Assembly: GCF_058153355.1 (NCBI RefSeq)
Contig: NZ_CM177019.1
Length of the DNA: 64,000 bases
Reading direction: 5' to 3' (one strand)
Below the pieces are notes generated by a model. That model searched no databases, was not told the origin of the DNA, and was given only the letters and a program-made list of their open reading frames with translations. Below are positions 1 through 64,000 of this stretch, one piece after another; positions within the stretch are counted from its first letter, which is position 1; each line of letters starts with the position of its first letter. Position numbers and translations under genes: made by a program.

Positions 1-9583: not shown

Positions 9584-11566
9584 TTACCATTGATAACTAA
9601 CGAAAATTTTTCCGTTACGACCATCCTGTGGGATGCCTTGCGGCGACCAGTACTCTTTGTCGAAGGCGTTGCCCAATACCAGAGTAGTGGTCATACCTTT
9701 GAGCGCCTGCTGCCCTTGATAACTGACGTAGAAATCATTCACACCATAGCCAGGTTGTTTGCTGTAACTGCTGCTGATATGTGTTGAGCGATCGGCAAAC
9801 GTACCGACCCAACCAACAGAGAAGCCACTGTGAGCGATCGGAATATTCAGGGTGCTGGTAACGGTATCCGGGTTAATACTGGAAATATATTCCCCGGTAT
9901 CGGTGTCTTTGCCGCGGGTACGGTTATAGGCCACATCAAGGCTAAACAGATCAGTGGTATATTTCGTCATCACATCCCAGCCCCAGATTTTGGCGTTCGG
10001 GACGTTATACGACATAGTTGTCGCCGCCGCGAAATCGACAGTCGTGGAGATGTAATCCTTCGCTTTGGTATCAAAGTAGCTGGCTTTAAATTCCAGGGCA
10101 TCATTGGACAACATCAGGTCATCAAAACGCAGCCCAAAACCGTACTCCTGAGTTTCGTTAGTTTCCGGACGTAAGTTCGGGTTTGGCACCCAATAGTTGG
10201 TATAGAAGCGACCAATCGAGAAGTGCTTAGAATCGTTATACATTTCGCCCATCGTCGGGGCGCGGAATGCCTGGGCATATGAGCCAAATAACATCAGCCA
10301 GTTGGTCGGGTTGATAGTCATCCCCGCACGAGATGACCATTTGTCAGCATCAACATCTTTGTAGCCGTCGCTGCTACCGTGATAACTGTCATAGCGGGTT
10401 CCGCCAAGCAGGGTAATCGGCAGATCGCGTAAGGTGATCTCATCCTGTAGCCAGCCAGAGCTAAAATCGATTTTTGCTTGCGGAAAGCCCGTCGTCGCGC
10501 CACCCGGATGTTGTTCCTGACGATAATACTCACCGCCATATGTCAGTAAGTGAGAAGCGAAACTGTCGGCAAATAGAGTGGAACGGTTCTCCAGCCTGGC
10601 TCCTTTTGTTATCTGTTCACGATACTCGCCGGAACTCCCCGTGTTTTGCGCATTAATACGGACTTCCGACCAGTAAATTTTTGCATCTGCATTTAACCAG
10701 TCGTTGCCCTGCGGGGCGAGTTTATAAGAAAGCTGCGCATCGCGTTGAATTGTTGAACGATCAACCATCGGGTTGCTGTTTTCAGAAGCCTCAACGGTCT
10801 GCGGATTTTTTGGTTCACGCGCGTCGTTGTTGTAGTAACGCACTAAACCGCTCAGAGACTGGGCTGAATCAATTTGCCAGGTCCCTTTCGCCAGCATGTT
10901 ATTAATGGACTCGTCATTCGGCGCGGTTTCACCATTGCTCTGGCGTAAATCACCCCGATCGCGACTGGACCAGGCCACAATACCATCCAGATTTTCAGTT
11001 CGCCCAAACGCGCTCGCGCCTAATCCCAGGCTATGGTCCCCCGTGCCACCAGTACCAAAGACACGAAAACCACTACTTTGTCCTTCCTGCAATAAATCTT
11101 TTGCATCGACCGTATCGTAGGAGATCACCCCACCCAGCGCGCCACTGCCATACAGTAATGCTGAAGGTCCGCGAACAATCTCAACACGCTTGATCAGCGC
11201 CGGATCGAGAAAAGTACCATTCAGATGTCCGGTATCCGTTCCCTGGCGAACACCATCGACAAGAACCAGCACGCCGCGATGATCATAGCCACGCATATTT
11301 ACATCCTGACCGTTGGTTCGTCCGGTACCATCAAGAGTAATTCCAGGAACATGACGCAGCAGATCGGTGGCTGAAGTAGCCGTTTGATTTTCAGGAGCGG
11401 AAGTGTCGATGACGCTGACCATCATAGGCGCTTCGAAGGAACTACGGGCATTCCCCGTTGCCGTAACGGTCATGGTTTCAGTAGCAAAAGCAAACGTTGG
11501 CAAGGTGGCAGAAACAGCCAAAGCCAACAAACTCAAACGCAACGAGGTAAATTGCGGACGTGACAT
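9584..11566 (-). CDS. chuA: TonB-dependent outer-membrane haem/haemoglobin receptor ChuA (660 aa)
   Basis: ORF 9584..11566; signal peptide, plug and barrel motifs, C-terminal ...KIFVSYQW; matches ChuA/ShuA. Confidence 0.95.
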   Translation of the reverse strand: MSRPQFTSLRLSLLALAVSATLPTFAFATETMTVTATGNARSSFEAPMMVSVIDTSAPENQTATSATDLLRHVPGITLDGTGRTNGQDVNMRGYDHRGVLVLVDGVRQGTDTGHLNGTFLDPALIKRVEIVRGPSALLYGSGALGGVISYDTVDAKDLLQEGQSSGFRVFGTGGTGDHSLGLGASAFGRTENLDGIVAWSSRDRGDLRQSNGETAPNDESINNMLAKGTWQIDSAQSLSGLVRYYNNDAREPKNPQTVEASENSNPMVDRSTIQRDAQLSYKLAPQGNDWLNADAKIYWSEVRINAQNTGSSGEYREQITKGARLENRSTLFADSFASHLLTYGGEYYRQEQHPGGATTGFPQAKIDFSSGWLQDEITLRDLPITLLGGTRYDSYHGSSDGYKDVDADKWSSRAGMTINPTNWLMLFGSYAQAFRAPTMGEMYNDSKHFSIGRFYTNYWVPNPNLRPETNETQEYGFGLRFDDLMLSNDALEFKASYFDTKAKDYISTTVDFAAATTMSYNVPNAKIWGWDVMTKYTTDLFSLDVAYNRTRGKDTDTGEYISSINPDTVTSTLNIPIAHSGFSVGWVGTFADRSTHISSSYSKQPGYGVNDFYVSYQGQQALKGMTTTLVLGNAFDKEYWSPQGIPQDGRNGKIFVSYQW

Positions 11567-11855
11567 AGCGATTCTCCATGAGGAAAATAAAAAATGCTGG
11601 CTGCCTGGGTTAATACCGGGGTGGCTTGCGAGAAATAAATTTATTTAAAATTCAGAGCGATAATATTCGCCGGGTGAGTTTACAGGCGTTTATATCCCAT
11701 GAAATTGCCTGGTATCTCGGCAAATACGCAAAAGCACGCCCTCTTTGTCAGGCAAAACGATATGCCCCATCAGGAGTGAAGAGCGCTGTGCGTTATCCCT
11801 TGCAAATGCTATGGTTTTGTTATCCATATGGTCGTGTTTTGTTAAGCGCGAACGT

Positions 11856-11874
11856 GATAATGAGAATTATTATC
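11856..11874. promoter_or_regulatory. Fur box upstream of chuA (about 290 bp before the start codon, implying a long leader)
   Basis: gataatgagaattattatc, about 16/19 to the consensus GATAATGATAATCATTATC. Confidence 0.6.
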
Positions 11875-12203
11875 GATCAATTTTTTATGATCAAGCTTTT
11901 TTTAACCGCCATTAACACAATAAACAGGGGGTTATGAAACCTATCCTGCGCCCTGGAAACCACTTTGTTTTTATGGTTATTCCCCCATGACCTCATCACT
12001 AAACTTTGTCGTTAACAGTGATAATTTTCTCTTCTCTTTGCTCTGCAAGCCGCGATATCTCTGGGTTCTCAGCTTTTTCCCGCGCTGAAATTTAGTCGGT
12101 AACAAGAACGTTAGCTGACGAAGCATCTTGATAAAAATCAAAAATAAATACGCTTGTAACGCCTTGCGTATTGAATCGACGGTTGTATTTCATATATAAC
12201 TCA

Positions 12204-12225
12204 AATGATAATCATGATCATTCTC
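12204..12225. promoter_or_regulatory. Fur box overlapping the chuT promoter
   Basis: aatgataatcatgatcattctc, about 25 bp upstream of the chuT ATG at 12249. Confidence 0.65.
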
Positions 12226-12248
12226 AATTTGATAAGAGTTCTCATATT

Positions 12249-13163
12249 ATGCCAAGGATCATCACCAGGCCGTTTCTTTTTTCCCCACTGACGTTATGTA
12301 TTTCAGCCGTGGCCTCTGCCGCGAAGACCGCGGTAAAACGAAAAAAATTGTTTACGGCAGTACTGGCTCTTAGCTGGGCTTTTAGCGTAACGGCTGCCGA
12401 ACGTATCGTGGTCGCAGGAGGATCGCTGACGGAGCTAATCTACGCGATGGGCGCTGGCGAACGCGTGGTTGGTGTCGATGAAACGACATCTTATCCACCA
12501 GAAACCGCCAAACTGCCGCATATTGGCTACTGGAAACAACTCAGCAGCGAAGGCATTTTGTCACTTCGCCCGGATAGCGTAATTACCTGGCAGGATGCCG
12601 GGCCACAAATTGTGCTCGACCAACTACGAGCGCAGAAAGTCAACGTCGTCACCCTGCCGCGTGTGCCTGCCACCCTTGAGCAGATGTACGCCAACATTCG
12701 CCAACTGGCAAAAACGCTACAGGTTCCTGAACAAGGCGAGGCGCTGGTGACACAGATCAACCAACGCCTGGAGCGAGTACAGCAAAACGTGGCGGGCAAA
12801 AAAGCCCCGGTTAAAGCCATGTTTATTCTCTCCGCAGGCGGAAGTGCGCCACAGGTTGCCGGTAAAGGCAGCGTCGCGGACGCCATTCTTTCGCTTGCCG
12901 GAGCAGAAAACGTCGCAACCCACCAGCAGTACAAAAGCTACAGTGCAGAATCACTGATTGCGGCTAATCCAGAAGTGATTGTCGTAACCTCACAAATGGT
13001 CGATGGCGATATTAACCGGCTACGTTCTATTGCCGGAATTACCCACACTGCCGCATGGAAAAACCAGCGCATTATCACCGTTGATCAAAACCTGATTCTG
13101 GGAATGGGTCCGCGTATTGCTGATGTCGTTGAGTCTTTACACCAGCAGCTTTGGCCGCAATAA
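12249..13163 (+). CDS. chuT: Periplasmic haem-binding protein ChuT (ABC transporter substrate-binding protein), 304 aa
   Basis: ORF 12171..13163; the ORF-track start lies upstream of the Fur box/promoter, so the start is placed at the ATG at 12249 (MPRIITRP...). Start is uncertain and could be further downstream. Confidence 0.8.
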   Translation: MPRIITRPFLFSPLTLCISAVASAAKTAVKRKKLFTAVLALSWAFSVTAAERIVVAGGSLTELIYAMGAGERVVGVDETTSYPPETAKLPHIGYWKQLSSEGILSLRPDSVITWQDAGPQIVLDQLRAQKVNVVTLPRVPATLEQMYANIRQLAKTLQVPEQGEALVTQINQRLERVQQNVAGKKAPVKAMFILSAGGSAPQVAGKGSVADAILSLAGAENVATHQQYKSYSAESLIAANPEVIVVTSQMVDGDINRLRSIAGITHTAAWKNQRIITVDQNLILGMGPRIADVVESLHQQLWPQ

Positions 13164-13182
13164 ATGGATTTAAATCAGACGA

Positions 13183-14520
13183 ATGAACACAAATAACCCC
13201 CTGGATCTCACGCCACATTTTGCTTTAGACGGTGATCAGCCATTTAAAGACAGGCGCGCCATGATGCCGTTTCGTGGGGCCATTCCAGTTGCCAAAGAGC
13301 AACTGGCACAGACCTGGCAAGAGATGCTCAATCAAACGGTATCACCACGTAAGCGACTGGTTTATCTACACATTCCTTTTTGTGCAACACACTGCACGTT
13401 TTGTGGTTTTTATCAGAACCGTTTTAATGAAGATGCGTGTGCTCATTATACCGACGCCCTGATTCGTGAAATAGAAATGGAAGCGGACAGCGTATTGCAT
13501 CAGTCTGCCCCCATCCACGCGGTCTATTTCGGTGGCGGCACGCCTTCCGCGCTTTCGGCACACGATTTGGCCAGAATTATCACCACATTACGAGAAAAGC
13601 TGCCACTGGCCCCTGATTGTGAAATCACTATCGAAGGCCGGGTACTGAATTTTGACGCTGAGCGAATCGATGCTTGCCTTGATGCAGGAGCAAACCGCTT
13701 CTCAATTGGTATTCAGTCGTTTAACAGCAAAATCCGTAAGAAAATGGCCCGCACCTCGGATGGCCCAACCGCCATTGCGTTTATGGAAAGCCTGGTCAAA
13801 CGCGACCGTGCTGCGGTGGTCTGTGACCTTCTGTTTGGCCTGCCGGGTCAGGATGCGCAAACCTGGGGAGAAGATCTGACTATTGCCCGCGATATCGGTC
13901 TCGACGGCGTCGATCTCTATGCGCTCAATGTCCTGCCCAATACACCGCTGGGCAAAGCCGTGGAAAATGGGCGTACTACCGTGCCCTCTCCGGCAGAACG
14001 ACGCGATCTTTATCTGCAAGGGTGTGACTTCATGGACGAAGCTGGTTGGCGCTGTATCAGTAACAGCCACTGGGGCCGTACCACACGCGAACGCAATCTC
14101 TATAACCTGCTGATTAAACAAGGTGCCGATTGTCTGGCCTTTGGTTCCGGAGCCGGCGGTTCGATTAATGGTTACTCCTGGATGAACGAACGCAGTCTTC
14201 AGACCTGGCATGAATCCGTCGCGGCAGGCAAAAAACCGCTGATGATGATCATGCGTAACGCCGAACGTAATGCGCAATGGCGTCATACCTTGCAGTCAGG
14301 TGTTGAAACAGCGCGTGTACCGCTGGATGAACTTACGCCACATGCCGAAAAACTCGCGCCGTTACTGGCTCAATGGCACCAAAAAGGCTTAAGCCGCGAT
14401 GCTTCAACTTGCCTGCGGCTGACTAATGAAGGTCGTTTCTGGGCAAGCAATATTTTGCAGTCTCTTAATGAACTAATTCAGGTACTTAATGCGCCAGCGA
14501 TTGTGCGTGAAAAACCATAA
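13183..14520 (+). CDS. chuW: Radical-SAM HemN-like haem-degrading enzyme ChuW (anaerobilin synthase), 445 aa
   Basis: ORF 13183..14520; radical-SAM CxxxCxxC motif (CATHCTFCGF); position in the chuTWXY operon. Confidence 0.9.
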   Translation: MNTNNPLDLTPHFALDGDQPFKDRRAMMPFRGAIPVAKEQLAQTWQEMLNQTVSPRKRLVYLHIPFCATHCTFCGFYQNRFNEDACAHYTDALIREIEMEADSVLHQSAPIHAVYFGGGTPSALSAHDLARIITTLREKLPLAPDCEITIEGRVLNFDAERIDACLDAGANRFSIGIQSFNSKIRKKMARTSDGPTAIAFMESLVKRDRAAVVCDLLFGLPGQDAQTWGEDLTIARDIGLDGVDLYALNVLPNTPLGKAVENGRTTVPSPAERRDLYLQGCDFMDEAGWRCISNSHWGRTTRERNLYNLLIKQGADCLAFGSGAGGSINGYSWMNERSLQTWHESVAAGKKPLMMIMRNAERNAQWRHTLQSGVETARVPLDELTPHAEKLAPLLAQWHQKGLSRDASTCLRLTNEGRFWASNILQSLNELIQVLNAPAIVREKP

Positions 14521-14532
14521 CAGGAGTGATTT

Positions 14533-15027
14533 ATGAGCCATGTCTCGTTACAAGAATTTTTGAAAACGGAGCCGGACGGTACGCTGGAGGTGGTAGCCGA
14601 ACAATACAACACCACACTGCTGGAAGTAGTGAGAAATCTACCCTCCTCTACCGTAGTGTCAGGCGATAAATTCGATACTGTCTGGGATACCGTCTGCGAA
14701 TGGGGCAACGTCACCACGTTAGTACATACTGCCGATGTAATCCTCGAATTTAGCGGCGAACTGCCTTCGGGTTTCCATCGCCACGGCTATTTCAACCTAC
14801 GCGGAAAGCACGGCATGTCCGGGCATATCAAAGCAGAAAACTGCACACATATTGCCTTGATCGAACGTAAATTTATGGGCATGGACACCGCATCCATTCT
14901 CTTTTTCAACAAAGAAGGCAGCTCAATGCTGAAAATCTTCCTCGGCAGGGATGACCATCGTCAGCTCCTGAGCGAACAAGTCAGCGCCTTCCATGCTCTG
15001 GCAGCATCGTTAAAGGAACACGCCTGA
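14533..15027 (+). CDS. chuX: Haem-binding/chaperone protein ChuX (164 aa)
   Basis: ORF 14533..15027; operon position; stop overlaps the chuY start. Confidence 0.85.
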   Translation: MSHVSLQEFLKTEPDGTLEVVAEQYNTTLLEVVRNLPSSTVVSGDKFDTVWDTVCEWGNVTTLVHTADVILEFSGELPSGFHRHGYFNLRGKHGMSGHIKAENCTHIALIERKFMGMDTASILFFNKEGSSMLKIFLGRDDHRQLLSEQVSAFHALAASLKEHA

Positions 15028-15650
15028 TGACGCCGTGGCTACTCTTTGGCGCAGGCGGAAAAGGTGTGGGTGCCAGAACGCTTGAACTGGCGCTGGCGGA
15101 ACAACGTCCGGTCGTTGCTGTCATTCGTCATGCTGATGCTGCCACGAAACTGGCGCAACAAGGCGTACAGGTTTTTACAGGCGACGCCTGTGATGCCAGC
15201 GTAGTCGCGGCTGCTTGCCGCGCAGCTGGCCCGGATGCGCTTATCATCTCAACAATGGGCGGAGCTCAGGATTATCTGGCACACAGAACAGTGATTGATG
15301 AGGCCGAAAAGGCCGGCATCAGTCGCATGATTCTGGTGACCTCTTTGGGATGTGGCGATAGCTGGCCGTTTTTATCGGAGCGGGCAAAGGCTGCGTTTGG
15401 TCAGGCGGTACGGGAAAAAACGCTGGCGGAAAGCTGGTTGCAAACCAGCCAGCTTGATTACGCCATTCTCCGCCCTGGCGGTCTGCTTGATGGTGCGGCA
15501 ACGGGCAAAGCACAACGGATACAAAATCAGGAGTGTCATGGTTTTGTTAACCGTGTCGATGTCGCCGCACATATCCATGAACTGGCAAATGCGCCAGCAC
15601 TTAACCAGCAGGTCTACAGTCTGATTGAACCGGACCTGAAACCGGCGTGA
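15027..15650 (+). CDS. chuY: NAD(P)H-dependent anaerobilin reductase ChuY (207 aa)
   Basis: ORF 15027..15650; N-terminal Rossmann motif (GAGGKGVGAR); start overlaps the chuX stop. Confidence 0.85.
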   Translation: MTPWLLFGAGGKGVGARTLELALAEQRPVVAVIRHADAATKLAQQGVQVFTGDACDASVVAAACRAAGPDALIISTMGGAQDYLAHRTVIDEAEKAGISRMILVTSLGCGDSWPFLSERAKAAFGQAVREKTLAESWLQTSQLDYAILRPGGLLDGAATGKAQRIQNQECHGFVNRVDVAAHIHELANAPALNQQVYSLIEPDLKPA

Positions 15651-15698
15651 TCCCCCGGCGCGGAATCTCCGCGCCGTAATGTCGTAACGGAGTTTTGC

Positions 15699-16691
15699 GT
15701 GCTCAAGGATTCACTCTCTTCCGCCAGGGTCTTTATGGGGCTATCACTATTATTGCTAGCTCTGGTGCTGTTCGGTGCCAGTCAGGGAGCGTTAAAGATC
15801 AGTTTTGATGCCCTTTTTGATGAGGAATACCGCGATATCTGGCTCAATATTCGTCTACCACGGGTTTTGCTGGCGGTGCTGGTAGGTGCAGCGTTGGCAA
15901 CCGCCGGGGTAATTATGCAGGGGCTTTTTCGCAACCCAATGGCTGACCCTGGATTACTCGGCGTCAGTAGCGGTTCTGCATTAATGGTTGGCGTTGCTAT
16001 TGTGCTGCCCTTTTCCTTCCCAGTGGTGCTGGTGCTCTATGAGCAAATGGTGTTTGCCATTGCCGGAAGTTTAGTGGTCTGCACCATCATTTTTCTCATC
16101 ACGCAGCGCCATCGCGATGGAAGCATGATGCAATTATTACTCGCCGGTATCGCCATCAATGCCCTGTGCGGCGCAGCGATCGGCATCCTGAGCTATATCG
16201 GCGATGAGCAGCAGCTACGACAACTCACATTGTGGATGATGGGCAATCTTGGACAGGCGCAATGGCCGACGTTATTGGTTGCCAGTTCATTCATCCTACC
16301 GGCCATTATTGCAACAACTTGTCTCGCCGGAACGCTGAATTTACTGCAGCTCGGTGATGAAGAAGCCCACTACCTCGGCGTGAACGTTAAGCGTAAACGC
16401 CAGCAATTACTGTTAGTGAGCTCACTGCTCGTTGGTGCCGCCGTATCGGTAAGCGGCATTATCGGCTTTATTGGCCTGGTGATCCCGCATCTGATTCGTA
16501 TGACTACCGGGGCAAATCACCGCTGGCTAATCCCTTGCTCCGCCCTCGCCGGAGCCTGTTTATTGCTGATGGCAGACACGCTTGCCCGCACACTGGTACA
16601 GCCAGCAGAAATGCCCGTGGGATTATTAACCAGCCTGCTTGGTGGCCCTTATTTTATGTGGTTGATTCTGCGCAACCGGAGGATCACATGA
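15699..16691 (+). CDS. chuU: Haem ABC transporter permease ChuU (FecCD family), 330 aa
   Basis: ORF 15699..16691; polytopic FecCD-type permease. Confidence 0.9.
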
Positions 16692-17458
16692 TCAGCGCCC
16701 AGAATCTGGTTTATAGCCTTCAGGGGCGGCGTCTGACTGATAATGTCTCGCTGACTTTTCCCGGTGGGGAAATTGTTGCCATTCTCGGCCCTAATGGTGC
16801 GGGAAAATCTACGCTGCTTCGCCAGTTAACCGGCTATCTTCAACCTGATAGCGGCGAATGTCGGTTGTTTAATAAGCCATTAAATGAATGGTCGATTACT
16901 GAACTGGCGAAACACCGGGCCGTGATGCGTCAAAATAGCCACATGGCGTTTCCATTCAGCGTACAAGAAGTTATCCAGATGGGGCGGCATCCGCATCGTA
17001 CTGGTAATCAGGATAATGAAACAGCACAAATAATGGCGTTATGTGACTGTCAGGCGTTAGCAAACCGCGACTATCGGCAATTATCCGGTGGTGAACAACA
17101 GCGCGTGCAATTAGCGCGCCTGCTGGTGCAACTCTGGGAACCAACTCCCTCACCGAAATGGTTATTTCTTGATGAACCAACTTCGGCGCTGGATATTCAC
17201 CATCAGCAGCACTTGTTTCGTTTATTACGCCAGCTAGTTCACGAACGGCAGTTCAATGTTTGCTGCGTATTGCACGATCTAAATCTTGCCGCGCGTTATG
17301 CAGACCGTGTTGTATTAATGCAAAAAGGAAAGGTTATCGCAAATGGTAAACCGCAGGACGTATTGACACAGCAGGCGCTGACAATGCTCTACGGCGCGGA
17401 TATTACCGTACTTAAAGATCCTGCCAACCATTCACCACTGATCGTCCTCGATCATTAA
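16688..17458 (+). CDS. chuV: Haem ABC transporter ATP-binding protein ChuV (HmuV), 256 aa
   Basis: ORF 16535..17458 trimmed to the ATG at 16688 (ATGA overlap with chuU stop); Walker [10 protein letters not shown], signature LSGGEQQR, Walker [12 protein letters not shown]. Confidence 0.9.
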
Positions 17459-17464
17459 AACCAA

Positions 17465-17489
17465 CAGGAGTACCGCTCTGGTACTCCTG
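17465..17489. terminator. Bidirectional terminator hairpin between convergent chuV and yhiD
   Basis: caggagtacc-gctct-ggtactcctg, perfect 10-bp stem. Confidence 0.6.
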
Positions 17490-17509
17490 CGAATAAATAA
17501 CTATATAGA

Positions 17510-18157
17510 TTAGCTAATTGAAACGCCTTTCACCCCTGCCATACCTTTTAATAATCGCAACAGATCTTCTATCGACGTCGTGGCATGAAGCTGGATATCA
17601 ATGGCGACCACTTCATGATCTTCATTTTCCTGCAACGAAACTAAATCCGTTTTTATTTTTTGCTGCTTAAACCAGTCGAGCATTGATACCGTATTACCGT
17701 TCACTAATGTCAGCTGTAAATGGTAATTTTTATTCATCAGGCGGAAGGTTAATTGATGGAAGACTTCCAGCACCAGTAAGGTCATCACTGAACCATAAAT
17801 GCCCAGTTCGTACATACCGCTACCAATAACCATACCAATGGCGGCGGTCACCCAGATATCCGCTGCCGTCGTCAGACCTACAATATTTTGGTTACGAACG
17901 AGAATGTTACCTGCACCGATAAACCCGACGCCCGTCACCACCTGAGCAGCAATACGGCTGGGGTCCAGTCCGACGTGATCTAAAGACAGCACGTCAGCAA
18001 AACCATATTTCGAAACAATCATAAACAGGGCGCTTCCCATGCCAATTAATACATGTGTGCGTAACCCTGCTCCTTTGCCGCGCATTTGCCTTTCCATGCC
18101 AATAGCGCCACAGGCAATTGCTGCGAGTATAAGACGTATAATAAATTCTGTTGTCAT
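17510..18157 (-). CDS. yhiD: MgtC-family inner-membrane protein YhiD
   Basis: ORF 17510..18169 trimmed to MTTEFIIRLILAAIACGAIGMERQ...; matches YhiD. Confidence 0.9.
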   Translation of the reverse strand: MTTEFIIRLILAAIACGAIGMERQMRGKGAGLRTHVLIGMGSALFMIVSKYGFADVLSLDHVGLDPSRIAAQVVTGVGFIGAGNILVRNQNIVGLTTAADIWVTAAIGMVIGSGMYELGIYGSVMTLLVLEVFHQLTFRLMNKNYHLQLTLVNGNTVSMLDWFKQQKIKTDLVSLQENEDHEVVAIDIQLHATTSIEDLLRLLKGMAGVKGVSIS

Positions 18158-18220
18158 ATAAAAATGCAAAAAGGAGCAGCAAGATGGCTCAACTTGCTAC
18201 TCCTTTTTACTTGTGCCCCA

Positions 18221-18547
18221 TTAATTCGGCAAGTCATTAGATGCTTGATTTTTGAAAGTATACAAATTTTTCTGCGGATTTTTTTTGCAGTATTCGATCA
18301 CTTTAGGAATTTGAGTAAGATCGGTTTCATTTAAAGTAACAGTATCACCACCTTTATAAACTGTTTCTTCATGCAGCATCCACCACGCAACCGGTGTCAT
18401 TGCTTTTGGATTCAGATCAATAAATTCCTGGCAAGTCATATCTTTAGCGGATTCATTGGCTGCCAGCGCAGATTGTGCGTTCACCAGTGACAAAGCCGCT
18501 ACAGCGCCCATAAAAATAAACGCTTTACGGAGAGATGAAATATTCAT
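18221..18547 (-). CDS. hdeB: Periplasmic acid-stress chaperone HdeB
   Basis: ORF 18221..18559 trimmed to MNISSLRKAF...; matches HdeB. Confidence 0.9.
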   Translation of the reverse strand: MNISSLRKAFIFMGAVAALSLVNAQSALAANESAKDMTCQEFIDLNPKAMTPVAWWMLHEETVYKGGDTVTLNETDLTQIPKVIEYCKKNPQKNLYTFKNQASNDLPN

Positions 18548-18662
18548 TTTGTAACCCATTCAATATAGAGATTAAATATGAACAGAAGGAATAGCTGCTT
18601 TTGAAGAAGGTATTCCTACCTGTTCAATATGCAAGGAAGTACGATGTAACGTATTCCCGGAA

Positions 18663-18995
18663 TTACATATCTTTCTTAACTTTGTCCCATTCGCTTTTAA
18701 CTTTATCTTTAAAGTTGGCTTGTTTATCCTGAGTACAAGCCTGAACGATCGCTGGGGTTACGGTTGCAATACCCTGAACATCTAAAACCGCATCTTCTGG
18801 TTTATCTTTATTGTTCAGTGCTTCAGCAAAACCAACTGCAGTTGGCTGGAAGGATTCGTCCACAGCCAGAAAATCTTCACAGGTCCAGGTGTTGACCGGT
18901 TTTTTGTTATCAGCTGCTTTTTGTGCATCCGCTGCATTGCTCACCACTGGCAGAAGAAGCAGACCACCAAGAATAACGCCTAATACTTTTTTCAT
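18663..18995 (-). CDS. hdeA: Periplasmic acid-stress chaperone HdeA (110 aa)
   Basis: ORF 18663..18995; MKKVLGVILGGLLLLPVVSNAADAQKAADNKKPVNTWTCEDF...; matches HdeA. Confidence 0.95.
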   Translation of the reverse strand: MKKVLGVILGGLLLLPVVSNAADAQKAADNKKPVNTWTCEDFLAVDESFQPTAVGFAEALNNKDKPEDAVLDVQGIATVTPAIVQACTQDKQANFKDKVKSEWDKVKKDM

Positions 18996-19249
18996 CGTAA
19001 TATCCTCAACTATAAAGTGAAAGAGCCGTCACGAATCAATTTCGACACTGAGGTTATAACCTGGTTTTCTGTATATGTCATGTTGATGGAAAATATCAAA
19101 ATCAGATATTTTTATTTCAATACAATGAGTTACAGATGCATCTGATACTGTAATTAGGAAATTTTTATTAAATCGACTGCATTCTTAGACGCGTTTTTGG
19201 CATAGATTGATAGCAGGGGATTTTCTTCTTAATTTTATAGGGTGGTTCT

Positions 19250-19822
19250 ATGTTATATATAGATAAGGCAACAATTTTGAAGTTTGATCTGGAGATGCTT
19301 AAAAAACATCGCAGAGCAATCCAGTTTATTGCCGTGCTGCTGTTTATCGTCGGGTTGCTGTGTATCAGTTTTCCGTTCGTCTCTGGCGATATTTTAAGCA
19401 CAGTAGTGGGTGCATTATTAATCTGCTCGGGTATTGCGCTTATTGTCGGGTTATTCAGCAACCGTAGTCATAATTTCTGGCCGGTATTATCCGGTTTCCT
19501 CGTCGCAGTCGCCTATTTATTGATCGGCTATTTCTTCATCCGCGCACCAGAGCTGGGCATTTTTGCCATTGCGGCATTTATTGCCGGTTTGTTCTGTGTG
19601 GCAGGGGTTATTCGCCTGATGAGTTGGTATCGTCAGCGTTCAATGAAAGGCAGTTGGCTACAGCTCGTTATTGGTGTGCTGGATATCGTCATTGCCTGGA
19701 TATTCCTTGGTGCAACGCCGATGGTTTCTGTAACGCTGGTTTCCACACTAGTGGGAATTGAACTGATATTTAGCGCCGCTAGCCTGTTCAGCTTCGCCAG
19801 TTTGTTTGTTAAAAAGCAATAA
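19250..19822 (+). CDS. hdeD: Acid-resistance membrane protein HdeD (190 aa)
   Basis: ORF 19250..19822; divergent from hdeAB; matches HdeD. Confidence 0.9.
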   Translation: MLYIDKATILKFDLEMLKKHRRAIQFIAVLLFIVGLLCISFPFVSGDILSTVVGALLICSGIALIVGLFSNRSHNFWPVLSGFLVAVAYLLIGYFFIRAPELGIFAIAAFIAGLFCVAGVIRLMSWYRQRSMKGSWLQLVIGVLDIVIAWIFLGATPMVSVTLVSTLVGIELIFSAASLFSFASLFVKKQ

Positions 19823-19839
19823 TTATCCCTATTGCCACC

Positions 19840-19870
19840 TGGATCATAGTCACTTAATGTGACTATGATC
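19840..19870. repeat. Perfect 13-bp-arm palindrome 18 bp after the hdeD stop (possible terminator or protein-binding site)
   Basis: ggatcatagtcac-ttaat-gtgactatgatcc. Confidence 0.5.
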
Positions 19871-20226
19871 CAATTAATACTCTCTCCGCTACACAGCATT
19901 TTAGATCAATTGCGCGCTATCATTGAAATAATTATCTGCTGATGAGTATTTCAACCTACTGAATTTTATCTGATTTTTTTCATTGCATGGCAAATTAGCC
20001 ATTTCAAACATTATCATGGCTGATATTTTCCGTAGTCAGGTTTAATGTTTTAAAAGTGCTGTGGGAAAGTGAACAAAGAGTTCCGTAAGCGTTGATGCTA
20101 TGGGCGGTTAAATAAGTAATCCGGGTTCATTTTTTTATAACTGGCGTTGATTACATTGCATAAATATCCGTGTCTCCAGACGCTATATAAAAACCTGAAG
20201 ACATGAATGAGTTATTTACTCAGGTA

Positions 20227-20310
20227 ATTTCAATGCGTTAAAAGAAAGCTGGCAATCCAATTGCCAGCTTAAGTCGAAACAAGGAGACTCGATATTTAAA
20301 TCGGATTACA
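20227..20310 (-). ncRNA. arrS: Possible antisense sRNA in the gadE leader (ArrS-like); only its minus-strand terminator is directly visible
   Basis: Perfect hairpin agctggcaat-cca-attgccagct (20237..20259) followed on the minus strand by UUCUUUU; extent and identity are inferred from recalled K-12 organisation. Confidence 0.3.
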
Positions 20311-20620
20311 TTTTAACTTTAGTAATATTCTTCAGAGATCACAAACTGGTTATTGATAACTTATTCTTGGGCAGTAATCCGCAAACGTTAATTTTTTGTT
20401 TGCAGTTTACAATCTGATAACAACCAGGAATTTTACTTAGGATCAATATATGGAGTGCGTGATGGATAAATCTGAAGTATTGATTAGTGTTAATAGACGT
20501 ATTAGTTCACGAAGGGCAAGGTTCTTATAGGCGTTTACTATATTGAACAACGATTCGAACAGGGATGTAAATAATGAAAAGGATGACATGTTCGAAACGA
20601 TAACGGCTAAGGAGCAAGTT

Positions 20621-21148
20621 ATGATTTTTCTCATGACGAAAGATTCTTTTCTTTTACAGGGCTTTTGGCAGTTGAAAGATAATCACGAAATGATAAAAAT
20701 CAATTCCCTGTCAGAGATCAAAAAAGTAGGTAATAAACCCTTCAAGGTTATCATTGATACCTATCACAACCATATCCTTGATGAAGAAGCGATTAAATTT
20801 CTGGAGAAATTAGACGCCGAGAGAATTATTGTTTTGGCACCTTATCACATCAGTAAACTAAAAGCTAAAGCGCCTATTTATTTTGTCAGCCGCAAAGAAA
20901 GTATCAAAAATCTTCTTGAGATTACTTATGGTAAACACTTGCCCCATAAGAATTCACAATTATGTTTTTCACATAATCAGTTCAAAATTATGCAGCTGAT
21001 TCTGAAAAACAAAAACGAAAGCAATATCACGTCAACGCTCAATATTTCGCAACAAACATTAAAGATTCAGAAATTCAACATTATGTACAAGCTGAAACTA
21101 AGACGTATGAGCGACATCGTCACCCTGGGTATCACATCTTATTTTTAG
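20621..21148 (+). CDS. gadE: LuxR-family acid-resistance master regulator GadE (175 aa)
   Basis: ORF 20543..21148 trimmed to MIFLMTKDSFLLQGFWQLKDNHEMIKINSLSEIKK...; matches GadE; roughly 800-bp upstream regulatory region. Confidence 0.9.
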   Translation: MIFLMTKDSFLLQGFWQLKDNHEMIKINSLSEIKKVGNKPFKVIIDTYHNHILDEEAIKFLEKLDAERIIVLAPYHISKLKAKAPIYFVSRKESIKNLLEITYGKHLPHKNSQLCFSHNQFKIMQLILKNKNESNITSTLNISQQTLKIQKFNIMYKLKLRRMSDIVTLGITSYF

Positions 21149-21486
21149 TCAGGACATAATTAACTGAAAATGATGGCAGGCATGAAGAGGGATGCAGATG
21201 CTGATTTCATTATCCCCGGTGATGACTAAAGGAGAGGCGAAAACGACTTTATTCCCCTGGTATGTGTATCCACCAGTAGAACCCTTCGTTGCCCGAATGC
21301 TGGCAGGAACTGTTGGCAGAACGGCAACATTTTTTTTGTCGTTGACCTCACCATGTCGATCACTGTGCTTGCATCCCATCTTACTGGCTGACAACCCCAC
21401 TATGCCGCTGGTCTGTAAATCCCTCATACCTCTCCTCGCGCGCAATTTAAAGAACCGTTATATCTCAAGAATTTTCAGGGACTAAA

Positions 21487-22644
21487 ATGAACAGAAGAAG
21501 AAAACTGTTAATACCGTTGTTATTCTGCGGCGCGATGCTCACCGCCTGCGATGACAAATCGACGGAAAACGCCGCCGCCATGACGCCTGAGGTCGGTGTC
21601 GTCACACTCTCCCCCGGTTCGGTCAATGTGTTGAGCGAATTGCCCGGTAGAACCGTTCCTTATGAAGTTGCCGAGATACGCCCTCAGGTGGGCGGTATTA
21701 TCATTAAACGCAACTTTATCGAAGGCGATAAAGTGAACCAGGGCGATTCGCTGTATCAGATTGATCCTGCGCCTTTACAGGCCGATCTAAACTCCGCCAA
21801 AGGCTCGTTGGCGAAAGCACTCTCAACCGCCAGCAATGCCCGCATCACCTTTAACCGCCAGGCATCATTGCTGAAGACCAACTACGTTAGCCGTCAGGAT
21901 TACGACACCGAGCGCACCCAGCTGAATGAAGCAGAAGCCAATGTCACCGTCGCCAAAGCGGCTGTTGAACAGGCGACGATCAATCTGCAATACGCGAATG
22001 TCACCTCGCCGATTACGGGCGTCAGCGGGAAATCGTCGGTGACCGTCGGCGCACTCGTTACCGCTAATCAAGCCGATTCACTGGTTACCGTGCAACGTCT
22101 GGACCCGATTTATGTCGATCTCACGCAGTCGGTGCAGGATTTTTTGCGCATGAAAGAAGAGGTCGCCAGTGGACAAATCAAACAGGTTCAGGGCAGTACG
22201 CCAGTACAGCTCAATCTGGAAAATGGTAAACGTTACAGCCAGACCGGCACGCTGAAATTCTCCGACCCGACGGTGGATGAAACCACGGGCTCCGTGACGT
22301 TACGGGCGATTTTCCCCAACCCAAATGGTGACTTGCTGCCAGGTATGTATGTCACGGCATTAGTGGATGAAGGTAGCCGCCAGAATGTATTACTGGTGCC
22401 GCAGGAAGGCGTCACCCACAACGCCCAGGGTAAAGCAACGGCGCTCATTCTGGATAAAGACGATGTTGTGCAGCTACGCGAAATTAAAGCCAGCAAAGCC
22501 ATCGGCGACCAGTGGGTTGTCACCTCTGGCTTGCAGGCTGGCGATCGGGTGATCGTTTCCGGTTTGCAACGTATTCATCCGGGTATCAAAGCACGTGCAA
22601 TTTCCTCCAGCCAGGAAAACGCCAGCACCGAATCGAAACAATAA
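21487..22644 (+). CDS. mdtE: RND efflux membrane-fusion protein MdtE (385 aa)
   Basis: ORF 21487..22644; lipobox LTAC; matches MdtE. Confidence 0.95.
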   Translation: MNRRRKLLIPLLFCGAMLTACDDKSTENAAAMTPEVGVVTLSPGSVNVLSELPGRTVPYEVAEIRPQVGGIIIKRNFIEGDKVNQGDSLYQIDPAPLQADLNSAKGSLAKALSTASNARITFNRQASLLKTNYVSRQDYDTERTQLNEAEANVTVAKAAVEQATINLQYANVTSPITGVSGKSSVTVGALVTANQADSLVTVQRLDPIYVDLTQSVQDFLRMKEEVASGQIKQVQGSTPVQLNLENGKRYSQTGTLKFSDPTVDETTGSVTLRAIFPNPNGDLLPGMYVTALVDEGSRQNVLLVPQEGVTHNAQGKATALILDKDDVVQLREIKASKAIGDQWVVTSGLQAGDRVIVSGLQRIHPGIKARAISSSQENASTESKQ

Positions 22645-22668
22645 CGTTGCAGGCTTAAGGGGACTTTC

Positions 22669-25600
22669 ATGGCTAACTATTTTATTGATCGCCCGGTTTT
22701 TGCCTGGGTACTTGCCATTATTATGATGCTTGCAGGTGGTCTGGCGATCATGAACTTACCGGTTGCGCAATATCCGCAGATTGCGCCACCAACTATTACC
22801 GTCAGCGCAACCTATCCGGGTGCCGATGCGCAAACGGTAGAAGACTCGGTCACTCAGGTGATTGAGCAAAATATGAATGGGCTTGATGGCCTGATGTACA
22901 TGTCTTCAACCAGCGATGCGGCGGGTAATGCCTCCATCACTCTGACCTTTGAGACGGGGACATCGCCTGATATCGCACAGGTTCAGGTACAAAATAAACT
23001 GCAACTCGCAATGCCTTCATTACCTGAAGCGGTGCAGCAGCAGGGTATTAGCGTCGATAAGTCGAGCAGTAATATCCTGATGGTAGCGGCGTTTATTTCT
23101 GATAACGGCAGTCTCAACCAGTACGATATCGCGGACTATGTAGCGTCTAATATCAAAGACCCGCTAAGCCGTACCGCGGGCGTTGGTAGCGTACAGCTCT
23201 TTGGTTCCGAGTACGCCATGCGTATCTGGCTGGACCCGCAAAAACTCAATAAATATAACCTGGTACCTTCCGATGTTATTTCCCAGATTAAGGTGCAAAA
23301 CAACCAGATTTCCGGTGGTCAACTGGGTGGCATGCCACAGGCGGCAGACCAGCAACTGAACGCCTCGATCATTGTGCAGACGCGTCTGCAAACGCCGGAA
23401 GAATTTGGCAAAATCCTGTTGAAAGTTCAGCAAGATGGTTCGCAAGTACTGCTGCGTGATGTCGCCCGCGTCGAACTTGGGGCGGAAGATTATTCCACCG
23501 TGGCGCGCTATAACGGCAAACCTGCTGCCGGGATCGCCATCAAACTGGCTACCGGAGCAAACGCCCTGGATACCTCGCGAGCGGTGAAAGAGGAGCTGAA
23601 CCGTTTATCGGCTTATTTCCCCGCAAGCCTGAAGACGGTTTATCCTTACGACACCACACCGTTTATCAAAATTTCTATTCAGGAAGTTTTCAAAACGCTG
23701 GTTGAGGCTATCATCCTCGTCTTCCTGGTCATGTATCTGTTTTTGCAGAATTTCCGAGCCACAATCATCCCGACGATTGCCGTACCGGTGGTTATTCTCG
23801 GGACGTTTGCGATCTTGTCGGCGGTCGGTTTCACCATCAACACCCTCACCATGTTCGGGATGGTGCTGGCGATAGGGTTGTTGGTGGATGACGCCATCGT
23901 GGTGGTAGAAAACGTCGAGCGCGTGATAGCGGAGGATAAACTGCCGCCGAAGGAAGCAACGCATAAATCCATGGGGCAAATCCAACGCGCTCTGGTCGGG
24001 ATTGCCGTTGTGCTTTCCGCGGTGTTTATGCCAATGGCCTTTATGAGCGGTGCAACCGGGGAGATCTACCGACAGTTCTCCATCACGCTGATCTCCTCCA
24101 TGCTGCTTTCAGTATTTGTGGCAATGAGCCTGACCCCTGCCCTGTGCGCCACCATTCTGAAAGCCGCGCCGGAAGGCGGTCACAAACCTAACGCCCTGTT
24201 CGCACGCTTCAACACGCTGTTTGAAAAATCGACTCATCACTATACCGATAGCACCCGCTCGCTGTTGCGTTGTACCGGTCGCTACATGGTGGTCTACCTG
24301 CTGATTTGCGCCGGGATGGCAGTGCTGTTCCTGCGTACGCCGACCTCTTTCTTACCAGAAGAGGATCAGGGGGTATTTATGACCACCGCGCAGTTACCTT
24401 CCGGTGCAACCATGGTTAACACCACGAAAGTGCTGCAACAGGTGACTGATTATTATCTGACAAAAGAGAAAGATAATGTTCAGTCGGTGTTTACCGTTGG
24501 CGGCTTTGGCTTCAGTGGCCAGGGGCAAAACAACGGTCTGGCGTTTATCAGCCTCAAACCGTGGTCTGAACGTGTCGGTGAGGAAAACTCGGTTACCGCG
24601 ATCATTCAGCGGGCAATGATTGCGTTAAGCAGTATCAATAAAGCCGTCGTCTTCCCGTTCAACTTACCCGCGGTGGCTGAACTGGGTACCGCGTCAGGTT
24701 TTGATATGGAACTGCTGGACAACGGTAACCTGGGGCACGAAAAACTGACCCAGGCGCGAAACGAGCTATTATCACTGGCAGCGCAATCACCGAATCAGGT
24801 CACCGGGGTACGCCCGAACGGACTGGAAGATACGCCGATGTTCAAAGTGAACGTCAACGCCGCGAAAGCCGAGGCAATGGGTGTGGCGCTGTCTGATATC
24901 AACCAGACAATTTCCACCGCCTTCGGCAGCAGCTACGTGAACGACTTCCTCAACCAGGGGCGGGTGAAAAAAGTGTATGTCCAGGCAGGCACGCCGTTCC
25001 GTATGTTGCCGGATAACATCAACCAGTGGTATGTACGCAACGCCTCTGGCACGATGGCACCGCTTTCGGCCTATTCGTCTACCGAATGGACCTATGGTTC
25101 ACCGCGACTGGAACGCTACAACGGCATCCCGTCAATGGAGATTTTAGGTGAAGCGGCGGCCGGGAAAAGTACCGGTGACGCTATGAAATTTATGGCAGAC
25201 CTGGTCGCTAAACTTCCGGCAGGCGTCGGCTACTCGTGGACCGGACTGTCGTATCAGGAAGCGTTATCCTCAAACCAGGCTCCCGCGCTGTATGCCATTT
25301 CACTGGTCGTGGTGTTCCTCGCCCTTGCCGCACTTTATGAGAGCTGGTCAATTCCGTTCTCGGTGATGTTGGTTGTACCGTTAGGTGTCGTTGGCGCATT
25401 ACTGGCCACCGATCTGCGCGGCTTAAGTAATGACGTCTACTTCCAGGTTGGTTTGCTGACTACCATCGGGCTTTCCGCCAAGAACGCCATCCTGATCGTC
25501 GAATTTGCCGTTGAGATGATGCAGAAAGAAGGGAAAACGCCGATAGAGGCAATCATCGAAGCGGCGCGGATGCGTTTACGCCCAATCCTGATGACCTCTC

Positions 25601-25782
25601 TGGCCTTTATTCTCGGCGTGTTGCCGCTGGTAATCAGCCACGGTGCCGGTTCCGGCGCGCAAAACGCGGTAGGTACCGGCGTGATGGGCGGGATGTTTGC
25701 CGCAACAGTGCTGGCCATTTACTTCGTTCCAGTCTTTTTCGTTGTAGTGGAACATCTCTTTGCCCGCTTTAAAAAAGCGTAA
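22669..25782 (+). CDS. mdtF: RND multidrug efflux pump MdtF (1037 aa)
   Basis: ORF 22669..25782; AcrB-family sequence [27 protein letters not shown]... Confidence 0.95.
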
Positions 25783-25789
25783 CGTGTAA

Positions 25790-25828
25790 ATGAGAGTAAG
25801 GTTGAACGTGAGGGTTCAGCCTTACTCT
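25790..25828 (+). terminator. Hairpin downstream of mdtF
   Basis: agtaaggttgaac...gttcagccttact (one mismatch) followed by ctttcc. Confidence 0.4.
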
Positions 25829-26144
25829 TTCCTGCTAACCATTCACCACTCAACAACCAGCTAACCGTCAGGAATACCAGGCTTAGTACACAGCACTGAA
25901 AGTAAAAACCACTCCAGCCATTCGTCATCAATTTGAACAGCACAATACTGACCCACATTCCCGTAATCGTATGAATTGTCAGCTTAATAATCCCAAACAT
26001 GCCGAGTCTTTTCCTCCTGAAAATACCTATACCGCCTGGCATACTGCGAAAGAGAACTAGCCGGTAGCCCGGCAGAAATCATCAGGGAAGAGTTTCACAT
26101 GAAGCACGTGTGAGATCCTGACCAATATTCAAATGCGAAATATG

Positions 26145-26873
26145 TCAGGAAAAGGTACCTGGCGAATGTTGCGCAAACTGATGTGGCGTTACACCATAAT
26201 ATTGTCGAAATGTGTTTATAAAGTACGACGTACTGCTATACCCACATTTTTCCGCAATAGTATGTAGAGGAATTTGACGTAACTCGAGTAATCGTCTGGC
26301 CATCGACATCCTGGAAGCGAGTAATATTTTACTGAAACAGGTATTTTCGTCCTGCAACTTTTTTTTGATTAGACTCTCGCTGGTATACATTCTTTCCGCG
26401 ATATCGCGTAGATACCAACGTTTAGCGATATCAAAGCTAATAAGGCGTTCAACTTTTCCTGAAACAGTGCTGATACTATTGAAAAGTAAGGGGATTAGTT
26501 CTTTCTTATGAGAAAACATAGATAAACAGGAAAGGTAGAGCATATTGCTCAGTATCGGCGAATTTACTCCGGATTCATTGAAACTATCAAAAATCGCCGT
26601 CACCAGAGGCATGGGCGGGGACTGGTTAATTAACAAACGGTCTTTGCTATGTAACCCTAAATTGCGCGGTAACTGACGAATATTTTGTAAGTAATGGCAA
26701 ACTGTCAGCTCATCGATATCCAGTCGTCGTGTATCCGGTGAACAAAACGCAAAATCGTCTGCCAAATTTTTATCCAGCAGTAGAATACTTTCGTTGTGCA
26801 ACGATATTTTTTGCTGTTCATGATGAATATCCAATGAACGACGAACGAGGATCACCGAGCAGACATGAGTCAT
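26145..26873 (-). CDS. gadW: AraC-family regulator GadW (242 aa)
   Basis: ORF 26145..26873; AraC HTH C-terminus; matches GadW. Confidence 0.9.
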   Translation of the reverse strand: MTHVCSVILVRRSLDIHHEQQKISLHNESILLLDKNLADDFAFCSPDTRRLDIDELTVCHYLQNIRQLPRNLGLHSKDRLLINQSPPMPLVTAIFDSFNESGVNSPILSNMLYLSCLSMFSHKKELIPLLFNSISTVSGKVERLISFDIAKRWYLRDIAERMYTSESLIKKKLQDENTCFSKILLASRMSMARRLLELRQIPLHTIAEKCGYSSTSYFINTFRQYYGVTPHQFAQHSPGTFS

Positions 26874-27119
26874 GACTATCCCTTATATTTCATTACTGCG
26901 ATTATTTCAATTTCAGTATACTAATGAAATGATGCCAGACCGCTTCTTCGTGCATAAACTGCCATATTTGGTAGGACCAAAAGTTATCCAAAAAGTAGTT
27001 TGACATAACAGTTAATTGATAATAAGAAAATGCAAGAAGAATATATTTTCACACAGCGCATAGCTTATGTTTATAAAAAAATGGCTGATCTTATCTCCAG
27101 TAAAAGTTATATTTAACTT

Positions 27120-27225
27120 ACTGAGAGCACAAAGTTTCCCGTGCCAACAGGGAGTGTTATAACGGTTTATTAGTCTGGAGACGGCAGACTATCCTCTTCC
27201 CGGTCCCCTATGCCGGGTTTTTTTT
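27120..27225 (+). ncRNA. gadY: GadY small RNA, antisense to the gadX 3-prime end
   Basis: actgagagcacaaagtttcccgtgccaacagggag...cccggtcccctatgccggg followed by eight T; intrinsic terminator on the + strand ending 16 bp before the gadX stop; matches GadY as I recall it. Confidence 0.65.
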
Positions 27226-27240
27226 ATGTCTGGGTAAAAA

Positions 27241-28065
27241 CTATAATCTTATTTCTTCCGCAGAACGGTCAGTGCCGTAAAAATTCCCTTGTGCAACAAT
27301 ACTTGCCACCGAGTCACGGTTCGGCAATTCTTGTGCCGATCGCTCCTGATACTCTGTGGGCGTCATCCCATAATAATTTCGAAAAACGTAAATGAAATAC
27401 GACACGCTGTGATAACCACAGGACACTGCGACTCTTTTAATTGAAAACCCATGTATAACAATAAGTTGTAAAGCACGTTGCATTCTACACTCAGTAAGCA
27501 ACTGTGAATATGACGTACCTTCTTCGCGCAATTTTTTCTTTAACAGGCTTGAACTCATCAACAGCTCGCTGGCGATTTGGGCTAATGTCCACTCATGGGC
27601 GATATTATTATTGATGACCGTACAAACTCGTGTTCGCATGTTCGGTTGCAAAACGTTCAGAAGCAGCGGTATAAACTGCTCGTCCTCCAGGAAAACAGAT
27701 AACAACGCAAAGATTAATGCTCTTTTACGGAGCATTTCTGCATAGCGCAGATTCTTATTCTGCGATAGTTGCGCAACCTCCTGAAAAACAGGAATATCTC
27801 TGGTACAGTGATGAACGAGTAACGAAGGAACTTTTTTATGTGCATGAAGATTTAATGCCTCCTCCTTGAGCATCGGGAGAAATAATGAAAGCGTGTCCCT
27901 TGAAACTAATACAAAATTCTCGACACACTTATCCACTTGAATTTGACTTGCATCCGCAAAAACCAGTTCACCGCCATTAAAATAGCGATATTCACCATTA
28001 ACCATGGTGAGAATATATTTATGTCTTGCGTACGCAATTAGACAATTACCATGTAGTGATTGCAT
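27241..28065 (-). CDS. gadX: AraC-family regulator GadX (274 aa)
   Basis: ORF 27241..28065; matches GadX. Confidence 0.9.
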   Translation of the reverse strand: MQSLHGNCLIAYARHKYILTMVNGEYRYFNGGELVFADASQIQVDKCVENFVLVSRDTLSLFLPMLKEEALNLHAHKKVPSLLVHHCTRDIPVFQEVAQLSQNKNLRYAEMLRKRALIFALLSVFLEDEQFIPLLLNVLQPNMRTRVCTVINNNIAHEWTLAQIASELLMSSSLLKKKLREEGTSYSQLLTECRMQRALQLIVIHGFSIKRVAVSCGYHSVSYFIYVFRNYYGMTPTEYQERSAQELPNRDSVASIVAQGNFYGTDRSAEEIRL

Positions 28066-28432
28066 AGTCGGCTTAATATTACATAAACATATTACTGTTT
28101 ATTAATGTAGCACGCCGCCCTCTTAAGTCAAATTGATTGATAAATAAATTTAAACGAAGCGGGAAAACAGGATGATGATGTGTGATGATAGTCGGGCTGG
28201 ATAACTGGATTTATAATACAAAAAAGGCGTTAAAAACGCAGAGGAATTATTAGTAAGCAAATAATCCCTTATTGTGATATTAAACGGTCTCGCCACCCTT
28301 AATAACATTCATATAACATATATCTTATCAACACGATGAATAAACAGCCAATATATTATTGCATGAATAAGTAACCGAATGCCCCACCTGTTTTTTAAGG
28401 TCGGGGCATTCGGTTTTTACAAAATTATGTTA

Positions 28433-29833
28433 TCAGGTGTGTTTAAAGCTGTTCTGCTGGGCTATACCCTGCAGTTTCGGGTGATCGCTGAGGTATTTCA
28501 GGGAGGCTTTGTAGTCTTCCAGTAACAGTTCAGCAAAGTCCATTTCGAAGCCACGACGACACATAATACGCATCACCACGATGTCGGTGGCTTCACCGCC
28601 GAGAGTGAAGGCCGGAACCTGCCAGCCGCGCAGACGCAGGCGTTCAGAGAGGTCATACAGGGTGTATCCCGGATCTTCACCATCTTTCAGTTTGAAGCAA
28701 ACCGCCGGGATGCCTTCATCCGGGCGACCGGTACAGATGAACTCATACGGCCCCAGTTTGGCGATTTCATCCGCCAGATAAGCGGCAACCTGGTAGGAAG
28801 CGTTCTGTACTTTGGTATAGCCTTCACGACCGAGGCGCAGGAATTCATAATACTGTGCAATCACCTGACCCGCCGGGCGGGAGAAGTTGATGGCGAAAGT
28901 CCCAATCTGACCACCGAGATAGTCAACGTTGAACACCAGTTCCTGCGGCAGCGCTTCTTCATCACGCCAGATAACCCAGCCGCAGCCCAGCGGAGCCAGA
29001 CCGAATTTGTGGCCTGAAGCACTGATCGATTTCACACGAGGCAGGCGGAAGTCCCAGACGATATCCGGGGCGACGAACGGTGCCAGGAAGCCACCACTGG
29101 CGGCGTCGATGTGCATGTCGATGTCGATACCGGTGTCGGCCTGGAATTTATCCAGTGCATCGTGCAGCGGTTGCGGGAATTCATAGTTACCGGTGTAGGT
29201 CACGCCGAAAGTCGGCACCACGCCGATGGTGTTTTCGTCGCAGGCTTCAATCATGCGTTTCGGATCCATAAACAACTGACCGGGGCGCATAGGGATTTCA
29301 CGCAGCTCCACATCCCAGTAACGGGCGAATTTATGCCAGCAGATTTGTACCGGGCCGCACACCAGATTAGGTTTATCCGTTGGCTTGCCTGCGGCTTCCA
29401 TACGCTTGCGCCAACGCCATTTCATCGCCATCCCGCCGAGCATACAGGCCTCGGAAGAGCCAATGGTGTTGGTGCCAACGGCCTGACCGTTTTTTGGCGC
29501 AGGCGCATGCCACAGGTCAGCAACCATGTTTACGCAACGCAGGTCGATAGCTGCAGATTGCGGATATTCTTCTTTGTCGATCCAGTTTTTGTTAATGGAT
29601 AAATCCATCAACTTATGGACATTTTCGTCGTCCCAGGTCTGGCAGAAAGTGGCCAGGTTCTGACGAGCGTTGCCATCAAGATATAATTCGTCATTGATAA
29701 TCTGGAATGCGACATCATCGCGCATTTCGTGCAGCGGAAATCGTTTTGACTCCGCGATAGTAGAAATGGCCTTTGCGCCAAAACGTGAATCGAGTAGTTC
29801 TGAGCGGAAATCCGTTAACAGCTTCTGGTCCAT
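28433..29833 (-). CDS. gadA: Glutamate decarboxylase alpha GadA (466 aa)
   Basis: ORF 28433..29896 trimmed to [21 protein letters not shown]... with an AAGGAG Shine-Dalgarno; called gadA rather than gadB from its position next to gadX. Confidence 0.9.
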
Positions 29834-29912
29834 TTCGAACTCCTTAAATTTATTTGAAGGCAATAAAAAAGTAGGATTTATCCGCAATGGAAGCAAGGCA
29901 TTACAGGCTTAA

Positions 29913-29932
29913 TTTAAATAACAAAATCCTAA
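29913..29932 (-). promoter_or_regulatory. GAD box (GadE/GadX-GadW binding site) upstream of gadA
   Basis: Reverse complement of 29913..29932 is TTAGGATTTTGTTATTTAAA, the 20-bp GAD box consensus, about 80 bp upstream of the gadA ATG. Confidence 0.8.
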
Positions 29933-30043
29933 GCAGAAAAACGACTTTTTATAATATAAACATTTAACATGATAATATTAAAAACAGACTTTATTGTCGT
30001 AATAAAAATCGCCCAAACATTCCTGTTCGGGCGATCAAATTAA

Positions 30044-31441
30044 TTATTGTTTATCCTGCATATACGGCGTATATACCCCGTTCAGACTGTGCAGGAAAGC
30101 TACGATATCATCCACATCCTCCTGCGGCAGCTCTTTGCCTACCTGATAGCGCAGCATCAGTTTTACCGCCCCGTCCAGCGTCGGCACGTCACCGCGATGG
30201 AAGTACGGTGCCGTTAAAGCAACGTTACGTAAACCGGGTACTTTCTGACGCAATTTATCACGCTCTTCTTTAGTAACATTCATACGACCAATATCCGCCG
30301 CCGTAATTTCCCCAAAGTTAAAGTCTTTTTTCAGCCCCAACGGCTCGAAAGAACGTCCGCCGAGAATAATACCACCATGACAAGTTGCACATTTATTATC
30401 TTTAAATAATTGATAGCCTTTTTTCTGTTGCACCGTCAGCGCATTCTCATCTCCACGCAACCATTTATCAAATGGGGAATCCGGCGTAATTAATGTTTTC
30501 TCAAATTCAGCAATAGCATCAGTAATATTTTCGCCACTGAAACCTTGCGGATAGACTTCGAGGAACTGCGCTTTAAGCTGCGGATCTTTTTCCAGCTTAG
30601 CAATAATTTCGTCCCAGGATTTCGACGCCATTTCAATCGGGTTCAACGGCGGTCCACCCGCCTGATCCTGCAATGTTGCCGCACGACCATCCCAGAACTG
30701 CTCAACGTTAAATACTGAGTTAAATACCGTCGGTGCGTTAATCGGTCCAACGGCACCACCAACACCAATCGACGTTTTTCTGCCATCAACGCCACCCGCA
30801 TTTAACGCATGGCAATGTGCACATGAAATGGTGCTATCAGCCGATAAACGGGGATCATGATACAGCGTAAAACCCAACGCCACTTTTTGCGCATCGGTAG
30901 GCAGTTTTTGCGGAATAGGCTGCACCGGTTCATTGCGATGCTCCGGAGCAGTATCATTACTGGCGTAATATTCCGCGCGCTGTTTTGCAATCCAGGCAAG
31001 TATTTCCGCCCGCTCTTCATCACTCACCTTACCCGCCCAGTGTAGCGCGGTGTAACGCGTTGGCGGCATAGTTTCATACTGCATCACCCATTCAATCTTA
31101 TTCAGATCGCTTTGCGAAACGGGTTTATCTGCCAACAGAGCCGCACGCACGGCCTCGAGGTTAAAAGATTTATATCCAAGCTTAATGTCGTAATCCATCA
31201 ACTGTTTCGCGCCAGGAATATAATAATAGGCGGGTAATTCTGCCGAAGGCGTATGACAATAGTCGCATCCTTTTTCGCGAAGAAAACCTAAAACCTGATT
31301 ATTTTCACTGACAGCAGATGCCTGAACATCGGCCTGTTTACTGCGTTTATTATCGTGGTACCACACATAACCAGATAACCCTAAATAGCAAATCGCGACG
31401 CCAGCCAGGCCGATCGCGGTAATACGTGAGACCATTTTCAT
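30044..31441 (-). CDS. yhjA: Dihaem/trihaem cytochrome c peroxidase YhjA (Ccp), 465 aa
   Basis: ORF 30044..31441; several CxxCH haem-binding motifs (CDYCH, CAHCH, CATCH). Confidence 0.9.
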   Translation of the reverse strand: MKMVSRITAIGLAGVAICYLGLSGYVWYHDNKRSKQADVQASAVSENNQVLGFLREKGCDYCHTPSAELPAYYYIPGAKQLMDYDIKLGYKSFNLEAVRAALLADKPVSQSDLNKIEWVMQYETMPPTRYTALHWAGKVSDEERAEILAWIAKQRAEYYASNDTAPEHRNEPVQPIPQKLPTDAQKVALGFTLYHDPRLSADSTISCAHCHALNAGGVDGRKTSIGVGGAVGPINAPTVFNSVFNVEQFWDGRAATLQDQAGGPPLNPIEMASKSWDEIIAKLEKDPQLKAQFLEVYPQGFSGENITDAIAEFEKTLITPDSPFDKWLRGDENALTVQQKKGYQLFKDNKCATCHGGIILGGRSFEPLGLKKDFNFGEITAADIGRMNVTKEERDKLRQKVPGLRNVALTAPYFHRGDVPTLDGAVKLMLRYQVGKELPQEDVDDIVAFLHSLNGVYTPYMQDKQ

Positions 31442-31815
31442 TATTCTTCCCTCACGGTGGTGAGTTATTGTGACCCAGAAAATTTTCCAGAATGCTGCAA
31501 ACGTCTCTGCGAGACAAAGCCATCATAAAAAACAGGGAAATACGCTTTTTGATAGGAATCAATCAATTACATGAATATAAACTATCAATAAAATAGCCTG
31601 CGCCTATTATACAGAGCAGGAATGGCATATCATGATTGCGGCGAGAGCAGGATTGAATGTTCTGAAAATGAAAAACAACACGGAATCCGTATTTTTATAA
31701 ATTCTATTGATATTAGTGCGTTATATTTTTTGACAAGTTAATAAACGTGATCCACCGCACGCTTTGTCGCCCACCAGGCGGAGCGAATGACTACCCTTAA
31801 AGAAAAGCCCGATAA

Positions 31816-33495
<1,680 letters not shown>

Positions 33496-33501
33496 TATTT
33501 T

Positions 33502-33532
33502 TACAGCCAGCCGCTAACTTCCTACTGGCTGT
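33502..33532. terminator. Bidirectional terminator hairpin between convergent treF and yhjB, just upstream of IS4 copy 2
   Basis: tacagccag-ccgctaacttccta-ctggctgta, flanked by atttttt and aaaatt. Confidence 0.55.
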
Positions 33533-33555
33533 AAAATTATCCTCTTCAGGAGGAG

Positions 33556-34981
33556 TAATGCCGATCAGTTAAGGATCAGTTGACCGATCCAGTGGCTGTG
33601 TAAGAATCCGGAAACGCTCACTTGTTTCCGGATTTTTTTATGCACATTGGACAGGCTCTTGATCTGGTATCCCGTTACGATTCTCTGCGTAACCCACTGA
33701 CTTCTCTGGGGGATTACCTCGACCCCGAACTCATCTCTCGTTGCCTTGCCGAATCAGGTACTGTAACGCTACGCAAGCGCCGTCTTCCCCTCGAAATGAT
33801 GGTCTGGTGTATTGTTGGCATGGCGCTTGAGCGTAAAGAACCTCTTCACCAGATTGTGAATCGCCTGGACATCATGCTGCCGGGCAATCGCCCCTTCGTT
33901 GCCCCCAGTGCCGTTATTCAGGCCCGCCAGCGCCTGGGAAGTGAGGCTGTCCGCCGCGTGTTCACGAAAACAGCGCAGCTCTGGCATAACGCCACGCCGC
34001 ATCCGCACTGGTGCGGCCTGACCCTGCTGGCCATCGATGGTGTGTTCTGGCGCACACCGGATACACCAGAGAACGATGCAGCCTTCCCCCGCCAGACACA
34101 TGCCGGGAACCCGGCGCTCTACCCGCAGGTCAAAATGGTCTGCCAGATGGAACTGACCAGCCATCTGCTGACGGCTGCAGCCTTCGGCACGATGAAGAAC
34201 AGCGAAAATGAGCTTGCTGAGCAACTTATAGAACAAACCGGCGATAACACTCTGACGTTAATGGATAAAGGTTATTACTCACTGGGACTGTTAAATGCCT
34301 GGAGCCTGGCGGGAGAACACCGCCACTGGATGATACCTCTCAGAAAGGGAGCGCAATATGAAGAGATCAGAAAACTGGGTAAAGGCGATCATCTGGTGAA
34401 GCTGAAAACCAGCCCGCAGGCACGAAAAAAGTGGCCGGGACTGGGAAATGAAGTGACAGCCCGCCTGCTGACCGTGACGCGCAAAGGAAAAGTCTGCCAT
34501 CTGCTGACGTCGATGACGGACGCCATGCGCTTCCCCGGAGGAGAAATGGCGGATCTGTACAGTCATCGCTGGGAAATCGAACTGGGATACAGGGAGATAA
34601 AACAGACGATGCAACTGAGCAGGCTGACGCTGAGAAGTAAAAAGCCGGAGCTTGTGGAGCAAGAGCTGTGGGGTGTCTTACTGGCTTATAATCTGGTGAG
34701 ATATCAGATGATTAAAATGGCGGAACATCTGAAAGGTTACTGGCCGAATCAACTGAGTTTCTCAGAATCATGCGGAATGGTGATGAGAATGCTGATGACA
34801 TTGCAGGGCGCTTCACCGGGACGTATACCGGAGCTGATGCGCGATCTTGCAAGTATGGGACAACTTGTGAAATTACCGACAAGAAGGGAAAGGGCCTTCC
34901 CGAGAGTGGTAAAGGAGAGGCCCTGGAAATACCCCACAGCCCCGAAAAAGAGCCAGTCAGTTGCTTAACTGACTGGCATTA
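33556..34981 (+). mobile_element. IS4 copy 2 (1426 bp), same orientation as copy 1
   Basis: Same termini as copy 1; its own 12-bp target duplication cttcaggaggag at 33544..33555 and 34982..34993; the transposase ORF is identical at the protein level to copy 1. Confidence 0.9.
33640..34968 (+). CDS. insG: IS4 transposase InsG (442 aa)
   Basis: ORF 33622..34968; identical translation to the ORF at 1441..2787. Confidence 0.9.
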
Positions 34982-34983
34982 CT

Positions 34984-35586
34984 TCAGGAGGAGATATTTA
35001 ACATCATTGCCGCCTGGGTGCGATTTTTGACTTCCAGACGGCGATACAGTGATTCCAGATGCGCTTTCACCGTTCCGGTACTGATATTCAGCGCCCTGCC
35101 GATCTCTTTATTTGATTCGCCCGCCGCTAACATGGTTAAAATCTCCCGCTGGCGGGCGCTTAACGATTTGAGATCTTTAATGTCCTTTTCCGGCGTCGTT
35201 CGCCAGTCTCCAGGCAGAAACATCATCCCCATCGCCGCACTATTGACCGCCAACGCAAATGTCTCGACGGTTGAATCACGAGGCACAATGGCCAGCACAT
35301 TAAAATGAATAACTTCCTGTAACCACCGTTTGTTGCAATCCGTCGCCGTAATTAACACCTTAACCTCAGGAAATTGCACCACGGTTTTTTGCAGCAACCA
35401 GTAGCAAAACTCACCATCCTGATCGCCATCGAGCATCACTAAGGCTTCAGGGTAACTTTCCAGCTTTTGCCATAACTCGTCTGCCTGACTGGCCCCCTGA
35501 ATACTCACTCCTGGAATACGATGCTGTAAACTGATTTTCATTCCATGAATAAATATTGACTGCCTGTCAAACATGACTATTTGCAT
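34984..35586 (-). CDS. yhjB: LuxR/FixJ-family response-regulator-like protein YhjB (200 aa)
   Basis: ORF 34984..35586; C-terminal LuxR HTH; the stop codon lies inside the right IS4 target repeat. Confidence 0.85.
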   Translation of the reverse strand: MQIVMFDRQSIFIHGMKISLQHRIPGVSIQGASQADELWQKLESYPEALVMLDGDQDGEFCYWLLQKTVVQFPEVKVLITATDCNKRWLQEVIHFNVLAIVPRDSTVETFALAVNSAAMGMMFLPGDWRTTPEKDIKDLKSLSARQREILTMLAAGESNKEIGRALNISTGTVKAHLESLYRRLEVKNRTQAAMMLNISS

Positions 35587-36105
35587 AACTGAATCTCCAC
35601 CTGAATACGTTAAAAAGACTTAAGTAGTGGAAGGGTATTACCCGCGAGAAAAAATAAGAATTCGCCATTTGGCGGTGGCCATTCTACAGAGATGACGCGT
35701 AGAAAATAGTTACCGATATAAATAGTTACAGCTAAACGCCTGAAATTACATGTCGAGGGCATTATTTAAAACAATTTTGAGGATTTCCTTATATTGATGG
35801 CTAGTACGCATGCAATTAAAAATGAAATTCCGCGACCACAAGCCAAAATAACAAACGGCAATGAGACAAAAATAAGCACAAATAGCCAATACGTCCTCTG
35901 TTCACTTTAAAGGGAATCGCTGAAAAATACGCTCTGTTTAAGGGGATTCACCGTTCTCATAAAGCTATTCTCCCCTTTTCCTGCTGAGAAATCGCCACAT
36001 TCGTCATGACAACATTGTGAAACCCGGCATTAGATGTTAGAAAAAACAATAAACAATGCGATATGCGCGTTACTGTTTCGCTGTGAACAACAATCGGTCA
36101 AAGAA

Positions 36106-37005
36106 ATGGATAAAATTCACGCAATGCAGTTGTTCATCAAAGTCGCGGAGCTGGAAAGTTTTTCCCGCGCAGCGGATTTCTTTGCTTTGCCAAAGGGAAG
36201 TGTTTCGCGCCAGATACAGGCACTGGAACATCAACTTGGCACCCAGCTTCTCCAGCGCACCACGCGACGGGTCAAACTCACGCCAGAAGGCATGACCTAT
36301 TATCAACGGGCAAAAGATGTGTTGAGTAATCTCAACGAACTGGACGGTCTGTTTCAACAGGATGCCACCAGTATCAGCGGTAAATTACGCATCGACATCC
36401 CACCAGGAATCGCGAAAAGCCTGTTACTGCCGCGCCTGTCGGAATTTCTCTATCAGCATCCGGGAATTGAGCTGGAACTGAGTAGCCATGACCGTCCGGT
36501 AGATATTCTTCATGATGGTTTTGATTGCGTGATACGCACTGGCGCGTTATCGGAAGATGGTGTTATCGCCTGTCCCCTCGGCAAACTGACCATGGTCAAC
36601 TGTGCCAGTCCGCACTATCTGACGCGCTTTGGTTATCCGCAAAGCCCCGACGATCTGACTTCACACGCAATAGTGCGTTACACACCGCACCTGGGTGTAC
36701 ATCCGTTAGGTTTTGAGGTTGCCAGCGTTAATGGTGTCCAGTGGTTTAAGTCTGGCGGCATGTTGACGGTAAACAGTAGCGAAAACTATCTCGCCGCCGG
36801 TCTTGCCGGTCTGGGGATTATTCAGATCCCGCGCATTGCCGTGCGCGAAGCCCTGCGTGCCGGGCGGCTTATTGAAGTATTACCTGGCTACCGTGCCGAG
36901 CCGCTCTCCCTTTCGCTGATTTATCCGCAGCGTCGGGAGCTTTCCCGGCGTGTAAACCTGTTTATGCAGTGGCTGGCTGGCGTAATGAAAGAGTACCTGG
37001 ACTGA
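36106..37005 (+). CDS. yhjC: LysR-family transcriptional regulator YhjC (299 aa)
   Basis: ORF 36034..37005 trimmed to MDKIHAMQLFIKVAELESFSRAADFF... (LysR HTH). Confidence 0.85.
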   Translation: MDKIHAMQLFIKVAELESFSRAADFFALPKGSVSRQIQALEHQLGTQLLQRTTRRVKLTPEGMTYYQRAKDVLSNLNELDGLFQQDATSISGKLRIDIPPGIAKSLLLPRLSEFLYQHPGIELELSSHDRPVDILHDGFDCVIRTGALSEDGVIACPLGKLTMVNCASPHYLTRFGYPQSPDDLTSHAIVRYTPHLGVHPLGFEVASVNGVQWFKSGGMLTVNSSENYLAAGLAGLGIIQIPRIAVREALRAGRLIEVLPGYRAEPLSLSLIYPQRRELSRRVNLFMQWLAGVMKEYLD

Positions 37006-37053
37006 CCGACTATACTTTTTAAGAATGACCACGACAGAAGGACAAAAGAGCGG

Positions 37054-38067
37054 ATGACGCAGGAAAACGAGATCAAACGTCCCACCCAGGATCTGGAGCA
37101 CGAGCCGATTAAACCGCTGGATAATAGCGAGAAAGGCGGCAAAGTTAGCCAGGCGCTGGAAACCGTCACCACTACTGCCGAAAAAGTCCAACGCCAACCG
37201 ATTATTGCGCACCTGATTCGCGCGACTGAACGCTTTAACGATCGGCTGGGGAATCAGTTTGGTGCGGCTATCACCTATTTCTCATTTTTGTCGATGATTC
37301 CGATTTTGATGGTGTCGTTTGCCGCCGCTGGTTTCGTTCTGGCCTCCCATCCGATGCTGCTGCAGGATATCTTCGACAAAATTCTGCAAAATATTAGCGA
37401 TCCGACGCTGGCAGCTACATTGAAAAACACCATCAATACCGCCGTTCAACAGCGTACGACGGTAGGGCTTGTCGGCCTGGCGGTGGCGCTTTATTCCGGC
37501 ATCAACTGGATGGGTAACCTGCGTGAAGCGATTCGCGCTCAATCGCGCGATGTCTGGGAACGTTCGCCACAGGATCAGGAAAAATTTTGGGTTAAATATC
37601 TGCGTGATTTTATTTCGCTGATTGGTTTGTTGATTGCGCTCATTGTGACGCTTTCGATCACCTCGGTTGCCGGTTCGGCGCAGCAAATGATTATTAGCGC
37701 CCTGCACCTGAACAGCATTGAGTGGCTGAAACCAACGTGGCGGTTGATTGGTCTTGCGATTTCCATCTTCGCCAACTATCTGCTTTTCTTCTGGATCTTT
37801 TGGCGATTGCCGCGCCACCGTCCGCGCAAAAAAGCGCTAATTCGCGGAACATTTCTTGCTGCTATAGGTTTTGAAGTGATTAAAATCGTGATGACCTACA
37901 CACTGCCATCGCTGATGAAATCTCCGTCTGGCGCAGCATTTGGCTCCGTGCTGGGACTGATGGCGTTTTTCTACTTCTTCGCTCGTCTGACGCTGTTTTG
38001 CGCGGCGTGGATTGCCACCGCCGAATACAAAGACGACCCGAGAATGCCGGGGAAAACGCAGTCTTAA
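37054..38067 (+). CDS. yhjD: Inner-membrane protein YhjD (337 aa)
   Basis: ORF 37054..38067; polytopic membrane protein; synteny. Confidence 0.85.
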   Translation: MTQENEIKRPTQDLEHEPIKPLDNSEKGGKVSQALETVTTTAEKVQRQPIIAHLIRATERFNDRLGNQFGAAITYFSFLSMIPILMVSFAAAGFVLASHPMLLQDIFDKILQNISDPTLAATLKNTINTAVQQRTTVGLVGLAVALYSGINWMGNLREAIRAQSRDVWERSPQDQEKFWVKYLRDFISLIGLLIALIVTLSITSVAGSAQQMIISALHLNSIEWLKPTWRLIGLAISIFANYLLFFWIFWRLPRHRPRKKALIRGTFLAAIGFEVIKIVMTYTLPSLMKSPSGAAFGSVLGLMAFFYFFARLTLFCAAWIATAEYKDDPRMPGKTQS

Positions 38068-38079
38068 AATATGCCGGAT

Positions 38080-38170
38080 GCAGCGTAACGCCTTATCCGG
38101 CCTACGAATTTATTCGGCCTGGCTCCCCGTAGCCGGATAAAATGCGCCAGCATCGCATCCGGCTATCATG
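38080..38170. repeat. REP/BIME-type palindromic repeats downstream of yhjD
   Basis: gccggatgcagcgtaacgccttatccggcctac ... gccggataaaatgcgccagcatcgcatccggc, typical REP units. Confidence 0.6.
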
Positions 38171-38473
38171 CGCACATAACCACTTAAACTCTTCCCCAGA
38201 GCCTTTTCTGTCATCTCTTAGGAGCAAACAATTTCATTCCAACTCATTACTCCAGCATATAAATCCAGTTGGTAACTTTTATTTAACCTAAAACCAGTTT
38301 TATCCACCATTTATGAAATTATGTGAAGCATTTCATAGAAGAAAAATCACCAGCTTAAACATTATTCCCTTTTTGGCTGATTTTCGACCAACTCCGCGAT
38401 TTGTTACACATTGAAATATCACTTTTGCTGTGCGTAATATGGCTATTCGTTAGCCAAAAAATAAGAAAAGATT

Positions 38474-39796
38474 ATGCAAGCAACAGCCACAACACTCGAA
38501 AATAACCAGGAATTTACGCCGGTAAACTCACGTAATAAAGTTCTGGTTGCCTCACTCATCGGTACAGCCATTGAGTTCTTCGACTTCTATATTTACGCAA
38601 CGGCAGCCGTTATTGTGTTCCCGCATATCTTCTTCCCACAGGGTGATCCTACGGCAGCAACGCTACAGTCGCTTGCCACCTTCGCCATCGCCTTCGTCGC
38701 GCGCCCTATTGGCTCTGCCGTCTTTGGTCATTTTGGCGATCGCGTTGGGCGTAAAGCGACGCTGGTCGCCTCGTTGCTAACGATGGGGATTTCGACCGTG
38801 GTGATTGGTCTGCTGCCGGGCTATGCCACGATTGGTATTTTCGCCCCGCTGCTGCTGGCACTGGCTCGATTTGGTCAGGGTCTGGGCTTAGGCGGCGAAT
38901 GGGGCGGAGCGGCGCTGCTGGCAACCGAGAACGCACCACCGCGCAAACGTGCATTGTACGGCTCCTTCCCGCAGCTGGGCGCACCGATTGGCTTCTTCTT
39001 TGCCAACGGCACTTTCTTACTGCTTTCCTGGCTACTGACCGACGAGCAGTTTATGAGCTGGGGTTGGCGCGTGCCGTTTATCTTCTCGGCGGTGCTGGTC
39101 ATTATCGGCCTGTATGTTCGCGTGTCGCTGCATGAGTCGCCGGTGTTTGAGAAAGTCGCTAAAGCGAAAAAACAGGTGAAGATCCCGCTGGGTACGCTGC
39201 TGACCAAACATGTTCGCGTAACCGTACTGGGTACGTTCATTATGCTGGCAACCTATACGCTGTTTTACATCATGACGGTCTACTCAATGACCTTCAGTAC
39301 CGCCGCCGCGCCCGTGGGTCTTGGCCTGCCGCGTAACGAAGTATTGTGGATGCTGATGATGGCAGTGATTGGTTTTGGCGTGATGGTGCCAGTCGCCGGA
39401 CTGCTGGCCGATGCCTTTGGTCGTCGTAAAAGCATGGTAATCATCACCACGCTGATCATCCTGTTCGCGCTGTTCGCCTTTAACCCGCTGCTCGGTTCTG
39501 GCAACCCGATTCTGGTTTTTGCCTTCCTGCTGCTGGGGTTAAGTCTGATGGGACTGACCTTCGGGCCGATGGGCGCGCTGTTACCAGAGCTGTTCCCGAC
39601 AGAAGTGCGTTACACCGGAGCATCGTTCTCTTACAACGTAGCGTCGATTCTCGGGGCTTCCGTTGCGCCGTATATCGCAGCCTGGTTGCAGACTAACTAC
39701 GGGTTAGGTGCGGTGGGGTTATATCTGGCGGCGATGGCTGGCTTGACCTTAATCGCCCTGCTGCTGACCCATGAGACGCGACATCAATCGTTGTAA
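38474..39796 (+). CDS. yhjE: MFS transporter YhjE (440 aa)
   Basis: ORF 38474..39796; 12-TM MFS signature; synteny. Confidence 0.9.
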   Translation: MQATATTLENNQEFTPVNSRNKVLVASLIGTAIEFFDFYIYATAAVIVFPHIFFPQGDPTAATLQSLATFAIAFVARPIGSAVFGHFGDRVGRKATLVASLLTMGISTVVIGLLPGYATIGIFAPLLLALARFGQGLGLGGEWGGAALLATENAPPRKRALYGSFPQLGAPIGFFFANGTFLLLSWLLTDEQFMSWGWRVPFIFSAVLVIIGLYVRVSLHESPVFEKVAKAKKQVKIPLGTLLTKHVRVTVLGTFIMLATYTLFYIMTVYSMTFSTAAAPVGLGLPRNEVLWMLMMAVIGFGVMVPVAGLLADAFGRRKSMVIITTLIILFALFAFNPLLGSGNPILVFAFLLLGLSLMGLTFGPMGALLPELFPTEVRYTGASFSYNVASILGASVAPYIAAWLQTNYGLGAVGLYLAAMAGLTLIALLLTHETRHQSL

Positions 39797-39799
39797 TAA

Positions 39800-39912
39800 G
39801 AGTGAAAAGCCTGATGCGCTACGCTTATCAGGCCTGAATTCCCATACAATATATTGAATTCGCAAGGATTTGTAGGCCGGATAAGGCGTTCACGCCGCAT
39901 CCGGCAGTTTCC
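39800..39912. repeat. REP-type palindromic repeats between convergent yhjE and yhjG
   Basis: gcctgatgcgctacgcttatcaggcc and ggccggataaggcgttcacgccgcatccggc. Confidence 0.6.
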
Positions 39913-39913
39913 A

Positions 39914-41974
39914 TCACTTCTTCATCTGCGACAAAATCGTCCGACACTGATTAGCCTCCCCTTCGGAAGGAGAGATCAGCGCCAGTAACGCCGCCGCCGG
40001 TGTTACCAGCGTTGCCAGTGCCGCCGCGACGGCTCCGCGAGCAATCAACGGTCCGGCTTTTACCCCAGCCTGCGGATTTTTAAATGTCCCACGCACATAC
40101 AGCGGCGAACGCAGTGTGATAATGCGAATCCCTTTACTTTCTGGATCGATAGTCAAATCCAGTTGCTCCGAAGCAAAACTTGCCGTGCCGGTAACATTGA
40201 TCAACGCATTCTCAGTATCAAAAGCAAAAATCTGCGGACGCGCCACACCGTTGGCAATATCCAGATTCGCCGCCGCGCAGTTCACCCGCACCTCATCATC
40301 ACCAAATATCGCACCGACAATGTAGTTGCCGACATTCAGGCCGACAATCTCCATCAGGTTGCGGCTCACCAGCCCGTCATTCATCAACAGTTTCAGGTTG
40401 CCGTTACTGTTGCCTAAAAGCGCCGCCACCGAGTTACCGCTACCGCGTAGTTCCGCGTCACCGTTCATTTCCCCCAGCGTCTTCTGCATCAGTTCTACAT
40501 CGGGCATCAGTTCTTTGAGTTTCAGCCGACGCGCCTGAATATCAGCCCGCCCTTGCATCGGCTTTTTATCGCCTTCCAGATGAATATTCGCCGCAATGCT
40601 GCCGCCTGCCATGCCAAATTTCAGCGGTTGCAGGCGCAGGTCAGCATTTTTGAGGATGATATGAGTAGAAAGATCGCTAATCGGCAAGCTACTACCATGT
40701 TCAATGCGCCGACCTTTGAAGCGGACATCGGCATCCATGACGTCCCATTTATCGGTTTCGAAGCGGTCATAAGGCAGCACTTTGCCCGCAGGCTGAACGC
40801 TTTTTTCGCCTTTCTTCTGCTCAGACCGTTTCGACTTTTCTGCACCTTTTCCAGAATCAACGCCAATCAATGGCCCTAAATCTGCCAGCCGCAATTGCCG
40901 CGATTCGACATCACCTTCCAGTTTTGGCCGTGGCTTGCCGGTGGTGTAGATCAGAGAACCGTGGATATCACTATCGCCAATGCGCCCATTAAAGCCTCGA
41001 TAATCAAATACCGACGATTTTTCAGTGTCGATTTTCGCGACCAGCCGACCATCGGTTTCAAACGGCGGGGTATCGGGCAGCAGAACGCCCGTCAGTTCAT
41101 AGAGATCACCCAGCGAATCGCCAGAAAATTTAAGCCGTAAATCGACACCGCCCATCTTCATTGGGTCATTCACGACGCCATCAAAAGCGACGCGAGTATT
41201 CCCGGAGCGGAAATCAGCCTGTACCGGAAACGGTGTACCTTCGCCGCGTAGTGCCAGCATACCGCCGATTTTACCTTTGCCCGTGAGCGGTTCACCGTTA
41301 TAACGTCCCTGCGCCTTCAGACCAAAAACGTAATCGCCCACCTTTTCTTTGTCCGCTTTACCTTTCGATCCGGTAACTTCACTGAACGGCAGCGGCTTGC
41401 CTAACGGATCGACAAAAATTTCCAGATCCGCTTTGCTTACTTTGTCATCAATAGCGATCCGCCCTTGATCGAACAGAATATTATCCAGTCGAAACGACCA
41501 CGCAGACGGCTTTGCATTCATGTCTTTGTTGTCATCATTGGCGAGATTAAAGGTCCAGTTATTGTTCTTTTCAGAGAGACGAATCAGACGCGCGTCGGGC
41601 TTCTCCAGTTTTATCCACGGTAGCCAGACCGTTTTGGTCAGCAACGCCAGCGGGGCCAGCGTCGCTTCTACCCGCGGCAAATGCACCATTGTTACTTCGG
41701 GAATATCCGGCGGATTGCCAAGAATGATGTCTTCTGCATGCACATGAGGCCACGGCACCCAGCTGCGCCAGCCGGTTTCTTGTTTTTGCCGCTCCCACAC
41801 CACGCCCAGATCGCCACGGATAGCGAATGGACGATTCAACTCCGCAGAGACTTTCTGGTTGATGGTCGGTTTGAGTCGATTCCAGTCAAATGTTGCAATC
41901 AAAATGATCGCCACGACAATCAACAACAAGAAAGTCCCTGAAATCGCAGCGGTTATTTTGCCTGCCTTGCTCAT
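39914..41974 (-). CDS. yhjG: AsmA-family outer-membrane assembly protein YhjG (about 686 aa)
   Basis: ORF 39914..41989; start placed at MSKAGKITAAIS...; the alternative start MRKRMMSK at 41989 is possible. Confidence 0.85.
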   Translation of the reverse strand: MSKAGKITAAISGTFLLLIVVAIILIATFDWNRLKPTINQKVSAELNRPFAIRGDLGVVWERQKQETGWRSWVPWPHVHAEDIILGNPPDIPEVTMVHLPRVEATLAPLALLTKTVWLPWIKLEKPDARLIRLSEKNNNWTFNLANDDNKDMNAKPSAWSFRLDNILFDQGRIAIDDKVSKADLEIFVDPLGKPLPFSEVTGSKGKADKEKVGDYVFGLKAQGRYNGEPLTGKGKIGGMLALRGEGTPFPVQADFRSGNTRVAFDGVVNDPMKMGGVDLRLKFSGDSLGDLYELTGVLLPDTPPFETDGRLVAKIDTEKSSVFDYRGFNGRIGDSDIHGSLIYTTGKPRPKLEGDVESRQLRLADLGPLIGVDSGKGAEKSKRSEQKKGEKSVQPAGKVLPYDRFETDKWDVMDADVRFKGRRIEHGSSLPISDLSTHIILKNADLRLQPLKFGMAGGSIAANIHLEGDKKPMQGRADIQARRLKLKELMPDVELMQKTLGEMNGDAELRGSGNSVAALLGNSNGNLKLLMNDGLVSRNLMEIVGLNVGNYIVGAIFGDDEVRVNCAAANLDIANGVARPQIFAFDTENALINVTGTASFASEQLDLTIDPESKGIRIITLRSPLYVRGTFKNPQAGVKAGPLIARGAVAAALATLVTPAAALLALISPSEGEANQCRTILSQMKK

Positions 41975-42044
41975 CATTCGCTTCCTCATATTTCTTCCTG
42001 TGCCAGTCCTAAAGATAGTCCAGCCAGGCAGAAAATGAGGCAGC

Positions 42045-42812
42045 TTATAGCGCCAGAACTGCCGAATTCAGCGTTTCTATCGGTGCCGGGCGTGAAAGAA
42101 ACCAGCCTTGTGCGGCAAATGCAGGCGAATTTTGTACATCGCGCCACTCTTCCTGCGTTTCCACACCTTCGACAATCACCCCGCGACAATAGCGATTCAT
42201 GAGATGTAAAAGCTGAGAAAAGAGCGTGCGTCCTTCCGGCGACTGACGAAGCATCACAAACAGCTCACGGGCGATTTTGATGTAGTCGTAACGTACTTCA
42301 CTTAGCGCAGAGAAATTCGCCATCCCAGTGCCGAAATCATCCAGCCACAGCGGACCAAATTCACACATCGAGGCAAAGGTTGAGTCTTTTGGCAGGCGGA
42401 TGTGTTCTACCAGTTCGAAACGCAGCCAGGGAAGATGCTCAATCTGGCGCAGGATTTTTGGTTGCTGACGCAGGGCGATGAGCGTAGGACCATCAATATT
42501 GACCGATGCCAGCAGGCCGTGCTCGACAAAGAAGTCAGCATTTTGCGCCAGCAAATCAATCTGCTCTTTCACAACCTCCATCCGATGGCTGACGGTGATT
42601 TCAGTAAAATAGCGATCCGGCGGCAGACGTTGTAAAGGGTTCGAGGGATGCGTGACCACCGTTAATAGCTCCACGGCCATTAACCGTCCGCAGGTTTGAT
42701 AGATCGGCTGCCAGGTGTAAGCACGCTCACACTGCAACCAAAAACGCCGTTCCTGCAAGCTCTCGATGCTTGCTTCAGGGTTGCTTATTCGCTGGATAAC
42801 CTGCCTTATCAT
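42045..42812 (-). CDS. pdeH: c-di-GMP phosphodiesterase PdeH (YhjH), EAL domain, 255 aa
   Basis: ORF 42045..42857 trimmed to MIRQVIQRISNPEASIESLQ...; matches PdeH. Confidence 0.9.
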   Translation of the reverse strand: MIRQVIQRISNPEASIESLQERRFWLQCERAYTWQPIYQTCGRLMAVELLTVVTHPSNPLQRLPPDRYFTEITVSHRMEVVKEQIDLLAQNADFFVEHGLLASVNIDGPTLIALRQQPKILRQIEHLPWLRFELVEHIRLPKDSTFASMCEFGPLWLDDFGTGMANFSALSEVRYDYIKIARELFVMLRQSPEGRTLFSQLLHLMNRYCRGVIVEGVETQEEWRDVQNSPAFAAQGWFLSRPAPIETLNSAVLAL

Positions 42813-43043
42813 CAAAGATGTCCTGTGTTTAAAAGTGATGCTGCCCGGACTCGACAAAGATTATCGGCGCGCAAGGGCAGAACTTTACCGCCTGGCCGGG
42901 TTAAATTTCCCCACTCCACAACGGAATCTTTCAGGAATACGTTCTGGCTCAAAAAAATAATGGAACACTGTTTTAATATGGTTGACCAGCAAACCACCAC
43001 AGCGCAAACTAACGCTAATTTTTTACAGATCAGGTTCACGACT

Positions 43044-43973
43044 ATGTCCAAAAAGATTGCCGTGATTGGCGAATGCATGATTGAGCTTTCCGAGAAAGGC
43101 GCGGACGTTAAGCGCGGTTTCGGCGGCGATACCCTGAACACTTCCGTCTATATCGCCCGTCAGGTCGATCCTGCGGCATTAACCGTTCATTACGTGACGG
43201 CGCTGGGAACGGACAGTTTTAGTCAGCAGATGCTGGACGCCTGGCACGGCGAGAACGTTGATACTTCCCTGACCCAACGGATGGAAAACCGTCTGCCGGG
43301 TCTTTACTACATTGAAACCGACAGCACCGGCGAACGTACGTTCTACTACTGGCGTAACGAAGCCGCCGCCAAATTTTGGCTGGAGAGTGAGCAATCCGCA
43401 GCGATTTGTGCAGAGCTGGCGAATTTTGATTATCTCTACCTGAGCGGGATTAGCCTGGCAATCTTAAGCCCGACCAGCCGCGAAAAGCTGCTTTCCCTGC
43501 TGCGCGAATGCCGCGCTAACGGTGGAAAAGTGATTTTCGACAATAACTACCGTCCGCGCTTGTGGGCCAGCAAAGAAGAGACACAGCAGATGTACCAGCA
43601 AATGCTGGAATGCACGGATATCGCCTTCCTGACGCTGGACGACGAAGACGCGCTGTGGGGTCAACAACCGGTGGAAGACGTCATTGCGCGCACCCATAAC
43701 GCGGGCGTGAAAGAAGTGGTGGTGAAACGCGGGGCGGATTCTTGCCTGGTGTCCATTGCTGGCGAGGGGTTAGTGGATGTTCCGGCGGTGAAACTGCCGA
43801 AAGAAAAAGTGATCGATACCACCGCAGCTGGCGACTCTTTCAGTGCCGGTTATCTGGCGGTACGTTTGACGGGCGGCAGTGCGGAAAATGCGGCGAAACG
43901 CGGGCACCTGACCGCAAGTACCGTTATTCAGTATCGCGGCGCGATTATCCCGCGTGAGGCGATGCCGGCGTAA
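43044..43973 (+). CDS. kdgK: 2-dehydro-3-deoxygluconokinase KdgK (309 aa)
   Basis: Long ORF 42696..43973 trimmed to MSKKIAVIGECMIELSEKG...; PfkB-family sugar kinase. Confidence 0.9.
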   Translation: MSKKIAVIGECMIELSEKGADVKRGFGGDTLNTSVYIARQVDPAALTVHYVTALGTDSFSQQMLDAWHGENVDTSLTQRMENRLPGLYYIETDSTGERTFYYWRNEAAAKFWLESEQSAAICAELANFDYLYLSGISLAILSPTSREKLLSLLRECRANGGKVIFDNNYRPRLWASKEETQQMYQQMLECTDIAFLTLDDEDALWGQQPVEDVIARTHNAGVKEVVVKRGADSCLVSIAGEGLVDVPAVKLPKEKVIDTTAAGDSFSAGYLAVRLTGGSAENAAKRGHLTASTVIQYRGAIIPREAMPA

Positions 43974-44034
43974 AAGCAGCATATGCAAAAGGCTGGATAA
44001 AGTGTTACCCCTCTATCCAGCTCATCCATAAATA

Positions 44035-44067
44035 CCTGATGGTTGTGCTAACTCATCACCATCAGGC
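44035..44067. terminator. Hairpin between convergent kdgK and yhjJ
   Basis: cctgatggt-tgtgctaactcatc-accatcagg. Confidence 0.4.
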
Positions 44068-44068
44068 A

Positions 44069-45565
44069 TTACTGTGCGGGTGGAATATCCGTCACTTCAG
44101 GATGTACGTCATCCGTGGCAACAGAGGTTGTGGCAGCAGTAGTAGATGGGGCCATGATTTGATCCCAGGCCGCCTGCAACGCTTTCATGTTAAATTCTGG
44201 CTCGCCTTTCGGCTGCAGAAGAATTAACGCCATATCGTTCGACAACTGCTGGCGCAGATCCTGATTTAACATCTCTACCGTCAGACTATTAAGGAAATCC
44301 TGCCGCAATTTCTGATATTGCTCCGGCGCGATATCGACGACCTGATTTTGCAACGAACGCATCCGCTGGCCCATCAAAATATCGGTATCAGCTCGCGCAT
44401 AGGCGGCAAACAGTTTCTGCAGCTCCAGTTTCTTTTGCGCCACTAACGCATTGAACTCTTCTTCCGGCAGACCTTTATCGCGAACCTTCGCCAGCTCACG
44501 CGCTACCAAATTAAGGTTGCTGTTCAGCTTGTCGTTTGGTGACTCGATGTTGATGGCACACTGCGCACGCAGATACAGCACACGGCAGTCAAATCCAAGA
44601 CCGATGTCTTTGCTGTTACTGGTGCTTAACGCTTGCTGAACGTGCCAGAACAGCGCCTCACGGGCCAGGTCCGCACGCCAGTAGCGCAGCAGTGCGGCTG
44701 ATTCACGAATTGGCTGCCACGGCGTATCCCACATGATAGATAACCGGTCCTGACGTACCGCATCGGTCATAATACTCACCGCTTCAGGACGCAGCGGAGA
44801 AAGCGTCGGCACCGGAGCCGGTGTTTCACGTTTGCCTTTCAGTTCGCCAAACGTTTTGTTGATTTGGTCGACAACCGAGCGCGCATCCACGTTTCCCACC
44901 ACCAGCAGCGTCATTGCATCCGGGGTGTACCATTTCTGATAGAAATCTTTAATCTTTTCCGCTTCAACGGGTTGTTTCAGCGGATCGGCAGGATCGTGAC
45001 CTAACAAGGTTGATCCTTTCAGACGATAGCGCCACCAGCCCTCTTTAGTATCGGCAGGCCAGGTTGCTACCATGTCCTGACTTTGCAGCGCGTGGTTGAT
45101 GGTTTCTGGCGTGATAGTCAGTTTGCCAGTGGCATTTGCCAGATAAGAGAGCGCTTCTTTCAGCAAGTCGTTACGGTTATTGGGCAAACTCAGATTAAAC
45201 AGCGTAGTGTCATAAGAGACAATTACCGGCGGCATCGGGCGTTTAGGGTCGATCCCCTGCTGCCACAATGAACGCGCCTGTGCTGCGTCAAGGCCACCGC
45301 TTTGCGTTAACGCAATACGAGGGATGGCGTGACTGTAACCGCTCTGTTGTGTACTTTCGGCGAGCGAACCGGTATTAACCAGCAGGCGAATTTCAACGCG
45401 ATCGCTGGGACGCTGGGGCGTGGTCAGCACTTGCCACTGTAAACCGTTGGAAAGCGTCCCCTGTTGCCATGCTGGATCAGGCTGGAGCGCATCTGCCTGC
45501 ACATAGCCAGCAGTGGCCATCATCAGCAAACCGCCCGCTAAAAGTCGAATTTTTGTGCCCTGCAT
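44069..45565 (-). CDS. yhjJ: M16-family zinc-peptidase-like protein YhjJ (498 aa)
   Basis: ORF 44069..45565; signal peptide; synteny. Confidence 0.85.
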   Translation of the reverse strand: MQGTKIRLLAGGLLMMATAGYVQADALQPDPAWQQGTLSNGLQWQVLTTPQRPSDRVEIRLLVNTGSLAESTQQSGYSHAIPRIALTQSGGLDAAQARSLWQQGIDPKRPMPPVIVSYDTTLFNLSLPNNRNDLLKEALSYLANATGKLTITPETINHALQSQDMVATWPADTKEGWWRYRLKGSTLLGHDPADPLKQPVEAEKIKDFYQKWYTPDAMTLLVVGNVDARSVVDQINKTFGELKGKRETPAPVPTLSPLRPEAVSIMTDAVRQDRLSIMWDTPWQPIRESAALLRYWRADLAREALFWHVQQALSTSNSKDIGLGFDCRVLYLRAQCAINIESPNDKLNSNLNLVARELAKVRDKGLPEEEFNALVAQKKLELQKLFAAYARADTDILMGQRMRSLQNQVVDIAPEQYQKLRQDFLNSLTVEMLNQDLRQQLSNDMALILLQPKGEPEFNMKALQAAWDQIMAPSTTAATTSVATDDVHPEVTDIPPAQ

Positions 45566-45784
45566 GTGAACCCCTGATCAACTATCCTGGTAATAAAAAA
45601 CTGCCCGTTGTCGGTCAGTCTAAATGACATTAAAAACACTTCGTGTTAGACCGCAAGAACATGAAAATGTCACGGAAGAAGTGAAATAAACCTGAACTCA
45701 CCCAGGTGGTAAGTTCAGGCACAGGGGTCAATTATGCGCAAACACCCGCACTCGGGGAAGGGAGTGCGGGCATAAGTGGTGAGA

Positions 45785-47107
<1,323 letters not shown>

Positions 47108-47253
47108 TTATGGGGTACCTGCGGCCTTAAAATAACACCCAGACAACATCACAGAAATGTACCTGGATCATAATTGAAACAAAAAGGTTAAAAAGTTTGA
47201 GCTGGCTCGCACAAACCAGCACTTTTTAAAGTTTTGTAATCAGTTTGGGGTAG

Positions 47254-49242
47254 CTACTTTTCTTCCAGGTAACTCTCTTCGAAGATTTCAATAGGGAGTG
47301 GGCGAGCAAAAAGGAAGCCCTGGGCAATACCAACGCCCGCTTTTGCCAGCCAGTCGCGTTGTGCTTCAGTCTCCACGCCTTCGGCAATCATTTGTAAGTT
47401 CAGGCTTTGCGCCAACATGATAATTGCAGCAATCATGCTGCTATCTTCCGGCAAGCCTTCAACAAACATTTTGTCGATTTTTAACACGTCGATTGGCAAC
47501 GATTTCATATGCTGCAGCTGACGCAGCCCTGCGTAGCCCATGCCGAAATCATCCAGCGCCACCCGAACGCCGGCATTACGCAACGGGCGGAGAATTGCCA
47601 CCGCTGCATGAGGGTCGTCAATACGTCGGCTTTCTGTCACTTCCAGAATCAGTGTTCCCGGCTGAATGCGATAGCGGGTTAACAGTTCCAGCATATCCGC
47701 TACCATATTCGGGTGCATTAGTTGCAGCGCTGAGAGGTTTACCGACAAGGGCAACATAATGCCGCGCTCTTGCCAGGCAGCCAGCAGTCGACAGGACTCT
47801 TCCAGCACCCAGTGACCGACGGTAACCATCAGCCCACAGCACTCAATGCGATCGATTAAGCCATCCGGCAGATCCCAACTGCCATCCGGTTGCTGGATAC
47901 GCAGTAACACTTCCGCACTGACCAGTTTACCGCTGGTCATCTCGACCTGTGGCTGTAACCAAATCGCAAACTGATGATTTTCCAGTGCATTAAGGATATC
48001 GCTCTCTTCCGTCAACCGCTGTTGGGCGGCTTCCATCTGCTGCGGATCAAAGAACTGAATCTGATTCTTACCTTTATGGCGAGCGGTAAATGCCGCAGAA
48101 ATAGCGCGACTGTAAAGCTGTTCGGCGGTGAGATCGCCGTAGAACATCGCCACGCCAATGCTACAGTGCGGACGAAGTTGAATACGTTCAATCGGCAGGC
48201 GCTCGCTCATGATAGTGAGCACTTGCTGACCTAAAGTAATAGCATGCCACGGCTCCTGTACACCGTTGGCAATGACAGCAAAGTCATAACCACTAATCTG
48301 CGCGAGGATCATACGTGGCGACAGTACCGATTTGAGTTTTTCCACCAGCGTCAGCAGCAGAATTTCTCGTTGCGCCTCTTTCAGCACGCCCGCAGTATCA
48401 CGCAGGGTTTCACAGGTGATAATCATCAGCGCGGTGGTTTGTTTACGCGCGACAACCTGCTCCAGCATCTCCATCAGCAAGGCTTTGTTCGGCAAATCCG
48501 ACACCGGGAAGCGCATCGCATTTTCGTTCTGTTCTTCATAATGGCGCTGCAGCAATTGCTGGTTGAGGTTGTAACTGCGCACCAGCATACCGATTTCATC
48601 GTCCTGATGCAGACGTGGTAATGCCAGTTGGTGACCAACAAGCTCCTGGGCTGGGATGGCGTTAAGTTCACGAGCAATATTGCGTAACGGATGCAAAATC
48701 AGGCGGTTAATGCACCAGCTAATCGCCACCGTCAATATTAACGACAAAAGTAAGTAAATGGTCACTAACGTTGAGAGGGTGCTCATCACGAACTTATACA
48801 TGCGGAAGGAATCCGCCTGTAGCACCAGATAGGCAATTGGCTGCGGGTTTGCCGGACGTTCCAGCGAGTAAACGCCCAGCGAGATTTGCACCGGTAGCTC
48901 AAACATGCGAGTAACCATTACCGGCACCGGACGCTCTGGAATAAAACTTTTACGCAGCGCCTGGAACTGGTTAGGCAGCACCACATCGGCACGGCTGACC
49001 ACGCCTGCCGGTTTAATGCTGGCAAGAATAGCTTCCGCTTCGGGAATATCGCCTTTCAAAATGGCAGAAGATAAGGGTTCGCGGACAGAGCGAGCAATGC
49101 TTTCCAGTTGCGTAGCCGTGTTATAGCGATTCTGCTGGACCAGATGGAACAGCAAAACGGTGCAAAAAATAAAAACGAACACCAGGACAACGGCTGCCAC
49201 CATTGCCATCTGCTTGATTGTTAACGAGCGACTTACGCGCAA
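47254..49242 (-). CDS. pdeK: HAMP-GGDEF(degenerate)-EAL c-di-GMP phosphodiesterase PdeK (YhjK), 662 aa
   Basis: ORF 47254..49242; N-terminal TM/HAMP region, C-terminal EAL domain; synteny. Confidence 0.9.
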
Positions 49243-49323
49243 ATTGTCTCCCCCCGGAAATCCCAGATTGCCGCCCGAGTATACCCGATCGCAGCGGCAT
49301 TAAGAGAGGCGCTATCTGAAAAC

Positions 49324-52300
49324 TTACCAGTCGGCGTAAGGTATCAGCGGCTGCGGCGGTAAATCCATGTCACCCTGCCATCCGGCGGCGGAATAACGTA
49401 CGTAGAGCAGGAAATGGCTGGGCGCGTAATCTTTCGCCTGCTGGATATCAATTGCTGTACCGACAAACCAGTTGGATGTGACGCGACGCTCAAGTAATGC
49501 CCGCGCCGTATAGCCAAAGCCCTGACTGCTGCCGCCATCGTTGGATTGCCGCGCAGCTTCTTCCTGCCAGTCAGTCGGGATCAGATTCATCAGCGGATAC
49601 CGCGGCATGGTTTTGGTGCGCGAATGCGACCACGAACCAGACGCCCCCAGCTCCCACGACCAGTTTTCTGTCCGCTCACGCCACATCACCGGAATGGCAA
49701 ACGACAGGTATTCCTGCGGGCTGTAGTAACCGCCCTGACCGAGTGAGTACCCACTCAGATCTTTGTCGTAATGCCAGATCATGTTGTTCAGGCCGATTGT
49801 CACGCGGCGATTGTTCTGGTTGATGACCTTATAGTAATAGCCCGTCATCCAGCGCACGCGCCAGTTATCTTCAACATTTTTACCGGTTAACTGGTCGCCG
49901 CTAAGCGATGCCCAGACGCCGTTTGCTTCACCTTTATCGTAGCTCAGGCTTAGCCCCACGCCGTCGGCACGCACGCCGCCCCATTTTTTCCCGGTATTGC
50001 CTGGGGAGTCTTTTTGCCCGCCAAAGGCCAGCAAAGAACTGGAGATGGGCCGACGATGGGCGTTAACTGTGTAACCCAGCGGCCCGATATCATCGCTGTA
50101 ACTGATGCCGCCGACCACATCCACCACGTTGAAGCCCATCGGCGTGGTGCCGATATCCCAGCTCCAGACGTCATTTCGCCAGCCGACCGCCACGCTGGCA
50201 CCGGAATCCGACTGGCTGCGGTTGCCGCTACAGTCCTGTAATGTACAGGTGCCCCAGTTGTCATCCCATTTGCCATCGGCATTAGTGGAGAAACTGCCGA
50301 CGTTCATATTGACGAAATCACTGCGAAAGAACATCCGCCCGTCAGAATACGGCGCATCCACCTGCAACATGGTAGTGTGCGCTTTCAGATCGGAGTAACC
50401 ACCGGTGCCGCTCGACCCCCAGTAATCGTGCTCGAGGGTGACGTTAAGATCCTGCTGGCGGTAGAGATCTGCCGCATCGCTGCGCACGCCGCGTTTCAGC
50501 CAGTCATCTTTCTCGTCGTTACGAGTCAGCCGGGTAAAGGTGTCGTTATCCTGCGGACGCGTCGTGGTCACACCGGATGCAACCATCGCGTCTTTGTAGG
50601 TTTCCAGCGCCTGCGTTGGATCGCCCGCCTGTGCTTCAAACTTCGCACCGTCGCGCAGTACCATCGCGCTTTCCATCGACGGTGGCTGAGATTTTGCCTG
50701 CGGGATCAGCTTGTTAAACGTCTGCTGCGCCGCTGCGGTATCGCCAAGCTGCGCCTGCGCCAGCGCCACGCGCCGCTGTGTGTTCAGGGAGGCGTTATCG
50801 GAGGCAGGCAGTTTCGCCAGTTGGCTACGTGCCGCCGCTTTGTCACCGGCAGCGATATCCACTTCCGTCAGGCCAAGAATGGCATCAGCGTTAGTTGGCT
50901 CCCGCGTCAGGACATTCTGATATGCAGCACGGGCAGCAGCGTAATCACGTCGTTGTTGCGCCCAGTCAGCCAGCGTCAGATCAATACGCGAGGAAGGCGG
51001 TTGCTGGCGCAGCATCGCTGCTGCTTCTGCCTCTTTACCGTTTTCTCGCAGGCGATTAGCGGTTTCCAGCACCTGGTCGCTTTGCAGCCGATTAACCAGC
51101 TCCTGAATATTGCTGTTCCACTGGGCACGCGGCAGGCTGTTGATATGCGCCAGTGCCGCTCTGTCCTGGTCGTGACCTGAAAGGTACAGCCCGTAAGCGT
51201 AAACCTGCTCCGGGTCGTTCGGCTTCTGCTGCACGAGATTGCGCATTAACGTATCGGCCTGGCTGCGTTGTCCGGCCTGCCAGAGATCCTGCGAAAGTCG
51301 GTAAGTAATCCATACACTGCCGGGGTCCAGTGCCAGTCGTTGCCGCTGAAGTGCTGCTGCCTGCGCCCATTTGCCCTGGTTTTCCAGTGCCTCTGCCTGC
51401 TGTGCCAGACGATCGTTTTGCAGGCTACGTTCGATATCATCAATGCTGCGCCGCTGGCTGGCAGAGAGCGAGGCGATAAACGCTTCGGCTTTTTCTGGCG
51501 ATTGCTGGCGGTAAATATTCGCTAGCCCGCGCACGGCGTTGGTATTGCCGCTGTCCATGCGCAGCGTCTGCTGGTAATAGCGTTCGGCGGCGGAATAATC
51601 TTTTCGCGCCATCGCCACATCGCCCAGCCCCAACACCGCATAGCTGTCGGTGTTATCGACACTGCGCGCCTGCTGGAACAGGCGTTCTGCCCGGTCAGGA
51701 TTATTGGCTTTCAGCGCGGCATCACCCTGCTGGATCGCCAGCCAGTAGCGGTTTACTTTCAGCAGACTGTTCCATTTGTCGTTGTTGCTGCTGTGCGGGT
51801 CCAGTGCGAGGGCTTTTTCCAGATTCGCCACCGCATTGGCGCGATCGCCTTTCTGAGAATACGCCTGGCCCAGCGCCCCCAGTGCCTCACTGTCTTTCGG
51901 GTTCGCCCGCACTGCCTGTTGTAGTTCGGGAATGGCTTTACCCGCCATGCCAGAGTCCACTGCCGCTAAACCTTGCGCACGAGCGCGGAAAGCAGGGTCG
52001 GCCAGCTGTTTTTGCTGTTCTGCCAGTTGCGATTGCGCAGCAGCTACGCTGTCGCCATCGCTAAAGATAGAGAGATATTTTTTCAGCGCCTGCACGCTGG
52101 CATCGCTGACAGGCATGTCTTTAATCTGCCCGTACCAGATTTTAGAGGCTCCCTCGCGCCCGGCGTTCGATTTCGCCATCTGCTCCAGTACAGCAAAACC
52201 TTCATCACGCCGATCGCTACTAAACAGCAATAGCGCCAGATTGTTTTGCAGGCCCGTATTGCCCGGCGTATCCGCATTGATGCGTTTTAGCTGATTAATC

Positions 52301-52797
52301 GCTTCGCCACGGCGAGCCGGAATTTTCGCCACCGTACTCCAGTACTCGACGGCAATGTCACCTTCCGGCGGCGCACCGTTGAACAGCTTGTTGTAACTCG
52401 CCACAGCTTCTTCTGCATGACCGGTAGTCGCCTGCAATCTTGCCTGTTGCAGTGCCTGACGACCATCCGGAGTAGAAAGTAACATTGTGGTCCGCGACGA
52501 TTTATACGCATTTGAACTCGGCGCTAACTGCGACAGCCGATCGAGCTGTTTTTGCGCGCCATCAATATCGCCCTGACGTAACAGAGAACGGAAACGGGCG
52601 GCAACGACGTCCGGGTTATTCGGATCAATAAGTTCCAGCCGATACAACGACTGTTGCACCAGGTCTTCACGATGGGTCGCTTCGCCTAACCGAACTTGCT
52701 CCAGCAACTGTTGCTGAGCGGTTGGTGCTGCCTCGACCATCGGCATGACGGCCAGACCGAGGGAAAGCGTGAATATGTTTAGTGTGAATTTGCGCAT
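49324..52797 (-). CDS. bcsC: Cellulose synthase outer-membrane subunit BcsC (TPR plus beta-barrel), 1157 aa
   Basis: ORF 49324..52797; TPR-rich N-terminal region. Confidence 0.95.
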
Positions 52798-53885
52798 TCC
52801 TGGCCCCAGTCAGGTAATAACTCACCTTTTGTCGAGAAGCGGAAACGGTGTTGATCCCAGCCTTGTCCAAACAGGGTCAGCACATAGTTGTAATAGGCAT
52901 CGCTGCCGGGAAAGTTATCGGCCACGCGCTGGCGCTGAACGGCCTGTGCATCGCGGTTTTGTAAAAAGGGCAGCATGGCGGCAGAAAAACCGACCGGTCC
53001 TTTACCCTGCGCTTTCCCCGTAGCCACATCGACTTTTTCCGGCGGATAGCCGTTTTTCTCGGTGAATGTCGCCATCGGTTTAAACCGGTTGAGCATCCGC
53101 GCTTTTTGCGGATCGCTGTCAGGCATCATGCCTACCCACATGTAAACACGGATAGCGTCGTAGCTGCTGATCAATGTTTTTTCGGCTTTTAGCTGCCAGC
53201 CTTTGTCTTTCTCATAGCGCACCCAGTCTGGTGAAAAGCCTTTCGGGGCGGTTTCCAGCAATAAACGTTGATTGGTTTCGCGCAGCGTAGTCCACGGCGC
53301 GCCAAAGCGGGTGAAATACTGCGCCAGCGTCGGCGGCAGGTAGCTGGGGTTAAAACGCCAGCTGTTATCCTCAGCAAATCCCACTTTGCCCGGCAACAAC
53401 ATGGAACCCAGCCCAGGCACCGTCACTACTTCCTCCCGCGCAATACGTTTTAACAACGCGCTGCCGATATCCGTATAACGCTGCTCTTTCCACAACCGCC
53501 CCGCCTCCAGCAATGACCAGGCCATCCAGACATCACCATCAGAGGCCGAATTGCTGTCCAGCACTTCCCACTTACTGTTCTCTTTCTTGCCCCACAGCCA
53601 GGCGGGCAAATGTTCTTTTAAAGAACCCTGAGCGAGATTGTTCTGCGTCCAGTCGAGAATATTATCGAAAGCTGCACGGTCGTTAGCCGCCAGGGCAAAG
53701 AACATGCCGTAACTTTGCCCTTCGGAGGTGGTGATTTTGCGCGCGTCGCTGGGGTCGATGACGCGCCCTTCCTGACTGATGTAATCCTTTTTGAACTGCT
53801 CCCAAGCAGGCCAGTTGCAGGCAGCCTGAACACTAAAGGCAGCCAGCAGCAGCATCGTCACGAGTCCACTACGCAACACATTCAT
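52779..53885 (-). CDS. bcsZ: Periplasmic endoglucanase BcsZ (GH8), 368 aa
   Basis: ORF 52779..53891 trimmed to [22 protein letters not shown]...; 19-bp overlap with the bcsC start. Confidence 0.9.
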
Positions 53886-53891
53886 CTTCAA

Positions 53892-56231
53892 TTACTCGTT
53901 ATCCGGGTTAAGACGACGACGGCTGATAATACGCAGCAAACGCCACAGTACCCAGGCCAGCAGCACGACGCTGATTGCCGCCAGCACCGCCAGCAGAATC
54001 GGATGGTTTGCCAGCGCATACCATAAGCGTTCGAACCACGGCAGATGGCCAACGTAATAGACGTCGCCAACACGCAGGCTATTGATACCGGACTCGCGGA
54101 TCACCGCGACCGAGCCGAACATGGTGGCGCGTTTGCCGCTATCGTTCACCGCATCGTTAAGCATTTCATAACCGCGTGGGCTATCTGCCAGCAGCGCAAT
54201 CACGCTACGCTGGTCGTTATACGGCGACTGGAAGCCAATCACCGCTGCCATCGCACCGGAAGAGGTCAGCGTTGATTGAGTTTCTGCCGCGCGATCGCTC
54301 TCGTCCGGCACAATGCCGGGGAACGGGGTCTGGCGCATCGGCGTTTTCACCCAGCTTTCGGTCGCCTGCACCAACAGGTCGATCTGCTTGTCGTCTTTCA
54401 GTTTGTCCGGGATACCACCGATGATCATGATGTCGGCATCTTTGCCCTGAATGGTGCTGCCATCATCGGTCACCGTCAGGTTAATCGCCGGGAAGCCCGT
54501 CTGTGCGCCGATAAAGCCAACGGTATTCAGCAAGGTTTCCATCTGTGCTTCGTTAGGCGCTTTCGGCATCACGGTGATGGTTTGTGACAGATCCGCCATC
54601 CGGCTGAACGGGAAGCCCGCGTTAGCAAATGCGCGTAGATCCGGCATCGGGATGAAGTGGTAATACTTCGAGAAGTCGATGATGGAGTCGTCACCAATCA
54701 CCACATGATTCTGCACCGGCTGGAAGGTAATACAGTTATCCACCGAACCGCCCGGCATCGGGTTCATATACTCAAAGTCAAACCGCAACTGGTTGGTCGC
54801 GCCCAGTTTCAGCGCCGGAATAGAGACATCCGTTTTGCCATCCAGCAAACCTTGTAATACAGGAATACGCAGCAGCAGGCGGTTCGCCTCCTGTTTACTG
54901 CTCAGGTTGAAGGATTGCAGGAACTGGTTATTCAGGCTGATATCCATCCGCGAACTGTCTTTCACCGGCGGCATGGTGTAGCGATAGTTGATATCCATAT
55001 CAATGCCGGTACTGCGCATCAGGTAGAGATCCGGCGGCAGGTTTAGCGAAACGTTAATCGCTGCTGGCTCAAGACCGCTGGATTGTAACTGTTCTTCATA
55101 GGTTTTCAGTTCACCAAAGGTGACCGGACGATCGGTACGCACCCAGTTCGGCGCATCGTACGGCTTACGCGGTAGCAGCGGTTTCACTTCATTCACTACC
55201 ACGCTTTCACCACGGAACAGAATGTTACCCTGAGCGATACCTTTCGCTGCCTGCAACAGGTCTTTGTCGTCACGACCAAAGACCACCAGCAGTTTGACGT
55301 AAGGATTCTGTGGATGGTTGATCATCTCAATCACCGGGGCTTTTACCGCCGGATGATCGCGCAGGAAGTCCGGGCGTTTGTCATTAGTGGCAAAAACGAT
55401 GGCATTGCGATCCGGCAGTTGGTTATAGAGCACCGGGAAGTTCTGCCCACGCCAGCCAGAACGCGAACCAAACCACGAGGCGACAATGGCAGATGCTTGT
55501 TGCAGCCCAACATCCGGCGCACCCGCAAAGACCATCGGCAAGGTGTTGGTGCGGTTATCACGCGGGTCAAAGAATGGTACCGGGAAGTGTGACAGATCAT
55601 TCTTCACATTCAGGGTCTGATAGGTCAGATCCAGTCCACTGCTCCGCCCAACATCCAGCCAAAGCGTGGTGCTGGCCGGGTTTTCGCACACGTCCTGATA
55701 ATGACCGACAAACTCCAGCCGCACACGGTTGAAGTCGGTAATAAACAGTGGGTTAATTGGCATTTGTGCCAGCGTTTTTTTACCCAACTGTTCTTTGGTC
55801 ACTGGCAGCACGCCCATCAGTTCATCATTGAGATAAACCTTTAACTGCGACTGGACAGGCAGTAACGATGGCGATGGCGTGTATTCGAGGTTGAGCATCG
55901 CCTTCGTCACCACTTCATCGCTGCGCATACCAAACTCAATGCTGCCGTTCGGGTTAATGCCACGTAGCACCATGCTGCCCGGCGGTGGCGCAATTTGCGC
56001 AAAGGTCAGCTTCACATCACGCGAAGGACCGTTCTGCGCCACGATGGGGGCATCAGCGCCCTGCACGCCCGGCATCACTTGCCCCACCTGCGGATTTTGT
56101 TCCGTCTGGGCGGCTACAGCTGGCTCAGCATTGATCAGTGGTTGCGTTGCTGGCGTCGCCTGCGTCATGAAAGAGGGGAACGCACTCATCCCCATAGCCA
56201 CTGCACAAATCCAGAATAGTTTTCTTTTCAT
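53892..56231 (-). CDS. bcsB: Cellulose synthase periplasmic subunit BcsB (779 aa)
   Basis: ORF 53892..56318 trimmed to MKRKLFWICAVAMGMSAFPSFMTQA... Confidence 0.9.
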   Translation of the reverse strand: MKRKLFWICAVAMGMSAFPSFMTQATPATQPLINAEPAVAAQTEQNPQVGQVMPGVQGADAPIVAQNGPSRDVKLTFAQIAPPPGSMVLRGINPNGSIEFGMRSDEVVTKAMLNLEYTPSPSLLPVQSQLKVYLNDELMGVLPVTKEQLGKKTLAQMPINPLFITDFNRVRLEFVGHYQDVCENPASTTLWLDVGRSSGLDLTYQTLNVKNDLSHFPVPFFDPRDNRTNTLPMVFAGAPDVGLQQASAIVASWFGSRSGWRGQNFPVLYNQLPDRNAIVFATNDKRPDFLRDHPAVKAPVIEMINHPQNPYVKLLVVFGRDDKDLLQAAKGIAQGNILFRGESVVVNEVKPLLPRKPYDAPNWVRTDRPVTFGELKTYEEQLQSSGLEPAAINVSLNLPPDLYLMRSTGIDMDINYRYTMPPVKDSSRMDISLNNQFLQSFNLSSKQEANRLLLRIPVLQGLLDGKTDVSIPALKLGATNQLRFDFEYMNPMPGGSVDNCITFQPVQNHVVIGDDSIIDFSKYYHFIPMPDLRAFANAGFPFSRMADLSQTITVMPKAPNEAQMETLLNTVGFIGAQTGFPAINLTVTDDGSTIQGKDADIMIIGGIPDKLKDDKQIDLLVQATESWVKTPMRQTPFPGIVPDESDRAAETQSTLTSSGAMAAVIGFQSPYNDQRSVIALLADSPRGYEMLNDAVNDSGKRATMFGSVAVIRESGINSLRVGDVYYVGHLPWFERLWYALANHPILLAVLAAISVVLLAWVLWRLLRIISRRRLNPDNE

Positions 56232-56241
56232 CGCGTTATCA

Positions 56242-64000: not shown

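Follow-up and report, generated by a model that had tools for sequence, protein, structure and literature searches.

We are highly confident that the analysed region belongs to chuAS, the haem-receptor operon of E. coli, and comprises its Fur-controlled promoter and its 291-nt 5' UTR, with a FourU-type hairpin at the end of the leader. The chuA thermometer itself is already known: it is represented in Rfam and has been dissected in at least three papers. What is possibly new is the place that this leader occupies, as it sits where relatives carry the small regulator gene hemP.

The chuA gene for the TonB-dependent haem/haemoglobin receptor extends over positions 9584..11566 on the minus strand of the window, that is, of the whole 64-kb stretch of DNA that was analysed. 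According to the ORF listing and the RefSeq annotation of near-identical genomes, it is an ORF of 660 aa with its ATG at 11566..11564. The chuA region is found in 2,236 of 5,426 complete E. coli genomes. The initial annotation had located the best Fur box far upstream of this ATG, and our analysis confirms the site. The Fur box of the chuA promoter (GATAATAATTCTCATTATC, 11874..11856, minus strand) overlaps the -10 region and the transcription start, and deviates from the 19-mer consensus at three positions in the minus-strand reading and at two in the plus-strand reading. Only one other Fur-like site with at most three mismatches is present in the 64-kb window, namely the chuT/shuT box at 12207..12225, at a chance expectation of 0.02. 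For the Fur dependence of chuA as such we rely on the literature. A sigma-70-like promoter (11866..11894, minus strand) with the -35 element TTGATC at 11894..11889, a spacer of 17 nt and the -10 element AATAAT at 11871..11866 was called purely as a match in a consensus scan; in the cross-genus alignment, a CTTGAT hexamer and the Fur box are kept across genera.

In EHEC Sakai, the start site of chuA was placed by dRNA-seq at position 4,391,862, which gives a UTR of 291 nt (Sy & Tree, 2022; PMC9002310). Alignment of the two sequences, with zero indels across the leader, transfers this start to window position 11857, and the 5' UTR accordingly covers 11567..11857 on the minus strand with +1 at about 11857. 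The mapped start falls inside the 19-bp Fur box, which lies over both the -10 element and the start, the arrangement of a Fur-repressed promoter. The mapped start is 9 nt past the scanned -10 element; because this spacing is not ideal, the actual -10 may lie 2 nt away from the called hexamer. The suggestion of a long leader, with approximately 290 nt between Fur box and start codon, was borne out by these data, as we measured 289 nt from the Fur box to the chuA ATG and the mapped start lies about 291 nt away from the ATG rather than within about 40 nt of it. The 293-nt chuA clone and the RT-PCR bracket of 278-342 nt for shuA are also consistent with a leader of 291 nt. The allele in the window is of the EHEC/Shigella type and carries 10 substitutions in comparison to Sakai over the 291 nt, all of them 5' of the hairpin.

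At its 3' end, the minus-strand leader reads ...CAGCAUUUUUUAUUUUCCUCAUGGAGAAUCGCU-AUG, exactly as it had been quoted when a FourU-type thermosensor over the ribosome-binding site was first suspected in this DNA. The covariance model of the Rfam family RF02597 (shuA_thermo, 'shuA/chuA 5' UTR thermoregulator'), which includes the FourU thermometer and the AUG, matches positions 11595..11564 on the minus strand at E = 1.2e-08. Its 60.1 bits exceed the gathering score of 58, and 32 of 32 positions are identical to the consensus. The match takes in the chuA ATG; in near-identical genomes, the ORF that follows carries the annotation ChuA/ShuA. No other Rfam family, including the other FourU families, was matched at E <=10. 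Outside the window, the RF02597 cut-off was reached in Escherichia only: Pseudocitrobacter scored 41.3 bits, and for the other 11 non-Escherichia loci scanned no match was listed at E <=1.

The hairpin (11571..11588, minus strand) is built from the 5' arm AUUUUCC (11588..11582), the loop UCAU and the 3' arm GGAGAAU (11577..11571), with the Shine-Dalgarno sequence GGAG at 11577..11574 lying within the 3' arm. U11587..U11584 pair with A11572, A11573, G11574 and A11575, and C11583 and C11582 pair with G11576 and G11577. The initial annotation had called the pairing not clean; the structure that it had in mind does exist as a simple 7-bp hairpin, and the pairing itself is uncomplicated. With a free energy of -6.1 kcal/mol at 37 °C (z = -2.8 in comparison to shuffled sequence), the hairpin was predicted alone as well as in contexts of 78, 133 and 326 nt at all temperatures tested, and the ribosome-binding site was occluded in every fold run. 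The comparison of RNAfold predictions at 25 and 37 °C that had been proposed returned the weakening of the hairpin, from -8.4 to -6.1 kcal/mol and further to -5.1 kcal/mol at 42 °C, but not its opening: melting between 25 and 37 °C was not predicted, and the unpaired probability of the ribosome-binding site was <=0.07. As the predicted hairpin persists at either temperature, this comparison alone could not settle thermosensing, and the claim therefore rests on published reporter assays. The leader as a whole folds no better than shuffled sequence (z = -0.10).

These assays addressed the exact hairpin sequence that is present in the window. With a 293-nt leader clone and mutations of U-19, a FourU thermometer was demonstrated for shuA and for chuA of UPEC (Kouse et al., 2013, PLoS One 8:e63781, PMC3660397), and a correction from 2021 concerning some of the western blots upheld the conclusions (PMC8168886). 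For the identical hairpin, the published behaviour is that of a FourU thermometer: at an unchanged mRNA level translation goes up with temperature, and expression is lowered by stabilising and raised by destabilising mutations. The effect was reproduced with the exchange U273A, where it was modest with 2.6-fold at 25 °C (Sy & Tree, 2022; PMC9002310); U-19 and U273 are the same nucleotide, which corresponds to position 11585 in the window. The identical sequence tested in both studies, together with the Rfam match above the gathering score, substantiates the FourU-type thermosensor, with the temperature dependence of chuA expression being known from the literature only. A comparable FourU hairpin in Yersinia hemR1 gave no thermoregulation. 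Compared with the shuA/chuA thermoregulator RF02597 (Kouse et al., 2013), the window is identical in the 32-nt sequence, the 7-bp hairpin, the position relative to the AUG, the long Fur-controlled leader and the host gene. We found no difference in the window element itself.

FourU thermometers, such as those of Salmonella agsA and Yersinia lcrF, act by a zipper-like melting mechanism. In contrast to these other FourU families, with which it shares no sequence or structure homology according to Rfam, the chuA hairpin stands at the end of a 291-nt leader with multiple regulatory inputs. Rho-dependent termination takes place in this leader at +271 and requires the segment +177..+217 (Sy & Tree, 2022; PMC9002310), which corresponds to 11641..11681 on the minus strand after transfer of the coordinates through the Sakai alignment. 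In addition, the small RNA CyaR activates the leader just upstream of the hairpin, about 15 nt 5' of the Shine-Dalgarno sequence (Sy & Tree, 2022; PMC9002310), and RyhB and Esr41 repress chuA at the ribosome-binding site. The neighbouring divergent gene of the same locus, shuT, is likewise Fur-controlled and thermoregulated; its 5' UTR thermometer (Wei et al., 2017; PMC5458455) differs in consisting of a 42-nt leader with one hairpin, which does not belong to the FourU type.

Under iron limitation, Fur would leave its box at 11874..11856 and transcription would start near 11857. The last 30 nt of the leader would then fold by pairing of 11588..11582 with 11577..11571, burying the GGAG in a hairpin that at about 25 °C should be stable enough to limit translation and at 37 °C weak enough to permit it. 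The combination of Fur control and hairpin would thus allow ChuA production only at low iron and host temperature, and this confinement of haem-receptor production is textbook-level knowledge for the locus.

Within Escherichia, the hairpin is invariant in six alleles and therefore offers no covariation. RNAalifold on these six alleles returned a covariation term of +0.53 and did not support conserved structure in the variable central part of the leader. Predictions for 54 distinct orthologous sequences from -30 to +3, which come from more than 20 genera, show a paired ribosome-binding site in every case, with at least three of its four bases paired in 53 of them and two in Pragia. The FourU register pairs 88.6% of the alignment cells in comparison to 46-76% with a slid register; the U-rich arm allows register slips (76% of cells are paired at +1), and cross-genus covariation lends this register weak support.

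Besides the thermometer, the comparative data offer a second reading of this region. The leader may go back to an ancestral hemP (hmuP) gene, of which it would be a remnant, and to the HemP-responsive element in the adjoining intergenic region; in that case two conserved boxes, an alternative helix termed S2 and perhaps the protein YdiE, and not the FourU hairpin alone, would form the main gate on chuA translation. We give this reading a nearly even chance, and it extends the best explanation more than it excludes the thermometer. It builds on the conserved distance between Fur box and ATG: in nearly all of about 80 chuA-ortholog loci a Fur box is found at a comparable distance, in most of them approximately 290-330 nt from the ATG. 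Across more than 20 genera, this same interval of about 300 nt encodes an intact PF10636 HemP/HmuP in most of the roughly 75-80 loci examined (68 of about 78), among them that of C. koseri, whose ChuA is the closest. The corresponding interval in the window runs from ATGGATAAC to AAATAA (11641..11827, minus strand), is non-coding in Escherichia and is read here as a decayed hemP remnant; the segment with the published Rho requirement coincides with its 3' end. The interval lies between the Fur promoter and the receptor gene, and both the start context ATGGATAAC and the stop context AAATAA of hemP, the ends being all of the gene that is recognisable in Escherichia, align in register. An anchored global alignment of the Escherichia interval with hemP gave a residual similarity of z = 5.4. 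The conserved position and the homologous ends support a relic, not a gene.

The same order is found in the hemP-hemR, hmuP-shmR and chuP-chuR operons (Yersinia hemPRSTUV; de Lima et al., 2022, PMC9131926), where a Fur promoter is followed first by an interval of some 190 nt, next by a spacer that is 66-100 nt long and carries GCCAGCC...CAGCCAGC boxes, and then by the gene for the TonB-dependent haem receptor. In contrast to these operons, the Escherichia hemP reading frame is lost and leaves no PF10636 signal. It speaks against a hemP remnant that no Escherichia leader contains a significant HemP signal, neither with protein nor with DNA profiles. No HemP domain (PF10636) was detected, and searches of Pfam and NCBIfam with the upstream ORF in this interval found nothing. 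When all frames of 5-6 Escherichia alleles were searched with a hidden Markov model of the 68 neighbouring HemPs, the scores were about 0 bits, in comparison to 60-64 bits for intact HemP orthologs. Profile searches of the Escherichia leaders, both protein and DNA, remained at E >0.04 even with a one-sequence search space (E = 0.71 in nhmmer with the HemP DNA profile), a profile of the HemP subgroup produced one weak match only, and local pairwise z-scores between leader and hemP ranged from -1.5 to 2.7; the anchored global alignment was the one comparison that yielded a signal. The similarity of the interior alone is weak as well, with 4 of 200 shuffles scoring as good (p ~0.02), and the variable columns of the interval show no codon periodicity. 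In the literature, the shu locus is described as being without a hemP homolog.

The intergenic part of such an operon is better preserved, and its two boxes are more conserved than the thermometer itself. Box 1 (GCAAGCCACCCCGG, 11629..11616) and box 2 (AGGCAGCCAGC, 11606..11596), both on the minus strand, hardly vary among 72 sequences that represent more than 20 genera, and in Proteus and Halomonas they recur in the spacer that separates hemP from the receptor gene. We refer to them as HPRE-like based on their conservation and their likeness to the HmuP-responsive element (HPRE): they are of the GCCAGCC / CAGCCAGC type, are located tens of nt 5' of the receptor start and resemble the published HPRE of C. 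violaceum chuR (CCCGCAAGCCAGCCGACAGCCAGCCAGCG), the HPRE being defined here by this one quoted sequence. Box 1 has a single match in the window (0.07 expected). Further matches to AGGCAGCCAGC at 47775 and 53837 both lie within long ORFs on the other strand and were treated as chance. The 87-nt 3' module, of which box 2 is a part, shows an identity of at least 95% in 2,235 of the 2,236 chuA-positive E. coli genomes and occurs at one place per genome, with no paralogous copies in E. coli. Between E. coli and E. albertii the module reaches 90-92.5% identity in comparison to 64-68% at fourfold-degenerate sites, which argues for selection on the module and is in line with a retained control element.

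Box 2 may also take part in the alternative helix. In S2, the distal U-tract (AGCAUUUUUU, 11589..11598, minus strand), identified by folding and alignment, is the predicted pairing partner of the ribosome-binding site. For the window, a free energy of -3.5 kcal/mol is predicted for S2 in comparison to -6.1 kcal/mol for the FourU hairpin at 37 °C, and for most sequences from Enterobacter and many from Citrobacter, S2 comes out as the structure of minimum energy, at about -5 to -10 kcal/mol. Its register pairs 90.7% of the alignment cells, in comparison to 49-55% when slid, and one column pair shows a compensatory change from CG to UA. The predicted CyaR pairing site (GCAGCCAGCAUUUU, 11591..11604, minus strand), obtained with RNAduplex, is the recurring core of every top-ranked solution between K-12 CyaR and the leader from +217 on, and its position agrees with the published one about 15 nt upstream of the Shine-Dalgarno sequence. 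Full-length RNAduplex runs of CyaR against the whole leader led to unrealistic long duplexes; the restriction to +217 onward was informative.

From these models we infer that box 2 and the adjacent U-run, which are also the predicted pairing site of CyaR, can fold into a helix that covers the ribosome-binding site in place of the FourU hairpin. In the U273A mutant, S2 is predicted to take over and, as long as the CyaR site is free, to cover the ribosome-binding site again, which matches the larger CyaR effect published for U273A (1.6-fold vs 1.3-fold). S2 may represent the 'additional repressive element' postulated by Sy & Tree, and its conservation and its fit to the CyaR data both favour the remnant of hemP with its intergenic element as a gate on translation. 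A candidate trans factor is available with the E. coli HemP-family protein YdiE (PDB 4YNX), which is annotated as hemP between aroH and selO. The HPRE-like boxes of chuA may be read in trans by this unlinked orphan paralog.

Put in evolutionary terms, the leader could be what remains of an ancestral hemP-chuA operon: the coding part of hemP would have decayed, and the hemP-chuA intergenic control module would have been retained under purifying selection and reused, with box 2 and the U-run serving as CyaR dock and as S2, and the boxes perhaps being read by the candidate YdiE. We put this scenario forward tentatively, as one that has a reasonable chance of being correct but falls short of an even one. 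A decay of hemP would explain why the leader contains an untranslated stretch that is prone to Rho termination.

A different role for the same interval, which we consider very unlikely, is that the 45-codon upstream ORF taken from the ORF listing (11827..11690, minus strand; MDNKTIAFARDN...) encodes a translated leader peptide or small protein, whose translation governs the access of Rho and hence chuA expression. This would be compatible with its ATG at the hemP start position, with longer ORFs in the same frame in some alleles, e.g. 53 codons in ST131, and with the already published Rho-dependent termination in the chuA leader. However, the variable columns are distributed 30/28/32 over the three codon phases in six Escherichia alleles and thus give no sign of coding constraint, stop positions and frames vary between Escherichia alleles, the ORF as such is not conserved, its ATG lacks a preceding Shine-Dalgarno sequence, and it is unannotated in RefSeq and has no family match in Pfam or NCBIfam. 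Finally, that the plus-strand ORF 11626..11937 is a real gene antisense to the leader is barely conceivable despite its 103 open codons, and its initial dismissal as a non-gene stands, since this 103-aa ORF begins with TTG, has zero matches in Pfam or NCBIfam, is unannotated by RefSeq in the three E. coli genomes inspected, and overlaps the Fur box and the promoter as well as a hypervariable leader segment that is just 74-80% identical between allele lineages and is without codon periodicity.

The comparative result offers a simple origin for a leader that the literature has called merely 'unusually long', and also for its sensitivity to Rho. If the descent from a hemP-chuA operon is true, it would tie the HemP/HmuP regulator family, the mechanism of which is disputed, to the best-studied enteric haem-uptake system. 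It predicts that chuA expression would depend on YdiE/HemP, and that a back-up helix over the ribosome-binding site would be relieved by CyaR.

The chuA reading frame (9584..11566, minus strand; ATG 11566..11564) comprises 660 codons, and a near-identical gene in other RefSeq genomes is annotated as the TonB-dependent haem/haemoglobin receptor ChuA/ShuA. Of 5,426 complete genomes of E. coli, 2,236 carry the whole region, and the top match has 99.7% identity. The initial annotation placed a Fur box far upstream of the ATG, and this site, GATAATAATTCTCATTATC (11874..11856, minus strand), is one of only two in the 64 kb with ≤3 mismatches to the 19-mer Fur consensus (the other at 12207..12225; 0.02 expected). 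In a pattern scan, it is overlapped by a sigma-70-like TTGATC-17-AATAAT. The start site determined by dRNA-seq in EHEC Sakai, which gives a 291-nt UTR (Sy & Tree 2022, PMC9002310), maps to 11857 (+1, minus strand) in an alignment with zero indels in the leader. This bears out a long leader of ~290 nt and not a start within about 40 nt of the ATG. The leader end ...CAGCAUUUUUUAUUUUCCUCAUGGAGAAUCGCU stands directly before the chuA ATG on the minus strand, as had been quoted, and the antisense ORF 11626..11937 was rightly dismissed as a gene, since a family search and a check of the RefSeq annotation gave neither match nor annotation.

The proposed RNA thermometer in this leader is real, was correctly read and is already known from Rfam and from publications that tested the exact sequence. 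Scanning 11300..12400 against Rfam, the sole match above the curated threshold was RF02597, the "shuA/chuA 5' UTR thermoregulator", at 11595..11564 (minus strand; 60.1 bits versus a gathering score of 58), with all 32 positions equal to the family consensus. The hairpin pairs AUUUUCC (11588..11582) with GGAGAAU (11577..11571) around a UCAU loop (-6.1 kcal/mol at 37 °C; z = -2.8 versus shuffles), and is predicted identically in 78-, 133- and 326-nt contexts and at all temperatures from 20 to 45 °C. Between 25 °C and 37 °C its calculated free energy changes from -8.4 to -6.1 kcal/mol, and the ribosome-binding site (RBS) has an unpaired probability of ≤0.07 at 37 °C, so that thermodynamic folding predicts occlusion and weakening without melting. 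Therefore, the suggested comparison of folds at 25 °C and 37 °C holds for occlusion and weakening, does not return melting, and is not decisive alone. With a distant start site and an occluded RBS, the thermometer interpretation stands. It is also backed by published assays: control of shuA, whose leader was bracketed to 278-342 nt, is temperature-dependent and post-transcriptional, the same control applies to a UPEC chuA clone with a 293-nt leader, and both stabilising and destabilising changes were made at U-19 (Kouse et al. 2013, PMC3660397); a 2021 correction addressed spliced blots and upheld the conclusions (PMC8168886). This residue, U273 in the Sakai numbering, corresponds to 11585 (minus strand), and with U273A the rise at 25 °C was 2.6-fold, which confirmed the thermometer (Sy & Tree 2022, PMC9002310).

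The UTR has been termed unusually long, with no origin offered (Sy & Tree 2022, PMC9002310), and a comparison across genera suggests one. Among 80 chuA-ortholog loci from species-representative genomes (>20 genera, ChuA identity down to 57%), most have the chuA ATG some 290-330 nt from the Fur box. In 68 this interval encodes an intact small protein with the C-terminus ...IDSKxLLGxEGRVIIEHDGQHYLLRQTxAGKLILTK, which scores 60-64 bits against Pfam PF10636 (hemP) and has its stop codon about 66-127 nt before the ATG. An intact hemP is likewise present in Citrobacter koseri, whose ChuA is the closest (88% identity). In the window and in all five Escherichia species representatives, only broken frames are found here, and the shu locus lacks a hemP homolog according to a published account. 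No HemP remnant was detected by searching the 45-codon upstream ORF against Pfam and NCBIfam, by a custom HemP HMM on all Escherichia leader frames or by an nhmmer DNA profile for hemP on the Escherichia leader. The interval keeps its place and its two ends: ATGGATAAC (11827..), at the start, and AAATAA (11646..11641), at the stop, align in register with hemP. When six Escherichia alleles were globally aligned, with anchors, to the eight closest hemP genes, the result exceeded column-shuffled controls (z = 5.4; 0/200 shuffles as good), and with the ends fixed the interior alone gave z = 2.4 (4/200 as good). The Escherichia interval is thus likely a hemP relic, although sequence does not prove it.

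Five Escherichia allele lineages share only 74-80% identity over the middle of the leader (11855..11648), where they differ by 0-3 indel positions; the window and ST131 likewise share 74-80% here, versus 93% at chuA fourfold-degenerate sites, 100% in the promoter and 97.5% in the 3' module. Variable columns are spread 30/28/32 across codon phases, and this absence of codon periodicity indicates that nothing in the middle leader is under coding constraint. The stretch diverges far more than synonymous sites. Its sub-segments are nearest to differing lineages, a hint of a mosaic of old alleles. RNAalifold found no covariation in this part. Rho-dependent termination has been reported at +271 (11587, minus strand), requiring +177..+217 (Sy & Tree 2022, PMC9002310); the latter, published as repressive, maps to 11681..11641 (minus strand), where the hemP-equivalent interval has its 3' end. 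A natural reading would be that Rho acts on a former coding region that is no longer translated. Besides, RNAalifold proposes an 11-bp long-range helix (11761..11771 with 11557..11567, minus strand) between GAUGGGGCAUA (+87..+97) and UAUGUCACGUC, the latter spanning the start codon, the final base of the UTR before it and the first codons. All six Escherichia alleles retain the helix, mostly by wobble-compatible changes, and 5' truncations deleting it had little extra effect (Sy & Tree 2022, PMC9002310). A weak terminator-like hairpin inside +177..+217 (11656..11671, minus strand; GGCGAAUAUUAUCGCU then CUGAAUUUUA) lacks conservation in the alleles of ST131 and E. albertii, and the Term-seq data show no 3' end there (Sy & Tree 2022, PMC9002310).

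The hemP-chuA spacer is conserved best. A motif (C)GCcAGCCACCCaGG - N5-15 - CCcAGGCAGCCAGC - gCUUUUc is almost invariant in 72 sequences and is matched in the window by box 1 (11629..11616) and box 2 (11606..11596, both minus strand). The spacers from hemP to the downstream receptor gene in Proteus mirabilis and on a Halomonas replicon also contain both boxes, and these resemble CCCGCAAGCCAGCCGACAGCCAGCCAGCG, the HmuP-responsive element (HPRE) quoted for Chromobacterium violaceum chuR. Exact copies of AGGCAGCCAGC also occur at 47775..47785 and 53837..53847 (plus strand), making three in the window versus 0.05 expected; these two lie inside long minus-strand ORFs, one at a signal-peptide-like N-terminus, and are considered coincidental. 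Escherichia lineages share 90-100% identity in the 81-nt 3' module, compared with only 64-76% at their chuA fourfold-degenerate sites. An 87-nt 3' stretch reaches 95% identity or more in 2,235 of the 2,236 E. coli genomes, with one copy per genome. The module is therefore under purifying selection, even though no hemP adjoins it. E. coli does possess an unlinked HemP-family gene, ydiE (product PDB 4YNX), labelled hemP by PGAP and located between aroH and selO (L087:2426-2617, E. coli NZ_CP090612.1); the region downstream of it in this genome contains neither a receptor gene nor GCCAGCC-type boxes. YdiE may be a factor that acts on chuA. Among the PLSDB entries listed as "plasmids", several with a length of 4-5 Mb are evidently whole chromosomes.

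Across genera, pairing of the RBS is predicted for every one of 54 distinct -30..+3 sequences (3 or more of 4 bases in 53; 2 of 4 in Pragia), and its partner differs by sequence: either the proximal U-tract (S1, the FourU hairpin) or a distal tract directly after box 2 (11598..11589; S2). For most Enterobacter and many Citrobacter sequences, the fold of lowest energy is S2 (about -5 to -10 kcal/mol). In 72 sequences, 88.6% of alignment cells are paired for S1 (46-76% with slid register) and 90.7% for S2 (49-55%), counts that are biased towards both helices because these were derived from the window sequence; one S2 column pair is CG in 49 sequences and UA or AU in 9. For the window, S1 is predicted to make up 98-99% of the wild-type ensemble, and S2 to take over in U273A (62-84%). 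The sRNA CyaR activates by pairing ~15 nt upstream of the RBS, and Hfq has two binding sites on the leader (Sy & Tree 2022, PMC9002310). In our duplex search, restricted to the leader from +217 onward, every top-ranked local solution contained the core chuA GCAGCCAGCAUUUU (11604..11591) with CyaR AAAAUGCUAGCUGU, a stretch consisting of box 2 and the distal tract. The CyaR effect was 1.6-fold in U273A versus 1.3-fold in the wild type, and an "additional repressive element" was postulated (Sy & Tree 2022, PMC9002310). In folding, S2 is predicted to re-occlude the RBS in U273A unless the CyaR site is blocked, whereas no effect is predicted in the wild type. This would fit the larger effect in U273A and the postulated element, and leaves the wild-type effect unaccounted for.

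The divergent chuT/shuT starts at 12249 with its own Fur box (12207..12225, plus strand), which agrees with the published shuT leader: 42 nt long, with a Fur site just after the start and its own RNA thermometer, not of the FourU type (PMC5458455). Within the coding region of chuT (12302..12377, plus strand), Rfam gives a match to Hammerhead_HH9 that stays below threshold (20.3 bits versus a gathering score of 52, E = 0.041) and is most likely due to chance. Between the chuA and chuT promoters lie ~310 bp without annotation (11895..12206). Of 11 non-Escherichia loci, 9 lack any long ORF in divergent orientation within the 1.5-kb flank, and the other two, Enterobacter wuhouensis and Limnobaculum allomyrinae, carry one 703-809 nt upstream that is unlike ChuT; the Escherichia locus is thus rearranged, and the chuA-chuT spacer may hold the junction. 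The Fur box is 420-515 nt, not ~300 nt, from the ATG in L004 (Escherichia sp. MOD1-EC7003), L039, L042, L043, L051 and L070 (Buttiauxella). hemP is absent or displaced in all of these except L051, which retains a HemP C-terminal fragment ~200 nt from the ATG. L004 and L043 contain ORFs ending ...ERIPMSLHK that look like an inserted small repeat element, resembling an ERIC-type repeat.

Taken for itself, the thermometer is already catalogued in Rfam and tested on the exact sequence. The further features may have been described earlier in the primary HPRE literature. In the literature consulted, three leads are absent: a chuA leader in the position of hemP, HPRE-like boxes without a hemP in cis, and a conserved alternative helix (S2) that occludes the RBS and overlaps the CyaR site.

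Follow-up and report, generated by a model that had tools for sequence, protein, structure and literature searches.

Six stop-start overlaps in a 64,000-nucleotide, E. coli-type stretch of DNA (the window) most probably mark true junctions between adjacent genes within polycistronic operons, with translational coupling as the proposed mechanism; we put the probability of this reading at about 80%. The operons concerned would be chuTWXYUV (haem uptake and anaerobic haem breakdown), bcsRQABZC together with bcsEFG (cellulose synthesis), and the tnpA-tnpB-tnpC genes of an IS66-family element. The overlaps are correct but ordinary and already known, this gene spacing being the most frequent one in bacteria, and the starts that they imply are those already annotated. 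Their significance lies mainly in annotation quality, in that the short chuV and bcsA starts are confirmed as the right gene models. They also offer a clean comparative example of overlaps that are kept across genera while their exact class varies, and an apparent example of a Shine-Dalgarno motif written into an upstream gene through rare arginine codons.

Gene boundaries at the six junctions

Direct reading of each junction confirmed that the overlaps claimed in the original prediction are present at all six. On the plus strand, chuX (14533–15027) and chuY (15027–15650) share one nucleotide within a TGATG, the chuX stop TGA occupying 15025–15027 and the chuY start ATG 15027–15029; identical boundaries were assigned by PGAP in L001. 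Further along the same operon and strand, chuU (15699–16691) and chuV (16688–17458) overlap by four nucleotides in an ATGA at 16688–16691 (chuV ATG at 16688–16690, chuU TGA at 16689–16691), in agreement with PGAP. On the minus strand, bcsQ (58857–59609) and bcsA (56242–58860), also bounded as in PGAP, meet in an ATGA at 58857–58860, which reads TCAT on the plus strand and holds the bcsA start at 58860–58858 and the bcsQ stop at 58859–58857. Back on the plus strand, bcsE (60081–61652) is followed by bcsF (61649–61840, 63 amino acids), whose start lies over the bcsE stop in an ATGA at 61649–61652, and bcsF by bcsG (61837–63516), whose start lies over the bcsF stop in an ATGA at 61837–61840; both junctions were read directly and appear in PGAP. 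The last junction, between tnpA and tnpB of the IS66-family element on the plus strand, was read as a GTGA at 3194–3197, with the tnpB GTG (3194–3196) over the tnpA TGA (3195–3197). The description of all six as ATGA or TGATG overlaps was thus accurate for five of them and mistaken for the IS66 pair. By class there are five overlaps of -4, one of which is the GTGA, and one of -1. With these boundaries, all 46 gene models of the window translate cleanly. The overlapping pairs are co-directional neighbors within one operon according to the gene map and PGAP gene order, and are presumably co-transcribed.

These operons resemble known systems closely. The bcs genes match the E. coli-type bcsRQABZC and bcsEFG clusters in content, order, and protein lengths (PMC7840130, PMC7439463), and bcsQ is intact here, its sixth codon encoding leucine where K-12 has TAG. 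The order of permease followed by ATPase seen in chuUV is the same in the haem importer operons hmuTUV of Y. pestis and shuTWXYUV of Shigella.

Taken alone, the overlap motif is a poor guide. The two strands of the window contain 611 copies of ATGA and 255 of TGATG. Among the 14 genes that end in TGA, nine have an A or G directly before the stop, and four of these nine (A/G)TGA stops (bcsA, chuY, dctR, and yhjG) are decoys, opening ORFs of only 3–29 codons. Given the number of copies and the four decoys at genuine stops, ATGA was rejected as a diagnostic motif. The six overlaps go beyond chance in two respects: a conserved gene runs at full length from each overlapping start, and orthologous loci retain the overlap. 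Published work has found -4 to be the most frequent gene spacing in E. coli and accepts stop-start overlap as a sign that translation may be coupled (PMC6728339, PMC10666635). Overlaps are not unusually frequent in the window, where 6 of 34 co-directional pairs lie at -4 or -1 and seven within -8 to +6; their frequency did not differ from the 24% published for the E. coli genome as a whole (binomial p = 0.73; PMC10666635). The distance table, using PGAP coordinates carried over from L002, also contains a 19-nt out-of-frame overlap on the minus strand between the 3′ end of bcsZ and the start of bcsC (52779–52797), which was absent from the original list.

Start codons and embedded Shine-Dalgarno motifs

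The overlaps had been offered as support for corrected start codons in preference to longer ORF-track extensions. The preferred starts are right by every independent line, while the motif itself is weak evidence of a start and, with four decoy (A/G)TGA stops in the window, renders the argument partly circular. The notion of correction, moreover, applies only to chuV (ORF-track start TTG 16535) and bcsA (GTG 58908); for chuY, bcsF, bcsG, and tnpB, the ORF-track start was already the overlapping codon. In-frame stops in orthologues, Shine-Dalgarno motifs, Pfam boundaries, and annotation indicate that the overlapping codon is probably the real downstream start. In near-identical E. coli genomes, PGAP uses the same starts as the overlapping codons; across the chu and bcs regions, the best-matching complete genomes reach 99.1–99.8% identity, short of a perfect match in every case. 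In bcsF, positions 1–60 of the Pfam CBP_BcsF profile span residues 2–61.

It is scarcely credible that the true starts of chuV and bcsA are the longer ORF-track forms, which would create dual-coding overlaps of 157 and 52 nt. Although the extension frames of both TTG 16535 and GTG 58908 are open in this window, neither codon has a Shine-Dalgarno motif (-1.5 kcal/mol each). The chuV extension meets an in-frame stop four codons upstream of the ATG in five Citrobacter loci and 8–33 codons upstream in other genera, while the bcsA-frame extension, whose sequence is not conserved, stays open for just 7–11 codons in two lineages, one of them Salmonella. A long chuV would begin its ABC_tran domain at residue 69, rather than at the usual position of about 18 (Pfam), and the short forms of both proteins are those used by PGAP and by PDB depositors. 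The long starts were rejected on the basis of Shine-Dalgarno motifs, orthologue stops, and Pfam boundaries. E. coli BcsA chains in the PDB begin MSILTRW, these entries being depositors' construct sequences rather than evidence of native N-termini; among the PDB entries checked, no experimental N-termini for the downstream proteins were found.

A shorter extension of ChuV was suggested by the longer N-terminus of its closest solved homologue, Y. pestis HmuV (HmuUV transporter, 4g1u; E = 1e-95), whose deposited chain carries about ten more residues at that end and lacks a Met where ChuV has Met1. Were GTG 16658, ten codons before the ATG, the true start, chuV would overlap chuU by 34 nt. The 4g1u chain aligns from residue 2 to query position 43, V-D-x-A included, and a modest Shine-Dalgarno motif (-4.9 kcal/mol) precedes GTG 16658. 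However, the stretch following this GTG also encodes the chuU C-terminus, so that resemblance in the overlapping frame would be expected in any case, and the motif of the chuV ATG is far stronger, as well as conserved. At all 29 loci, the tblastn match to ChuV extends back to residue 1. This start is thus very improbable, and it was rejected because five Citrobacter loci, and Limnobaculum as well, have an in-frame stop separating this position from the ATG. Since the HmuV N-terminus differs, an identical junction architecture does not extend beyond the examined set of Escherichia, Citrobacter, Kluyvera, and Providencia.

Shine-Dalgarno strength was expressed as duplex energy with the anti-Shine-Dalgarno sequence, for which the window background has a median of -1.9 and a 5th percentile of -6.0 kcal/mol. 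Motifs of -5.6 to -9.5 kcal/mol lie within the 3′ end of the upstream gene at five of the overlapping starts; that of bcsG is weak (-3.1 kcal/mol). The strongest, GGAGG of chuV (16678–16682, plus strand; -9.5 kcal/mol, background quantile 0.003), is part of the Arg-Arg codons CGG-AGG at the chuU C-terminus. Inside the 3′ end of bcsQ, a Shine-Dalgarno-like GGGAG (58867–58871, minus strand; -6.9 kcal/mol, quantile 0.02) precedes bcsA and is retained in relatives as GGGAG or GGGGG. A similar AAGGA inside the 3′ end of chuX, 9–14 nt before the chuY ATG (15013–15017, plus strand; -5.6 kcal/mol, about the top 7% of background), is retained as AAGGA or AAGGG in most orthologues. On the plus strand, tnpB has AGGAG (3181–3185; -6.6 kcal/mol) and bcsF has GGAG (61637–61640; -5.6 kcal/mol). 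The C-terminal Arg-Arg of chuU is encoded by CGG or AGG followed by AGG or AGA, spelling GGAG, in 27 of 28 orthologues, while codons of the CGG/AGG/AGA type make up 14% of the arginine codons across the rest of chuU. This choice of rare codons is evidence for what appears to be selection on the embedded chuV Shine-Dalgarno motif.

Conservation and the case for coupling

Synteny was kept at 29 chu loci and 10 bcs loci, the chu loci representing about ten enterobacterial genera, including Escherichia, Citrobacter, Kluyvera, Raoultella, Enterobacter, Klebsiella, Pluralibacter, Providencia, and Limnobaculum. chuU and chuV overlapped in 29 of 29 orthologous loci (-4 in 25, -1 in three, and -8 in one), as did chuX and chuY in 27 of 27 (-1 in 20 and -4 in seven). 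The overlap class in the chu operon therefore shifts among -1, -4, and -8 while the genes remain overlapped; the non-overlapping chu junctions hold spacings of their own, at +12 and about +50. Among the cellulose genes, bcsQ/bcsA, bcsE/bcsF, and bcsF/bcsG each had ATGA in five of five close relatives, and all three overlaps were present in E. albertii, Salmonella, and Citrobacter. In L092, bcsE/bcsF is joined by ATGA and bcsF/bcsG by a -8 overlap. The bcsQ/bcsA overlap was retained down to 46% BcsQ identity, with spacings in the deeper relatives of -14, -4 (GTGA), -4, -4, and +1.

Under the proposed mechanism, a ribosome terminating on the upstream gene would sit directly on the downstream start, and the Shine-Dalgarno motif embedded near the end of the upstream coding sequence would aid initiation by that ribosome. 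Alternatively, a fresh 30S subunit might initiate, gaining access where local structure had been melted by the upstream ribosome. Output of the downstream protein would thereby be tied to that of its partner, and the benefit would be matched subunit output for a ChuU2V2-type transporter, for BcsQ-BcsA contacts, and for BcsE, BcsF, and BcsG. Both the actual coupling of translation and this benefit are inferred from other, published E. coli pairs. Native E. coli -4 pairs proved coupled in four of five cases tested, coupling collapsed at spacers of 20–40 nt, and subunits of heteromeric complexes were 4.5-fold enriched among short-distance pairs (PMC6728339, PMC10666635). The coupled -4 pairs hyfH/hyfI, astD/astB, ydbH/ynbE, and menD/menH work by termination-reinitiation (Huber et al., 2019, 2023; PMC6728339, PMC10666635). 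Like them, the pairs described here are co-directional operon genes with an ATGA overlap and a Shine-Dalgarno motif in the upstream 3′ end, and several encode parts of one complex (ChuU/ChuV, BcsQ/BcsA, and BcsE/F/G). Unlike them, for which coupling is experimental, the present pairs are predicted to be coupled, and chuX/chuY belongs to the -1 TGATG class. ChuX and ChuY also differ from those pairs in being pathway partners that, to our knowledge, form no complex, and the stoichiometry rationale is weaker for this junction as a result.

It could also be that the overlaps are real but functionally neutral, reflecting the turnover of stop and start codons in packed operons, with each downstream gene initiated independently at its own Shine-Dalgarno motif. 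Good motifs at five of the six starts would allow this, and the strong ones, that of chuV especially, could drive de novo initiation; the weak motif of bcsG speaks against it. (A/G)TGA also arises readily at TGA stops, as the nine of 14 in this window illustrate. Inheritance alone, however, is hard-put to explain the retention of overlap at every chuU/chuV and chuX/chuY locus despite changes of class. The overlapped starts also lie in more structured RNA than do independent starts: opening the RNA from -15 to +5 costs 6.2–14.4 kcal/mol at overlapped starts versus a median of about 6 at non-overlapped ones (Mann-Whitney p = 0.004, with few genes, n = 7 versus 15). Costlier opening is what would be expected if these sites rely on an upstream ribosome. 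Among the five published E. coli pairs tested, bioB/bioF was uncoupled and the other four were coupled (PMC6728339). On balance, neutrality seems unlikely, and coupling is the preferred reading.

Genetic data on the bcs genes bear on both views. Nonsense mutations in bcsQ (K-12) and bcsE (ATCC 8739) abolish cellulose synthesis, and downstream polar effects have been suggested (PMC5944007); Rho-dependent transcriptional polarity could instead underlie this polarity (PMC12548453). When a premature stop was placed after residue 217 of BcsE in a T7 expression plasmid, the outcome was in line with that of a deletion preserving the bcsF ribosome-binding site (PMC7439463). Expression of bcsF and bcsG in that setting is therefore not strictly dependent on full bcsE translation, as independent initiation would predict. 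Published Bcs expression constructs have produced the subunits from native operon junctions and do not address the overlaps themselves (PMC7840130, PMC7439463). No experiments on these particular gene pairs were found in the literature, nor was anything specific to coupling in the chu operon or between tnpA and tnpB of IS66. Anyone engineering these operons should expect deletions or nonsense alleles of chuU, chuX, bcsQ, bcsE, or bcsF to disturb the gene that follows, unless roughly the final 15 nucleotides are kept together with the overlap.

The bcsA/bcsB spacer and the IS66-family element

From the bcsA stop to the bcsB start, two chained ATGA overlaps on the minus strand delimit a five-codon mini-ORF, ATG ATG ATA ACG CGA TGA (56228–56245). 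Its start forms an ATGA on the bcsA stop, and its end forms an ATGA on the bcsB start. BcsB is required at roughly six-fold excess over BcsA, and bcsB is without a Shine-Dalgarno motif (+0.5 kcal/mol). Eight lineages share an ATG at a distance of exactly 14 nt before the bcsB ATG, with five sense codons after it and then a TGA that covers the bcsB start; this arrangement is retained down to 54% BcsQ identity, including where the position of the bcsA stop has shifted. The mini-ORF might act as a relay, possibly undescribed, passing ribosomes that finish bcsA on to bcsB, although we regard this as doubtful; it may instead simply result from a conserved spacer that contains tandem stops. In the single paper found to combine bcsA, bcsB, and "translational coupling", the phrase was applied to another gene. 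If the relay were true, it might account for some of the unexplained "+10 nt" peak in E. coli gene spacings.

The IS66-family element (1257–5163, plus strand) is bounded by GTAAGCG.../...CGCTTAC terminal inverted repeats and by an 8-bp target duplication, CTATAAGG, at 1249–1256 and 5164–5171. These features, together with the presence of tnpA, tnpB, and tnpC and Pfam matches of TnpA to HTH_Tnp_1 and of TnpB to TnpB_IS66, place it in the IS66 family. On the plus strand, tnpB (3194–3541) carries the TnpB_IS66 match, and tnpC (3561–5132) is an IS66-family transposase by annotation of matching records. The 420-nt tnpA is split into 1340–1374 and 2813–3197 (plus strand) by an IS4 element at 1375–2800, also on the plus strand, which was recognized from self-BLAST against a second IS4 copy (33541–34983), its inverted repeat, and IS4 annotation. 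A 12-bp target duplication, CTCTCCGGGAAG, flanks this insertion at 1363–1374 and 2801–2812. The "tnpA" of the ORF track (2589–3197) is a chimera that starts inside IS4, whereas the genuine gene begins at 1340. The split of tnpA makes this IS66 copy defective, and coupling of tnpA to tnpB is moot for it. In an intact element that is 94% identical (L091), PGAP annotates the same -4 tnpA/tnpB overlap. ISCro1 and other IS66 relatives likewise have three consecutive ORFs, GTAAGCG terminal repeats, an 8-bp duplication, and a stop-start overlap of tnpA with tnpB. This overlap is -4 here and in L091 (GTGA here), versus -1 (TGATG) in ISCro1, and the present copy further differs from IS66-family relatives in its GTG start for tnpB and its split tnpA. 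Compared with ISCro1, the element is a mosaic, in which tnpA is about 60% identical and the sequence from tnpB onward is identical.

Six stop-start junctions and their setting

The original prediction listed six stop-start overlaps, and all six were read directly in the sequence, although the IS66 junction proved to be GTGA rather than ATGA. At chuX/chuY, a TGA (15025-15027) and an ATG (15027-15029) form TGATG with a 1-nt overlap, and chuU and chuV have an ATGA in common (16688-16691). The minus-strand bcsQ/bcsA junction (58857-58860) appears as TCAT on the plus strand, that is, ATGA on the coding strand. ATGA is also found at bcsE/bcsF (61649-61652) and bcsF/bcsG (61837-61840), and IS66 tnpA/tnpB (3194-3197) has GTGA, giving tnpB a GTG start. 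Such overlaps are textbook, and the chu and bcs genes are already annotated with these starts.

The window represents a chromosome of Escherichia coli type: the searched segments match complete E. coli genomes at 99.1-99.8% identity, with none listed at 100%. A 46-gene map with overlapping boundaries translated with no internal stops in the window. It runs from an IS66-family element through slp-dctR, chuS-chuA and chuTWXYUV to the acid-fitness island (hdeAB, gadE, mdtEF, gadWXA), followed by treF, IS4, yhjB to dctA, and finally bcsRQABZC with bcsEFG. The bcsQ gene (58857-59609, minus strand) is intact, with Leu at codon 6 in place of the TAG nonsense codon of K-12, and the bcs genotype therefore looks cellulose-proficient. 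A 19-nt out-of-frame overlap of bcsZ and bcsC (52779-52797, minus strand) was missing from the original list.

The ATGA/TGATG motif alone is not beyond chance and is non-discriminating. Counting both strands, the window contains 611 copies of ATGA and 255 of TGATG. The base before the stop is A or G in 9 of the 14 genes ending in TGA, and in four of these nine the resulting [A/G]TGA opens only a short ORF, at the stops of bcsA (5 codons), chuY (10), dctR (3) and yhjG (29). Nor were overlaps enriched in the window, where -4 or -1 spacing was found in 6 of 34 co-directional neighbour pairs (binomial p = 0.73 against published E. coli); genome-wide, 707 of 2,987 E. coli pairs fall within -8 to +6 (PMC10666635). 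Two features do go beyond chance: every overlapping codon is the start of a full-length conserved gene, and relatives keep the overlap.

Start codons of the downstream genes

The overlapping starts preferred in the original prediction are borne out by PGAP agreement, Shine-Dalgarno strength, domain boundaries and in-frame stops in orthologues. In near-identical genomes PGAP starts chuY at 15027, chuV at 16688, bcsA at 58860, bcsF at 61649 and bcsG at 61837. The argument that the overlaps themselves support shorter starts over the longer ORF calls (the ORF-track) holds only in part: the motif by itself is not discriminating, and correction was needed at just two junctions. Longer alternatives exist only for chuV (TTG 16535) and bcsA (GTG 58908), for both of which the short form is favoured; for chuY, bcsF, bcsG and tnpB the overlapping codon is already the ORF-track start.

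The chuV ATG at 16688 has a Shine-Dalgarno duplex of -9.5 kcal/mol (background quantile 0.003), compared with -1.5 kcal/mol for TTG 16535 and -4.9 kcal/mol for GTG 16658. In the short ChuV the ABC_tran domain begins at residue 18, and an in-frame stop lies 4 codons 5' of the ATG in five Citrobacter loci and 8-33 codons 5' in other genera. The weak duplex, the domain boundary and the orthologue stops speak against TTG 16535. For bcsA, ATG 58860 has a duplex of -6.9 kcal/mol (quantile 0.02) versus -1.5 for GTG 58908, and in Salmonella and one other lineage the extension, which is not conserved, stays open for just 7-11 codons; both findings speak against the longer form. NAD_binding_10 begins at residue 8 of ChuY, and the BcsF profile spans residues 2-61 of BcsF. 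PDB chains begin MSILTRW (E. coli BcsA), MTPW (ChuY) and MMTIS (BcsF), these being depositors' constructs rather than measured N-termini.

The deposited sequence of Yersinia pestis HmuV (4g1u) is longer by about 10 residues at its N-terminus and lacks a Met where ChuV has Met1. This longer N-terminus raised GTG 16658 as a candidate chuV start, which is disfavoured by the in-frame stops in Citrobacter and Limnobaculum and by the Shine-Dalgarno at the ATG, which is conserved and much stronger. The difference from HmuV also means that, beyond the sampled genera, the permease/ATPase junction is not the same.

The chuV Shine-Dalgarno, GGAGG, is written in the Arg-Arg codons CGG-AGG at the chuU C-terminus (16675-16691). 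This Arg-Arg is encoded by CGG/AGG plus AGG/AGA, spelling GGAG, in 27 of 28 orthologues (L006-L033), a codon choice that points to selection on the embedded motif; as these loci share ancestry, no formal probability is given. CGG, AGG and AGA are rare, making up 14% of Arg codons elsewhere in chuU, and a conserved Arg two codons upstream of the pair uses the common CGC/CGT.

Conservation and proposed translational coupling

A ChuV scan of species-representative genomes yielded 29 orthologous loci (65-97% ChuV identity) from Escherichia, Citrobacter, Raoultella, Intestinirhabdus, Kluyvera, Pluralibacter, Silvania, Enterobacter, Klebsiella, Limnobaculum and Providencia. The chuU/chuV spacing was -4 in 25, -1 in three and -8 in one, and that of chuX/chuY was -1 in 20 and -4 in seven. 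Spacing was +11 to +13 at chuW/chuX (25 of 28), approximately +50 at chuY/chuU, with a conserved GTG start, and approximately +18 to +23 at chuT/chuW. The class of overlap thus varies among orthologues, yet chuU/chuV and chuX/chuY always overlap, which argues that these overlaps are maintained rather than simply inherited. In Citrobacter amalonaticus S646 (L009, ~3332-3460), chuY is nearly all deleted, with its last ~29 codons left after chuX in an otherwise intact operon. An 8.6-kb contig labelled Flavobacterium paronense CECT 8460 (L034) carries an E. coli-like chuU (residues 162-330 are 100% identical), and its chuU/chuV junction almost matches that of the window. The probable cause is contamination of that record or an error of assembly.

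All three bcs junctions have ATGA in E. albertii, Salmonella bongori, S. enterica, Citrobacter koseri and one more lineage (75-92% BcsQ identity). Among five deeper relatives, reached via 50%-identity representatives, bcsQ/bcsA was -14 (64% BcsQ identity), GTGA at -4 (54%), ATGA (47% and 46%) and +1 (41%); the 64% relative had bcsE/bcsF at -4 and bcsF/bcsG at -8.

Translational coupling is the best-supported role for the overlaps. A terminating upstream ribosome would initiate at the overlapping codon, aided by the embedded Shine-Dalgarno; alternatively, a 30S subunit would reach the site when that ribosome unfolds the mRNA and then initiate there with the same help. Published work has not decided between RNA unfolding and reinitiation (PMC12548453). 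In E. coli, neighbouring genes are most often spaced at -4; of five native pairs tested at this spacing four proved to be coupled, coupling drops sharply when spacers of 14-38 nt are present, and subunits of heteromeric complexes are 4.5-fold enriched among short-distance pairs (PMC6728339, PMC10666635); the uncoupled pair was bioB/bioF (PMC6728339). The energy to open positions -15 to +5 was 6.2-14.4 kcal/mol at seven overlapped starts, similar to ordinary coding sequence (mean 8.9), whereas fifteen non-overlapped starts had a median of about 6 kcal/mol (Mann-Whitney p = 0.004); as support for coupling this is suggestive only.

A literature search found no coupling experiments on these six gene pairs. 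Nonsense alleles of bcsQ (K-12) and bcsE (ATCC 8739) were cellulose-negative, with polar effects suggested (PMC5944007), which could reflect Rho polarity rather than translational coupling. On a T7 plasmid, a premature bcsE stop behaved like a deletion sparing the ribosome-binding site (PMC7439463).

The bcsA gene ends CAA CAA TGA TGA TAA, in which the first TGA and the A preceding it make ATGA. A five-codon mini-ORF, ATG ATG ATA ACG CGA TGA (MMITR; 56228-56245, minus strand), opens on this stop, and its TGA overlaps the bcsB ATG as ATGA. The bcsB gene has no Shine-Dalgarno (+0.5 kcal/mol), even though BcsB is in excess of BcsA within the complex (PMC7840130). In the window and in seven further lineages, with BcsQ identity as low as 54%, an ATG stands 14 nt 5' of the bcsB ATG and leads through five sense codons to a TGA that overlaps the bcsB start; in one of these lineages the bcsA stop lies six nucleotides further upstream. 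The mini-ORF is absent from two deeper relatives, both with longer spacers, and in one of these bcsB has its own AAGGA. The mini-ORF may serve as a coupling relay from bcsA to bcsB, although this functional reading is unlikely, or it may simply be a conserved spacer.

The IS66 element and the IS4 copies

The IS66-family element (1257-5163) has GTAAGCG... terminal repeats and a flanking 8-bp duplication, CTATAAGG. An IS4 (1375-2800; 12-bp target duplication CTCTCCGGGAAG) splits tnpA, whose true ATG is at 1340, after its first 35 nt. Rejoined (1340-1374 plus 2813-3197), tnpA is 420 nt long and so equals in length the tnpA that PGAP annotates in a 94%-identical intact element; the ORF-track "tnpA" (2589-3197) is therefore a chimera beginning within IS4, and this IS66 copy is probably defective. 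In the intact element tnpA and tnpB likewise overlap by 4 nt, and such an overlap is typical of the family. ISCro1 is identical to the window element from the tnpB start codon onward (3194-5163), but the two tnpA genes share only about 60% identity (2813-3197 compared), and the ISCro1 junction is TGATG rather than GTGA. The element is a mosaic that switches exactly at the tnpA/tnpB stop-start junction. Between treF and yhjB there is a second IS4 copy (33541-34983), which shares 99.7% identity with the first, and the same site holds an IS4 in at least one other E. coli genome, that of strain 24AR0376.

Follow-up and report, generated by a model that had tools for sequence, protein, structure and literature searches.

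A conserved U-poor stem-loop after hdeD as the likely protective 3' end of the hdeD mRNA in Escherichia coli

The analyzed window, a stretch of 64 kb (64,000 nucleotides of contig NZ_CM177019.1, assembly GCF_058153355.1), contains the Escherichia coli acid fitness island. Here, hdeB and hdeA face hdeD (Table 1), which is followed by a spacer of 798 bp and then by gadE (ATG at 20621) and mdtE, as identified from the list of open reading frames (ORFs) and from the RefSeq annotation of orthologous loci. Positions 18200-22200 share 99.7% identity with E. coli strain EC42405. Since just 15 of about 5,400 genomes are at least 99% identical over this interval, the window carries a rare allele at the hdeD-gadE locus. 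Conservation of the hdeD-gadE spacer across Escherichia is very uneven: it is about 100% at the P3 promoter (19985-20065) and at the arrS/P2 region (20240-20370), and only 26-39% at 20165-20235. The island is enclosed by two direct copies of an IS4-type insertion sequence of 1,426 bp (1375-2800 and 33556-34981, 32,181 bp apart), with a transposase of 448 amino acids that matches the Pfam families Nterm_IS4 and DDE_Tnp_1, and each copy has its own 12-bp target duplication (CTCTCCGGGAAG; CTTCAGGAGGAG). In addition, the gadE-mdtE spacer gives a match to the Rfam sRNA family ES205 (21266-21337, plus strand; 105 bits versus a gathering score of 86), presumably the gadE 3' UTR-derived sRNA GadF of the literature. 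The RefSeq hypothetical protein annotated opposite this match (ORF 21149-21445, minus strand) may be spurious.

TABLE 1. Features of hdeD and of the stretch on its 3' side, in window coordinates.
Feature	Position	Strand	Description
hdeB	18221-18559	-	Faces hdeD
hdeA	18663-18995	-	Faces hdeD
hdeD coding sequence	19250-19822	+	190 amino acids, TAA stop at 19820-19822; from the ORF list, Pfam DUF308 and the RefSeq name "acid-resistance protein HdeD" in orthologous loci
Spacer from hdeD stop to stem	19823-19839	+	17 nt; poorly conserved, mean pairwise identity 0.54
Hairpin 5' arm, TGGATCATAGTCAC	19840-19853	+	Identity 0.83 across Escherichia; pairing and covariation
Hairpin loop, TTAAT	19854-19858	+	Identity 0.50; TTGAT in K-12, ATTAA (exact reverse complement) in B2-like strains, different in other species
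Hairpin 3' arm, GTGACTATGATCCA	19859-19872	+	Identity 0.83; pairing and covariation
C-rich, G-poor unstructured tract, candidate Rho-loading patch	19873-19902	+	9 C and 2 G; from composition, unpaired in the fold
Equivalent of the K-12 steady-state RNA 3' end	19876	+	MG1655 3657621, transferred through gap-free alignment
Equivalent of the reported Rho termination region	19988	+	MG1655 3657733; Rho score 6.8, p = 2e-20; coarse resolution

Directly after hdeD, positions 19840-19872 read TGGATCATAGTCAC-TTAAT-GTGACTATGATCCA, a palindrome with perfect arms of 14 nt (19840-19853 and 19859-19872) whose 14-bp stem starts 17 nt past the hdeD stop codon. The initial annotation had described a perfect palindrome with 13-bp arms at 19840-19870, located 18 bp from the stop. 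The palindrome is real and the distance is correct for a 13-bp arm, but the arms measure 14 nt and the element extends to 19872. It is the longest perfect hairpin of the window. Perfect arms of 14 bp with loops of 3-8 nt arose in none of 500 dinucleotide-preserving shuffles, with an analytic expectation of 0.0014 per window; when the scan was loosened to loops of 0-8 nt, one of 60 shuffles reached 14-bp arms. The RNA fold of the 86-nt context has an energy of -30.2 kcal/mol (z = -7.96 for the plus strand and -6.7 for the minus strand), and the hairpin by itself one of -23.7 kcal/mol. RefSeq annotates nothing at the hairpin in orthologous loci, and an Rfam search of 18000-22000 with E-values up to 1 gave no match there.

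The stem is followed by ATTAATAC, with three T in the first eight nucleotides and a TransTermHP-style tail score of -2.56 versus -3.65 for the terminator of arrS. The latter lies 370 nt away (20246-20270, minus strand) and consists of an 11-bp hairpin followed by TCTTTT; the K-12 arrS 3' end is at 3657985. Both elements are stem-loops at a transcript 3' end, and the stability of the hdeD stem is comparable or greater. However, the arrS terminator has five T in eight positions and is called by a consensus terminator scan, whereas the hdeD hairpin has three and is left uncalled. The earlier statement that the palindrome has no U-tract is thus confirmed.

Of 5426 complete E. coli genomes, 5412 carry the hairpin, each at one locus (two places reported per genome were taken as both strands of the same palindrome), and it never occurs on the plasmids of these genomes. 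Recurrence elsewhere in the genome, which the initial annotation had proposed to look for, was not found: there is a single locus per genome, and the arm sequence does not recur within the window. The sole matches in a plasmid collection are three records of 4.8-4.9 Mb, judged to be mislabelled chromosomes, and a phage collection gave no match. Because the hairpin occupies a single locus and is absent from true plasmids and phages, it is not a REP-like repeat or part of another mobile palindromic element, and it belongs to no Rfam family. One genome has a degraded version: in E. coli SCU-316, where hdeD is annotated as frameshifted, a 2-nt deletion removes the two outer pairs of the hairpin and a second 2-nt deletion lies in the C-rich tract, at around positions 1483-1540 of the extracted locus. 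This single case could reflect decay of the 3' element under relaxed selection after the death of hdeD. A K-12-like hdeD-gadE region with a K-12-type hairpin and 98% HdeD identity is also found on an 8.6-kb contig (NZ_JAUFQN010000010.1) of the assembly of 'Flavobacterium paronense' CECT 8460, almost certainly as E. coli contamination.

To compare the element between species, HdeD was searched in one genome per species. This retrieved E. coli-like genomes, Escherichia sp. MOD1-EC7003, E. whittamii, Escherichia sp. E1V33, E. albertii, two divergent species representatives labelled E. coli (SCPM-O-B-8794 and E69), and a 57%-identical homologue in Kluyvera cryocrescens. A hairpin after hdeD is kept in all Escherichia found by this search despite strongly diverged surroundings, including a stop-to-stem spacer that is longer by 16-17 nt in E. 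albertii, E. whittamii and the cryptic clades. The outer stem changes between species from GGATC...GATCC to GCCTC...GAGGC, with two adjacent pairs changed on both sides, and the outermost pair is either U-A or C-G, alternating in both clades; the inner 9 bp of each arm are nearly invariant. Over 12 distinct variants from E. coli, E. albertii, E. whittamii and the cryptic clades, standard pairing is present in 95.2% of the alignment cells, and double-sided changes affect 3 of the 14 pairs in 10 cells (U-A/C-G, G-C/C-G and A-U/C-G), the independent covariation events being few. The covariation score is 0.200 versus 0.090 for shuffled alignments, none of 500 reaching 0.200, and slid registers pair at 23-45%; the covariation was also run on a 9-sequence version. 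Mean pairwise identity is 0.83 in each arm, compared to 0.62 over the next 100 nt and the lower values of the upstream spacer and loop (Table 1). In every lineage the hairpin folds with -17 to -25 kcal/mol. Since this stability is kept in all lineages while the number of T in the first eight downstream bases ranges from 1 to 4, the conserved element is the helix and not a U-tract. Wobble pairs were considered for assigning the strand, and this was dropped because the lineages point to different strands: the G.U pairs of the E69 representative and of strain E7-1N7 work only on the plus strand, and the A.C mismatch of the group of E. albertii, E. whittamii and E1V33 would be a G.U on the minus strand, where those hairpins fold better.

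The same architecture recurs outside Escherichia. In K. cryocrescens NBRC 102467 the hdeD homologue is followed, 14 nt past its stop, by a perfect, U-less 11-bp hairpin, ACGATCTACCC-GAGC-GGGTAGATCGT (positions 2082-2107 of the extracted locus). As this hairpin is unrelated in sequence yet equally placed, it suggests that architecture rather than sequence is the recurring feature. The DNA 3' of the Kluyvera hairpin is G-rich, unlike the C-rich Escherichia counterpart.

Within E. coli, the hairpin also exists in two orientations. B2-like strains carry CTGGATCATAGTCAC-ATTAA-GTGACTATGATCCAG, the exact reverse complement of the window hairpin (no mismatches, versus three in forward orientation); the B2-type arms are extended to 15 bp (strains 81009, Z1323HEC0300 and E7-1N7) and lie at about positions 124-158 in two of the extracted loci. 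The flip was read in three genomes, which belong to an identity band of about 1,198 genomes. Judged from the sequences, this natural flip polymorphism looks like the outcome of inversion or template switching inside the palindrome. The E69 representative was considered as a candidate for a flipped albertii-type hairpin, but its mismatch counts are ambiguous: 11 forward and 8 reverse-complement mismatches to E. albertii, and 6 versus 6 to E. whittamii. Because template switching can both perfect and flip palindromes, part of the seemingly compensatory change may be mutational instead of selected.

RNA data from K-12 place a transcript end at this hairpin. Among the Term-seq 3' ends of MG1655, Supplementary file 1 of Adams et al. 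(2021; eLife, PMC7815308) lists a plus-strand end at 3657621 with an average of 1150 reads, a modest count, on the sheet M63 0.4 (M63 glucose, OD 0.4), one of three conditions. The printed context is CCCCGGTTGTCACCCGGATCATAGTCACTTGATGTGACTATGATCCGATTA|ATACTCTCTC; its register, in which the 3' end is base 51 of 61, was confirmed with thrL, whose end is at 267 and whose stop is at 255, and with position 3657567 for the hdeD stop. In K-12 the mapped end therefore lies 4 nt beyond the pair that closes the hairpin, which corresponds to position 19876 of the window. It was classed as 'orphan' since it lies 54 nt past the hdeD stop, beyond the 50-nt limit that these authors set for 'primary' ends. 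The lists for LB at OD 0.4 and 2.0 do not include this end, and the tables give no minus-strand 3' end near the hairpin. Read-through of the site without an end or processing, which the initial annotation had named as the observation that would count against it, is not what these data display: a 3' end maps right there. Our literature searches retrieved no paper that describes the hairpin or gives the end at 3657621 to hdeD, nothing specific on hdeD in combination with terminators or Term-seq, and, for the arm sequence, just unrelated human CEACAM1 primers.

Two further ends were noted in the vicinity. On the plus strand an end at 3658019 is situated about 4 nt past the arrS terminator hairpin, which is U-less when read on that strand (Adams et al., 2021; PMC7815308). 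Given this position, plus-strand gadE-leader or read-through RNAs also end at the arrS hairpin, with the same signature as the hdeD end at 3657621. An internal hdeD 3' end was mapped by Term-seq in M63 at K-12 position 3657126 (plus strand), around 19381 of the window and 131 nt into the ORF. Beside it lies a small hairpin with a T-run that is flagged by the terminator scan at 19377-19389. This internal end could represent premature termination or a processing site linked to sRNAs, hdeD being a target of CyaR and RprA.

In the same study, a Rho termination region was reported at 3657733 on the plus strand (Supplementary file 2; Adams et al., 2021; PMC7815308), with counts of 101/28 without and 251/475 with bicyclomycin. 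It is located about 112 nt beyond the mapped end and 67 nt before the P3 start of gadE (-566, corresponding to 3657800). The Rho score (Table 1) compares windows of 800 nt that include gadE promoters, and its position is coarse; induced gadE promoters could account for the bicyclomycin effect just as well, and this effect is no proof of Rho-terminated read-through from hdeD. We found no literature linking hdeD or gadE to bicyclomycin or Rho. The composition of the RNA marks a candidate patch for Rho loading at short range: the C/G ratio in the 30 nt after the stem is 4.5, which is in the top 0.75% of all 30-nt windows of the analyzed stretch, and over the first 30 nt it is 3-10 in other Escherichia lineages despite their sequence divergence, K-12 being weak at 1.6. 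At the 78-nt scale typical of rut sites, the ratio is 1.45 (top 13%) and YC dimers are not enriched.

In this study, we propose that the palindrome acts at the RNA level, and that a hairpin setting the 3' end of hdeD is very probably its role. On the plus strand it would form the 3'-terminal stem-loop of a monocistronic hdeD mRNA, a U-less helix of 14 bp with about -24 kcal/mol, and the 17 nt that separate it from the stop codon would be enough for the stem to stay folded behind a terminating ribosome. RNA polymerase would pass through the hairpin, after which Rho would load on the untranslated, C-rich and G-poor RNA just 3' of it and end transcription within the next 100-170 nt or so, ahead of the start at gadE P3. 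Exonucleases working in 3'-to-5' direction (PNPase, RNase II) would then trim the tail until they are blocked by the helix, leaving a stable end 4 nt past the stem and shielding the hdeD mRNA from further decay. As a by-product, the GadE-activated transcription of hdeD would be kept out of the gadE control region. The stem-loop structure, its selection-like conservation and covariation, and the K-12 3' end mapped at the hairpin are observed. We infer that Rho acts here, that the tail is trimmed and that mRNA stability is affected, and consider termination by Rho followed by trimming somewhat better than an even bet. The reading as a whole, a stabilizing 3'-terminal stem-loop with Rho termination in the buffer of about 110 nt before P3 and subsequent trimming to the stem, is the likely one. 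It agrees with the stability element listed among the options of the initial annotation, which is favored by the plus-strand end 4 nt past the stem, the base-pair covariation and the lack of a conserved U-tract.

This proposal follows a described model. E. coli transcripts terminated by Rho have precise steady-state 3' ends just past stable stem-loops, which are poor in U, act as a block to PNPase and RNase II and are followed by an enrichment of C over G, and REP elements are associated with such transcripts (Dar and Sorek, 2018; PMC6061677). Two features of this class are found at hdeD: a 3' end right after a stable stem-loop, seen in one condition in K-12 and transferred by alignment, and the absence of a U-rich tract. 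The C over G bias is matched in part, and the bicyclomycin-sensitive region further 3' may be another point of resemblance, but the C-rich patch of hdeD is short, its stem is unusually long and perfect, and the action of Rho, PNPase and RNase II is in this case putative. We therefore assign the hdeD hairpin provisionally to the U-less protective 3' stem-loops of Rho-terminated mRNAs. The 3' end of the trp operon is the classical example: Rho terminates transcription at trp t', and the RNA is then trimmed to the trp t hairpin. As proposed here for hdeD, a hairpin that blocks 3' exonucleases sets the mRNA end and termination takes place further 3'; the trp t hairpin, however, has a U-run and some intrinsic terminator activity, whereas the hdeD hairpin is devoid of a U-run in every lineage. 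REP elements that stabilize mRNA 3' ends are likewise transcribed extragenic palindromes that would resist exonucleases, yet the hdeD element is single-copy, AT-rich, unrelated in sequence and without Rfam match.

An alternative is that the hairpin itself terminates transcription as an atypical, U-poor intrinsic terminator, possibly assisted by NusA or NusG. Release would then take place a few nucleotides past the stem, independently of Rho and with minimal trimming or none. The mapped end just 4 nt past a very strong stem would fit such release, the tail AUUAAUAC has some U, its score of -2.56 is borderline (the B2 type reaches -3.28), and the evidence for Rho is coarse and ambiguous. On the other hand, a U-tract is not conserved, as E. 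albertii and the E69 representative keep the hairpin with only 1-2 T in the first 8 nt, and the consensus scan that misses the hairpin does call the nearby arrS terminator. U-less hairpin-associated ends in E. coli are, moreover, generally Rho-dependent (Dar and Sorek, 2018; PMC6061677). In the accessible part of the supplements of TERMITe, a Term-seq survey of intrinsic terminators, hdeD has no entry, which weighs weakly. The reads at the hdeD end are about 1,000-fold below those at the arrS end in the same dataset, a difference that largely reflects expression level. Overall, we regard an atypical intrinsic terminator as rather unlikely. A canonical one is rejected, with no U-tract in any lineage, no call by the scan and a tail score well short of that of arrS. 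The Rho-independent-like terminator suggested in the initial annotation thus stands with respect to a hairpin at the transcript end and falls with respect to the U-tract that would define it, which is missing throughout.

The palindrome might also be largely neutral, with template switching between the arms at the DNA level keeping it perfect and sometimes flipping it, so that the RNA 3' end would be incidental and unselected. The exact reverse complement in the B2 type demonstrates hairpin dynamics at the DNA level, correction from arm to arm would mimic compensatory change, and SCU-316, with a frameshifted hdeD and two outer pairs lost, fits as well, be it as a single anecdote. However, neutrality does not easily account for arms that are clearly more conserved than flanks with about 55-60% identity and indels between species, for the retention in 5412 of 5426 genomes, or for the unrelated perfect hairpin equally placed after the Kluyvera homologue. 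We consider it quite improbable.

Alternatively, the palindrome could function as double-stranded DNA. At -781 to -749, on the outermost upstream margin of the gadE P3 control region, it would be either an operator bound by a dimeric regulator or a nucleation point for nucleoid proteins. It is part of the 'P3' fragment (-798 to -566), to which ArcA-P binds at multiple sites and without which anaerobic activation fails, and the larger P3 fragment is also bound by regulators such as ArcA-P and H-NS. Moreover, there is hardly any variation among Escherichia in the inner 9 bp of each arm, and the loop varies freely as the spacer does in many operators with two half-sites. Yet, the ChIP-exo footprints of GadE, GadW and GadX are off the hairpin, the nearest about 95 nt downstream, and the occupancy peaks described for the locus are at promoters. 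The published ArcA motif is a direct repeat and not a palindrome, and we did not find the sequence printed as a binding site in the literature. The hairpin is also 180-215 bp upstream of the P3 start, and about 110 poorly conserved bases precede the fully conserved promoter block. Furthermore, two adjacent positions switch together in both half-sites (GGATC/GATCC to GCCTC/GAGGC), by which pairing is kept and the contact surface is altered, and the GATC sites are lost outside E. coli. The dimeric regulator site considered in the initial annotation thus finds no positive evidence: the footprints of these three regulators lie elsewhere, and from species to species G-C becomes C-G and A-T becomes C-G in both half-sites. 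We judge an operator very improbable. To our knowledge, none of the operators of CRP, FNR, SoxR, OxyR, TrpR, SlmA or lambda-like repressors fits the order or spacing of the half-sites.

Cleavage of the hdeD 3' UTR by RNase III, another option of the initial annotation, is extremely unlikely: the RNA duplex is perfect and uninterrupted, but with 14-15 bp it is short compared to natural E. coli substrates, which usually have around 20 bp or more, or about two helical turns; the mapped end lies 4 nt outside the stem and not inside it with a 2-nt overhang, and we found no literature link between RNase III and the hdeD 3' region.

Three other ideas were dropped. Dam or SeqA action at the two symmetric GATC sites in the arms is rejected, as these sites become CCTC/GAGG in other Escherichia and the helix is kept. 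A hairpin at the 5' end of a far-upstream gadE transcript was based on a weak sigma-70 match ending at 19823, and such matches in the region number 4 versus 5.6 expected. The Shigella sRNA Ssr54 from the hdeD/yhiE spacer is encoded on the minus strand and most likely corresponds to arrS, so it is not the hdeD hairpin.

Read as a protective 3' stem-loop, the hdeD hairpin is most likely an ordinary bacterial element of an already described kind that has itself escaped annotation. It is only mildly unusual in the length and perfection of its stem and in its natural flip polymorphism. The hdeD transcription unit gains a defined 3' boundary, and an 'orphan' 3' end of a published Term-seq dataset is explained. 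In addition, the effective start of the 798-bp gadE control region is marked: its first 50 or so bases are part of the hdeD mRNA, and a poorly conserved buffer of about 110 bases follows. Reporter constructs for the region upstream of gadE that start at -798 consequently include a strong transcribed hairpin.

A further role, which we consider unlikely, is that of a conditional insulator, formed by the hairpin together with the termination zone behind it, which would separate hdeD from the 'sensory integration' region of gadE. Transcription of hdeD is activated by GadE, and heterogeneous, correlated expression of hdeD and gadE has been reported in single cells. If such an insulator exists, weakened termination across the 110 nt that lead from the hairpin to P3, be it by low Rho activity, acid stress or changes in H-NS/ArcA occupancy, would let hdeD transcripts extend into gadE. 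This would add a read-through arm to the positive feedback of GadE and might contribute to the heterogeneous, correlated expression of both genes.

Follow-up and report, generated by a model that had tools for sequence, protein, structure and literature searches.

The minus-strand hairpin upstream of gadE as the terminator of the antisense small RNA ArrS

The hdeD–gadE region and its hairpin

The window (the whole stretch of DNA analyzed here, 64 kb in length) contains the acid fitness island of E. coli, in which hdeB and hdeA are located on the minus strand. The region considered below extends from hdeD to mdtF, and its features are as follows, with the basis of each assignment in parentheses.

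19250–19822, plus strand: hdeD (open reading frame list and K-12 annotation)
20240–20309, minus strand: arrS, the gene for a 70-nt small regulatory RNA with its transcription start site (a G) at 20309 and its 3' end at 20240 (70/70 match to K-12 b4704, synteny, and conservation)
20240–20309, plus strand: target segment in the 5' UTR of the gadE transcript T3, fully complementary to ArrS (start sites from PMC3708157, placed via the ATG at 20621)
20240–20245, minus strand: terminator U-tract UCUUUU, or UUUCUUUU when the last two U residues of the stem are counted (sequence reading; the annotated K-12 3' end corresponds to 20240)
20246–20270, minus strand: Rho-independent terminator hairpin of ArrS, with an 11-bp perfect stem and a UGG loop (terminator scan, hairpin enumeration, folding, and invariance)
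20316–20322, minus strand: putative arrS −10 element CTAAAGT, composed of −13C and TAAAGT at −12 to −7 (manual reading and conservation)
20339–20344, minus strand: putative arrS −35 element TTGTGA at −35 to −30, with a 17-bp spacer to the −10 element (inferred by manual reading)
20352–20370, minus strand: nearly invariant block CCAAGAATAAGTTATCAAT at −61 to −43 from the arrS start site, a candidate activator site (alignment A2)
20621–21148, plus strand: coding sequence of gadE, the cis-regulated gene (open reading frame list; annotated in K-12 and other E. coli genomes)
21487–22644: mdtE
22669 onward: mdtF

Transcription of gadE has been reported to start at −566 (T3), −324/−317 (T2), −124 (T1), and −21 relative to the ATG codon (PMC3708157), which, counted from the ATG at 20621, correspond to positions 20055, 20297/20304, 20497, and 20600 of the window, respectively. 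The hairpin had originally been placed inside the gadE leader, which is true for the leader of T3 only: ArrS is complementary to nucleotides 186–255 of T3, overlaps merely the first 6–13 nucleotides at the T2 start, and lies upstream of T1, the start of which is downstream of arrS.

On the plus strand, the hairpin is composed of agctggcaat (20247–20256), the loop cca (20257–20259), and attgccagct (20260–20269), exactly the letters given in the original prediction. The 10-bp stem described there is indeed perfect, but an additional A–T pair lengthens it to 11 bp (20246–20270) around the 3-nt loop. In the minus-strand RNA, the hairpin reads AAGCUGGCAAU-UGG-AUUGCCAGCUU and is followed by UCUUUUAACG; the U-rich tail, previously read as UUCUUUU, is present, although its first U belongs to the end of the stem and the tract itself is UCUUUU. 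As expected of an intrinsic terminator, a stable, G+C-containing hairpin is followed directly by a U-rich tract on the transcribed (minus) strand, and a consensus scan reported a minus-strand terminator-like site at 20270–20246 with 11 pairs (five of them G–C) and a 3-nt loop. The hairpin alone has a folding energy of −15 kcal/mol (z = −4.5 versus shuffled sequences) and, together with the U-tract, makes up the last 31 nt of the arrS gene. The U-tract at 20240–20245 is also the likely Hfq-binding 3' tail, the role of Hfq being known from the literature (PMC5145812). On the plus strand, the hairpin is followed by TAAGTCGAAA without a U-run and is preceded by AAAAGAA; since the U-run is absent from this strand, the hairpin is a terminator in the minus-strand direction only.

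Enumeration of perfect hairpins with stems of at least 10 bp and loops of 3–8 nt gave 13 hits at eight distinct loci in the window, four of them within the two IS4 copies described below. Markov-1 simulations of the 64-kb window yielded a mean of 0.57 and a maximum of three such hits, which makes it unlikely that the hairpin arose by chance. Within 19700–21300, two terminator-like sites were found versus 0.9 ± 1.2 expected, a count that is not significant in itself.

The whole 70-nt RNA has a minimum free energy of −20.2 kcal/mol (z = −3.84), with none of 200 shuffled sequences being as stable, and its minimum free energy structure consists of two short 5' helices and the terminator. Ten of the 11 pairs of the terminator stem never vary, and the remaining one changes from A–U to the wobble pair G–U (A41G, in ST131); the middle helix (21–24/35–38) is broken in three of the six distinct sequences. 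A covariation test of this structure with seven Escherichia sequences detected no double-sided (compensatory) changes; the stem is essentially invariant, which in such a test counts neither for nor against the structure. The terminator alone is well supported, on the basis of thermodynamics and invariance without covariation, and the first small helix is possibly credible.

Several other elements are found in the surroundings of the locus. A perfect 14-bp palindrome at 19840–19872 (tggatcatagtcac-ttaat-gtgactatgatcca) lies 18 bp past the hdeD stop codon and lacks a U-run on both flanks. The outermost base pair differs between the window (T–A) and K-12 (C–G), a compensatory change that suggests a selected hairpin, perhaps serving as a 3' stabilizer or terminator of hdeD or as a protein-binding site. 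A strong inverted repeat between yhiD and hdeB (18167–18212, AAAAAGGAGCAGCAAG...CTTGCTACTCCTTTTT), where only spurious sub-threshold Rfam hits were obtained, looks like a bidirectional terminator. Just downstream of gadE, the Rfam sRNA ES205 matched 21266–21337 of the plus strand (105 bits), ending in a terminator with a U8 run; this hit coincides with the 3' part of the K-12 sRNA GadF, which maps by offset to 21247–21337. Other Rfam hits at the gathering level were GadY (27117–27230, plus strand), the rdlD antitoxin RNA (63759–63824, plus strand), and the shuA/chuA 5' UTR thermoregulator (11564–11595, minus strand), the last of which indicates that the heme-uptake shu/chu locus is present. 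Two IS4-type copies (1373–2802 and 33554–34983), 32,181 bp apart, are 100% identical over 1430 nt (99.7% over 1443 nt by BLAST), and the open reading frame at 1441–2787 encodes a 448-residue protein matching Nterm_IS4 and DDE_Tnp_1. The pair brackets the chu/shu–hde–gad region and might lead to its rearrangement or composite mobility. The 12 kb at 14000–26000 reached a best identity of 99.3% among the 5426 complete E. coli genomes of RefSeq, most of which showed 95–99%; this ceiling, together with the shu/chu locus and the multiple IS4 copies, suggests Shigella or an under-sampled E. coli lineage as the source of the DNA.

Correspondence with K-12 arrS and its promoter

In the K-12 genome (NC_000913.3), the ncRNA arrS (b4704, 'small regulatory RNA ArrS') is annotated at 3657985–3658054 on the minus strand, between hdeD and gadE. 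Comparison with these coordinates, as proposed along with the original prediction, placed the gene at 20240–20309 (minus strand) of the window, with zero mismatches over the 70 nt. The hdeD–gadE intergenic region is 798 bp long in both the window and K-12 and can be aligned position by position, and the location of arrS relative to the gadE ATG (−381 to −312) is the same in the two genomes. The 70-bp promoter region upstream of arrS is also identical, and a 201-bp alignment around the gene contains a single difference from K-12, located downstream of the terminator. The RNA of the window thus agrees with K-12 ArrS in sequence, strand, hdeD–gadE synteny, distance to the gadE ATG, terminator, and upstream 70 bp; nothing differs in the RNA itself, and the differences are confined to its intergenic surroundings (34 of the 798 positions, all outside 20211–20391).

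It is hardly in doubt that the hairpin and its U-run constitute the Rho-independent terminator of arrS, the known 70-nt minus-strand sRNA transcribed from a promoter in the hdeD–gadE intergenic region. The claim that an ArrS-like cis-antisense sRNA ends here in a minus-strand terminator is borne out by the 70/70 match to K-12 arrS at the same offset from gadE, and, as judged by sequence, the feature is ArrS itself, beyond merely being ArrS-like. The span first assigned to it (20227–20620) proved to be a wide envelope around the hairpin (20246–20270) and the RNA gene (20240–20309), and the transcript end, first put at about 20237, is expected at 20240 from the annotated K-12 end.

No Rfam family matched at arrS, either in a search of 18000–23000 against Rfam 15 at E-values up to 1 or in a search of the whole window at gathering thresholds, where the nearby hits were ES205/GadF and GadY. 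This silence is due to the absence of a matching family and does not argue against the RNA. Among the other RefSeq E. coli records examined, none carries a feature under the arrS match, and it is only in the curated K-12 record that the gene is named.

The manual reading of the arrS promoter, TTGTGA-17-TAAAGT, scores 8/12, and a sigma-70 consensus scan called no promoter upstream of 20309, the putative element falling below its threshold. The −35 hexamer TTGTGA is invariant in all seven aligned Escherichia sequences, in which the −10 element occurs only as TAAAGT, TAAAAT, or TAGAAT, and −13C, −12T, −11A, −9A, and −7T are invariant. A C residue at −13 is typical of sigma-S promoters. Further upstream, 18 of the 19 positions of the block CCAAGAATAAGTTATCAAT are invariant (alignment A2). 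A scan of the whole intergenic region with a 20-bp GAD-box consensus gave a best match of 13/20, no better than chance (12–15/20 in shuffled sequences), and the GAD-box was accordingly dropped as evidence for a GadE-dependent activation site. The dependence of arrS on sigma-S is taken from the literature (PMC6755755), and the locus is known to be part of a domain silenced by H-NS/StpA, in which the gadE and arrS promoters show defined peaks of protein occupancy (PMC12266141).

Conservation of arrS and alternative readings of the hairpin

The 161-bp segment 20200–20360 was found at an identity of at least 95% in 5411 of the 5426 complete E. coli genomes, always on the chromosome, and the hdeD–gadE intergenic region is present in 5413 of them. 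As a side observation, E. coli AH21H052 (NZ_CP196264.1, 1552–2221) carries IS200C inserted in the arrS terminator U-tract, after nucleotide 68 of ArrS, which probably changes the termination of ArrS and cuts the gadE P3 region off from gadE.

A scan of one genome per species with the stem pattern and a free loop returned seven loci, four of which belong to Escherichia ('E. coli' E69, Escherichia sp. E1V33, E. whittamii, and Escherichia sp. MOD1-EC7003). The exact stem pattern misses the phylogroup B2 variant A41G, and the scan therefore under-reports the distribution. Two hits, one in an Anaerolineae MAG and the other in a Gammaproteobacteria MAG, have no homology to the locus and were dismissed as palindromes arising by chance. 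A further hit lies on an 8.6-kb contig assigned to 'Flavobacterium paronense' CECT 8460 (NZ_JAUFQN010000010.1), positions 3064–4961 of which are 96.6% identical to E. coli hdeD–gadE; the contig is almost certainly a contaminant of E. coli origin in the Flavobacterium assembly.

In E69, E1V33, and E. whittamii, the hdeD–gadE locus is 81–89% identical to that of the window, yet arrS is 97.6% identical, and the 30-bp bins just 3' of the terminator fall to 0–21% identity with insertions and deletions. Within the 1.9-kb hdeD–gadE stretch, arrS is the third most conserved non-overlapping 70-nt segment, the other conserved islands being the P3/T3 start region (20003–20062) and the P1/leader region (20423–20620). 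We show here, at the level of sequence comparison, that arrS is under strong purifying selection with a sharp boundary at its 3' end.

The palindrome might instead act mainly on the sense strand, as a hairpin in the T3 5' UTR involved in processing or stability or as a protein-binding inverted repeat in gadE P2, the U-run on the minus strand being secondary. Indeed, the palindrome is perfect, its plus-strand fold is equally good (−15 kcal/mol), and the T2 starts at 20297/20304 imply that the P2 promoter DNA overlaps arrS (PMC3708157). Conservation of the 70 bp could partly reflect this overlapping promoter and the T3 leader on the other strand, so that it is not assignable to ArrS alone and cannot by itself separate the strands. 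However, the plus-strand hairpin, with AAAAGAA ahead of it and TAAGTCGAAA rather than a U-run behind it, has the asymmetry expected of a minus-strand terminator, and conservation stops exactly at the minus-strand U-tract, a boundary that fits a minus-strand gene best. Moreover, experiments in K-12 have both detected and manipulated the ArrS RNA (PMC6755755, PMC11979758, PMC6212723, PMC5145812). A mainly sense-strand function is clearly unlikely, and would be at best an additional role of the palindrome, not an alternative to its being the arrS terminator.

Since the hairpin forms on both strands and its site lies 186–255 nt into the T3 leader (PMC3708157), it could also be thought of as a bidirectional terminator or attenuator that halts plus-strand transcription (read-through from hdeD, or T3 itself) ahead of gadE. 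This is very improbable, given that no U-run is found 3' of the hairpin on the plus strand, that the terminator scan reported the minus strand only, and that T3 has been reported as a gadE transcript that includes the region (PMC3708157). Finally, a chance hairpin next to a fortuitous T-run in AT-rich intergenic DNA, with no transcript end there in this strain, would be compatible with the non-significant count of terminator-like sites in 19700–21300 but is barely conceivable in view of the simulated mean of only 0.57 perfect hairpins of at least 10 bp per 64 kb, the identity of the site to a curated, experimentally studied sRNA gene, and its invariance in lineages with neighboring DNA diverged beyond recognition.

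Roles of ArrS and comparison with related RNAs

ArrS, the RNA that ends at this terminator, is already a characterized antisense sRNA of E. coli, located upstream of the acid-resistance regulator gene gadE. In K-12, it has been described as a cis-antisense RNA that is induced by sigma-S and GadE and directed against T3, the longest gadE transcript, and as an activator of cfa, which pairs at the RydC site of the cfa 5' UTR so as to mask an RNase E site, the pairing having been proven by a compensatory test with ArrS C7G and cfa G101C (PMC6755755). ArrS has also been linked to stabilization of the gadE mRNA, and RIL-seq classified it as an Hfq-associated sRNA with an excess of acid-stress genes among its partners (PMC5145812); in a transcriptome-wide study, ArrS was found to contain a site cleaved by RNase III (PMC6212723). 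Repression of fepA by ArrS is abolished by mutation of the terminator loop, which does not lower ArrS levels, and no base pairing with fepA was detected in that study of the SdsR, RseX, and ArrS terminator loops (PMC11979758). Deletion of arrS in K-12 caused no acid-survival phenotype under the conditions of one study (PMC6755755), so that the physiological weight of the RNA is modest.

Given that both the RNA and its promoter region match those of K-12 without any difference, we infer that the functions of K-12 ArrS would hold in the organism of the window. As in the K-12 experiments, ArrS would be induced at low pH and in stationary phase via sigma-S and GadE, the ArrS–T3 duplex would be linked to RNase III-dependent processing and stabilization of the gadE mRNA, and overexpression of ArrS would raise acid resistance. 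In trans and together with Hfq, the 5' region of ArrS (C7) would pair with the cfa 5' UTR and mask the RNase E site, leading to activation of cfa, and, following the K-12 data, ArrS would repress fepA in a manner that needs the loop of the terminator hairpin at 20246–20270.

It may be speculated that ArrS is kept mainly for such trans-acting roles, dependent on Hfq and the terminator loop (cfa, fepA, or another partner), rather than for cis control of gadE, and also that the CCA loop of the T3 hairpin makes the first contact with the UGG loop of ArrS. This idea, which we consider rather unlikely, arises from the near-invariance of the RNA, including the UGG loop and the 5' seed, in Escherichia lineages where the adjacent DNA is unalignable, with a cliff at the U-tract. 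The overlapping constraints of gadE P2 and T3 could explain the conservation of arrS equally well.

Among the related RNAs, GadY (Rfam RF00122) is an sRNA of the same acid fitness island, but has an unrelated sequence and its own Rfam family, whereas ArrS has no Rfam hit; the cis target of GadY is the gadX–gadW mRNA and not a gadE 5' UTR. Both are cis-antisense regulators of the acid response that bind Hfq and behave as trans-acting sRNAs in RIL-seq (PMC5145812). RydC likewise activates cfa, pairing with the long cfa 5' UTR at a site that overlaps the one used by ArrS and masking the RNase E site, but is the product of an unrelated gene without a cis-antisense target, and its deletion, unlike that of arrS, renders cells acid-sensitive (PMC6755755). 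The 3' terminator modules of SdsR and RseX resemble that of ArrS in that repression of fepA depends on the intrinsic terminator loops (PMC11979758), although their sequences and loops are different.

As a discovery, the finding carries little weight, ArrS being annotated in K-12 and treated in papers from at least 2014. Its value lies in annotation: because the other records examined lack the feature and no Rfam family matches, arrS is recognizable only through comparison with K-12. A small cross-species addition is that arrS is restricted to Escherichia, hardly varies within that genus, and has its terminator as the edge of conservation.

Follow-up and report, generated by a model that had tools for sequence, protein, structure and literature searches.

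The gadY antisense small RNA gene between gadW and gadX in an Escherichia acid fitness island, identical in sequence to that of E. coli K-12

The AraC-family regulator genes gadW and gadX are encoded on the same strand of the 64,000-nucleotide stretch of DNA analyzed here (contig NZ_CM177019.1 of assembly GCF_058153355.1; the whole stretch is referred to below as the window), and the question raised by this locus is whether the DNA between them also encodes the small RNA GadY on the opposite strand and, if it does, how far the regulation described for GadY in K-12 can be carried over to this strain. An earlier note, made from the sequence alone, had proposed a + strand RNA of roughly 106 nt which is missing from the list of open reading frames, ends in a hairpin followed by eight T, and pairs with the gadX 3' UTR, thereby stabilizing the gadXW mRNA. 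The coordinates of the features discussed below are collected in Table 1.

Table 1. Features of the gadW-gadX region of the window, with the evidence for each.
Feature	Coordinates	Strand	Evidence or remark
gadW, AraC-family regulator, 242 aa	26145-26873	-	98% identical to K-12 GadW; same-coordinate gadW annotation in near-identical strain Z0117EC0005
gadX-gadW intercistronic region of the gadXW transcript, 367 bp	26874-27240	-	27120-27225 perfectly complementary to GadY by construction
gadY core promoter	27085-27119	+	Read by eye: -35, -10, TAA
gadY sRNA gene, non-coding, 106 nt	27120-27225	+	Rfam RF00122 match and identity to K-12 b4452
GadY stem-loop 1 (RNA 1-47)	27120-27166	+	Minimum-free-energy fold and Rfam consensus
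UUAU linker between stem-loops 1 and 2	27167-27170	+	Unpaired in the fold; candidate Hfq contact
GadY stem-loop 2 (RNA 52-72)	27171-27191	+	Minimum-free-energy fold and Rfam consensus
gadY intrinsic terminator	hairpin CCCGGTCCCCTATGCCGGG 27199-27217 and T8 27218-27225	+	Terminator scan
Spacer from T-run to gadX stop codon, 15 bp, ATGTCTGGGTAAAAA	27226-27240	.	Sequence and K-12 alignment
gadX, AraC-family acid-resistance activator, 274 aa	27241-28065	-	NCBIfam GadX equivalog NF007432; 95% identical to K-12 GadX

An Rfam scan of the whole window placed GadY (RF00122) at 27117-27230 on the + strand with 150 bits (E = 8.3e-32), compared to a gathering score of 45 bits for this family. The match covers model positions 1-114 of 114, every base equals the consensus, and it is far beyond chance. 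Alignment to gadY of K-12 MG1655 (b4452), as the earlier note had suggested, and a direct string comparison both showed 106/106 nucleotides to be identical. In the K-12 record (NC_000913.3) this ncRNA lies at 3664864-3664969 between gadW (b3515) and gadX (b3516), both of which are on the opposite strand, and the layout in the window is the same. The identity of gadX itself is supported by a score of 593.5 bits against NF007432 (cut-off 500), with its TAG stop codon read as CTA at 27241-27243 on the + strand; the glutamate decarboxylase gene gadA is the next gene after gadX, and the order mdtE, mdtF, gadW, gadY, gadX, gadA is that of K-12 and of the acid fitness island. Taken together, the Rfam match, the complete identity to an annotated K-12 gene, and a location and orientation with respect to gadW, gadX, and gadA that match those in K-12 establish the RNA proposed in the earlier note as gadY, and we hold it as nearly certain that this is the cis-encoded antisense sRNA of the E. 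coli acid fitness island, with the full published circuit included. At the gene level, the GadX-GadY-GadW acid-resistance circuit is thus intact in this strain.

GadY has been characterized since 2004, and the gene is already known in its reference context. It is indeed missing from the list of open reading frames, as had been pointed out, since it is non-coding. Two open reading frames on the + strand that overlap it were rejected as coding: neither has an NCBIfam family match, the first (27067-27162) has its start codon ahead of the RNA 5' end, and the start of the second (27210-27395) falls within the terminator hairpin. The RefSeq feature tables of the non-K-12 E. coli records that we examined hold no annotation under gadY, which is listed only in the curated K-12 MG1655 record, suggesting that routine annotation systematically overlooks the gene.

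The minimum-free-energy fold of the 106-nt RNA comprises three hairpins, in agreement with the Rfam consensus structure. A UCCUCUU linker separates stem-loop 2 from the third hairpin, which is that of the terminator, and a U8 tail forms the 3' end. The stability of this fold does not exceed that of shuffled sequences (z = -0.73), such that the identification of gadY is carried by homology and not by thermodynamics; the complementary minus-strand RNA is likewise not more stable than its shuffles (z = -1.16). Among the gathered sequences the paired positions do not vary at all, and covariation is therefore absent. Published work names the full-length form GadY 105 and describes forms of 105, 90, and 59 nt (PMC4574537). 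Judging from these lengths and assuming a common 3' end, the 90-nt form would start within the internal loop of stem-loop 1, and the 59-nt form directly 3' of that stem-loop.

The sequence comparisons show the identity to K-12, the match to the structure model, the intrinsic terminator, the setting among the gad genes, and the marked conservation described below, and it is by virtue of the identity to K-12 that the mechanism worked out there is applied to this strain. In published studies, GadY expression requires RpoS (PMC4152358), and GadY overlaps the gadX 3' UTR and base-pairs with the dicistronic mRNA of gadX and gadW, which is then cleaved by RNase III between the two coding regions; the two monocistronic mRNAs that result are stabilized, expression of GadX and GadW increases, and the glutamate-dependent acid-resistance genes are raised (PMC4152358; PMC3937726). 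GadY also binds Hfq (PMC11300174; PMC10783499). For this strain we infer expression, RpoS dependence, Hfq binding, and cleavage from this literature, and the sequence of events would be as follows. Transcription would start at about 27120, downstream of the -10 element at 27108-27113, and would stop at the gene's own terminator (27199-27225); the RNA would be made in stationary phase in an RpoS-dependent manner and would bind Hfq, as in K-12; it would pair with the gadXW mRNA at the gadX 3' UTR and gadX-gadW intercistronic RNA; and the duplex would be cut by RNase III, such that monocistronic gadX and gadW mRNAs accumulate, GadX increases, and with it gadA/gadBC expression and acid resistance. 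The pairing with the gadX 3' UTR put forward in the earlier note is in keeping with the antisense arrangement, whereas its account of simple stabilization of the gadXW mRNA is less specific than the published mechanism, in which RNase III cleaves the transcript and the monocistronic products accumulate.

Other cis-encoded antisense RNAs lie within an operon, between its genes or inside them, and form duplexes that RNase III cuts; examples are SraG, which is encoded between rpsO and pnp, and AsflhD. These likewise lie opposite their flanking genes and are complementary to a segment of mRNA, and their effect depends on double-strand-specific cleavage (PMC5029454; PMC9600491). Their sequences are unrelated to that of GadY, their targets are different, and the net effect of GadY on its target is reported to be positive.

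The conservation of the locus was evaluated at two scales. Among 5426 complete E. coli genomes, 5412 carry the 106 nt of gadY at an identity of at least 99%, in every case on the chromosome and mostly as a single copy, whereas the 367-bp intergenic region reaches at least 99% identity in only 14 of the same genomes, with 860 at 95-99% and 4539 at 90-95%. At finer resolution, we aligned 11 Escherichia sequences. Eight of these were the window, K-12, BL21, an O145:H28 strain, and four additional E. coli; the other three were divergent Escherichia records recovered when one genome per species was scanned for an exact 20-mer. Within gadY, only 2 of 107 columns are variable, compared to 10 of 40 in the promoter (-40 to -1), 69 of 206 in the remaining intergenic region toward gadW, and 9 of 16 in the spacer to the gadX stop; the difference between gadY and the rest of the intergenic region (2/107 vs. 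88/262) is highly significant (Fisher p = 3.6e-13). The two variable gadY columns, one an additional A in a run of A and the other a G-to-A substitution at 27134, are both unpaired and both located in stem-loop 1. The invariant block extends from the -10 element (from 27106) to four bases past the T-run (through 27229), which corresponds to the + strand transcription unit. An invariant gadY block between flanks in which 25-56% of columns vary is a tidy illustration of selection on an sRNA gene.

In the 20-mer scan, GadY was found in the three Escherichia records only (two labeled E. coli and one Escherichia sp.; 143-150 bits), with the understanding that an exact-match scan would miss diverged gadY copies. 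One 20-mer match in a contig of a Bacteroidales metagenome-assembled genome was treated as chance, as Rfam finds no GadY there.

This degree of invariance bears on what the RNA is selected for. A cis-antisense RNA keeps perfect complementarity to its target under any mutation, and yet 105 of the 107 columns do not vary, which argues for an additional constraint. We regard it as a tenable, though tentative, proposal that the 106-nt block is under constraints beyond the pairing with gadXW, either through trans targets reached via Hfq or through a sequence-specific processing signal on either strand, and the invariance also argues for structure and Hfq contacts as further candidate constraints. 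Such reasoning from invariance to functions beyond pairing is a known theme and not a new finding.

One extension of this argument is that the main selected role of GadY is that of a trans-acting, Hfq-dependent sRNA directed at unlinked mRNAs such as sdiA, with gadXW regulation as one function among several. A 2024 study reported sdiA mRNA as a trans target of GadY, with pairing to the sdiA coding region (PMC11300174); together with the reported Hfq binding, and with a near-invariance that needs a constraint beyond complementarity, this gives the idea some footing. The evidence for trans targets comes from that single study, however, whereas GadY is linked to gadXW by its location within the gad regulon and by the acid-resistance phenotypes that have been published (PMC4152358; PMC10783499). 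We therefore consider a mainly trans-acting role unlikely, and it could in any case be compatible with the role in gadXW regulation.

Alternatively, the block could be conserved mainly as a minus-strand cis element of the gadXW mRNA (the gadX 3' UTR, a processing site, or the gadW leader), with the + strand RNA being secondary. The invariant block does lie entirely within the gadX-gadW intercistronic region, and pairing alone leaves its 105 invariant columns unexplained. Nevertheless, the edges of the conserved block coincide with the -10 element and the T-run of the + strand, a + strand promoter and a strand-specific terminator are both preserved, and GadY itself is expressed and active in published work (PMC4152358; PMC4574537), all of which makes this explanation rather improbable. 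Since both strands are the same DNA, conservation of GadY and conservation of the minus-strand mRNA are not fully separable.

The promoter of gadY has a -10 element, TATATT, at 27108-27113 (-12 to -7), which is followed by TAA at 27114-27116 (-6 to -4) and preceded by a G at -14. The best -35 element, CTGATC at 27085-27090, matches the consensus at 3 of 6 positions with a spacer of 17 bp and is weak, which is why a generic sigma-70 scan left the promoter uncalled. A good -10 element with a downstream TAA, a G at -14, and a poor -35 are compatible with sigma-S-dependent promoters; a C at -13 is typical of sigma-S-selective promoters, and here that base is T (27107). Taken alone, these features are compatible with, but only weakly indicative of, a sigma-S-type promoter, and the strongest argument for such a promoter would be the identity with K-12 from -24 (27096) to +113, the nearest difference being a single C/T at 27095 (-25). 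The A at 27120 would be the transcription start, as we infer from the K-12 annotation, and the transcript would begin ACTGAGAGCA. Across the 11 aligned Escherichia sequences, GTTATATTT at 27106-27114 does not vary, and the variants nearby are a T for A at 27115 in one sequence and a G for T at 27118 in another.

The part of the intergenic region closer to gadW (26874-27095) differs from K-12 at about 20 positions and by a 1-bp indel. As described in PMC7286202, which cites Tramonti 2008, this intergenic stretch contains the control region from which gadW and gadY are divergently transcribed; GadX/GadW control both promoters, and SdiA has an influence on both. Because the literature places the gadW promoters and GadX/GadW sites in 26874-27095, regulatory differences from K-12 are possible there. 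One might accordingly suppose that this strain carries gadY without expressing it, for example through these upstream differences, which fall in the divergent control region upstream of -25; given that the sequence from -24 to +113 is unchanged relative to K-12, and that gadX, gadW, and gadA are intact, we consider a silent copy very improbable.

The hairpin and the eight T lie where the earlier note had placed them, and the terminator is the same as in K-12. The terminator scan gave 6 stem pairs, 5 of them G-C, with a 7-nt loop and the tail TTTTTTTTAT, and called the site on the + strand only. On the minus strand, A8 precedes the hairpin and AAGAGGAT comes after it, leaving no U-tract, and a scan of this strand over 26600-27600 returned no terminator-like site. 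Without a minus-strand terminator between the two genes, read-through from gadX into gadW is plausible, and the gadX 3' UTR would then carry the full complement of GadY. That the hairpin and T-run are simply a bidirectional gadX terminator with no separate RNA gene, as their position 15 bp past the gadX stop codon might suggest, is scarcely credible and was rejected, given the missing minus-strand U-tract and the match to the full 114-position GadY model as opposed to the hairpin alone.

The distance from the terminator to gadX differs from that in K-12. The 16 bp given in the earlier note holds if positions are counted from 27225 to 27241; the intervening bases number 15. In K-12 there are 16 intervening bases, and the spacer in the window shows a 1-bp deletion and 2 substitutions relative to it. 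Beyond the spacer, the 3' end of gadX (its last ~100 bp, 27241-27340) is highly variable among Escherichia lineages, with one record (E69) showing a 10-bp gap and many substitutions, although the figure of 57% variable columns obtained for this segment in the 11-sequence alignment is inflated by end gaps. The differences between GadX of this strain and that of K-12 are found mostly in the C-terminal 35 residues, in addition to scattered sites.

Elsewhere in the acid fitness island, the strain differs from K-12 by an inserted chu/shu heme-uptake locus (chuS, chuA, shuT, hutW, hutX, chuY, shuU, and an ATPase gene) at ~8500-17460, between dctR and yhiD, which indicates that the strain is not K-12-like. 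Within this locus, Rfam detected the shuA/chuA 5' UTR thermoregulator (RF02597) at 11564-11595 on the minus strand with 60.1 bits (gathering score 58). Another Rfam match (105 bits, with a gathering score of 86) is to the ES205 sRNA, at 21266-21337 on the + strand; it is located some 120 bp downstream from the stop codon of gadE, and its 3' end is a hairpin followed by a U-run. This match is probably a gadE 3'-UTR-derived sRNA; on the opposite strand, at the equivalent of 21149-21427 (-), RefSeq annotates a "hypothetical protein" CDS in a related strain, which may be spurious.

The window also contains several mobile elements. Two IS4-type insertion sequences were identified at 33556-34981 and ~1375-2800, whose transposase open reading frames (33622-34968 and 1441-2787, both on the + strand) encode 100% identical proteins with the Pfam domains Nterm_IS4 and DDE_Tnp_1. 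Of these, the 1426-bp copy located between treF and yhjB has inverted ends of ~20 bp and is bordered on both sides by the 12-bp direct repeat CTTCAGGAGGAG (33544-33555 and 34982-34993); strain Z0117EC0005, which is otherwise very similar, lacks this copy. The first IS4 copy is immediately followed by an IS66-family element (2589-5132) with three open reading frames, whose Pfam domains are, in order, HTH_Tnp_1, TnpB_IS66, and DDE_Tnp_IS66. When the window is compared with the corresponding stretch of Z0117EC0005, positions 1256-5162 lack a collinear counterpart, and positions 1-1255 match the ArsP-type permease region of that strain and not the gorA end of the stretch. At the other end of the window, an ldr/rdl type I toxin-antitoxin repeat is indicated by an Rfam match to the rdlD antitoxin RNA (63759-63824, + strand, 90.4 bits); this array is cut by the window edge, and 63519-63920 matches up to four places in a related strain, where the ldr array has four tandem copies.

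Follow-up and report, generated by a model that had tools for sequence, protein, structure and literature searches.

IS4 Separates the Convergent Genes treF and yhjB

The locus described here lies within a 64,000-nt stretch of contig NZ_CM177019.1 (RefSeq assembly GCF_058153355.1), hereafter the window, in which a copy of IS4 occupies the spacer between two convergent genes. One of these, treF (31846..33495, + strand), encodes an intact cytoplasmic trehalase of 549 aa, as indicated by its match to Pfam Trehalase (E=3.6e-171) and by the treF annotation of homologous loci. The other, yhjB (34984..35586, - strand), encodes an intact LuxR/GerE-type HTH regulator of 200 aa, identified from its open reading frame, a profile match, and comparison with an IS-free strain. 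A search of positions 33000-35700 for Rfam families returned none at E values up to 1.

The inserted element, IS4 copy 2 (33556..34981, + strand), is 1426 bp long and 100% identical to a second copy in the window (copy 1, described below). Its left (33556..33573, +) and right (34964..34981, -) terminal inverted repeats each comprise 18 bp, with TAATGCCGATCAGTTAAG and TAATGCCAGTCAGTTAAG matching at 16/18 positions. The insG gene (33640..34968, +) encodes an intact transposase of 442 aa with Nterm_IS4 (Pfam, 3e-33) and DDE_Tnp_1 (8.7e-32) domains, which scores 304 bits against the NCBIfam model transpos_IS4_1 (cut-off 115). Beginning at residue 307, InsG carries a Y-x2-R-x3-E-x6-K motif, which is part of the definition of the IS4 family (PMC2266710). 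Full-length near-identity to a known element, a single DDE ORF, the YREK motif, inverted repeats of ~18 bp, and the length of the target duplication identify the element as IS4, of the IS4 subgroup of the IS4 family, and as an ordinary intact copy. The IS4 of K-12 (insG, b4278; NC_000913.3 4502090-4503515) shares with copy 2 its 1426-bp length, inverted repeats, 12-bp duplication, and single 442-aa transposase ORF, and is identical to it at 1423/1426 bases; the 3 nt that differ are accompanied by two amino-acid differences in InsG. Unlike copy 2, the K-12 element resides at its own chromosomal site between yjgZ and nanX, with the duplication CAGAACCAAGAT, and the window, unlike the K-12 locus, holds two copies of one IS4 allele within 32 kb. 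The ends of the element, its duplication, and its near-identity to K-12 IS4 confirm an earlier note on this DNA, which had placed an IS4 copy between treF and yhjB.

IS4 duplicates approximately one helical turn of its target, 11-13 bp. In the whole window the 12-mer CTTCAGGAGGAG is found at just two places, abutting IS4 on the left (33544..33555) and on the right (34982..34993), whereas 0.11 matches at up to 1 mismatch would be expected in shuffled sequence. The functional stop of yhjB (TGA, the complement of 34984-34986) lies in the right copy together with the last two codons, and the left copy holds an orphan version of this stop. Because the duplication takes in the yhjB stop, both genes stay intact, and YhjB, which terminates in MMLNISS, is identical over its 200 aa (100%) to YhjB of the IS-free strain MFDS1022581. 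The earlier note was thus correct that the target repeat spans the stop with the reading frame kept and that the insertion lies 2 bp from it (2 nt separate the stop from the IS end at 34981). The comparison with an IS-free allele that it had suggested reveals an unchanged YhjB and a single copy of CTTCAGGAGGAG at empty sites.

The Native Spacer Hairpin Is a Poor Candidate for a Bidirectional Terminator

Immediately downstream of treF, the segments TTTTACAGCCAG and CTGGCTGTAAAA form a hairpin (33499..33536) with a 12-bp stem, of which 5 bp are G-C, and a 14-nt loop, arranged as TTTT-stem-loop-stem-AAAA. It folds significantly better than shuffled sequences on both strands (dG -15.1 on + and -18.9 on -). 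The hairpin was not called by a terminator scan. Its loop is longer than the about 3-8 nt of intrinsic terminators, and it has no proper U-tract: the stem is followed by UUAUCCUC on the + strand and by AUAUUAUG on the - strand, each with 4/8 U, and on either strand an A-run comes after the G+C core.

Published Term-seq data for K-12, whose spacer is IS-free, cover the + strand at this position and list 0 3′ ends at the hairpin (PMC7815308 supplements). Without the Rho inhibitor bicyclomycin (BCM), + strand reads are equal upstream and downstream of the spacer (41 versus 44), although other transcripts may contribute to the 800 nt over which downstream coverage is counted. The treF/yhjB spacer is classed as Rho-dependent, and 278 nt beyond the treF stop, within yhjB and antisense to it, a + strand 3′ end is mapped (PMC7815308). 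On the + strand evidence, the hairpin probably does not act as a bidirectional terminator, the role assigned to it in the earlier note. The distances given there fare better. The hairpin does now lie 1.4 kb from yhjB, and the insertion is 11 bp downstream of it when the distance is taken from the end of the stem's G+C core (33532) to the repeat (33544). That figure does not hold for the full 12-bp stem (ending at 33536), from which it is 7 nt to the repeat and 19 to the IS.

Terminator-like Structures Reside Just Inside Both Ends of IS4

The right end of IS4 contains an inward-facing terminator (34942..34977, - strand; dG -17.5 kcal/mol) composed of GCCAGUCAGUU-AAGC-AACUGACUGGC followed by UCUUUUUC. 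With an 11-bp stem (6 G-C), a 4-nt loop, and the UCUUUUUC tail, it has the features of an intrinsic terminator by both scan and folding, and it begins 5 nt inside IS4 for polymerases entering from the yhjB side. In K-12 IS4, a Term-seq 3′ end is recorded at the end of this U-tract (4502127, +) under two growth conditions (PMC7815308 suppl. 1), with a Rho region just behind it (PMC7815308); this mapped end derives from the K-12 strain and from another IS4 location. A terminator with such a 3′ end suggests that yhjB transcripts should stop about 40 nt past their stop codon, with a predicted new mRNA 3′ end at ~34944. The earlier note suggested that yhjB transcripts may read into IS4 antisense to insG; the right-end hairpin in their path, the K-12 3′ end, and the Rho region make deep read-through of this kind unlikely.

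At the left end, a second inward-facing hairpin is predicted (33602..33639, + strand; 15-bp stem, 6-nt loop, U7, dG -18.3), located 47 nt into IS4 from the treF side, with its U-run ending at the insG AUG. The K-12 Term-seq tables record no 3′ end for this structure, which, judging from the gene layout, may reflect little or no transcription entering there. Modeling of the fold leads us to predict that it acts on transcripts from treF both as a terminator and as a trap for the ribosome-binding site of insG. A candidate insG promoter (33580..33607, +; TTGACC-16-AAGAAT, with an extended -10 TG) lies nearby, and the start site implied by its position would lie where the 5′ arm of the hairpin ends. 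Sense entry of treF read-through into IS4, as the earlier note envisioned, stands; after 47 nt such transcripts would meet the predicted hairpin-U7.

Probably, then, the end structures of IS4 stop outside transcription from crossing the element. The transposase genes of IS10 and IS50 are shielded from external transcription by RNA fold-back. IS4 resembles these elements in possessing an inward structure that spans the transposase ribosome-binding region and is present only in transcripts begun outside; it differs from them in that its structures have the full hairpin-plus-U form of terminators at both ends.

The Target Site Partly Matches a Symmetric IS4 Motif

The core of the target is the dyad TCCTC-TTCAG-GAGGA (33541..33555), flanked in the IS-free allele by AAAATTA and TATTTAA. 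On the - strand it forms a weak terminator-like hairpin that overlaps the yhjB stop (scan hit from 33554 to 33540). An IS4 target motif built from 73 half-sites, with the treF-yhjB site left out, has the form A5-N3-12 bp-N3-T5, in which a G+C-rich 12-bp dyad (C-N-C-C...G-S-N-G) lies between the runs. Position -18 is A in 85% of the half-sites, and 54/73 have at least 4 A in 6. The IS4 target duplications are palindromic beyond shuffles, although by only ~3 SD over a column-preserving control. When the 61,124 positions of the IS-free window are ranked by this motif, the treF-yhjB site comes 66th. The target matches the motif in part; on the treF side the fit is poor, with 7 nt instead of 3 between the A-run and the duplication.

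Motif score alone is insufficient as the cause of a hotspot, because a rank of 66 in 61 kb implies thousands of equal sites per genome. The proposal that IS4 strictly targets terminators or intergenic DNA is likewise too strong: an ORF is open to the junction at 52% of 62 sites, against 71% of controls. Clean A-run/dyad/T-run targets at bidirectional terminators are found at the rraA-zapB and glgP-downstream IS4 sites.

Work by Habermann, Klaer, and Starlinger in 1979-81 and by Mayaux in 1984 is said to have located IS4 in galT and in the pheST attenuator, at a pseudo-palindromic AAA-N20-TTT target. This formula is compatible with the motif derived here. The treF-yhjB site shares with those classical sites an 11-13-bp duplication, reuse of one site in both orientations, and A-run/T-run symmetry; its poorly matching treF-side arm sets it apart. 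Palindrome-targeting IS elements include IS1397, IS621, and ISRm22 (PMC1525189). Like them, IS4 prefers dyad-symmetric, often extragenic targets; unlike them, it uses a degenerate motif and no repeated REP family, and about half of the sampled sites may be in ORFs.

The Same Position Is Occupied Recurrently in E. coli

Among 5426 complete E. coli genomes, the treF-yhjB site is empty (a single CTTCAGGAGGAG) in 5388 and carries IS4 in 23 (0.4%), 10 in the orientation of the window and 13 in the opposite one; in the remaining ~11 the spacer is neither empty nor IS4-occupied. The duplication is CTTCAGGAGGAG in all nine alleles read base by base (9/9, window included), and MS8345, FDAARGOS_1290, LC-1302-2020, and CFSAN061772 share both insertion point and duplication with the window. 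Relative to the window, the flanks of carriers diverge by as much as ~2.5% and their IS4 by 3-9 bases, the occupied sites holding two IS4 alleles with 3 and 9 differences from that of the window. LC-1302-2020 (+) and CFSAN061772 (-) have opposite IS4 orientations within flanks that show 0 differences over 4.4 kb. With flank haplotype and orientation used to estimate the number of independent insertions, the occupied sites, window counted, fall into at least 8 combinations. The treF-yhjB spacer is thus a nucleotide-precise hotspot for IS4.

The window locus is closest to IS-free strains, its reconstructed empty site being 99.8% identical to MFDS1022581, and over 24 kb no complete E. coli genome exceeds 99.2% identity to the window. 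Apart from GCA_043012465.1 and one Logan assembly, each of them broken at the IS, no source gave an exact TreF match. A scan of one genome per species returned Kosakonia, Photorhabdus, and a probably contaminated Methylobacterium contig, none of them E. coli. In GN02350 and XH988, the IS4 at the site has recombined with another IS4, yielding inversions of 545 kb and 103 kb, respectively. RefSeq labels the insertion in carriers "IS4-like element IS4 family transposase." The site was not found in the literature searched, where the sole related paper concerns a deletion in S. sonnei, and Shigella IS-mapping supplements do not mention it.

Two Identical IS4 Copies Bracket the Acid-Fitness Region

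IS4 copy 1 (1375..2800, + strand) lies inside orfA of an IS66-family element, in direct orientation relative to copy 2, and is flanked by its own 12-bp duplication, CTCTCCGGGAAG (1363..1374 and 2801..2812); the label "copy 2" used in the earlier note is accordingly apt. Two identical copies that each have a duplication of their own point, indirectly, to transposition activity. The copies bracket 30.7 kb (2801-33555) that extends from treF through slp and includes the acid-fitness and chu genes. Copy 1 is a possible recombination partner of copy 2, and two identical direct copies likely render the acid-fitness/haem region deletion-prone in this lineage. In S. sonnei, the acid-resistance region is bordered by an IS4 adjoining treF, and this IS4 has been proposed to mediate loss of the region. 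The window is similar in that IS4 adjoins treF, with two direct copies around the interval from treF through slp. The neighbours of slp differ: aerobactin genes in S. sonnei, chu haem genes and the IS66-family element in the window. Deletion derivatives, in which an IS4-yhjB junction would occur without a treF-IS4 junction, were not found among complete E. coli genomes.

Interpretation

These observations are best explained, with a probability that we place at about 85%, by a standard, near-neutral IS4 transposition into a recurrent site, with the element insulated transcriptionally by its own ends. The transposase would have cut the two strands 12 bp apart within the 50-bp spacer that separates convergent treF and yhjB, at a target with partial fit to the order A-run, ~3 nt, 12-bp dyad, ~3 nt, T-run. 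With treF and yhjB intact, the insertion is probably near-neutral, and near-neutrality would account for finding IS4 at this one nucleotide position, in either orientation, in many unrelated strains. The terminator-like hairpins just inside both ends may then insulate against outside transcription, such that yhjB mRNA would end inside the right inverted repeat and treF read-through would halt before insG instead of continuing antisense into yhjB as in K-12. Direct observation covers the anatomy of the insertion, its recurrence, the target motif, and the 3′ end mapped in K-12 at the right end of IS4; we infer that the insertion is neutral, that the terminators work in this strain, and what the left-end hairpin does.

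Were IS4 instead to uncouple yhjB from its native terminator, yhjB transcription would run far into IS4 antisense to insG, and treF read-through would drive sense transcription of the transposase gene. The displacement of the hairpin at 33499-33536 by 1.4 kb, its better-than-shuffled folding on both strands, and the reality of treF read-through in K-12, by which polymerase would enter IS4 from the left, are in keeping with such an effect. We nonetheless consider it unlikely, because the displaced hairpin has a 14-nt loop, no U-tract, and no mapped K-12 3′ end, because a canonical terminator with a K-12 3′ end and a Rho region behind it stands 5 nt inside the right end, and because a hairpin with U7 directly precedes insG at the left. 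Slightly less probable still is positive selection for IS4 as an insulator that blocks treF antisense transcription through yhjB and thereby alters yhjB expression beneficially. K-12 does produce + strand RNA antisense to yhjB, and a Rho-sensitive region begins at the spacer. Occupancy of the site is also higher than its motif score would suggest, and the occupied sites, window counted, represent at least 8 pairings of a flank haplotype with an orientation. However, carriers amount to 23/5426 (0.4%) with no sign of a sweep, the two orientations are about equally frequent (10 versus 13) despite ends that differ in terminator strength, yhjB is without a known phenotype, and survivorship of neutral intergenic insertions accounts equally well for the excess.

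The site could also owe its occupancy to one or two ancient insertions spread by descent or homologous recombination, with no hotspot involved. Groups of carriers do share junction identities (at the right junction, four at 99.5% and four at 98.8%), and part of the 23 carriers are therefore clonal. As an account of the whole set, this is very improbable: both orientations occur with the same duplication, even on a flank haplotype identical over 4.4 kb, different IS4 alleles are present, carrier flanks differ by up to ~2.5%, and the window locus is nearest to IS-free strains (99.8%, MFDS1022581). Finally, two 100% identical direct copies around 2801-33555 might evoke a composite transposon that carried the 30.7-kb acid-fitness/chu segment to this locus. 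This idea can be rejected with near certainty, since each copy has its own duplication (CTCTCCGGGAAG and CTTCAGGAGGAG) with none shared by the outer flanks around the whole unit, and IS-free E. coli carries the segment colinearly in the same region of its chromosome.

The near-neutral transposition favored above can be extended, tentatively and at somewhat less than even odds, to a broader proposal in which IS4 is a self-insulating element that seeks terminator-like DNA, the spacer is a safe harbour, and the pairing of the two copies primes a 30.7-kb loss. Bidirectional terminators would naturally supply A-run/G+C dyad/T-run motifs, inward terminators would replace the termination destroyed by insertion while shielding the transposase gene, and recombination could remove the acid-fitness/haem-uptake region as reported for S. 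sonnei.

The insertion itself is ordinary and matters little alone, being a known element, at a site already annotated by RefSeq in 23 complete genomes, that leaves both neighbour genes intact. Its value lies in the documentation of a nucleotide-precise natural IS4 hotspot with a data-derived target motif, and of terminator structures at the ends of IS4, one with published 3′-end support. With such structures at its ends, insertions of IS4 between convergent genes need not cause read-through, which is worth knowing when polar effects of IS4 are assessed, whether in annotation or in evolution experiments. In addition, the presence of two identical direct copies marks the block comprising the acid-fitness island, chu, ccp, and treF as a likely unit of deletion or rearrangement in this lineage.

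A complete IS4 element at the yhjB stop codon

The IS4 element lying in the spacer between the convergent genes treF and yhjB (copy 2; 33556-34981, + strand) is complete, spans 1426 bp, and is bounded by 18-bp ends, TAATGCCGATCAGTTAAG and TAATGCCAGTCAGTTAAG, that match at 16 of 18 positions. Its sole long ORF is the transposase gene insG (33640-34968, + strand), encoding a 442-aa protein in which a Pfam search recognizes Nterm_IS4 and DDE_Tnp_1 domains. This InsG scores 304 bits against the NCBIfam model transpos_IS4_1 (cut-off 115) and carries the Y-x2-R-x3-E-x6-K family motif at residue 307, and 3 of the element's 1426 bases differ from the K-12 (NC_000913.3) reference IS4, resulting in two amino-acid changes. 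By every testable criterion, copy 2 belongs fully to IS4.

A perfect 12-bp direct repeat, CTTCAGGAGGAG, flanks the element (33544-33555 and 34982-34993); its two matches in the whole window both abut copy 2, compared with 0.11 in shuffled sequence. The treF gene ends at 33495, and yhjB occupies 34984-35586 on the - strand. The right repeat copy contains the last two codons of yhjB together with its stop (complement of 34984-34986), with 2 nt remaining to the IS end, and YhjB is 100% identical between the window and an IS-free strain. An earlier note had described this insertion as IS4 copy 2, with its target repeat and the preserved yhjB stop, and each of its structural details is borne out. 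Copy 2 is an ordinary insertion, at a site that is recurrent and already annotated. A promoter-like site spans the left junction on the - strand (33536-33564; 9/12 match), with its -35 element (TCGGCA) in the IS4 left repeat and its -10 element (GATAAT) in the flank, and is directed antisense into the treF 3′ end.

The treF-yhjB spacer is a natural IS4 hotspot

A search of the reconstructed empty site against 5426 complete E. coli genomes found it contiguous in 5388, whereas both IS4 junctions were present in 10 genomes in the window's orientation and in 13 in the opposite orientation. With 5422 genomes matched, approximately 11 have a spacer that is neither empty nor occupied by IS4. The insertion point and duplication are identical in all nine IS4-bearing alleles read base by base, the window included. 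Several observations indicate that these insertions are independent: IS4 occurs in both orientations; LC-1302-2020 (+) and CFSAN061772 (-) show no differences over 4.4 kb of flanking sequence and carry IS4 in opposite orientations; two IS4 alleles at occupied sites differ from the window's element at 3 and 9 positions; and junction identities define about 10 classes. Flank haplotype and orientation together give at least eight combinations that share one insertion nucleotide, among approximately 5000 IS4 ends seen in the E. coli collection; this is beyond chance and establishes the spacer as a natural hotspot. The window's own lineage is absent from the complete genomes, the closest of which is 99.2% identical over 24 kb. 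Its exact TreF was found only in GCA_043012465.1 and in the Logan assembly of SRR31441161, which is 100% identical and has the same junction.

What IS4 recognizes was examined using flanks from a one-genome-per-species scan, a metagenome scan and the E. coli loci, giving 73 distinct half-sites with the treF-yhjB site left out. The resulting motif is clear and symmetric, with an A-run lying 4-9 nt beyond the duplication (one position is A in 85% of sites, and 54 of 73 have at least four A in six), approximately three C/G-rich bases between this run and the duplication, and a G+C-rich duplication (64% G+C) that starts C-N-C-C and ends G-S-N-G. The duplications are palindromic beyond expectation, averaging 2.19 pairs versus 1.44 in shuffles (~6 SD), and lie ~3 SD above a column-preserving control. 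Among sites with both flanks available, a far-side T-run is present in most and the native sequence usually folds as a hairpin, some of these being textbook bidirectional terminators, such as AAAAAAGG-CACCTTGCGGTG-CCTTTTTT between rraA and zapB. The 1980s IS4 literature gives the target as AAA-N20-TTT, with which this motif is consistent.

The IS-free spacer, AAAATTA-TCCTC-TTCAG-GAGGA-TATTTAA, is a small dyad set between stretches rich in A and in T. Among all 61,124 positions of the IS-free reconstruction of the window, scored by a simple weight matrix, it comes 66th, ~3.3 SD above the mean, with a better fit in the yhjB-side arm than in the treF-side arm. The match is real yet not outstanding, and motif score alone is therefore insufficient to account for recurrence. 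Survivorship is the likeliest further contributor, in that an insertion keeping both convergent genes intact would escape purging. A strictly intergenic habit for IS4 is rejected: an ORF is open up to the junction in about half of 62 sampled sites.

Transcription across the occupied spacer

The earlier note had regarded the native hairpin between the two genes (33499-33536) as a bidirectional terminator from which the insertion now separates yhjB. The hairpin is real, folding with ΔG values of -15.1 (+) and -18.9 (-) (z scores -3.2 and -4.3, respectively), and is arranged as TTTT-stem-14-nt loop-stem-AAAA, with just four U in the eight nucleotides after the stem on either strand. This reading is not supported by the data: there is no U-tract, a terminator scan makes no call at 33499-33536, and the K-12 3′-end atlas (PMC7815308) places no + strand 3′ end there. 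Adding 3,637,746 to IS-free window coordinates gives K-12 coordinates, and window 33543 thereby corresponds to 3671289(+), scored there as a Rho-dependent region in which coverage upstream/downstream is 41/44 reads without the Rho inhibitor bicyclomycin and 69/205 with it (Adams et al., 2021; PMC7815308). A K-12 + strand 3′ end maps to 3671519, which places it 278 nt beyond the treF stop codon and antisense within yhjB (PMC7815308). These + strand data indicate that, in the IS-free state, transcription from treF continues past the hairpin. The nucleotide closing the hairpin loop, window 33524, is A, and is G in K-12 and the other E. coli alleles read, with the loss of one C-G stem pair.

Both IS4 ends carry terminator-like signals. 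On the - strand, a right-end hairpin (34977-34942; ΔG -17.5 kcal/mol) begins 5 nt inside the element and consists of GCCAGUCAGUU-AAGC-AACUGACUGGC followed by UCUUUUUC. The equivalent K-12 interval is 4502094-4502130, where a Term-seq 3′ end at 4502127(+) falls exactly at the end of the U-tract, with a Rho region just behind it at 4502176(+) (PMC7815308 supplements). Thus, transcription entering the K-12 IS4 from outside is stopped at that end. By this analogy the yhjB 3′ end is predicted near 34944, ~40 nt past the stop codon.

At the left end, a predicted + strand hairpin (33602-33639; ΔG -18.3 kcal/mol), 47 nt inside the element, has a 15-bp stem, a 6-nt loop and a U7 tract ending at the insG AUG; the K-12 Term-seq atlas shows no 3′ end for it. 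A promoter-like site at 33580-33607 would begin transcription at the end of this hairpin's 5′ arm, and the hairpin may be formable only in transcripts from outside IS4. The same logic applies in IS10 and IS50, where such a hairpin is formed only by external transcripts, and the IS4 left end may be likened to theirs. IS4 is thus predicted to shield treF and yhjB from each other, and itself from both, with no long read-through. Given these signals at both ends, the right one coinciding with a K-12 3′ end, the read-through effects proposed in the earlier note (from yhjB into IS4 antisense to insG, and from treF in the sense direction) are unlikely. The idea of a self-insulating IS4 with a terminator-like target preference is of mild interest.

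An IS4 pair enclosing acid-fitness and haem-uptake genes

The second element, IS4 copy 1 (1375-2800, + strand), is 100% identical to copy 2 and has its own repeat, CTCTCCGGGAAG. It has inserted near codon 11 of orfA in an IS66-family element (1256-5162; TnpB_IS66 at 3194-3541, DDE_Tnp_IS66 at 3561-5132), which itself lies where an ArsP-type permease gene (216-1229) ends. None of the 5426 complete E. coli genomes has this IS4/IS66 junction. The two direct, identical copies enclose 30,755 bp (2801-33555) comprising the IS66-family remainder, slp, dctR, a 9-kb chu haem-uptake insert, yhiD, hdeBA, hdeD, gadE, mdtEF, gadW, gadX, gadA, ccp and treF. The ~9 kb between dctR and yhiD (8447-17506) is absent from the IS-free strain MFDS1022581; the sizes of its ORFs, together with a 660-aa TonB-dependent receptor, are consistent with the chu/shu locus, which suggests that the window derives from a chuA-positive lineage.

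Because each copy has a separate duplication, a transposed composite element (IS4-30.7 kb-IS4) is ruled out. The pair is a ready substrate for deletion via homologous recombination, and precedents are at hand. In S. sonnei, loss of treF-yhjA-yhi-hde-slp-iuc has been ascribed to flanking IS4 (PMC6811581). Flanks have been exchanged between the treF-yhjB IS4 and an IS4 at the rraA-zapB terminator (duplication CACCTTGCGGTG) in GN02350 (NZ_CP095518.1), and between it and one downstream of glgP (duplication GACCCTTTGGCC) in XH988 (NZ_CP019355.1), with reciprocal swapping of the duplications and chromosomal inversions of ~545 kb and ~103 kb, respectively. A deletion-prone IS4 pair around an acid-fitness and haem region is of mild interest.

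Outside E. coli, at least 16 contig ends in the Kosakonia oryziphila REICA_142 draft carry an IS4 left end that matches E. coli exactly, indicating IS4 expansion beyond Escherichia. A 265-nt contig of Methylobacterium mesophilicum NBRC 15688 bears CAGAACCAAGAT, an IS4 flank specific to K-12, and probably stems from contamination with E. coli K-12.
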